The position numbers were made by a program, and so were the translations under genes. The notes under the pieces were generated by a model. That model did not search any database and was not told the origin of the DNA. It saw nothing but the letters and a program-made list of their open reading frames with translations. A DNA stretch of 64,000 nucleotides from contig OZ218958.1 of assembly GCA_965112735.1 (NCBI GenBank), positions 3,348,001-3,412,000 of the forward strand, read 5' to 3'. Numbering within the stretch: the first letter of the stretch is position 1; each line of letters begins with the position of its first letter. This stretch comes from Phaeosaccion multiseriatum. Taxonomy: Eukaryota; Protista; Ochrophyta, other classes. Shown here piece by piece: positions 1 through 64,000 of the stretch.

Positions 1-2
1 CT

Positions 3-1301
3 GCAACTGATGCGGCTCTTGCTCTCAAAGTGTTGGCACTGTTGCCACTGTCGGTCAAGCGTGTGGGTTTTTCGGAGTTCTTCGATGCTTGCGACGCTGT
101 TGTGCGGAGCGGCGTGGAGGAGGTGGAGTTTCCACCATTGTCGTGGTTCAACAGGCGTATTGGTCTTCCTTCCTCACTGAAGAAGGTCACTTTTGGCCAA
201 CGCTTCAATCAGGCTGATTTGGTGCTACCAAGCTCTCTGGAGGAGGTGGAGTTTTCATCGAACTCATTGTTCAGCAAGCCAATCGTTCTCCCTTCCTCGC
301 TGAAGAAGGTCACTTTTGGAAATTCCTTCGATCAGGCTGATTTGGTGCTACCAAGCTCTCTGGAGGAGTTGAAATTTTCATGGAACTCATCGTTCAACGG
401 GCCAATCGTTCTCCCTTCCTCCCTGAAGAAGGTCACCTTTGGATTCTGCTTCGATCGGGCTGATTTGGTGTTACCAAGCTCTCTGGAGGAGCTGGATTTA
501 TGGAACTCAAGGCTCAACGGGCCAATCGATCTCCCTTCCTCGCTGAAGAAGGTCACTTTTGGAAGAGCTCCCTTCGATCAGGCTGATTTGGTGCTACCAA
601 GCTCTTTGGAGGAGCTCAGGTTTGAACAGGACTCATGGTTCAACAGGCCAATCATTCTCCCTTCTTCACTGAAGAAGCTCAGTTTTGGAAAATTCTTCGA
701 TCAGGCTGATTTGGTGCTACCAAGCTCTCTGGAGGAGCTGGAGTTTTCATTAATGTCACAGTTCAACAGCCCAATCGTTCTCCCTTCCTCGCTGAAGAAG
801 GTCACTTTTGGAGTTTTCTTCGATCAGGCTGATTTGGTGCTACCAAGCTCTTTGGAGGAGCTGAAGTTTTCAGACCGCTCAAGGTTTAACAGGCCAATCG
901 ATCTCCCTTCCTCGCTGAAGAAGGTCACTTTTGGATTACACTTCGATCAGGCTGATTTGGTGCTACCAAGCTCTCTGGAGGAGCTGAAGTTTTCAGGCCT
1001 CTCAGTGTTCAACAGGCCAATCGTTCTCCCTTCCTCGCTGAAGAAGGTCACTTTTGGAGGTGGATTCAATCAGCCTGTGGTCCTTCCCAATGGTGTAGAG
1101 GAGGTGGAAATGGGGGCTGACTTTAACCTCCCCCTGGACCTCCCTCCCTCTGTGCAGGCTCTTACACTGAGTCCTGAATCCTCCTGCCCTCTTCCGAGCC
1201 TACCTGCTGGGCTGAAGAAGCTTACGGTGGGGTGGGGGTACCCACTGCCTGCAGACCTCCCCGAGGGGCTTCAGGTACACCGTGATAATTCCCTACCCTA
1301 A
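3..1301 (+). CDS. FNIP-type (LRR-like) repeat protein, intronless, 5' end outside window
   Basis: Frame is open from nt 3 (ATDAALALKVL...) to TAA at 1299-1301. Seven full 41-aa units plus a partial, consensus LPSSLKKVTFGxxFDQADLV-LPSSLEELxFSxxSxFNxPIV. The FNxPI...LPxSL..L.FG..FNQ pattern is the FNIP repeat signature. Confidence 0.85.
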   Translation, partial: ATDAALALKVLALLPLSVKRVGFSEFFDACDAVVRSGVEEVEFPPLSWFNRRIGLPSSLKKVTFGQRFNQADLVLPSSLEEVEFSSNSLFSKPIVLPSSLKKVTFGNSFDQADLVLPSSLEELKFSWNSSFNGPIVLPSSLKKVTFGFCFDRADLVLPSSLEELDLWNSRLNGPIDLPSSLKKVTFGRAPFDQADLVLPSSLEELRFEQDSWFNRPIILPSSLKKLSFGKFFDQADLVLPSSLEELEFSLMSQFNSPIVLPSSLKKVTFGVFFDQADLVLPSSLEELKFSDRSRFNRPIDLPSSLKKVTFGLHFDQADLVLPSSLEELKFSGLSVFNRPIVLPSSLKKVTFGGGFNQPVVLPNGVEEVEMGADFNLPLDLPPSVQALTLSPESSCPLPSLPAGLKKLTVGWGYPLPADLPEGLQVHRDNSLP

Positions 1302-2353
1302 AATACTTTTAAAAAAAAAAATTAAGACATGTCTTTGGTGAATTTGTTTTGATCGTCCTGCTCAACTGCCCCTACTAGAATGGTACCACGTGGGAGCGTC
1401 TACAGTGCTCCAACCAGGAGTGAGGCCTATCCTGACCAGCCACCCTCCGCTCGCCCACCCCTCCCTTCCGCTGCGGTGCGACAGCAAAGTGCCCTCTTGA
1501 ACTGTCTTTTGTTATCATCACTGCCTGCCTGCTCTCAGAGTGTCTGCCTGCAGGCCCAGGCCTCGACTCACCCAGGCCAAGAGAGAGTCCACGAAGGCTG
1601 CCACCGTCTGCCGCTGCCCGACACCTCCCGCTCTCCCGTTTGAGGAAGCTTTGGGGCGGCCACTGGAATGAGCCATCTGCGTCGATGGGTAGGCCTAGCT
1701 AGCTATGGGCCGGCCAGGACGGAAAGACTCAAAAGTGTGTTGGTTGGTGTAGGATCCAAGGAGTGGGAGTCGCAGCGCCACGAGGGGGTTGGGGCTGACA
1801 CCAGGTACAGATATCAGAGTGCAAGCAAGAGAGCCTCCCTCTTTGTCTCCCTCTTTAGTCAGTCCTCACTCAGTCCTCTCTCAGCCGCCCTCGCCGTACG
1901 GCCAGCTGGTGGACACCAGGTACTACAAAGCGCAGACGGCCTCAAGTCAGGCGTCAGTCTGCTTCGCTGTAGGGCCAGCTTGAGTTGCGAGAAGCAGTGG
2001 GGCTTGCTGCCTCATACACCGCGCTGCCCTCCCCCACAAGGGAAGCCCCCATACCGATGAGCCTGTGGCAGTTCCAATTAGTGTCAAGAGCGGGTGGTGT
2101 CAGGACACAGTGTCCGTGAGTGCTGATGGTGTCTCAGAATGAGCAGAGGTCCCCTTGTCCTTGGAGCTTTGGGGCTTCCTTCGGGGTGGGCGTAGAGCCG
2201 CTGAGCCCTGCCTGCCCTGCCCCGGTGTTGGTTGCGAGACGAGACGGGTACAGGAGGCTCAACACTCAAACTCAACACACACAACCACACAAGCCCCACC
2301 CCACAGCCTCACCGTCACTCCCGTCACTCTCATTCGCTTACTGACTTACTGAC

Positions 2354-9866
<7,513 letters not shown>

Positions 9867-10320
9867 GACATGGAAGCAAAGAAAGGCCCCACTCTCTTTC
9901 TTCTCAATGAGTCCTGCTGGCACTCATCCGCATCCCCTGTCGTCCTCCCGGCGAATCAGCCGTGCAGCCTTGGCTCATTGCGTCTTTTGTTGTGTCCTGT
10001 CACTCAAACGTTACATTTGGACGTTCGCGTGTTGGTGGTCCAAGCCTGTGAGCTGAAAACCCGCAAAACCCTGACCGGGGCCCCCGGAGAACACCCGCCT
10101 GTATCTTTCTGTCCTTCACAGCGCCATCTAAGGAAGGGCCTTACATTAAGCTGAACCTAGTCGCGCTCCGAAAGGGGAGGGGGGGGAAAGGTTCTCCTCA
10201 GCGATTCTCTGACTCTCCCTTCCTTCTTACAAGAAAGAAAAAGAGAAGGCCCTTTCTTTCGGATCACACACACGAATATATAACTGGAGTGCCGGGCTTG
10301 GGCAGCAGCAGGAGTGGAGC

Positions 10321-11968
10321 ATGGCGGTTGCAATAGGACCCCCCACGATTTCAACTCCTCCACATCAGCGGAGGCTGAGGGAACTCGTCCGCGGCCGGCC
10401 CTCAACGGGAATGTGGGGGGAAGGGGGCGCGAATACCGAGCCCACTCCTCCGCGCCCTGGTGCTGGGCCACCGCCTTTACGCGCGTCGCCTCCTCTTCGG
10501 ATTCGCTTCCGACCGATGTCTCCACCCGACCAAGACCAAGTGCAGTATCTTCACGAGACGTGCTTTCCTGTACGCTACAACGCAAACTTCTTCGCCGGAG
10601 TGGTGCGCGGAGAGGTGGAGAGGCGGGGAGTGAGAGAGCCCATCTATCACGAAGTTGCGGTCGTGAGCCTCGCCGACTCCATCGCCAGTAGGAACAGAGA
10701 CCGTGGGGCACAGGGAGGGGTTGAGACAGAGGGAGCAGAGGGAGATGCAGAGAGAGAGAGTGGAAGGCATGTGTGGAGAGACGAGGATGGCGGCGGGGAT
10801 GTGGAAGGAGGCGTTGAGGAGGGCATCGTGGCCGTTGCGACTGGCCAGCTTACTGCCCTCCACAAGTGCGAAGACAGGGATCGCTTGGGGCTGGGCTGGC
10901 CGCCAGCAACAGGAGGGAGGGGCATTGCTGCTGTTACTGGTATTGCTCGGGCTGTATCACCACCTGCTCCAGGGCCATCCAACATCCAAGTCATGTACAT
11001 TCTCACCCTTGGGACGCTAGAAGAGTACCGGAGACAGGTGAGGGAGGGAGAGAGGGAGGGAGGGGGGGGGGGGAGGGAGAGAAGGACAGGCAGGGAGGGA
11101 GGGAGGGAGGGAGGGTGGCTGGAGGAAAGGAGGGTGTGAGGGAGAGACCCAGACCAGCCATTCAATGCCCTGGCTCACACAGCGAAGGGCAGGACGATCA
11201 ATCAGAGAAAGGAGGAAGTGAAATGAAACGAATGCTCTTTCATCTTGCACTGCCCCAGGGCATTGGTCGGCTGCTGCTGGAGCGGCTCATCGCGTCGGCG
11301 AAGGCGTTGCCCACCTGTAAGGCGGTGTACCTACACGTCCTCGTGAATAACGACAGCGCAGTCGCCATGTATCGCGCTCTGGGCTTTGTGTGGCTCGGGC
11401 TGCTGGAGGGTAAGGCAGAGAGAGGCATATGGGCAGGGAGAGGGGGGTGGGTGGGGATGGATGGCAGTGGATGGAGGGCTTTGGCCTGGGGGTGGTAAGG
11501 ATCGTGGTGAGGCGGCGATCACAACCCCCCCTCTGTCTCTCTTTCCCTCTATCTATCTCTGCAAAGGCTTGATTTCATGCTTGCTTCCTTGAGAACTCTA
11601 CTCTCTTTCTCTTGTTACGTCTCGTGACGGACGGTCCATTCATTCGCTTCACTCCTCCCTCCTGAGCTGGCGCCTCGACCTCTCACTACCACAGCATCAC
11701 TTTCCTCTCTCTCCTCTCCTCTTCACCCCCTTCCTCCTGTTACCTCGGCCTCCCCCCTCCTCTCCGCTCCCCGCCCCTCCCGTCCTCTTCCCTCCCCACC
11801 TCTCCCCTCCCCTGCCCTCCCCTCCCCTCCCCTCCCCTCCTCCCCTCTGCACAGACTACTACACCATCGGGGGTGAGCGACACGACTGCCTCATCTACGC
11901 CCTCTATATCAACGGGGCCAGCGCGCCCTTCACCTTACCGCTCTACCCCTCCTTCCAGGCCCTATCTC

Positions 11969-12015
<47 letters not shown>

Positions 12016-13159
12016 GTGGTGTGTGTGTGACGAGAGCGCTGTTGGAATGGCACATGCAGCGCGAGTGCCTTCTGGCCTCTCCCCGCCCTCCTCCGTTGTG
12101 TGACTACTGATGTATCACCAACTGCTGCTCACCCACCCCCCACTATCTCTGTCTTCCCCGGCCTCCTCCCCTCCCCTCCTCTCCCCTCCCCTCGCCTCCC
12201 CTCCTCTCCTCTCCTCTCCTCTCCTCTCCCTTCCCCTCCCCTCCCCTCTCCCTTCCCCTTCCCTCCCGTCCCCTCCCCTCTCCCTTCCTTTCCCCTCCCC
12301 TCCCCTCCCCTCTCCCTTCCTCTCCCCTCCCCTCCCCTCCCCTCTCCCTTCCTCTCCCCTCCCCTCCCCTCCCCTCTCCCTTCCTCTCCCCTCCTTTCCC
12401 CTCCCCTCCCCTCCCCTCCTCTCCTCTCCTCTCCTCTCCTCTCCCCTCCCCTCTCCCCTCCCCTCTCCCTTCCTCCCCTCCCCTCCCCTCCCCTCCCCTC
12501 TCGCCTCCCCTCCTCTCCCCTTCCCTTGCCTCCCCTCCCCTCCCCTCTCCCTTCCCCTTCCCTCCCGTCCCCTCCCCTCTCCCTTCCTTTCCCCTCCCCT
12601 CCCCTCCCCTCTCCCTTCCTCTCCCCTCCCCTCCCCTCCCCTCTCCCTTCCTCTCCCCTCCCCTCCCCTCCCCTCCCCTCTCCCTTCCTCTCCTCCCCTC
12701 CCCTCTCGCCTCCCCTCCTCTCCCCTTCCCTTCCCTTCCCTCCCCTCGCCTCTCCCCTGCTGTAGTCGAGTACGGCGTGCCGCACGTATGGTGTGGGGCT
12801 GGTTCCACAAAGAGCAGCCCCGCCCCCCTCCCCGCTTCATCGGGGGGCAGAGAGGACAGACAGGGAGGCGGAGAGGACAGGGTGCAGAGCAGAGCGCTTC
12901 CAGAGGGGGGGGACAGGGAGTACAAGTGCAGGAGTTGGACATCCGCACTAAGCCGCCGCCAGCTGTGTGGCGGGCAGCAGGCGTCAGTTGTGGGGCAGAC
13001 GCTGGGCAGGGGTCTGGCAAGGCGTTGTGCAGCGGTGATGATGATGGGGCAGTTGGTGATACAGGGGCAGGGGGAGAGTCGTCCCGGCAGGGGCAGGGGC
13101 AGGGGCAGCGGCAGCAGTCGGCGGTACAGCAGCGGGAAGGGAGCCTTGACGTGTGCTGA
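10321..13159 (+). CDS. NAA60: N-alpha-acetyltransferase 60 (NatF)-like GNAT acetyltransferase
   Basis: Exons 10321-11037, 11259-11409, 11855-11969, 12766-13159 (GT-AG, in phase). Motifs IRFRPM..LHETCFPVRY, MYILTLG..EEYRRQGIG..LL, AVYLHVL.NN..A..MY..LGF, DYY.IGG...DC.IY.LYING. Basic/aromatic C-terminal segment RVRRAARMVWGWF. Confidence 0.82.
12150..12757. repeat. (CTCCC)n-type polypyrimidine tract in NAA60 intron 3
   Basis: About 600 bp almost exclusively C/T, built from CTCCC units, ending just before the acceptor at 12765. Confidence 0.95.
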
Positions 13160-13459
13160 GGCTGCGCTGGAACGGACTTTGCCGGACTGACTGGGGGAGA
13201 GGACACGGCACACACGCGCACACACACGGCTTGGTCATTTTGCGTGGAGTGCGGAGTGGAGACTTTGGAATGGATAGGGCGGAGGAGGGGGGCAGGGGGG
13301 AGAGGAGGGGAGATGGGCGTGGACGGAGGGGAGAGAGGTGCAGACGGAGGGGAGAGAGGTGCAAACGGAGGGGAGAGGTGCAGACAGAGGGGAGAAGTGC
13401 AGACGGAGGGGAGAGGAGTGCGGTGCGGTGACGTGCAGCACTTCATCCCGCAAAGCGCG

Positions 13460-13490
<31 letters not shown>

Positions 13491-13716
13491 GAATACTTGC
13501 ACACAGGGAGGGATGTGTGTATCGTATACAGAGAGGACATCCATAACATTGCCTCACCACCGGAGAGGGAAAGAGACGCATTCGATGACATAGTTGTTAG
13601 CATCTTCAATCAGATCATAGTAGATGGCATAATAGTTTTTATTCCTTTTATAATTAGAAGGAATAAAAAATGAAAGGGAAAGGGATGGCATGAAAGAATC
13701 AGGCGCGACGCAACAC

Positions 13717-15765
13717 CTAAATGTGGAGCACCATGAGGCGGCTGATGAACTCCTCCTCCCCCCCCGCCCCCTTGAGGAAGCGCTTGAGGGGTTTGAGTGC
13801 CAGTTTGATATGCCCCACCTGCCCTCCCAGCAGCGTACTCAACACAACAATCTCCTTCTGCTCTCCGTCCACCTCCATCTCGAACGCCGTCCGCAGAAGC
13901 TCCCCGGGGCTCACACTGCCACTCACACTGCCCCCGCCCTGTACCACCAACGGCTGACCCTGCCCCTGCCCCTGCCCCTGCCCCTGCCCGCTCGAGCTGC
14001 TTGCGCTCGTCGAGCTAGTGGAGCCTGAACTGCTCGAGCCTGGGCCTGATGATGAGGCTTGTGTGGATGAGGGCGAGGGTGAGGGTGCCACAGAGGAGCG
14101 AATGAACTCATCGCCAGTAAGGGCATCAAGGAGAATGATTTGGCCCACCACTCGGTTGGCCACGCAAATCACGTTGCGGTTCCACGGAAGCTGCCGAAGG
14201 AAGAACACAGGCAGCGAGAAGGGGGGCTTGTTCCTGCTGCTACTGCTGCTACTGCTGCTACCGTCAGTGCCTGCGTTGCCCCCTTGCCCCGCAGGACCTC
14301 CGTCTCCGTCTCCGCCTCCGCCTCCGCCTGGGGAGAGCGAGGGTGAGGGTGAAGGCGAGGGCGAAGGCGCTGCTGGCGGCTCGCCGGCGGGCCCGATGCA
14401 ATGCGTGGTGAGAAACAACCACCCCGTGTTGGTGTTCTCTAACCTGGCGACGGCCTCTGCCCCCCCCTCCGCCATAGCGCAGTCGACGCTCTGCTGAAGG
14501 TCCACAAGCTGAAGTTCGAGCAGCCCCATGGCATTTCGGGTCACCATTGCCACCGCCGGGAGTGGCGGCTCCGTGTTAGGGATGGTGACCAGCTGCGCAC
14601 CGAGTGTCTCGAACCCAAACGAGTGCTCCACCTGCCCATATGCCTGCGCATCCTCTTCCTCCTGCTGCTGCTGCTGCTGCTGCTGCTGTGTCCCCAGTGC
14701 CCCCTGCGCTCCCTGCGCTCCCTGCGCATGTGACTGTGGCTGCCCCCGCCCCTGCCCGGTGCTGAAGCGCCACAGATCCACCACCACCGTCCCGTCGGGC
14801 CTTGCCGCGCTCAGCATCCCCCAGTGCCCGTCCTGTGACAACTCGTATCGCAGCAGCCGGTCTTCCTCTTCCCCACCAGGCGGAGGAGGAGGAGGAGGAG
14901 GAGGAGGAAGGAGGCCCTCCCCCCCCCCCCCGCCTCCTCCTCCTCCACAGCTTTGCTTTAGCTTGGCCTTTGTCTTTGCTGACAAAGTGGCCCTCCTCCT
15001 CGCCTGCCTCGACCTCCCTACTTGGTCACCGGCCTCCAGGGGCACGTGCCACAGCCAAGCACGTTGGTCATCCACCATGGCCAGCGTCGTGCCGTTTACC
15101 CACTGCCACCACTTCACCATCGAGGGCTCCTCGCCCCCTCCTCCTCCTCCTCCTCCTCCTCCTCCTCCTCTTCCTCCCCCATAACACGTCGTCTCCTGCA
15201 GCATCTGGGCCCTGGGGAGAGAGTGCACCTGCAGCAATCCCGCCTCGTGAATAGCCAACACGGACTCGCTCTGGCAGGGACTCATGCTGACTCGATCGGC
15301 GTTGCCCGACGTCTCCGTCTGGACAGTCCTTCCACTGTGATCCCACATGTCGCACAGCAAGGCACATCCCCCCCGGCCCTTCCCGGGGGTTGCAGGAGCA
15401 GCAGTTGGTGATACGCCAGCAGCAGCAGTTGGTGATATGCCAGCAGCAGCTGCTTTCCCAAAGGCCGCGGGTCTGCACACGCACATGAGGCGAGGGTTGG
15501 AGGCGAGCAGAGCACACGACTTGGAGGCCGCAAGCACCTCCGGCAGCGACACGGAGTACGCCGAGAAGCCGCACATGGTCCTGCTAAACACCTCCCGAGT
15601 CACAGTTGGCGGGGCCAGGCGGGTGTTGCCCACTGACTGGGGGTCCTCCACCCCCACTTCGCCCTCCATCACGCTCAAGTCCACCAGCGGCTCCACTGCT
15701 GCTCCTGCGGCGGATGGATCACCAAACACCGCAGCAGAAAATGCAGCATCACTACTATTTTGTTG
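13717..15765 (-). CDS. Divergent clathrin heavy-chain N-terminal beta-propeller domain (C-terminal part of the kinase gene's last exon)
   Basis: Collinear blocks match the clathrin terminal domain (sequence recalled from memory): [24 protein letters not shown] ~ SADSAIMNP..VIALKAGKTLQIFNI; [23 protein letters not shown] ~ [23 protein letters not shown]; [15 protein letters not shown] ~ IINYRTDAKQKWLLL; [11 protein letters not shown] ~ GYIHLYDLETG; GGQVGHIKL ~ KGQVLSVCV. No clathrin leg repeats follow. Confidence 0.72.
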   Translation of the reverse strand, partial: QQNSSDAAFSAAVFGDPSAAGAAVEPLVDLSVMEGEVGVEDPQSVGNTRLAPPTVTREVFSRTMCGFSAYSVSLPEVLAASKSCALLASNPRLMCVCRPAAFGKAAAAGISPTAAAGVSPTAAPATPGKGRGGCALLCDMWDHSGRTVQTETSGNADRVSMSPCQSESVLAIHEAGLLQVHSLPRAQMLQETTCYGGGRGGGGGGGGGGGGEEPSMVKWWQWVNGTTLAMVDDQRAWLWHVPLEAGDQVGRSRQARRRATLSAKTKAKLKQSCGGGGGGGGGEGLLPPPPPPPPPPGGEEEDRLLRYELSQDGHWGMLSAARPDGTVVVDLWRFSTGQGRGQPQSHAQGAQGAQGALGTQQQQQQQQQEEEDAQAYGQVEHSFGFETLGAQLVTIPNTEPPLPAVAMVTRNAMGLLELQLVDLQQSVDCAMAEGGAEAVARLENTNTGWLFLTTHCIGPAGEPPAAPSPSPSPSPSLSPGGGGGGDGDGGPAGQGGNAGTDGSSSSSSSSRNKPPFSLPVFFLRQLPWNRNVICVANRVVGQIILLDALTGDEFIRSSVAPSPSPSSTQASSSGPGSSSSGSTSSTSASSSSGQGQGQGQGQGQPLVVQGGGSVSGSVSPGELLRTAFEMEVDGEQKEIVVLSTLLGGQVGHIKLALKPLKRFLKGAGGEEEFISRLMVLHI

Positions 15766-17105
15766 TGGGGGGGGGGGGGGTGCCTCGCTGCTGTGGTGAG
15801 GGCGGCGAGTTTCGATGACACCACGTCCCAGGTGGGCCGATCCATCACCACACGGTTACAGCATGCTCTGGAGTGGGTGGAGGGGGGGGGGGGGCAAAGG
15901 AGGGACGAGGGGGAGGAGAGTGGAACGTAAGGTAGAGAGGGGGGGAGAGGGGAGGGGGGGCGAGAGACAGGGAGAGAGAGGAACGAGAAAGGGAGAGAGA
16001 GGGGGGGGCGTGAGGACACCGCATGGTCCCGACGCCTCTGACGCCTCTGACGCCTTCCTTAATGCTGCTTACCGTGCTAGCCTGGCCAGGGGCTTGGCGC
16101 TCGCTTTAGTCCACGCCGCCATCGGATCGATGATCTCCTTCAACCGGCGGCTGCCTCCCCACGCCGCCTGAGGTACAGAAAGGGTAAGTAAGTAACCAAC
16201 AGTTCGTAAGAAGTTCATTAGGAAGGATAAAGGGAGGAGATGGGGGAGGAAGGAAGGAAGGAAGGAGGGAAGGAAGGAAGGAAGGAAGGAAGGAAGGAAG
16301 GAAGAAGCCCTCGACCCTCGCCCCTCCCCCCTTCCCTTGCCTTACTCACCTCTACCCTGTCCACGAGCCCGGGCGGCTCCTTATGTGCGGTGTACACACC
16401 ATCCCCCGTGAGGAGCTCCATCATCACCACTCCGAAGGCGTACACGTCGGTGCCTCTCGTCATGTTGCCCGTCTGATGGTATTGGGGGTCCATGTACCCA
16501 AACGTGCCTGCATGTAATACACACAACAAGCACCGCAATCAATGGTGACGTTGGTATGTACGGCCTTGCTGCCAACAGTGCTTGGCGAAACAGGGCAGCA
16601 GCACTACAGCGCGAGGGAAGGGGTGCAGTCAGCCCCGTTGAGCCCTAATGTACTAAGTATATAGCAGTATGTTGAGCCCACTGAGTCTCGGTACCGCTCC
16701 GTCAGTGAAAGAAACGAAACGAAACGAAACGAAACGAAACGAGGAGACGGATGGCAGAGCACGGCCTCCCCAGCCCTCCTCCCTCCCCCCCCTCCTCCTC
16801 CTCCTCCTCCTACCTTGCAGGCCGGCGCCCCCTTCGCCCCCCCTCCGGTCCCCCCCGTCGTCCCTCCTTTCACTGCGTGTGCGCTCCTCCTCCGCCCCCG
16901 CGTATCTCGACAGTCCAAAGTCCGCCACCACCGCGTTACCTCCATCGTCCAGCAGAATGTTCTCGGGCTTTGCACGGAGAGAGAGAGAGGGAGTGAATGA
17001 GAGAGAGAGGCAGCGCGAATGACAGAGGTAGGAGAGGGGGTTAGAGAGAGATTGAGAAAGAGGGAGGGAGGGAAGGAGAGGGAGAGTGTGCGTGCGTTCA
17101 GGGAG

Positions 17106-17146
<41 letters not shown>

Positions 17147-18439
17147 AGAGAAAAAGAGAGTGGCGTCTGGCGATGGATAGACACGCATCGCATCGCATCG
17201 CATCGCATCGCATCGCATCGCATCGCATCGCATCGCATCGCATCGCATGCTAAGGACGAGCGACCACCCACGGAACTCGCCCCCCCTACCCCCTCACCCC
17301 ATACCCCCTCACCCCCTACCCCCTCACCCCCTCACCCCCTCACCTTGACATCTCCGTGAATAACGCTCCTATTGAGGGGTGGGTGGGCGGCATCGTTGCT
17401 GTCCGTGTCCCTGCCGCTGTTTGGCCTAGGGAGGGGTCCGTCATCCCCGGAGTGAAGGTACTCGAGGCCTCTGCATACGTCCTGAGCAATGCGCACCCGG
17501 TCCTGAGACAGGACAGAGGGATGGCAGTGGATGGAGATGCGGGGGGGGGGGGGTTGGGGGGGTGAGCATCGATGTTGTGAGGGCGTGACTATAATCCCCC
17601 CCCCCCCCCCCACACACACACACACATACCTGCCAAGTCAGCTTCCTCCTCCTCTCCCTCGAGTCGAGGTGTATGCGGAGAGAGTTGTTGCGCATCAGGG
17701 CATACACCAAGCAGAGAGGGGACATGCTGCTGCTGCTGCTGCTGCTGCCGCCGCTGCTGCTGCTGCCGCCGCTGCTGCGCTGGTGGGGCGCCGCCCCGCT
17801 CGTACCAAGCAAAGGCACCACGTTCTGTGGACACGAGACAACACAGGATAAGATAAGATAAGATAAGATAAGCAGGGCAGGAGGGGGTGGCAGGAGACGA
17901 GCGGTATCAACAAGGGGCGTCGGCAGGGATGGCAGTGGATGGGAAGGAGGAAGGCCCTCTCTCTTCGAGCATCCCTCCCTCCACAAGTCGGATAGTGACT
18001 AGCAACCTGAAACTCATCCTGAAACTCCGTCCACCAGACGTTCTGCAGGGCGAGGTGAACGCACACGCACGCACACACGCACGCACACACGCACGCACAC
18101 ACGCACATGCAAAAACACACCGCAGACAGAAACAAGAGGCCAAGACAGAGACCGACTTGCCCCTCCCCCCCGTCACCCCTCACCCCCGTCACCCCCCTCA
18201 CCGCCTCACTCCCTCACTCCCTACTCCTCCCCCGCCTGACCTGATGTCTCAACATGGTGAGCATCTGCACCTCCTTATCGAATTGTCTCCGCCCCTGCAT
18301 GGAGGCCTCGTCAAGCTTCTTGACCGCCACCCCCACTCCCTGCAGGGTGCCTCGGTACACCTGCAGATAGAGGCGTATGGGATAAAGAGAGAGGCATGTC
18401 GACAGGCATGCAGAAGCATGAAGGCAGGCAAGTAAAGAA

Positions 18440-18485
<46 letters not shown>

Positions 18486-21400
18486 CAAGTGGTTGAAATG
18501 CGCACAGCAGGGTTGATAGAGTCACTCATTGAAGCCTCACAAGGAAGCCTTCGAGGCGATTTATGAGAGGTCGTCCATCCATCCACTGTCATCGCCACTC
18601 CCTCACTCACCCCCTCCCTCCCTCCCTCCCTCCCTCCCTCACTTACTCACTCACTCACTCACTTCTTCCCTCGGTCACTCCCTCCCTCCCTCCCTCCCCC
18701 ACTCACTCACTCACTCACTCACTTCTACATTCACTCACTCCCTCCCTCCCTCCCTCACTCACTCACTCACTCTCTCCCTCACTCACTCAATCACTTCCTC
18801 CATCAATCAATCACTCACTCAATCACTTCCTCCCTCCCTCACTGCCTCCCTCACTCACCCCCCTCACTCCCTCCCTCCCTCACCTTTCCGAAGCCTCCCT
18901 CCCCGATGATGTTGATGGCCGCCCAATTGTCGCACGCCGCAGACAGTTCCTCCTCGCTGAAGTCCTTCACAATCTCCGGCCCAGCGCCCCCGCCCCTTGC
19001 TCCTCCCCTCGCGTCCTCCTCCCCCTCCTCATCCTCTTCAGTCCCGCTCTGACCGCTCTGACCGCTCTGTCCACTGTGCCCACTCACACTCCTCCGGTGC
19101 GAGCGAGGAGGCGGTGGAGGGGCACCTCCTGTGGGGGAGGGCGGCATGGCGCTATCTAAGTACACCCCATTGCCGCCCGCACCATGGCCTCCGGTGTTAT
19201 AGTGACCCCCTCCACCCTCTCCGTCGCTTCCCAGCCCTTCCAGCCCCAGTAAGTCAACACCGAAGGCGTCTCCATACGCCTGTCCCGTCTCCTGCCCATG
19301 TGACTCCTGCCTTGACCATGACCCAGACACACCGCCACCCCCGGGGCTATCGCCGTCCTTATGCCCACCGTCCCCTCTTGCCTCTGACTCCTGGTCGCGG
19401 TCGGATTCTCCTCCTCCTCCTCCTCCTCCTCCTCCTCTCTCACCATTCCCGTTTCCATTCCCATTTCCGAGCCCGGACGATGCCCCCCGCTCCTTCCCCT
19501 CCTCCTTGTCCTGCTGGTGCCCCTGCCGCTGCTGCTCGGGCCTTCCGTGCAGCCTCTCATAAAGGCCGATGGAGTTGTTGGCCGTGTCAATCGAAGCGAG
19601 AAAGGGGGCAAAGTCCACGCCAACGCCCCCCTCAATGACTGCCCGAAGCTGCCGCCGTTTCTCCAGGCAAGACTCGTACAGCTTCTCGAGTTTCTGCTGC
19701 TGCTCCCTCTGCCGTTGTGACTCAATGTTTGTCCCTCTGCCGTTCGCACTGCTTGCATAGCGGGCCGCGTCTTCCTTCCCCCTCTGTTGTGCTCCGTCCA
19801 TGTTCTTCTGCCCCAGCCGCAGCAACTTCCTCGGCGAAGACGGACCCTCGAGACCGTTACCAGCGGCGTCCGCGGCCGCAGCAGCCATCGAGGCCTGCAC
19901 ACCTATGCCTTCGAGCAGAGCGGCTGCACTCGCATTCGAGTTGGCCACAAGGCCCTCCGCGCCCCCGCACTCCCCGCCTCCCACTACCCCTCCATCACTC
20001 GGCCCTCCTCCTCCACCTCCTCCTCCTCCTCCTCCTCCTACTGCTGCTGCTCCTCCTCCCCCTCCCCCTCCCCCCCCTCCTCCCCCTCCTCCTCCCCTTC
20101 CCGACCCACCCCCTCCCCCTCCCCAGCTGCTGCCGCTGCCGTGGAAGCGCTGCTGCCCGGAACCGCTGCCTCCTCCTCCTCCTCCTCCTCCTGCTCCTGC
20201 TGCTGTCCCATCTCTATGGGCCATGGGCATATGGGCAGGACTGACTCCGAGCACAATCCTCGTCATTTCCTCTCTCAGTTCCTCCCCCACCACCTCTTCG
20301 TCAATCAGCAGCACCGCCACAAGGCCCTCTGTGTCTCGCAGCGTCAGATCGGGCCCGTAGCGAACAAGCTCCTTCACCTGTTGGTGATACGGGCAGGCAG
20401 GGAGGGGAGGGGAGGGGAGGGGAGTGAGGGGGGGCGTCAGAGAGATAGTTGTAGTAAGTACTGCAGTGCATCCCCCCAGTGGTTGGCAGGGTAGGGCGTG
20501 ATACCATCCCCTCCATTTTGTGTGTGTGCACTGACTGACTGACTGACTGACTGACCGTGTCTATGAAGCCCTTGTTGACTGCCCAGTGGAGGGCGGTCCG
20601 GCCCCACCCGTCTTGTGCATTGAGCTGCGCCCCCGAGTACAGCAGCTCCCCGCACACCGCCGCCTGCCAGAGGGGATGGCAGCACATGGCAGTGGATGGC
20701 AGCACATGGCAGTGGATGGCAGGGGCGGGGTCAGGCTTCGGGTCAGGATGAGGGTAACGCTCAAGGCAAGGGGGTGGTTAGTCTCAGGCTCAGGCCCAGG
20801 CTCAGGCCCAGGCTCAGGCCCAGGCTCAGTTTCTTCCCCACACCACAGGCAGGGCCAGACAGTGGCGGCATAAGTCAATGGGCTAAGTCAATAAGTCGAG
20901 GACTGCTCTTGTTGCTGCTTGTGCCGCAAGGTGCAAACCACCCAAGTAGAGACAGACCGGCCATCGCTATACCTACCCATCGCTAGACCGTATAGCCCAC
21001 CACCGCTATACCCTATACCCTATGCCCTATGCCCTACCTGTCCGTTCCCTGCGGCCCAGCTCAGCGCCCCCCTGCCCGAGAGGTCCTTGGTGCTCACATC
21101 GGCCCCTGCGTTGAGCAGGCAGCGGCACTGGAGGGGGGGGGGGGGTATCACGGTTGAGGTGGATGGGTTGGGCCCAAGCAGGGGAGAGGAGGAGGAGCAG
21201 AGGAATGGTTCAGGAAGAGCACACCAATGAATGAAACCCGAAACAGGGCAAGGGCGCTGCTGACTGTCTCAAAGCCATGCACCTCACCCCCCCCTCCCCC
21301 CCCCTCTCCCTGTCCTCCCTCCCTCCCCTCCTGCCTCTCTGCCTCTTCCCTTCCTCACCGTCTCTACGTGCCCCTTGGCGGCTGCCCACATGAGCGCAGT

Positions 21401-22442
21401 GGCGCCGAACTGCCCATCCACGCCCTTCACGTCGGCCCCGAGGCTCAGCAAATGAGAAACTAGGGAAGCGGATGGCAGTTCACGTCATGTGGTGGTGAGT
21501 TTTAGTTTTTAGTGTTGTGGAGGAGAGGAGGGAGGAGAGTGTCAGAGATGGAAGCATGACGTTCGCTTTGCTTGCGTGAATTGCCCGTTATTCCTGCGGG
21601 AGGGGCAGAGTATGCTATGCTATCGAGGGAAGGTGCCCCGCCCTCCACTCATGGCCAGAGTGGGCGCCAGATTGCTGCCTGAAGGCGTGCGATAGACAAG
21701 AGCGACTGGAGTGATTGGAGCTCTTACTTGTGGCTGTGTGGCCTTCATTGGCCACCCAGTGCAGAAGAGGGGCACCGACATTGCCGTCCAGAGCGTTCAC
21801 GAGGCCTAAGATGGGGGGAGGGAGGAGGGGCGAATGGAAGGGGAGACGGAAGGAAGGAAGGAAGGAAGGAAGGAAGGAAGGAAGGAAGGGAGGGAGGGAG
21901 GGAGGGAGGGAGGGAGGGAGGGAAGGAAGGAGGAGGGAGACCGATGTGCAGGCAGGGAGACGGGAAGGCGGGCAGCCGAGATGGTGAGTTCCGGTAGACA
22001 CTGCGAAGAAGAGAGGGCGCAGCGCACGACGTGCCTGCCACTTGGAGAGCTCCGCCCATCACTCACCTCTCCCTCTCGGGCTGCTCAAGAACGAAGCCAG
22101 CTGGTCCCAATCGTGTCTGCTGATGAGCAGGAAAGGGTCCACCGACTGCGACTGGTATGGAGACTGATTTGGAGCGAAGCTGGAGTTGTATGTGGAGTAC
22201 CCTTGCGGGGGGAGCTGAGAAGCGTGCGCCACCGGATACGCGTACTGCGGCAGGGGCTGGGGCACGGGCTGGGGCTCTTGGTAGTAGACGGGCCGCGGCT
22301 GGTGCGGCTGCGGCTGCGGCTGCTGCTGTTGCCGTTGCTGCTGCAGCTGAGGCGGCGGCTGCTGCCGTTGCGGCGGCGGCTGCTGCTGGTGCTCATCGAG
22401 ATGCAGCCTCGGCCTCCGCCTGCTGCTTCCGAAGCCGAACAT
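13717..22442 (-). CDS. Ankyrin-repeat + non-RD IRAK/RLK-Pelle-like Ser/Thr kinase with C-terminal clathrin-terminal-domain-like propeller (1-nt frameshift in G14 at 15767-15780)
   Basis: Exons 22442-22067, 21805-21728, 21459-21359, 21127-21038, 20663-20556, 20377-18884, 18360-18241, 17824-17630, 17502-17344, 16967-16814, 16507-16350, 16167-16073, 15867-13717, all GT-AG and in phase. Ankyrin repeats: [52 protein letters not shown]. Kinase motifs: [99 protein letters not shown]. Confidence 0.85.
17185..17247. repeat. (CGCAT)n pentanucleotide microsatellite, intronic
   Basis: Direct tandem GCATC/CGCAT run in kinase intron 16968-17343. Confidence 0.95.
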
Positions 22443-23322
22443 TCTCCTTGTCCTCCCCTCTCACGTCTCTCTGCCCCCTCTTTCGTATTCCGGTGTGTGT
22501 GGTGCCCGATTATCGCTGCCCCCCAAGGGCCAAGGGACCTACTACTCTGGGGAAAGCACTCTCTCCTCCATGCCACTTTGTGTGTCGATTACCCGACGTG
22601 CCTCTTCATCACGGTTCTAGTCTTATAATACTCTCCTTTTCCCTTTTGTCCGATCCGAACTCGCCCCCTTGGAAAAAGTGTGTAAGCGTCTTTCCCACAT
22701 TAGGTATTTATATATCCAAAAAGGTGAGAAGAGACAGAGAGAAGAGAGTGTCGAAGGGGGGAGGAGAGGTCCTCCTCCGCGCTGGAGGGGGTTGCTCGTT
22801 GCGCGCTCGAAAGAGGTGGTAAATGGGCGGAAAAGGGGAAAACGTGGGAGTTTGCTTTCTGTAGATGCCTGTGCCCCTTAGGAGGAGCAGTGCAGCAGCA
22901 GCGCTCTTTCGATGCCGCCGCTCGCAATGGAAGGAAGTGGTTCACAAGCATAAGCATGCCCGGGGTGTAAAGTGGTCCTCGGTGGAGAGGGGGGGCGAGC
23001 GACGGGAGAAACGCCTTCAACCTCCCCGCCTCACTCGACTGAGATGAGGATGTTTGGTGCGGGAGAGGTGGCCAGTGTGAGCGGCAGACCCCTGTCCCGT
23101 TCTGCGAGCCTTTAGACTCATTTTCCCTCCATCCCACGTTCCGCTGCTTTCTCTCTTTGTTTCTCTCTCTTGTATTGTGTGCAACAGAGGAGTGAGTCAG
23201 AGACTTCAGATAGTTTAGCAGCAACTGTCTGGAGACAGGGTCCTTGAGACAGGAGAGCTGCGGGTCTATAGGGAGGCTTTTCTGGACAGGGGAGCGCCCC
23301 CTCCGCTCTGAGGCGAATCGCC

Positions 23323-30869
<7,547 letters not shown>

Positions 30870-30891
<22 letters not shown>

Positions 30892-31080
30892 GCACAAGTG
30901 CTATGAGAAAGGAGAGCAAGTGAGGACAAGTGCTATGAGATGGGTGACGAGTGAAGAGAGCAAGTGAGGACAAGTGCTATGAGATGGGTGAAGAGTGAAG
31001 AGAGCAAGTGAGGACAAGTGCTATGAGATGGGTGAAGAGCAAGGAGAGCAAGTGAGCACAAGTGCTATGAGATGGGTGAG
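30870..31080. repeat. Imperfect ~30-45-bp tandem repeat starting at the FtsH stop codon
   Basis: About five copies of GAGAGCAAGTGAG(G)ACAAGTGCTATGAGA(TGGGTGA). The first copy contains the TGA stop. Confidence 0.85.
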
Positions 31081-31145
31081 GTGAGGTGGTGCCGCAGGAG
31101 AGACACAAATGAGTCGAGGGCACCACGGACCGGAGACCGGCCTCT

Positions 31146-31182
<37 letters not shown>

Positions 31183-32739
31183 CGCCAGAGGGGCAGAGGG
31201 AGAGAGAAGGAGTGCGCTCCAATAGATGCGTGTTCGATGCGGGCCCCTCCACTCGCAGAAGGATAACTTGTGTTTTTATTATGTATTTTTTGGAGGAGGG
31301 AAGGATAGGGGGGGCTGCATCCCGTCAGAGTATTGCCCGGGGGACCACAAAGTCCGCTGGAAGGACGAGGAGGAGAGCTCGTGTAGACAGACAGACAGAC
31401 AGACAGGCAGACAGACAGACAGACAGCTCTTTCTTTGAGCGGTACAGACAAGAGACAGACATACAAACGGCTCTTTGGTTGGTACAGACAAAAGACTGAT
31501 TGACAGACAGACAGCAGACAGAAACAGAAAGACAGAGAGACAGACAGATAGAAACACTGACAGACTGACTGATAGACAGACAGACAGATAGGCAGCTCAT
31601 TGGTGGCTGCGCCAGCGCAGTGGCGTATGTGTAAAACTAATCCAACTTGGGTATGACATGAGATGGCAGCTGATGACAGTCTAGAGAATACTTTCTTTTT
31701 CTTCGTTTTAGGCCATACCTTATTATATTTGTTTCTTATTAATTATTCCCCCCTCCCCTCCTTCCTGAATTCTTTCAACTGTTCAGATTAGTTGTGACTG
31801 TAAAAAAAAACAAAAAAACAAAAAAACTATTTAAATCCCCTCTCCGGAACTACTGAGTACTCGCCTCTGTCTCACCGCTGTCCTGCCCTCGGCTGCCCTT
31901 CTCTTGGCTGCCCTTCCCTAGCTACGTGAAAGGCTCAGCCCCCACCCTGGCTGCTTCCTGAACGCCCGTCCTCACTCTATCCTTTCACCTTCTCCTCCTC
32001 CTCCTCCTCCTCCTCCTCCTCCTCCTCCACCACCACCACCACCACCACCACCTCCTCCACCTCCCCCTCCTCCTCCTTCTCCTCGTACTCCTCCAACCCC
32101 CCTCCTGCTCCTCCTCCTCCTACTACAACATCTCCTCCTCCTCCTCCTCCTCCTCCTCCTCCTCCTCCTCCTCCTCCTCCTCCTCCTCCTCCTCCTCCTC
32201 GCTCATTCTCCTCCTCCTCCTCCTCCTCCACCACCACCACCACCTCCTCCTCCTCCTCCTCCTCCTCCTCCACCACCACCACCACCACCTCCTCCACCTC
32301 CCCCTCCTCCTCCTTCTCCTCGTACTCCTCCAACCCCCCTCCTGCTCCTCCTCCTCTTCCTCCTCCTCCTCCTCGTCCTCCTCCTCCTCCTCCTCCTCCT
32401 CCTCCTCCTCCTCCTCCTCCTCCTCCTCCTCCTCCTCCTCCTCCTCCTCCTCCTCCTAACCCTCCCCCCCCCCGTCCTTCTTCTTCTTCTCCTCCTCGTC
32501 CTCCTCCTCGTCCTCCTCGTCCTCCTCCTCCTCCTCCTCCTCCTCCTCCTCCTCCTCCTCCTCCTCCTCCTCCTCCTAACCCTCCCCCCCCCCGTCCTTC
32601 TTCTCCTCCTCCTCCTCCTCCTCCTCTTCCTCTTCCTCCTCCTCCTCCTCCTCCTCCTCCTCCTCCTCCTCCTCCTCCTCCTCCTCCTCCTCCTCCTCCT
32701 CCTCTCCCTCTTGCTGCCCCCCTCCCTTCCCTTCGGTCG

Positions 32740-34620
32740 CCAGTCCTATGGATAGGAGCCGCAGAAATATGGGAAGCAGCGCCACCAGGAATAGAGAGGC
32801 CCTCGTCCTTGACCCAGGTCAGCACGATGTGGCGTGGCGTATTGGTGGTGCGAGCCATCACACTGAGCGGCGACTTGGTGGGAAGCGTCGCCATCCCGAG
32901 CTGGTGTAGAGCGAGCAGGGCGGCTCGAGTCACACACACGCCCAGTTGAGTAGTGGAGAAATAGCCACGCGGGGACTCGAAGTCGAAGCTCCGGAGCTAC
33001 GCAAGACGAGCAACAAGAAGCAGTCCAGTAGTCAGTCAGTCGGTCAGTCAGTCGCAGAGCTCGCAAGCCAGTGCAGGGGGGCGGGTAGGGAGGCAGCAGC
33101 CAGTCCAAGTGGGCGCGGTTCGCACGCATGCATTTCAACAGTGGAGCGAGCACCCAGCCAGAGCCAGAGCCAATGCCCTGTCATCGTCGACCTGTTGCCT
33201 TGCTTGCGCTTGGCCTCTGCGGCTCAGTCCACCTCCCTCCTCCTCCTCCTCCTCCTCCTCCTCCTCCTCCTCCTCCTCCTCCTCCCCCTCCTCCTCCTCC
33301 TCCTCCTCCTCCTCCCCCTTCTCCTCCTCCTTCTCGTCCTCCTCCTCCTCCTCCTCCTCCTCCTCCTTCTCCTCCTCCTCCTCCTCCTCCTCCTCCTCCT
33401 CCTCCTCCTCCTCCTCCTCCTCCTCCTCCTCCTCCTTCTCCTCCTCCTCCTCCTCCTCCTCCTCCTCCTTCTCCTCCTCCTCCCTTCGCTGCTACCTGCA
33501 TGAGAGCCTCTCCAGGAGCTATGCCTGGGCGGCGCTGTGCAAGATAGCGCGCCCCCCTCACGCTCGTGCTTGTGGTGGTGTGGATGGGTATGACGATGGT
33601 GATACGCGGCCCATTGAACGCTACCTCCGCCAAGTCAGCTTCTGTGGCTTGGCGTAGGGTGTACGAAGCAGCCTCCTCGTGCTGTACCACCAACTGCTGA
33701 TGCTGATGCTGGTGTGCCTCCTGCACCATGAGGACTATCTCCTGCGGTTGTTGGATGGAGCACTGGGAAGAGTAGCCCAGCGCACACGTGCGGGAGAGCA
33801 TGACATGCACTGCCATCGTCCACAGCACGCCACAGTTCGAAGCAAGGCAGTAGGTGCGGAAGGTAAAGAGGGAAGTGAAGTCCATGAGATCGTGACGAGG
33901 CAGACAGGAATCAAGTGAGCCAGCAACGGGTCCTATTCTTTACTGGAGACATGAGCCTGCCTAGCTTGGCGCTGCGCTTACTGCTTACCGCGCTGGCTGA
34001 AGAAAGAAGTGAGCGCATCCTTCGCCACTCCGCACACTGCGCGTTTTTGTACTTCACGCTTCCATGAGCTTTGCCATTCGGCAGGGGGCAGAGTAGGCAG
34101 TTCCCCAAAGCGATGCGTCCACTCTGATTGCCACCGAGGGCCATTTTCGTCCTCCTCCTCATCGCTAGTAGGGGGCTCAGCCTCAGTGTTCCCACCCGCT
34201 CTCAAATCGCTCATAATTCTGGCTGTCGTGTTCAAAGCGCAGTCCTTCTTATTCAAAGAAGGAGGGGGGGTGGTGGACCAAACAAGCAGGAGTACGCTTA
34301 TAAGGAACTGCTGGTACCTGCTGCTGGCTGAGTCTCGCTAGTTGCTAAGGCTTGGGGAGGGCGCACCGTCGCGCAAGGAAATGAAAGGAAGGAATTTGAG
34401 ACCAGGCACAAAGTAATCACACCGCACAGAGTATCTAGCCACCCCCCCCCCTCTCTCTCTTCTACTCTCATAGGTACCTGCGGAGCTTCTTCTTCAAAGT
34501 ACAGACCTTCTCTCTACCGAGGGAAAGCTACACATTTCTGACACATTCAGCTCTCATCCCAACAGAACAGCAGGAATGACCCGACCCAGCACGCGCAGCA
34601 GCAGCTCCCACATGGCTTGG
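32740..34620 (-). other. Block A: possible unknown/degenerate multi-exon gene (repeated in each array unit)
   Basis: Exon-like ORF pieces with splice-like ends (GPRWQSEW..LPPAEWQSSWKREVQKRAVC; EIVLMVQ..YTLRQATEADLAEV..ALMQ|GT; AG|LGMATLPTKSPL..). A fully phase-consistent model could not be built and no family was recognised. Confidence 0.3.
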
Positions 34621-34981
34621 CTCCGCCTCTCTCCACTTTATCCCCTACATACTATTTACAACATGTCGCTGAAGTTGGGGTCTAGTCGCTGAAGTGAGGG
34701 GGATTTGGGGAAAATATAGGAAACCTAAAAATGGGACAGGTGTATTTTATTTTACGAGGCCCCCGAAGAAGTATCAAGTATCAAGAGAGAAGAAGAAAGA
34801 AAGGGGCCCCTGGACTTGATTATGGTATGCGCGGAGCGGACGAATTTGAGCAATCAGGTCTGGCGCCGGCCATAATTAATAATCAGGCCTGGAAAGGAAG
34901 ACGTCCAGGTTCACTTCCACTTTCCGTTTCCGTTTCTTGACCACCGCGCCCAGACACACACACACACCTATCTCCACCGGC

Positions 34982-35386
34982 ATCACTGCAGCAGGTCCCG
35001 CCACAGCCTGAGGCCCCTGTCCTGCATGATGGACTGCTGCATCACTGCAGCAGATGCCGCCACAGCCTGAGGCCCCTGTCCTGCATGATGGACTGCTGCA
35101 TCACTGCAGCAGGTGCCGCCACAGCCTGAGGCCCCTGTCCTGCATGATGGACTGCTTCATCACTGCAGCAGGTGCCACCACAGCCTGAGGCCCCTGTCCT
35201 GCATGATGGACTGCTTCATCACTGCAGCAGGTCCCGCCACAGCCTGAGGCCCCTGTCCTGCATGATGGACTGCTTCATCACTGCAGCAGGTGCCGCCACA
35301 GCCTGAGGCCCCTGTCCTGCATGATGGACTGCTGCATCACTGCAGCAGGTGCCGCCACAGCCTGAGGCCCCTGTCCTGCATGATGG
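34982..35386. repeat. 59-bp minisatellite x7 derived from the NRDE2 stop-codon region
   Basis: Units start at 34982, 35041, 35100, 35159, 35218, 35277, 35336 (ATCACTGCAGCAGGT...CTGCATGATGGACTGCT(G/T)C). Confidence 0.95.
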
Positions 35387-36215
35387 AGAGAAGCTCCTCC
35401 CGCTCCTCCTCCTCGAAGGCCCCCTCAGCCCGTCACCACCCCGCCCTGTATCACCAACTACTGCAGCTGCTGCTGTAGCTCCTGGTGATGACGCAGACAG
35501 GACACCAGCCACAGGCGCTTGCTCAGCGGACTCAGGCTTGAGACGTTGGCCCTCCTCCGATACCCCAGCTGTCGAAGCTCTCCCTCCTCCTCCTCCTCCT
35601 CCTCCTCCTCCTCCTCCTCCTCCTCCTCCTCCTCCTCCTCCTCTTCCTCCTCCTCCACCTCTTCCTCCTCCTCCTCCTCCACCACCACCACCTCCTCCTC
35701 CTCCTCCTCCTCCTCCTCCTCCTCCTCCATTACCTCCTCCTCCTCCTGCTGTGCCAAACTGCAGGAGGGAGGCCTCGGCCTCGGCGGCGGCAGCAGCAGC
35801 CTGCAGCGGCCTGCTAACATCCACCAGCCACTCCAACAAGGCCGGGCCTTGCCCCCAGCCCACCGTATCTGTCCGCCTCATCACCTCCTTGCAGTGCCAA
35901 GCCGCTCTCTGCGCCGCCCCGCTGCCCGTCTCGTTGGCCGCCCTCAGTGCTAGCAGTCCCACATTGTGGGGAAAGCTTGTAAGCCCGCGTAGCACCAACG
36001 CTCGCAAGGGCCGCAGGGAGCCGCACGTCGCAGAGCCGGAGCCTTTGGAGCTGCCAACGCTGTCGGGCAGGGGTGGTGTGGACACGTTGACTGACTGACT
36101 TCCCTTTCCCCTCGCCACTTCGCTTGTCTGGCACACCCCCCCCTCTCCTTCTCTTGGCACCGTTATTCGACACCTTGTCGGAGAAGGCCGCAGCATCTTC
36201 CATACCCCCTCCTCC
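34982..36215 (-). pseudogene. NRDE2 3'-end fragment, copy 1
   Basis: Near-identical to 46741-47690 (LRPLRALVLRGLTSFPH...WHCKEVMRR...), with a 4-bp TGAC insertion and a 167-bp deletion. Confidence 0.9.
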
Positions 36216-36270
36216 CTCCTCTCCTCCTCCTCCTCCTCCTCCTCCTCCTCCTCCTCCTCCTCCTCCTCCT

Positions 36271-36305
<35 letters not shown>

Positions 36306-38703
36306 TTCTCCCCCCCCTCCTCCTCGTGCTCCTCCACCTCCCCCTCCTCCCCCTCCTCCTCGTGCTCGTCCACCTCCCCCTCCTCCTCCTCCTCCTCCTC
36401 CTCCTCCTCCTCCTCCTCCTCCTCCTCCTCCTCCTCCTTCTCCTCCTCCTCCTCCTCCTCCTAACCCTCCCCCCCCCCCGTCCTTCTTCTTCTCCTCCTC
36501 GTCCTCCTCCTCCTCCTCCTCCTCCTCCTCCTCCTCCTCCTCTCCCTCTTGCTGCCCCCCTCCCTTCCCTTCGGTCGCCAGTCCTATGGATAGGAGCCGC
36601 AGTAATATGGGAAGCAGCGCCACCAGGAATAGAGAGGCCCTCGTCCTTGACCCAGGTCAGCACGATGTGGCGTGGCGTATTGGTGGTGCGAGCCATCACA
36701 CTGAGCGGCGACTTGGTGGGAAGCGTCGCCATCCCGAGCTGATGTAGAGCGAGCAGGGCGGCTCAAGTCACACACACGCCCAGTTGAGTAGTGGAGAAAT
36801 AGCCACGCGGGGACTCGAAGTCGAAGCTCCGGAGCTACGCAAGACGGGCAACAAGAAGCAGAAGCAGTCAGTCCATTAGTCAGTCAGTCAGTCAGTCAGT
36901 CAGTCAGTCAGTCAGTCAGTCAGTCAGTCAGTCAGTCAGTCAGTCAGTCACAGGGCTCGCAAGCCAGTGCAGGGGGGCGGGTAGGGAGGCAGCAGCCAGT
37001 CCGAGTGGGCGCGGTTCGCACGCATGCATCTCAACAGTGGAGCGAGCACCAGCCAGAGCCAGAGCCAATGCCCTGCCATCGTCGACCTGTTGCCTTGCTT
37101 GCGCTTGGCCTCTGCGGCTCAGTCCCCCTCCCTCCTCCTCCTCCTCCTCCTCCTCCTCCTCCTCCTCCTCCTCCTCCTCCTTCTCCTCCTCCTCCTCCTC
37201 CCTTCGCTGCTACCTGCATGAGAGCCTCTCCAGGAGCTATGCCCGGGCGGCGCTGTGCAAGATAGCGCGCCCCCCTCACGCTCGTGCTTGTGGTGGTGTG
37301 GATGGGTATGACGATGGTGATACGCGGCCCATTGAACGCTACCTCCGCCAAGTCAGCTTCTGTGGCTTGGCGTAGGGTGTACGAAGCAGCCTCCTCGTGC
37401 TGTACCACCAACTGCTGATGCTGATGCTGGTGTGCCTCCTGCACCATGAGGACTATCTCCTGCGGTTGTTGGATGGAGCACTGGGAAGAGTAGCCCAGCG
37501 CACACGTGCGGGAGAGCATGACATGCACTGCCATCGTCCACAGCACGCCACAGTTCGAAGCAAGGCAGTAGGTGCGGAAGGCAAAGAGGGAAGTGAAGTC
37601 CATGAGATCGTGACGAGGCAGGCAGGAATCAAGTGAGCCAGCAACGGGTCCTATTCTTTACTGGAGACATGAGTCTGCCTAGCTTGGCGCTGCGCTTACT
37701 GCTTACCGCGCTGGCTGAAGAAGGAAGCGAGCGCATCCTTCGCCACTCCGCACACTGCGCGTTTTTGTACTCCACGCTTCCATGAGCTTTGCCATGCGGC
37801 AGGGGGTAGAGTAGGCAGTGGCCCAAAGCACTGCTTCCACTCTGATTGCCACCGAGGGCCATTTTCGTCCTCCTCCTCATCGGTGGTTGGGGGCTCAGCC
37901 TCAGTGTTCCCCCCCGCTCTCAAATCGCTCATAATTCTGGCTATCGTGTTCAAAGCGCAGTCCTTCTTATTCAAAGAAGGCGGGGGTTGGTGGACCAAAC
38001 AAGCAGGAGTACGCTTATAAGGAACTGCCGTACCTGCTGCTGGCTGAGTCTCGCTAGTTGCTAAGGCTTGGGGAGGGCGCACCGTCGCGCAAGGAAATGA
38101 AAGGAAGGAATTTGAGACCAGGCACAAAGTAATCACACCGCACAGAGTATCTAGCCACCCCCCCCCCCTCTCTCTCTTCTACTCTCATAGGTACCTGCGG
38201 AGCTTCTTCTTCAAAGTACAGATCTTCTCTCTACCGAGGGAAAGCCACACATTTCTGACACATTCAGCTCTCATCCCAACAGAACAGCAGGAATGACCCG
38301 ACCCAGCACGCGCAGCAGCAGCTCCCACATGGCTTGGCTCCGCCTCTCTCCACTTTATCCCCTACATACTATTTACAACATGTCGCTGAAGTTAGGGTCT
38401 AGTCGCTGAAGTGAGGGGGATTTGGGGAAAATATAGGAAACCTAAAAATGGGACAGGTGTATTTTATTTTACGAGGCCCCCGAAGAAGTATAAAATCAAG
38501 AGAAGAAGGAAGAAAGGGGCCCCTGGACTTGATTATGGTATGCGCGGAGCGGACGAATTTGAGCAATCAGGTCTGGCGCCGGCCATAATCATTAATCAGG
38601 CCTGGAAAGGAAGACGTCCAGGTTCACTTCCACTTTCCGGACTTTCCGTTTCCGTTTCTTGACCACCGCGCCCAGACACACACACACACCTATCTCCACC
38701 GGC

Positions 38704-39226
38704 ATCACTGCAGCAGGTCCCGCCACAGCCTGAGGCCCCTGTCCTGCATGATGGACTGCTGCATCAATGCAGCAGGTGCCGCCACAGCCTGAGGCCCCTG
38801 TCCTGCACGATGGACTGCTTCATCACTGCAGCAGGTCCCGCCACAGCCTGAGGCCCCTGTCCTGTATGATGGACTGCTTCATCACTGCAGCAGGTGCCGC
38901 CACAGTCTGAGGCCCCTGTCCTGCATGATGGACTGCTTCATCACTGCAGCAGGTGCCGCCACAGCCTGAGGCCCCTGTCCTGCATGATGGACTGCTGCAT
39001 CACTGCAGCAGGTGCCGCCACAGCCTGAGGCCCCTGTCCTGCATGATGGACTGCTTCATCACTGCAGCAGGTGCCGCCACAGCCTGAGGCCCCTGTCCTG
39101 CATGATGGACTGCTGCATCACTGCAGCAGGTGCCGCCACAGCCTGAGGCCCCTGTCCTGCATGATGGACTGCTGCATCACTGCAGCAGGTCCCGCCACAG
39201 CCTGAGGCCCCTGTCCTGTATGACGG
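38704..39226. repeat. 59-bp minisatellite x9 (same unit)
   Basis: Units every 59 bp from 38704 to 39176. Only 2 copies occur at 42641/42700 and 1 in the parent gene at 46741. Confidence 0.95.
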
Positions 39227-40055
39227 AGAGAAGCTCCTCCCGCTCCTCCTCCTCGAAGGCCCCCTGCAGGCCCCCGCCCGTCACCACCCCGCCCTGTATC
39301 ACCAACTACTGCAGCTGCTGCTGTAGCTCCTGGTGATGACGCAGACAGGACACCAGCCACAGGCGCTTGCTCAGCGGACTCAGGCTTGAGACGTTGGCCC
39401 TCCTCCGATACCCCGGCTGTCGAAGCTCTCCCTCCCTCTCCTCCTCCTCCTCCTCCTCCTCTTCCTCCACCTCCACCTCCACATCCTCCTCCACCACCAC
39501 CACCACCACCTCCTCCTCCTCCTCCTCCTCCTCCTCCTCCTCCTCCTCCTCCTCCACTACCTCCTCCTCCTCCTCCTCCTCCTCCTGCTGTGCCAAACTG
39601 CAGGAGGGAGGCCTCGGCCTCGGCGGCGGCAGCAGCAGCCTGCAGCGGCCTGCTAACATCCACCAGCCACTCCAACAAGGCCAGGCCTTGCCCCCAGCCC
39701 ACCGTATCTGTCCGCCTCATCACCTCCTTGCAGTGCCAAGCCGCTCTCTGCGCCGCCCCGCTGCCCGTCTCGTTGGCCGCCCTCAGCGGTAGCAGCCCCA
39801 CATTGTGGGGAAAGCTCATAAGCCCGCGTAGCACCAACGCTCGCAAGGGCCGCAGGGAGCCGCACGTCGCAGAGCCGGAGCCTTTGGAGCTGCCAACGCT
39901 GTCGGGCAGGGGTGGTGTGGACACGTTGACTGACTGACTTCCCTTTCCCCTCGCCACTTCGCTTGTCTGGCACACCCCCCCCTCTCCTTCTCTTGGCACC
40001 GTTATTCGACACCTTGTCGGAGAAGGCCGCAGCATCTTCCATACCCCCTCCTCCC
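38704..40055 (-). pseudogene. NRDE2 3'-end fragment, copy 2
   Basis: Same shared lesions as copy 1. Confidence 0.9.
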
Positions 40056-42640
40056 TCCTCTCCTCCTCCTCCTCCTCCTCCTCCTCCTTCTTCTTCTTCT
40101 TCTTCTTCTTCTTCTTCTTCTTCTTCTTCTTCTTCTTCTTCTTCTTCTTCTTCTTCTTCTTCTTCTTCTTCTTCTTCTTCTCCCCCCCCTCCTCCTCGTG
40201 CTCCTCCACCTCCCCCTCCTCCCCCTCCTCCTCGTGCTCGTCCACCTCCCCCTCCTCCTCCTCCTCCTCCTCCTCCTCCTCCTCCTCCTCCTCCTCCTCC
40301 TCCTCCTCCTCCTCCTCCTCCTTCTCCTCCTCCTCCTCCTCCTCCTCCTCCTAACCCTCCCCCCCCCCGTCCTTCTTCTTCTCCTCCTCGTCCTCCTCCT
40401 CCTCCTCCTCCTAACCCTCCTCCTCCTCCTCCTCCTCCTCCTCCTCCTCCTCCTCCTCCTCCTCCTCTCCCTCTTGCTGCCCCCCTCCCTTCCCTTCGGT
40501 CGCCAGTCCTATGGATAGGAGCCGCAGTAATATGGGAAGCAGCGCCACCAGGAATAGAGAGGCCCTCGTCCTTGACCCAGGTCAGCACGATGTGGCGTGG
40601 CGTATTGGTGGTGCGAGCCATCACACTGAGCGGCGACTTGGTGGGAAGCGTCGCCATCCCGAGCTGATGTAGAGCGAGCAGGGCGGCTCGAGTCACACAC
40701 ACGCCCAGTTGGGTAGTGGAGAAATAGCCACGCGGGGACTCGAAGTCGAAGCTCCGGAGCTACGCAAGACGGGCAACAAGAAGCAGAAGCAGTCAGTCCA
40801 TTAGTCAGTCAGTCAGTCAGTCAGTCAGTCAGTCAGTCAGTCAGTCAGTCAGTCAGTCACAGGGCTCGCAAGCCAGTGCAGGGGGGCGGGTAGGGAGGCA
40901 GCAGCCAGTCCGAGTGGGCGCGGTTCGCACGCATGCATCTCAACAGTGGAGCGAGCACCAGCCAGAGCCAGAGCCAATGCCCTGCCATCGTCGACCTGTT
41001 GCCTTGCTTGCGCTTGGCCTCTGCGGCTCAGTCCCCCTCCCTCCTCCTCCTCCTCCTCCTCCTCCTCCTCCTCCTCCCCCTCCTCCTCCTCCTCCTCCTC
41101 CTCCTCCTTCTCCTCCTCCTCCTCCCTTCGCTGCTACCTGCATGAGAGCCTCTCCAGGAGCTATGCCTGGGCGGCGCTGTGCAAGATAGCGCGCCCCCCT
41201 CACGCTCGTGCTTGTGGTGGTGTGGATGGGTATGACGATGGTGATACGCGGCCCATTGAACGCTACCTCCGCCAAGTCAGCTTCTGTGGCTTGGCGTAGG
41301 GTGTACGAAGCAGCCTCCTCGTGCTGTACCACCAACTGCTGATGCTGATGCTGGTGTGCCTCCTGCACCATGAGGACTATCTCCTGCGGTTGTTGGATGG
41401 AGCACTGGGAAGAGTAGCCCAGCGCACACGTGCGGGAGAGCATGACATGCACTGCCATCGTCCACAGCACGCCACAGTTCGAAGCAAGGCAGTAGGTGCG
41501 GAAGGCAAAGAGGGAAGTGAAGTCCATGAGATCGTGACGAGGCAGGCAGGAATCAAATGAGCCAGCAACGGGTCCTATTCTTTACTGGAGACATGAGCCT
41601 GCCTAGCTTGGCGCTGCGCTTACTGCTTACCGCGCTGGCTGAAGAAAGAAGTGAGCGCATCCTTCGCCACTCCGCACACTGCGCGTTTTCGTACTTCACG
41701 CTTCCATGAGCTTTGCCATTCGGCAGGGGGCAGAGTAGGCAGTTCCCCAAAGCGATGCTTCCACTCTGATTGCCACCGAGGGCAATTTTCGTCCTCCTCC
41801 TCATCGCTAGTAGGGGGCTCAGCCTCAGTGTTCCCCCCCGCTCTCAAATCGCTATTAATTCTGGCTATCGTGTTCAAAGCGCAGTCCTTCTTATTCAAAG
41901 AAGGCGGGGGTTGGTGGACCAAACAAGCAGGAGTACGCTTATAAGGAACTGCCGTACCTGCTGCTGGCTGAGTCTCGCTAGTTGCTAAGGCTTGGGGAGG
42001 GCGCACCGTCGCGCAAGGAAATGAAAGGAAGGAATTTGAGACCAGGCACAAAGTAATCACACCGCACAGAGTATCTAGCCACCCCCCCCCCCTCTCTCTC
42101 TTCTACTCTCATAGGTACCTGCGGAGCTTCTTCTTCAAAGTACAGATCTTCTCTCTACCGAGGGAAAGCCACACATTTCTGACACATTCAGCTCTCATCC
42201 CAACAGAACAGCAGGAATGACCCGACCCAGCACGCGCAGCAGCAGCTCCCACATGGCTTGGCTCCGCCTCTCTCCACTTTATCCCCTACATACTATTTAC
42301 AACATGTCGCTGAAGTTAGGGTCTAGTCGCTGAAGTGAGGGGGATTTGGGGAAATATAGGAAACCTAAAAATGGCAGGTTGTATTTTATTTTACGAGGCC
42401 CCCGAAGAAGTATCAAGTATCAAGAGTGATGATGTAAGAAAGGGGCCCCTGGACTTGATTATGGTATGCGCGGACTGACTTGATTATGGTATGCGCGGAG
42501 CGGACGAATTTGAGCAATCAGGTCTGGCGCCGGCCATAATTAATAATCAGGCCTGGAAAGGAAGACGTCCAGGTTCACTTCCACTTTCCGTTTCCGTTTC
42601 TTGACCACCCAGACACACACACACACCTATCTCCACCGGC

Positions 42641-43565
42641 ATCACTGCAGCAGGTCCCGCCACAGCCTGAGGCCCCTGTCCTGCATGATGGACTGCTTCA
42701 TCACTGCAGCAGGTCCCGCCACAGCCTGAGGCCCCTGTCCTGCATGATGGAGAGAAGCTCCTCCCGCTCCTCCTCCTCGAAGGCCCCCTGCAGGCCCCCG
42801 CCCGTCACCACCCCGCCCTGTATCACCAACTACTGCAGCTGCTGCTGTAGCTCCTGGTGATGACGCAGACAGGACACCAGCCACAGGCGCTTGCTCAGCG
42901 GACTCAGGCTTGAGACGTTGGCCCTCGTCCTCCGATACCCCGGCTGTCGAAGCTCTCCCTCCCTCTCCTCCTCCTCCTCCTCCTCCTCCTCCTCTTCCTC
43001 CACCTCCACCTCCTCCTCCTCCTCCACCACCACCACCACCTCCTCCTCCTCCTCCTCCTCCTCCTCCACTACCTCCTCCTCCTCCTCCTCCTCCTCCTGC
43101 TGTGCCAAACTGCAGGAGGGAGGCCTCGGCCTCGGCGGCGGCAGCAGCAGCCTGCAGCGGCCTGCTAACATCCACCAGCCACTCCAACAAGGCCAGGCCT
43201 TGCCCCCAGCCCACCGTATCTGTCCGCCTCATCACCTCCTTGCAGTGCCAAGCCGCTCTCTGCGCCGCCCCGCTGCCCGTCTCGTTGGCCGCCCTCAGTG
43301 CTAGCAGCCCGACACTGTGCGGAAAGCTTGTAAGCCCGCGTAGCACCAACGCTCGCAAGGGCCGCAGGGAGCCGCACGTCGCAGAGCCGGAGCCTTTGGA
43401 GCTGCCAACGCTGTCGGGCAGGGGTGGTGTGGACACGTTGACTGACTGACTTCCCTTTCCCCTCGCCACTTCGCTTGTCTGGCACACCCCCCCCTCTCCT
43501 TCTCTTGGCACCGTTATTCGTCACCTTGTCGGAGAAGGCCGCAGCATCTTCCATACCCCCTCCTC
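42641..43565 (-). pseudogene. NRDE2 3'-end fragment, copy 3
   Basis: Same shared lesions as copies 1 and 2. Confidence 0.9.
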
Positions 43566-43663
43566 CCTCCTCTCCTCCTCCTCCTCCTCCTCCTCCTTCT
43601 TCTTCTTCTTCTTCTTCTTCTTCTTCTTCTTCTTCTTCTTCTTCTTCTTCTTCTTCTTCTTCT

Positions 43664-43698
<35 letters not shown>

Positions 43699-46133
43699 TC
43701 CCCCCCCTCCTCCTCGTGCTCCTCCACCTCCCCCTCCTCCCCCTCCTCCTCGTGCTCGTCCACCTCCCCCTCCTCCTCCTCCTCCTCCTCCTCCTCCTCC
43801 TTCTCCTCCTCCTCCTCCTCCTCCTCCTCCTAACCCTCCCCCCCCCCGTCCTTCTTCTTCTCCTCCTCGTCCTCCTCCTCCTCCTCCTCCTCCTAACCCT
43901 CCTCCTCCTCCTCCTCCTCCTCCTCCTCCTCCTCCTCCTCCTCCTCCTCCTCCTCCTCCTCCTCCTCCTCTTCTTCCTCCTCCTCCTCCTCCTCCTCCTC
44001 CTCCTCCTCCTCCTCCTCCTCCTCGTCCTCGTCCTCGTCCTCCTCCTCCTCCTCCTCCTCCTCCTCTTCCTCTCCCTCTTGCTGCCCCCCTCCCTTCCCT
44101 TCGGTCGCCAGTCCTATGGATAGGAGCCGCAGTAATATGGGAAGCAGCGCCACCAGGAATAGAGAGGCCCTCGTCCTTGACCCAGGTCAGCACGATGTGG
44201 CGTGGCGTATTGGTGGTGCGAGCCATCACACTGAGCGGCGACTTGGTGGGAAGCGTCGCCATCCCGAGCTGATGTAGAGCGAGCAGGGCGGCTCGAGTCA
44301 CACACACGCCCAGTTGAGTAGTGGAGAAATAGCCACGCGGGGACTCGAAGTCGAAGCTCCGGAGCTACGCAAGACGAGCAACAAGAAGCAGTCCAGTAGT
44401 CAGTCAGTCGGTCAGTCAGTCGCAGAGCTCGCAAGCCAGTGCAGGGGGGCGGGTAGGGAGGCAGCAGCCAGTCCAAGTGGGCGCGGCTCGCACGCATGCA
44501 TTTCAACAGTGGAGCGAGCACCAGCCAGAGCCAGAGCCAATGTCCTGCCATCGTCGACCTGTTGCCTTGCTTGCGCTTGGCCTCTGCGGCTCAGTCCACT
44601 TCCTCCTTGAGCGAGCACCAGCCAGAGCCAGAGCCAATGTCCTGCCATCGTCGACCTGTTGCCTTGCTTGCGCTTGGCCTCTGCGGCTCAGTCCACCTTC
44701 CTCCTCCTCCTCCTCCTCCTCCTCCTCCTCCTCCCCCTCCTCCTCCTCCTCCTCCTCCTTCTCCTCCTCCTCCTCCCTTCGCTGCTACCTGCATGAGAGC
44801 CTCTCCAGGAGCTATGCCTGGGCGGCGCTGTGCAAGATAGCGCGCCCCCCTCACGCTCGTGCTTGTGGTGGTGTGGATGGGTATGACGATGGTGATACGC
44901 GGCCCATTGAACGCTACCTCCGCCAAGTCAGCTTCTGTGGCTTGGCGTAGGGTGTACGAAGCAGCCTCCTCGTGCTGTACCACCAACTGCTGATGCTGAT
45001 GCTGGTGTGCCTCCTGCACCATGAGGACTATCTCCTGCGGTTGTTGGATGGAGCACTGGGAAGAGTAGCCCAGCGCACACGTGCGGGAGAGCATGACATG
45101 CACTGCCATCGTCCACAGCACGCCACAGTTCGAAGCAAGGCAGTAGGTGCGGAAGGCAAAGAGGGAAGTGAAGTCCATGAGATCGTGACGAGGCAGGCAG
45201 GAATCAAATGAGCCAGCAACGGGTCCTATTCTTTACTGGAGACATGAGCCTGCCTAGCTTGGCGCTGCGCTTACTGCTTACCGCGCTGGCTGAAGAAGGA
45301 AGCGAGCGCATCCTTCGCCACTCCGCACACTGCGCGTTTTTGTACTTCACGCTTCCATGAGCTTTGCCATGCGGCAGGGGGTAGAGTAGGCAGTGGCCCA
45401 AAGCACTGCTTCCACTCTGATTGCCACCGAGGGCCATTTTCTTCCTCCTCCTCATCGGTGGTTGGGGGCTCAGCCTCAGTTTTCCCACCTGCTCTCAAAT
45501 CGCTCACAATTCGGGCTGCTCAGACAGCCAGCAGTCCTTCTTATTCAAAGAAGGAGGGGGGTGGTGGACCAAACAAGCAGGAGTACGCTTATAAGGAACT
45601 GCTGGTACCTGCTGCTGGCTGAGTCTCGCAAGTAGCGAAGGCTTGGGCAGAGCGAACCGTCGCCCAAGGAAATGAAAGGAAGATGCAGTCTGAGACCGGG
45701 CACAAAGCAATCACACCGCACAGAGGATCTAAACCCCCCCCCCTCTCTCTCTGCTACTCTCATAGGTACCTGCGGAGCTTCTTTCTTCAAAGACTGATCT
45801 TCTCTCCTCTAACGAGGGAGAGGAGCCAGCCATGCAGTAGGAATGACACGTTCGGCTCTCATCCCAACAGAACAGCAGGAATGACCCGACCCAGCACGCG
45901 CAGCAGCAGATCCCACATGCCTTGGCTCCGCCCTCTCTCCACTTTGTCACCCTAGATACCATTTTTACAGATGGTCTGAGTAGGGGGTTTCGGAGGGGGA
46001 ACCTTTGACATACAGGAAACTTTAAAAGAATAGAAGGGAGAGGGGTCCAGCCAGCCAGCCATACATTGTATCGGTTCCAACCTCATGCGGTTCTTGGGGT
46101 TTTCGGTGAGTGTGGGCTTATGAGCCAACATCT

Positions 46134-46222
46134 CGGGCCTGGACTTGATAATGGTATGCGCGGACCAATTTGAGAAATAAATAATCAGGTTTGGTGCCGG
46201 CCATAATCAATAATCAGGCCTG
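46134..46222. mobile_element. ~90-bp element with imperfect terminal inverted repeats (MITE-like relic); copies at ~34805-34891, 38518-38604, 42443-42554
   Basis: Left end C(G)GGCCTGGACTTGAT(A/T)ATGG; right end CCATAATCAATAATCAGGCCTG (reverse complement CAGGCCTGATTATTGATTATGG). Confidence 0.45.
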
Positions 46223-46224
46223 AT

Positions 46225-46375
46225 ATATAAAAAAAGAAGGGAAAGGAAAACTTCCTTTTTATATATATATATATACACTACAGGCGTGATTCGTGCTTCT
46301 CGGCGCCCTCCCTCAGAATCACGTCAGGGGTCGAGTCCAGGGCCGATCAACGACACAAGCAACCACAACCCACAA

Positions 46376-46426
<51 letters not shown>

Positions 46427-46545
46427 TTTATATACATATATTTATATACATATATATATATTATTTATATGTATATGTACATTTATATAATATATATATA
46501 TATATATGTTTTAAAATTTTTTTTTTTTTTTTTTTATGTATGACC
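46225..46545. repeat. AT-rich island with (TA)n and poly-T
   Basis: (TA)n runs at 46260-46275 and 46384-46507, poly-T at ~46517-46536, contrasting with the GC-rich surroundings. Confidence 0.9.
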
Positions 46546-46741
46546 TTAATGATTGAATGATTGAGTGTCGGAGGAGTGGATCGTAGCGTGATTTGGTTGT
46601 GTTGGAGGTGATGGAGGGGTGGTGCAGCGTTGTGGAAGGTCGGGAGCCAACAGGAAGGGAGGAACGTCCAGGTTCACTTTCAATTTCCGTTTACTCAACT
46701 TACTCAAAGTCACCTTCTGGCATGTTAGTGCTTACATTTCA

Positions 46742-49700
46742 TCACTGCAGCAGATCCCGCCACAGCCTGAGGCCCCTGTCCTGCATGATGGAGAGAAGCT
46801 CCTCCCGCTCCTCCTCCTCGAAGGCCCCCTGCAGGCCCCCGCCCGTCACCACCCCGCCCTGTATCACCAACTGCTGCAGCTGCTGCTGCGGCTCCTGGTG
46901 ATGACGCAGGCAGGACACCAGCCACAGGCGCTTGCTCAGCGGGCAGGCGTGCACGGCCCGAGTAAAGAGGCGCTTGGCCAGTGCATAGTGCCCCTGCAGC
47001 ATCTCCAGCCCAATGTAGAGCCGCCACAGCAGGGGAGAGCGCCGCCCCGACGGGTGCGACACGGCCGCTTCGAGCCGGGCACACGTCTGCCGAAGGGCTA
47101 GGGCAGCGGCCTCTGGCTTGAGGCGTTGGCCCTCCTCCGATACCCCGGCTGTCGAAGCTCCCCCTCCCTCTCCTCCTCCTCCTCCTCCTCCTCCACTACC
47201 TCCACCCCCTCCTCCTCCTCCTGCTGTGCCAAACTGCAGGAGGGAGGCCTCGGCCTCGGCGGCGGCAGCAGCAGCCTGCAGCGGCCTGCTAACATCCACC
47301 AGCCACTCCAACAAGGCCGGGCCTTGCCCCCAGCCCACCGTATCTGTCCGCCTCATCACCTCCTTGCAGTGCCAAGCCGCTCTCTGCGCCGCCCCGCTGC
47401 CCGTCTCGTTGGCCGCCCTCAGCGCTAGCAGCCCCACACTGTGCGGAAAGCTTGTAAGCCCGCGTAGCACCAACGCTCGCAAGGGCCGCAGGGAGCCGCA
47501 CGTCGCAGAGCCGGAGCCTTTGGAGCTGCCAACGCTGTCGGGCAGGGGTAGTGTGGACACGTTGACTGACTTCCCTTTCCCCTCGCCACTTCGCTTGTCT
47601 GGCACACCCCCCCCTCTCCTTCTCTTGGCACCATTCCCTGTCGCCTTGTCGTAGAAGGCCGCAGCATCTTCCATACCCCCTCCTCCTCCTCTTCCTCCTC
47701 CTCCCCAGAGCTGATGTGCACACAGCAGCTCTACCATGAGCATCAGCAGGTGCTCCCTGGCGACACTGATCTTTAACAACCCGCCGCTGGTCCCGGCCAC
47801 CCTCCACCGGTAAGCTTGGTACTGGCCGTGCCGCCGCACCTCCTCGGCTTCTTCCCCCTCCTCACGCTGCTGCTGTACTGCAGGGCCGCTGGTGAAGCTG
47901 CTGCCCATATGCCTGCTACTGCTACTACTGCTGCTTCCACGCGAGCCCCCCCCCCCCGCTGCTGCTGCTGCCCTCCGCCCCTCCTCGGCCTGCACGTCCG
48001 CTGCCATCTCCAGCCCGTCGAGGCTCTGGCGGAAAGCCTCTTGCGCCGCCTCCACCCCTCCCTCGGTGAGCAGCGCCAGCCACGCCCGCGCGGCGCCGAA
48101 GTACACCACAGGCGGGCAGCAGTCCAGTGACACACATACGCCTCCGGAGTCACTTGCGTTGCCATCATCGACCTCGCCGCTAGTGCCCTCGTTGGTCAAG
48201 GAGCCGAGCTCTCTTGCAATGTGGCCATCGAGGAGAACGGCCGCCTCTGCCAGTCGCCGCCGCAGCGCAGTCGGTGATGCAGCAGTTGGTGATACGGCGG
48301 TAGAGGCCTCTGCGTAGTCTGTGTAGGTGCCCTCTGCAAAGCAAGCAAGGGCGTGCATCGCCTCTGAGGCAGCGGTCGCTTGGTGCGAGGGGCCATCCTC
48401 CTCCTCACCGTGACCATTGCCTCTCCACGCCAGCAGTGCCCGTACTCGTGGCTCACACGACAAGCGACCGCTGCTGCTGCCCATATGACTGCGGCTGCCG
48501 TGTAGCCCCGCCAAGGCGCCTACGAGCCCACCCCCGCCGCCCCACGGAGCGAGAGGCAACCCCGCCTGCAGCCGAAACAGCTCCCAAAAGAGCGGGGCGG
48601 TCTGACGAGGGCCCCTGAGACTTGCGGGCAGCTGCCGAGCCGTGGTCAGGGCCCTCACCGCCACTCTTAGCGCCTTGCCCTCGCACTTGAGGAGCGCCTC
48701 AAACTGCACGTAGGCAAGCCACAGTTTCAGGTCGGTGGCGCTCTCTGCCGAGGCCTCGAGCATGGCCTGAGCCACGCGCCTTGCCCTCTCGCAAGCGTGC
48801 CTGCGCTGCGCTTTCAAAGCCTTGTCCTCTCTTTTCTTCTGTGCCTTGGCCGCTGCCGCCGCCGCCGCCGCTGCTGCTGCTGCTGCTGCTGCTGCTGCCG
48901 TTGATGCTGTTGATGTATCGCCAACTGCCTCTTCCTCCGGTGTGCTGCTTCCAATCCCTACCCGTGCGGGCTTCTCCTCCTTCCCTTTCCCTTGGGTGGT
49001 GACCGCCATGGCCACATGTGCCTCCAAGAGCATGTGCGCACACTGCAACTGCACTTTAAAGTCTTGCCACTCCCGCCTCTCCTTCTCCCCCTCGCGCCCT
49101 GTCCTGCCTCCTCCTCCTCCCGCCTGTACCTTGCCGGACCCCTTCGGTGCCGTACATGGGTCTACTTGTTCCACCTTCACATCTGCCTTTGCCTTTGTCT
49201 TTGCCGTATCGGAGGCGTCAGAGGCGTCAAAGGCATGAGGGGAGGGGATGGAGGCGATCATCTGCCGCAGCGAGTTACGCGCGAAGCTCAGGCGGGAGGG
49301 GTCCTCCAACAACGCGTCAGAGACGGTGACGAGCTGCCTTGCAGCCGTTACTTCGGACCATGCTGCTCCGAGTGACGCCTGCCGCCGCGTTACCCCATGT
49401 GCCCACCCCGCTGTTCCTGCTCCACTTCCTGTCGCCGCCGCCGCCGCCGCCGCCGCCCCCCCGCAAGGGGACGGGGACGACAAGAGAGCTTCAAAGATTG
49501 ACACAGCTGCAGCACCTTCCACTGAGCCGTGTGCCCTCCCTCCTCCTTCTCCTTCTCCTCCTCCTCCTCCTCCTCCTGGCCTCGCCCAGGTCCTAAAGCA
49601 CCTCTTCTCCATGTTAAGCTCAAGGCAGTCGAGGGGCATTGGGTGGTGCGAGGGCAGCGCACGGGGAAAGGAAAGCCCAACCACGCCCAACAGCTGCAGC

Positions 49701-52700
49701 GCCAACAGACGGGCTGCGGGGGCTGTAACCACAGGGAAGAGACACATCCGAATGTCGTCATAGAGAACCACTCGGTCCGGAAACCTGTCTGCCTGCTCCG
49801 CGTCGCCCTCCACGCTCAGCCTCAGCGGTCGCCAGCTGAACGCGTCGAGTTGGTCTTCCCTTCGAGCCCACTTTGACACCTCCTTGTCCTCCTTCCGGAG
49901 CTGCTCTCCTCCCCCACCCCCACCCCCACCCTGGGCAGCCCTACCCACCCCCCGGACCTGCACTCCGCCTCTGCTGATTCCTCCCCCTCCACCACCACCG
50001 AGCGGCGGGGCAGGAGGCGGCATGGCCCCGGCTCCACCCCCTTCACCGACACTTGCACTATCTGCCCGACCCGCACCACTGCCCGTACCCGCAAGCGCAG
50101 CCCCCGTCACCGCCGCCGTCTCGCCGCTTCTCCTTCGGCTGCCATCCCCCCTGAGCATGCCCTGCAAGCGGTGGTAGTCCTCGCTGGTGCCGCTCCTGTC
50201 CACCTTGATGCGGTAGCCGTGCGCCACACTGTAGGCAGTGGACTCTTCCTCATTCACGGAGATGAGCCCCTCTGCGTCCACTGCAGACCCATCTTCCAGC
50301 AGCTCCTTCTCGCCCAAAGGACTGCCCATATGACTGCCGCTGCTGCTGTTCGTCGCAGGCTCCTTGAACTCGACGGAGGGAGGTTGAGGTTGAGGTTGCC
50401 GCTCGTCCTCCTCACCGTGTGCTAAGTATTTTGTCTGGATGCCTGCCTTCTCCCCCTCTCTCTCTTCCCTCGTCCCTCGCCCCGCCCCCTCCTCCTCCTC
50501 CTCCTCCTCCTCCTCCTGTATCACCAACTGCTGCTGCTGTACACTGAGACGCTCCTCCTCCGTGGCCTTAATTTCGCTGTACGCCTCGCTGAGGTTGTCC
50601 TGCCCCCTCCCCACCCTCTGCGCTCTCCTCCTTTCCGCCTCCGCCCGGCGTGCCCTCCTGCCCTCCTCCTCCTCTTTCCTCCTGCCCTCCTCCTCCTCAG
50701 CCCTCCTCTGCCTCTCCAGCGCCTGTATCGCCAACTGCTTCTCCTCCTCCTCGTCCAGTTGAGCAGGACCGAAGAAGTCCGCCGCAGTCTTCCTCGTCCT
50801 GCAAAAGGGTCGTGATATGAAGCCTGCTGACTTAGGCCTCTCCCCCGGGGGGAGGGCACCGCTGTCCGCAGGTGGCCCCCAGCGCGACACCCTCCTCGCC
50901 TCCATCCGCGCCTTGCCAGCTGCTGCAGAGTCCTTGCCCTGGCCGCCGTTACGACTGCCACAACTCGGAAACACCCCCTGTCCGCCCCCTTCCTGCTCCC
51001 CCGAATCGTCCTTCGCCTCGTGACGGGCCTCCAGCCACTTCATTAGCCCCAACCCCCCCCCTTTGGCCTTTTCTTCCCCCCCCCCCTCCCCCTCCTCGGA
51101 GGGGACCACCTCCTCAGAGGGAGGCATCTCCTCCTCCCCCACTCGAGGGAGCTCGCTGTCCCAGAAGGCCTCGAGCGCCTCCATCATCAGCCCCCGCTCC
51201 TCCCCCTCTCCCGTCCCCCTCCCCCCCCGCCTTTCCCTACTGTTGGGTCTCAGACAAACCGCCCAGCTGCTCTCCACCATGGCCTGCAGCAGCGCCACCG
51301 CCCTTTCCTCGAAGCCCGCTCTTTGCTCCATCCCACACTGAGCCCAGAGTAGATCCACTCTCTCCAGCTCAGCCTCCACCTTCGCCCTCCTCAGCAGTTG
51401 GTCATACAACTCCGGCTCCGTGTCATTGCCTTTATTTGGGCCCCCACTTGGGATCCCGCGTGAGGGTGAGGGGGGCCCAAGCAGGGCTAGTGCCTTGGCA
51501 TAGGCATCCCTGAGGGCAGGGACGGAGGCGGAGGCGAAGTGTCCCTGCAGATAGAGGAGGTGAGCGTGGTGTAGACCGGTGTTGGAGCTGCTCTTACGCA
51601 GAGCTTTCCTGGAGGACAGGGGAGGATTGAGGCGAAAGAGGCAGCACAGCACGGAACGAATCGATGTTGAGACGTGTACGTACGATAATGTTCCCCGTGG
51701 TTACACCCTCACCCCCCCCCCTCCCTCCATCCTTCACCTGCACAGCTCCATGGTCCCTTCGTGGTTGCGCATTGCCTGAGAGCTCTGCAGAGCCGCCACA
51801 GCGAGGCGATGACAGTGAGGATTGGCGTCCAAAGCGCGCTCCAACACCGGCAAGCGACGCTCCTCAACAGCCAGGCTGCTCCACGGCAGGGCCTCTGCTT
51901 TGCAGTAGAGTGAAGTAAGGATAGGTAAGGATGGGTAAGGAGGCAAAATGAGGTAAGGCAAGGTTGAGGAAGGTCGGGTAAGCTGCATACATACTTGGCA
52001 GGCTGATAGATAAGCAAGAGGTACAGAGAAAGAAAGAGAGAGAGAGGCGAGAGTCTCGCCACAAACGACAACACCTGCACTCAGCAGCTGCACTCAGCAC
52101 TCAGCACTCAGCACCCGCACTCAGCACCCGAACTCAACAGCTGCACTCAGCAGGGTCTGTCTACCAACACATGCACTTCACTTCAATTGACCTCCCTCCC
52201 TCCCTCCCTCCCTCCCTCCCTCCCTCCCTCCCTCCCTCCCTCCCTCCCTCCCTCCCTCCCTCCCTCCCTCCCTCCCTCCCTCCCTCCCTCGCACCTGTCC
52301 CACCGGCGGTGAGGGCGCCTTGCCTCTGCTGCAGGCGAGCGAGTCTCTGGTGCTCCTGAAGCAGTGCCACTGTCCCTTGGAAGTCCGCGTAGCGTAGCCA
52401 GCACTCCACATCCCCTGGGCTCCTCCTACAGCGCTCGTTGAAGTGCCTTATCCTCCTCAGCACCGCCTCTTCCATGCCCATAGACTCGTCCACCGCTGCC
52501 CTCGCGTGCTTGGGGTCTAGGGGGATAAATATCGGCCCGGTTCCTCCTCCTCCTGCTGCTGCTCCTCCTTCTGCTTCTGTTCCTCCTCCTCCTCCTCCTC
52601 GTCGTCCTCCTCCTGCTCCTCCTCCCGCTCCTCCTCCTACCAATGAGGCTACTGAGCCATCACATGGGTCCTCTCCTCCTTCTGAGCGCAGCAGCGGCGC

Positions 52701-53914
52701 CGCCCGCAGGCTGTCCTCCTCCTGCTGCTCCCGCCTCTGCGCCGCTCTCCGCAGCCTCTTTGCGCTCCTCCACAACTCCACAGTGTCGGCCGCCCCCTCG
52801 CCCTCGCCGCCCTTGCCGCTCGCGCCCTCCCCACCCCCCGCCCCTCCCTTCTTGCTCTTCCCTCCTGAGTTGGCCGTCCCTCTCCTCGCCGCAGCGCCGC
52901 AGTAGCGAGCTGCCCACAGGGCCTCTCGTGTGGGTGTGCGCGTGCGCCGCTCTGGGGTGGGGAGAGAGCGCCTCATTCCGTGGTAGCTCGGTACGTCGCC
53001 GCGGTACAGGCCTGCATTGTGTTGAGTAAGGGGGGCGTGCATTCATATACGTGAGTGATTCATCACTGATGGGAGTGATGCGAGGAGAGTTACAGTCGGG
53101 GGTGCTCGTCTACTCGCAGGACCTCCGCGATCCGCGATGTCGCTTGCCTCAACTCACCTCCGTAGCTCAGGATGTCGCCGTCCTTCCCTTTGTCCTCTTC
53201 GCATCCGTGGGGGAGAAAGAGCAGCTTCTGCTGCAGTTGCTTCCGGTGCTCCTCCTTCTGCCTTTCGTCTTGCTCCTCCTGCTCTCTTCTTCTCCGCCTG
53301 CTCCGCTTCCTGCTGCTGCTGCTACGGCTATCCCGGAGAAGGTCATCCTCCTCCTCCTCCTCGTCGTCCTCATCATCATCCCGGCCCCCCTTCCTCCGCC
53401 GTCGATCTTCTTTGCTGCCCTTCCTCCCGCTTTTCCTCTCGCGGTCTTTCTTGCTCTTCCTGCTCTTGGCAGCCTTCGGCGAGTCGCTCTGGCTCTTCTT
53501 CTCTCCTTCCCGCCTTCTCTTGCGGTTGCTGCTGCTACGCCTGTCCTTTCTACCTCTGTCCTTCTTTGACGATGATCTACGAGGTGAGCGCGAAGACGAG
53601 CGGGACGAGGACGAGGAAGAGGAGGAAGACGAAGACGAGGACGATTTGCCCTTCCCTCCCCCGTCCTTATCACTGACTGCAAAATAGCTTGCAGCACGTC
53701 TTCGCTTACTTGACGATACTACATTCCCACCCTCTCCCGCTTCCACGGGTACCACCGCCACCGCTGTCGCTGCTGCGCCCCCTTCTCCTCCCTCCTCCCT
53801 GCCCTCATCGATCTCCCCATCATCCTGCTTCTGCTTCTCGGCTGTTCCTTTCTTGAAGCTCTTTCCAATGGACAGCCAAGACGCTACTGGTCCAGAAGAT
53901 CCCCCTCCATTCAT
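46742..53914 (-). CDS. NRDE2: NRDE-2 family protein (nuclear RNAi / splicing / exosome-associated, HAT-repeat)
   Basis: Exons 53914-53158, 53011-52295, ~51897-51738, 51608-46742. Family motifs: SWLSIGKSF; DGDILSYGGLYRGDVPSY; FNERCRRSPGDVECWLRYADFQ; LERALDANP; AGFEERAVALLQAMVE; FWDSELPRVGE; WRPLR..PDRVVLYDDI; PLLWRLYI..AKRLFTRAVHACPLSKRLW..IMQDRGLRL. Confidence 0.9.
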
Positions 53915-54045
53915 TGAGGATCAAGGATCAAGCGCAGGAGGGCAAGTCTTTGTTTTTGGGAAAGGGGGGGGGGTGAGGCGGGGTTGCACCTTCTGGTGCC
54001 ATCTGTACTGTTTTTCTCTTTTTCACCATTTTTCCTTTGCGATAC

Positions 54046-54443
54046 ATTCGACCCCTGACACGCTATCGCTCACATTCTCGATAGCGCGCTATCGCGCCCC
54101 GGCGGGCCCGATAGCGCGCTATCGGCCGCCGGCCAATAGCGGATAGCGTGCCGGCTGGCGCCGGCCGATAGCGGATAGCGTGCCGGCTGGCGCCGGCCGA
54201 TAGCGGATAGCGCGCCGGCTGGCGTCAGCTCTCCCCCCCCCCCGGTGCGGTAGCAGCTGACGCTGGCGATAGCGGATAGCGCGCCGGCTGGCGCCGGCGA
54301 TAGCGGATAGCGAGCCGGCTGCGCGCCGGCGATAGCGGATAGCGAGCCGGCTGCGCCGGCGATAGCGGATAGCGCGCCGGAGATAGCGGATAGCGTGCTG
54401 GCGCCGGCGATAGCGTTAGCGGATAGCGTGTCAGGGGTCGAAT
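54046..54443. mobile_element. Non-autonomous TIR element (MITE-like), ~400 bp, in the NRDE2 upstream region
   Basis: Perfect 22-bp inverted repeats ATTCGACCCCTGACACGCTATC (54046-54067) / GATAGCGTGTCAGGGGTCGAAT (54422-54443). Interior made of tandem GATAGCGGATAGCG..GCCGG repeats. TACA occurs at both 54043-54046 and 54443-54446. Confidence 0.8.
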
Positions 54444-55408
54444 ACATGCAAGTACCATGTAGGCAATAACCACTTGGCGAGACATTCGCTTCCATGCCTC
54501 ATCGAGTCTCCGCGTGACAACCGTCCCTCCTCCCAATGAAGCCTTGAGGTAGCGTCTCTCTCTCCAAGTCTTGAGTAGGGCGTAGCGTCTCTATCTTTCC
54601 TTCTCTCCGGCAGGTGCGTGGTGCGTGTGGAGCGAAGCGGGAGGAAGCTGCACCATGTGCGTAGCCCGTAACACCCTCGGCTCCTGCCCTCTTCCCCCTC
54701 TTCCCCCTCTTCCCCCTCAGCCCCTCTGCTCCCTCTGCGCTTCCTCCAGCGCAGCTCGCCCCCCCCCCCTCTTCCCTTTCCCTCGTCTCTGCCCATATGC
54801 CCATATGCCCATAAGCCCATATGGCCATACTGCAGTCGGGCGCTTACGCTCCGGAGGGTCGGTAGCGGCATATGGCAGAAATCGCAGAAGCTCTCCGGAC
54901 CGCTGTGGCAGTCGCGTGTTCGTCCCTTCCTGGGGTAGACGCGAAGGAGCAGAACAAGCACTTGGCTCTTGTCCTCTCCCCCTTCCCCTCCTCCGATCCT
55001 CCTGCGGCTGACGGCCGCGTCCACGGTGTGCCATATATGCACACCACACACACCTTCGTACCGTACATCCCCTATCCGCCTCCCTCGGTCTTGGGAATAG
55101 ACAACGGGTCACATCGGCATGATGATAAGCACACCTGCTGCACCCTCACTGACATGTGTCGGACAAGAGGGGCTCGAGGCTCGCTGCATGGCGGGCTCCG
55201 AAGCAGGAGCAATCAGGAGCAATCAGGAGCAATCAGGAGCAATCAGGAGAGGAGCGACAAAGCGAAGGCAAGGCCCCAGTGCGGGCCGGCCGCCCACACC
55301 GACCCACAGGAGCGCGAGGGCCGCTCGAATCTCACTTGCTTGCCCCTGCCCACAGGGGTGGGTGCGTGGCCATGCGGCTGTACGGCTGTGCGGCTGTGTA
55401 CCGTGTCG

Positions 55409-56780
55409 TCACCTGCCGCCCCTGAGCCAGCGCGCCCCCCTGATGCCCACTCCGACGGCGACGTTGGTTTCCGCTCCGTTGATGATGTAAGCCGAGGCGG
55501 CCCCGTCTTCCGCTGCCTGAGATGCCTGTCCCTGCCCGTCCTGGCGACTGCTGTGTATCACCACCTTGGGCTGTGCGTCCTCCTGCCGCAGCAGCGAATC
55601 CTCCTGCGATTCGACACACGAGCACGCAACGAAGGGAGGGAGCGAGGGAAGGAGGGGAGGTAGAGAGAGAAGGAAGGCAGTACGGAGAAGCGTTATTTGA
55701 TGATACGATAAGGAAGTGCGAAGAGGGAAAACGGAATGTGGTCTGAGCCGCTGGACCATTGCCTGACAACGCGCCTCGAAATCATTGGTGACCACACACA
55801 CGGGCAGCGCAGCAGCACCAGCAGCAGCAGTTGGTGATACAACAGCAGCACTTGCTGTCACAGGGCTAGTACTGCAGCACCTACGTCCCTGCCTCGAGTC
55901 CTGTCGCACCACCCGTCCGTGACCTCCCCTTGCTCTCTATCCCTTCGCTGTCCACCCCCTATCCCCTGACCCCCCTCGCCTCACCTCCTCCAGCATCGCC
56001 CTGAGGTTCTCCGGAATGATACTCAAGTCCTTCGATGCCCCACATCTTCTTCTCCTGCCCCCGTCTCCTTCGCCTGCTTCTTCTTCCTCCTCTCCCCTCC
56101 CCTCCTTGCCATCCTGCTGGGCGTTATTGCCGTTGAGATGGCCATCGCCGCCTTCCTTGCCCTCCCCGCTCGACTCCACGCGTCGAATCTCCGCGCCAGA
56201 GACACCATCCTCTCGATTTCCGTCGTCCATATACTCAATATCGTACTCTACAGCCCCTGTGACGCCTTCTATACAATCGCTGCTCGTCTCACCACTGCTA
56301 CCTCTTCTAATTGCGACTATCTGAGGCGGCAAGAAGAGGGGAAGGGCGGGCGGGGTGTGTGAGGTCTCATAGCGGAGCGGGGAGAGGCGGCGATGATAAA
56401 CAAGGGTAGGAAGCGAAAGGAAGCAGCCCAACCGGCTGTGTCTAGAGGCAGATCATCAGCTCTGGTGGGGTTTAGCACCGAGACAGGCCCCCAAGGACAT
56501 TACCCTGGCAGACGAAAGGAGCGCCCCCCGTAAGAGACCCCTTTCATCAAGAGGTAGCCATGAAGGAAGGTCTGCAAGCTGTCCGCTTACACACAAAACA
56601 CACCTTTGCTGGAAACCAAATGCTATCAATCTGCCGCTCCACACGTTCTCCAATGCAAATGCCTCTCCGGCCTCCCTCGGCCCTGCTTCCCCCACTCCCG
56701 CCGCCACCTTTCTCCTCCCCCTCGAAAGAAGCCTCCGAACTGGCCTTGTCTTCGGCTGGGGCGCTGTCATTCTCCTGCAT
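55409..56780 (-). CDS. Small Tudor-domain-containing protein
   Basis: Exons 56780-56604, 56320-55985, 55603-55409 (phase 0). Spliced segment ICIGERVERQIDSIWFPAK|IVAI...YDIEYMDDGNREDGVSGAEIRRV fits the Tudor/Royal-family pattern. Confidence 0.65.
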
Positions 56781-57104
56781 CTGCTGCAGGCTTCTGATCG
56801 CTGACGGCTGTTCACGCAAAGACCTTTGCTGGCCTCTCAACAACAACAGCTGTGCATCACTACAGAGCCCAGCAGACTGCTGAAGGTATATACCGCCTTG
56901 TACTACCAGTAGATTATCAGCAGCAGGGAGAAAGGTAAAGGCGAGCGGGAAAACGGGAGGAAGCCCAAGTCACGGTTGGGGAGGTACCCAAGTGCGGCAG
57001 GATGGCAGCAAAGCGAAAGCGAGGCGTCTTGTCCAGCAGCACAGGGCTCTATTCCCCGGTAAATCTTCCTTTAACGGAAAGGCGGTGAAGGGAGATCTTC
57101 AACG

Positions 57105-63865
<6,761 letters not shown>

Positions 63866-64000
63866 GTGAGTGCGTGCGTGTGCACGCAGGAGGCCTCCAC
63901 ACAGGCAGCACGACGCATGCTTGACCCCAGTGATGAATAATGCCTCACTCCCTCACTCCCTCACTCCCTCCCTCCCTCCCTCCCTCTGACTTACTGTACC

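What the first reader, a model, noticed from the sequence alone, without database searches (positions are those of the whole stretch)
13717..22442. Ankyrin - non-RD IRAK/Pelle-type kinase - clathrin terminal-domain fusion protein
Seen: a 13-exon, phase-consistent gene with 4 ankyrin repeats and a complete kinase. Its last exon continues into ~670 aa with ordered block similarity to the clathrin heavy-chain N-terminal 7-blade propeller ([39 protein letters not shown]), with no triskelion leg after it. Established: the Tyr gatekeeper (CLVY), the F.xEL..A..NW pre-motif and GTFGY.DP are IRAK/RLK-Pelle hallmarks. HGD instead of HRD (non-RD) is associated with innate-immune pattern-recognition kinases. 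The clathrin terminal domain is the docking site for clathrin-box adaptors, and some pathogen proteins bind it too. Inference: a kinase carrying a stand-alone clathrin propeller could be an 'integrated decoy' sensor of proteins that target endocytosis, or a kinase recruited to endocytic adaptors. I know of no described protein with this architecture.
Basis: partly seen in the sequence, partly recalled or inferred. Interest (0 to 1): 0.9.

Follow-up and report, generated by a model that had tools for sequence, protein, structure and literature searches.

The report
Kinase fused to a clathrin-head copy
This alga, like brown algae, has a signalling kinase that ends in a stand-alone copy of the clathrin head, the propeller that normally docks vesicle-coat adaptors; I found no paper describing this combination.

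Summary
The 13-exon minus-strand gene is real: all introns are GT-AG and the phases fit. It encodes four ankyrin repeats and a complete, probably active kinase.

The kinase is IRAK/Pelle/RLK-type, with a Tyr gatekeeper and HGD in place of HRD.

The 670-aa downstream ORF is a true clathrin terminal-domain homologue, not a generic WD40. A profile of its family matched only clathrin heavy chains in the PDB (E 2.6e-13). A confident model of an orthologue gave 39 clathrin terminal domains as its top Foldseek matches (E 2e-24, TM 0.73-0.79). The nearest WD40 scored E 2.5e-9. No clathrin leg follows.

One correction. In the window as assembled, the kinase frame stops at 15675 and the propeller lies in another frame. 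Contigs of four public runs, all from one sample, carry a 15th C in the run at 15767-15780. That extra C fuses the two frames into a 1759-aa protein.

Brown-alga orthologues, such as a 1402-aa Ascophyllum protein, show the same ankyrin-kinase-linker-propeller order. The architecture is therefore conserved. It sits in databases as "unnamed protein product".

The domain is well conserved between brown-algal orders, and the linker carries clathrin-box-like and PPPY motifs. This favours a trafficking-docked kinase over an immune decoy. Function and transcript continuity are untested.

The parts
22067..22442 (-). Exon 1: start codon and a Q/P-rich N-terminus. Its last ~25 residues align with the N-terminus of the Ascophyllum orthologue.
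20556..21805 (-). Exons 2-5 (21805-21728, 21459-21359, 21127-21038, 20663-20556), one ankyrin repeat each.
   Evidence: GT-AG and phases; Pfam Ank hits; 44% identity to the four-repeat Ank region of P0045
18884..20377 (-). Exon 6: end of the ankyrin domain, about 430 aa of low-complexity or coiled linker with no Pfam domain, the pre-kinase motif [13 protein letters not shown] and the glycine loop IGEGGFGK.
16073..18360 (-). Exons 7-12 of the kinase: 18360-18241 (VAVKK), 17824-17630 (gatekeeper CLVYALM), 17502-17344 (non-RD HGDVK), 16967-16814 (DFG), 16507-16350 (GTFGYMDP), 16167-16073.
13717..15867 (-). Exon 13: kinase subdomain XI, the poly-C run, a short linker and the clathrin-terminal-domain-like propeller, up to the stop at 13719-13717.
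15767..15780 (-). Homopolymer of 14 C (poly-Pro codons). Contigs of four public runs have 15 C, which joins the kinase frame to the propeller frame.
15675..15677 (-). Stop codon of the kinase frame in the window as assembled (1106-aa product). It is bypassed if the run has 15 C.
15670..15690 (-). PLVDLSV, a clathrin-box-like motif in the linker. It lies in the propeller frame, at the position of DLL[QGE]LFD in brown-alga orthologues.
   Evidence: motif definitions from PMC5694535
13720..15588 (-). Clathrin-terminal-domain-like seven-blade propeller plus the first linker helices. Its loops carry poly-G, poly-P, poly-Q, poly-S, SP and GQ insertions.

Best explanation
**What it is.** One gene encodes a cytosolic protein of about 1759 aa. 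In order it has:
- four ankyrin repeats;
- a long disordered stretch;
- an IRAK/Pelle/RLK-type non-RD Ser/Thr kinase with all catalytic residues;
- a short linker with a clathrin-box-like motif;
- a C-terminal paralogue of the clathrin heavy-chain terminal domain, with no leg.

**What is shown.** The parts, their order, their homology and their conservation from this alga to brown algae.

**What is inferred.**
- The propeller still works as a peptide-in-groove docking module for short linear motifs of the clathrin-box or DLL kind. It would bring the kinase to adaptor or accessory proteins of vesicle coats, or compete with clathrin for them.
- The motif in its own linker would then serve either as an intramolecular pseudo-ligand (autoinhibition or head-to-tail assembly) or as a hook for genuine clathrin.
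- In brown algae the two PPPY motifs would add Nedd4-type WW-domain ligases.

The 14-C run in the assembly is read as a homopolymer error.
For: **Gene model.** 13 exons, all introns GT-AG, phases consistent.

**Frame fusion.** All spanning contigs of four runs have a 15th C. This gives one 1759-aa ORF.

**Same junction in relatives.**
- P0002 carries the kinase C-lobe, the linker and the propeller.
- 13 of the 19 relative fragments scanned hold both the end of the kinase and the start of the propeller in a single sequence. Some of these are spliced gene models, others ORFs called on short contigs.

**Whole architecture in brown algae.**
- Ascophyllum P0045 (1402 aa) has Ank x4, Pkinase at 391-668 and the propeller at 898-1390.
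- Ectocarpus sp. 4 P0050 (1391 aa) carries Ank and Pkinase.
- The exons are collinear on contig L006/L004.
- The window protein is collinear with P0045: 44%, 43% and 27% identity in the three domains.

**Clathrin homology.**
- A family profile hits only clathrin heavy chains in the PDB: E 2.6e-13, two collinear stretches reaching into the first linker helix, next hit E 0.82.
- The AF2 model of orthologue P0001 has pLDDT 79 and pTM 0.82.
- Its top 39 Foldseek PDB hits are all clathrin terminal domains (E 2e-24 to 3e-18, TM 0.73-0.79). G-beta follows at 2.5e-9.
- The eight best AlphaFold DB cluster matches are clathrin heavy chains or unnamed entries matched over the same N-terminal stretch.
- Language-model features of the window ORF point to clathrin first.

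**Groove.** In the alignment to clathrin residues 45-100, Q89 and the hydrophobic floor (I52, I62, I80, I93) are kept. A basic residue persists at 95-98.

**Linker.** DLL[QGE]LFD occurs in 16 of 19 brown-alga fragments, PP.Y in 19 and two copies in 15. DLL/DLF and L-phi-x-phi-[DE] are known terminal-domain ligands (PMC5694535).

**Conservation, Ascophyllum versus Ectocarpus.** Kinase 86%, propeller 74%, linker 38%.
Against: - No transcript evidence. The only runs found cover the introns at exon-like depth, so they look like DNA and say nothing on splicing or on a single mRNA.
- All four runs are one sample and may be the sample the genome was assembled from. The 15th C is not independent of the strain.
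- The window's own propeller gave a poor model (pLDDT 48) and no Pfam Clathrin_propel hit.
- In the window protein the two lysines of the clathrin-box site (K96, K98) are Ala and Met, F91 is His, and R64 is Thr. The groove may bind something else.
- The linker motifs are not perfect clathrin boxes. The window lacks PPPY.
- The other three binding sites of the terminal domain could not be mapped.
- No binding, localisation or kinase activity was tested.
Confidence: 0.55

Rival explanations
1. The propeller descends from the clathrin terminal domain but has changed its job. It would now be a general scaffold, dimerisation or substrate-recruiting domain of the kinase, as the C-terminal WD40 is in LRRK2-type kinases, with ligands unrelated to clathrin boxes.
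For: - Only about 16% identity to clathrin in structural alignments.
- Site-1 lysines are lost in the window protein and are variable in relatives.
- No Pfam Clathrin_propel match.
- Large loop insertions.
- The ANK-TKL kinase-propeller order recalls LRRK2 (established knowledge).
Against: - Q89 and the hydrophobic groove floor are kept.
- The conserved linker motifs are of the endocytic kind.
- Homology extends into the clathrin linker helix.
Confidence: 0.25
2. Integrated decoy. The clathrin-head copy would be bait for pathogen proteins that target the clathrin terminal domain, and the non-RD IRAK-like kinase would signal when the bait is bound.
For: - Non-RD IRAK/RLK kinases are linked with pattern recognition (established knowledge). 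HGD is conserved here.
- Viral peptides do bind the terminal domain (PMC5694535).
- The domain sits outside its normal protein.
Against: - No NLR, TIR, LRR or other receptor module.
- The propeller is 74% identical between two brown-algal orders, close to the kinase (86%) and far above the linker (38%). It behaves like a constrained housekeeping domain, not a bait in an arms race.
- The family is small in the databases: 15 representatives in 1.84 billion.
Confidence: 0.1
3. In this organism the two parts are separate. The kinase gene truly ends at 15675, and the propeller is a gene of its own or a decaying remnant. The 15-C contigs would reflect a homopolymer artefact or a polymorphism.
For: - The assembly as given has 14 C and a stop at 15675.
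- The Tribonema transcript P0003 encodes the propeller alone from a Met.
- All four runs come from one sample.
Against: - Every spanning contig in four runs has 15 C and none has 14.
- The conserved linker motif PLVDLSV lies in the propeller frame upstream of the as-given stop.
- Relatives carry the junction in a single sequence.
- The frame-1 tail after the C run (about 30 aa) matches nothing.
Confidence: 0.07

Closest known systems
Clathrin heavy chain N-terminal (terminal) domain, e.g. PDB 1BPO, 1C9I, 5M5R
   Same: - Seven-blade propeller, collinear over the whole domain and into the first linker helix.
- It is the only PDB family hit by the sequence profile.
- It fills the top 39 fold matches.
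- Q89 and the hydrophobic residues of the blade 1-2 groove are retained.
   Different: - It sits at the C-terminus of a kinase, not at the N-terminus of a triskelion leg.
- No CHCR repeats and no trimerisation region.
- About 16% identity to clathrin.
- Long low-complexity loop insertions.
- Site-1 lysines are not kept in the window protein.
- No Pfam Clathrin_propel hit.
IRAK/Pelle/RLK kinases (IRAK4, BAK1, SymRK, BIK1-type RLCKs)
   Same: - Best and exclusive PDB matches.
- Tyr gatekeeper.
- Pre-kinase F..EEL..A...(F/W) motif.
- GTFGYMDP.
- The non-RD variant, as in several immune receptor kinases.
   Different: - No death domain, no transmembrane or extracellular part.
- Ankyrin repeats at the N-terminus and a propeller at the C-terminus.
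- A long acidic/basic insertion in the activation segment.
LRRK2/ROCO-type TKL kinases (ANK ... kinase-WD40)
   Same: - Ankyrin repeats upstream of, and a seven-blade propeller directly downstream of, a TKL-group kinase.
- LRRK2 acts in membrane traffic (established knowledge).
   Different: - No Roc-COR GTPase and no LRR.
- The propeller is of the clathrin type, not WD40.
- The kinase is of the IRAK/RLK branch.
Clathrin-associated kinases (AAK1, GAK/auxilin, SCYL2)
   Same: Kinases tied to clathrin coats. They carry DLL, DPF or clathrin-box motifs in disordered tails, as this protein's linker may. PDB 9F8T is the terminal domain bound to the AAK1L C-terminus.
   Different: Those kinases bind the clathrin terminal domain. 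This one carries a terminal domain of its own.
Integrated decoy domains of plant NLRs
   Same: A host target domain copied into a signalling protein.
   Different: No NLR chassis. The domain is strongly conserved across orders rather than lineage-specific or variable.

Membership tests
Clathrin terminal-domain fold/superfamily | Sequence profile matches clathrin heavy-chain N-terminal domains specifically | tested here: met
   The profile of the window ORF plus 5 relatives gave 18 clathrin entries at E 2.6e-13 to 5e-5. The next hit was at 0.82.
Clathrin terminal-domain fold/superfamily | Seven-blade propeller that superposes on solved terminal domains better than on other propellers | tested here: met
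   For orthologue P0001 (pLDDT 79), the top 39 hits were clathrin terminal domains at E 2e-24 to 3e-18 and TM 0.73-0.79, against WD40 at 2.5e-9 and TM 0.54. For the window's own model (pLDDT 48) the top 39 hits were the same, but TM was only 0.2-0.36.
Clathrin terminal-domain fold/superfamily | Pfam Clathrin_propel repeats detected | tested here: not met
   No Pfam family at E <= 1 on the window ORF. None at E <= 0.01 on 17 relatives.
Clathrin terminal-domain fold/superfamily | Clathrin-box groove residues (I52, I62, R64, I80, T87, Q89, F91, I93, K96, K98) | tested here: inconclusive
   From: the hydrophobics and Q89 are kept in the window, Choristocarpus, Discosporangium and Tribonema sequences. 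F91 is H/Y/F. K96 and K98 are R/K in brown algae but A and M in the window, which has R at 95. R64 is T or Y. The residue numbers come from my recall of bovine clathrin and agree with the printed alignment.
Clathrin terminal-domain fold/superfamily | Binds L-phi-x-phi-[DE], DLL or W-box peptides | not testable with these tools
   Needs pull-down, ITC or a co-structure.
Clathrin heavy chain (the protein) | Terminal domain followed by linker, CHCR leg repeats and a trimerisation hub (about 1675 aa) | tested here: not met
   The ORF and all relatives end about 25 residues after the propeller. The domain is C-terminal to a kinase.
IRAK/Pelle/RLK kinase family (TKL group) | Closest to family members over the whole catalytic domain | tested here: met
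   Orthologue kinase: SymRK 4e-43, BAK1 3e-42, IRAK4 1e-36; first non-member CTR1 at 1.5e-22. Window exons 6 and 11 hit only RLK, RLCK and IRAK chains. No tree was built.
IRAK/Pelle/RLK kinase family (TKL group) | Tyr gatekeeper | tested here: met
   CLVYRLM of the orthologue aligns with ILVYPFM of SymRK and LLVYPYM of BAK1. The window has CLVYALM at the same place.
IRAK/Pelle proper | N-terminal death domain | tested here: not met
   Pfam finds only Ank and kinase domains.
Non-RD kinases | Arg before the catalytic Asp is replaced | tested here: met
   HGDVKPEN in the window. VVHGDIKPEN in the brown-alga orthologues aligns to IHRDIK of SymRK and BAK1.
Integrated-decoy immune receptors | Decoy domain joined to an NLR or other receptor chassis, usually lineage-specific | tested here: not met
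   No NB-ARC, TIR or LRR. The propeller is 74% identical between Fucales and Ectocarpales.
LRRK/ROCO kinases | Roc GTPase plus COR domain | tested here: not met
   No such Pfam hit in exon 6 or in P0045.

The most novel reading that the evidence does not exclude
The clathrin-head copy binds the same adaptor motifs as clathrin itself. The conserved DLLxLFD or LVDLS motif in the protein's own linker occupies its groove until adaptors, or foreign proteins that mimic them, displace it and switch on the non-RD kinase. The protein would then be a sensor of the state of the endocytic adaptor pool, or of its hijacking. It would also be the first case of the clathrin terminal domain used as a signalling receptor module.
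Probability: 0.12. Interest if true: 0.85.

Novelty: new variant of a known kind. Interest (0 to 1): 0.64.

Why it matters
The clathrin terminal domain is treated as a part found only at the tip of the clathrin leg, where it gathers adaptors.

Here a diverged but recognisable copy has been cut loose and welded to an IRAK/RLK-type kinase. The combination has been kept from this alga to brown algae and probably to yellow-green algae. That implies a second, non-coat use of this peptide-docking module.

It also gives a concrete handle on how traffic and phosphorylation are coupled in a lineage that evolved multicellularity on its own.

The hypothesis is directly testable: peptide binding by the isolated propeller, and knock-out or tagging in Ectocarpus.

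There is a practical point too. The family is labelled "unnamed" or "conserved unknown protein" in public proteomes and is often split by gene callers, so it could be annotated now.

Tried and rejected
- Pfam on the window ORF and on 17 relatives found nothing for the propeller.
- Single-sequence phmmer of the window ORF against the PDB returned only low-complexity artefacts, such as GGGGSGGGG linkers of NS2B-NS3 constructs. The profile was needed.
- AF2 on the window's own domain was poor (pLDDT 48) because of the loop insertions, so the orthologue P0001 was modelled instead.
- The search for RNA runs returned four runs that cover introns at exon-like depth. They are DNA-like, so there is no splice or transcript evidence.
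- The contigs carrying P0001 and P0002 end before the upstream exons.
- In the Ectocarpus siliculosus v1 locus only the last two kinase exons were found upstream of the annotated "conserved unknown protein". The stretch contains 300 N.
- An unfiltered tblastn drowned in poly-G and poly-P matches.
- A 35-aa gatekeeper piece alone hit nothing in the PDB.
- A word-based search with the Ascophyllum propeller for long relatives found only three proteins and no clathrin. It says little about distribution.
- I considered programmed frameshifting at the C run and set it aside, because the reads give a simpler answer.
- Some in-frame low-complexity loops could be unrecognised introns. This cannot be decided without RNA.

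Full report
**1. The gene**

On the minus strand I rebuilt a 13-exon model from 22442 to 13717. Every intron is GT..AG and the phases are consistent.
- Exon 1 is Q/P-rich.
- Exons 2-5 each encode one ankyrin repeat.
- Exon 6 finishes the ankyrin domain. It then runs through about 430 aa of low-complexity sequence with no Pfam domain and ends in the glycine loop.
- Exons 7-12 and the start of exon 13 complete a kinase with every catalytic motif: VAVKK, the C-helix Glu, [19 protein letters not shown] and the subdomain XI Arg.

**2.

In the window as given, the kinase frame runs through a run of 14 C (15780-15767) and stops at 15677-15675. This gives 1106 aa. The 670-aa ORF at 15729-13717, open from 15855, is in a different frame. 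One extra C would join the two frames.

Read laying shows exactly that. In all four public runs that hold the stretch, the contig spanning the site has a G put in behind 15766 on the + strand, which makes 15 C on the minus strand. No other difference is shared by all four runs. With 15 C the model gives a single 1759-aa ORF.

Two cautions apply.
- The four runs are one sample, possibly the one the genome was assembled from.
- Their contigs cover introns at exon-like depth. They behave as DNA and say nothing about splicing.

Independent support comes from relatives.
- Discosporangium P0002 holds the kinase C-lobe, the linker and the propeller in one protein.
- 13 of the 19 relative fragments scanned hold both the end of the kinase (subdomain XI) and the start of the propeller in one sequence. 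Some of these are spliced gene models, others ORFs called on short contigs.
- The window's counterpart of a conserved linker motif (PLVDLSV, 15690-15670) lies in the propeller frame upstream of the as-given stop.

I conclude the fusion is real with about 90% confidence. The 14-C run is most likely a homopolymer error.

**3. The C-terminal domain**

Alone, the window ORF gives no Pfam hit and only low-complexity noise against PDB sequences. Protein-language-model features already rank clathrin heavy-chain fragments first, followed by Vps16 and COPI propellers.

An exhaustive HMMER search of 1.84 billion representatives found 15 relatives, the best at E 7.6e-23. A profile search found 40.
- Named sources are the brown algae Choristocarpus, Discosporangium, Ectocarpus spp., Hapterophycus and Ascophyllum.
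- One transcript comes from the yellow-green alga Tribonema gayanum.

The window ORF aligns end to end with these relatives at 30-35% identity. All its poly-G, poly-P, poly-Q, poly-S, SP and GQ runs fall in loops as private insertions.

A profile of six family members hits only clathrin heavy chains in the PDB.
- E is 2.6e-13, and the next hit is at E 0.82.
- Two collinear stretches match: clathrin residues 45-138 and 264-356.
- The second stretch reaches into the NPDLALRMA helix that begins the clathrin linker.

AlphaFold2 on the Choristocarpus orthologue gave pLDDT 79 and pTM 0.82.
- Foldseek against the PDB returned 39 clathrin terminal domains first: E 2e-24 to 3e-18, TM by target 0.73-0.79.
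- After a gap of nine orders of magnitude came G-beta and other WD40 propellers.
- In AlphaFold DB clusters the eight best matches are clathrin heavy chains or unnamed entries matched over the same N-terminal stretch.

The window's own model is poor (pLDDT 48). Its top 39 matches are nevertheless the same clathrin entries, though with low TM scores.

The family ends about 25 residues after the propeller, so there is no leg.

**4. The architecture is conserved**

- The Ascophyllum protein P0045 (1402 aa, "unnamed protein product") has four Pfam ankyrin repeats, Pkinase at 391-668 and the propeller at 898-1390.
- Ectocarpus sp. 4 P0050 (1391 aa) carries Ank and Pkinase domains as well.
- On a 1.3-Mb brown-alga contig the ankyrin exons, the kinase exons and the propeller lie in order on one strand.
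- The window protein is collinear with P0045: 44% identity in the ankyrin part, 43% in the kinase and 27% in the propeller.
- In Ectocarpus siliculosus v1 the propeller is annotated alone as "conserved unknown protein", although kinase exons lie just upstream.

**5. The kinase**

- Window exon pieces hit only plant RLK/RLCK and IRAK chains.
- The orthologue's whole domain hits SymRK (4e-43), BAK1, Pto, FERONIA, BIK1, BRI1 and IRAK4 (1e-36). The first outsider, CTR1, comes at 1.5e-22.
- In the printed alignments the gatekeeper Tyr and the HGD-for-HRD change are in register with SymRK and BAK1.
- HGD is conserved in brown algae.
- There is no death domain, so this is an IRAK/RLK-branch kinase and not an IRAK orthologue. 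No tree was built.

**6. Clues to function**

*The linker.* In 19 brown-alga fragments that cover the linker, DLL[QGE]LFD occurs in 16, PP.Y in all 19 and two copies in 15. Two sequences, Discosporangium and Tribonema, have an NPF. The window, with a much shorter linker, has PLVDLSV. DLL/DLF and L-phi-x-phi-[DE] are established ligands of the terminal domain (PMC5694535). PPxY and NPF are classic endocytic sorting motifs (established knowledge).

*The groove.* In the alignment to clathrin residues 45-100, Q89 and the hydrophobic floor of the blade 1-2 groove are kept throughout. The basic rim (K96, K98) is Arg or Lys in brown algae but Ala and Met in the window, which has Arg at 95.

*Conservation.* Between Ascophyllum and Ectocarpus the kinase is 86% identical, the propeller 74% and the linker 38%. 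This is the pattern of folded domains under constraint joined by a disordered linker that keeps only short motifs.

**7. Reading**

*Most likely (0.55).* A cytosolic kinase is docked by a clathrin-head paralogue to motif-bearing adaptor or accessory proteins of vesicle traffic. Its own linker motif acts as a pseudo-ligand or as a hook for genuine clathrin. Shown: parts, order, homology and conservation. Inferred: ligand type, localisation, regulation and activity.

*Rivals.*
- A re-purposed propeller with other ligands, as in LRRK2 (0.25).
- An integrated decoy (0.10). No receptor chassis is attached, and the domain is too conserved.
- Truly separate genes in this organism (0.07).

**8. Novelty**

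Three full-text searches found no paper on a kinase carrying a clathrin terminal domain. Notes of this scan on the same genome do not mention clathrin.

The proteins are public but unnamed. I rate this a new variant of a known kind: a multi-domain TKL kinase with a C-terminal propeller. Its unusual point is that the propeller is a clathrin terminal domain outside clathrin.

As far as these searches see, the family is confined to brown algae, Tribonema and this alga.

**9. Limits**

- No RNA evidence.
- The phylogenetic origin of the propeller was not tested.
- The other three binding sites of the terminal domain were not mapped.
- The window's own structure model is weak.
- Gene copy number is not known.

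Noticed in passing
Relatives P0005-P0013, P0016, P0018, P0036-P0044 (linker between kinase and propeller): The poorly conserved linker of brown-alga orthologues keeps three short motifs in fixed order: DLL[QGE]LFD, then two PPPY. Discosporangium and Tribonema have NPFL(Q)HGG instead. These look like endocytic short linear motifs: clathrin/DLL, WW-domain and EH-domain ligands.
   Followed up: partly
L001:9290-9922 (Ectocarpus siliculosus FN649742.1), upstream of the gene at 10001-12734: The published "conserved unknown protein" (P0018, 645 aa) is a truncated model. The last two kinase exons lie 80-700 bp upstream on the same strand. The stretch also contains 300 N.
   Followed up: partly
window 12110-13581: Just downstream of the gene lies about 1.4 kb of two-strand low-complexity repeat. 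It reads as SPLPSPP on one strand and GEGRGGE on the other, giving long spurious ORFs of 349-488 aa.
   Followed up: no
window 17190-17260, 18600-18860, 16260-16320, 21840-21960: The introns of the gene are packed with microsatellites: (GCGAT)n, (TGAG/GGGA)n and (CCTT)n. The public-run contigs break at these.
   Followed up: no
window 13758, 15939, 15954, 16001, 16326, 16837, 16850, 17280, 18165: Run X4 alone shows further 1-2 base deletions, including a 2-base one at 13758 inside the last codons of the propeller ORF. Runs X1-X3 do not. This is probably noise of that library rather than variation.
   Followed up: no
AlphaFold DB cluster hit A0A1Q9EER4: A 695-aa protein named clathrin heavy chain aligns to the propeller at its residues 228-637. 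The terminal-domain-like part is not N-terminal there. This may be another displaced clathrin head in a different protist.
   Followed up: no
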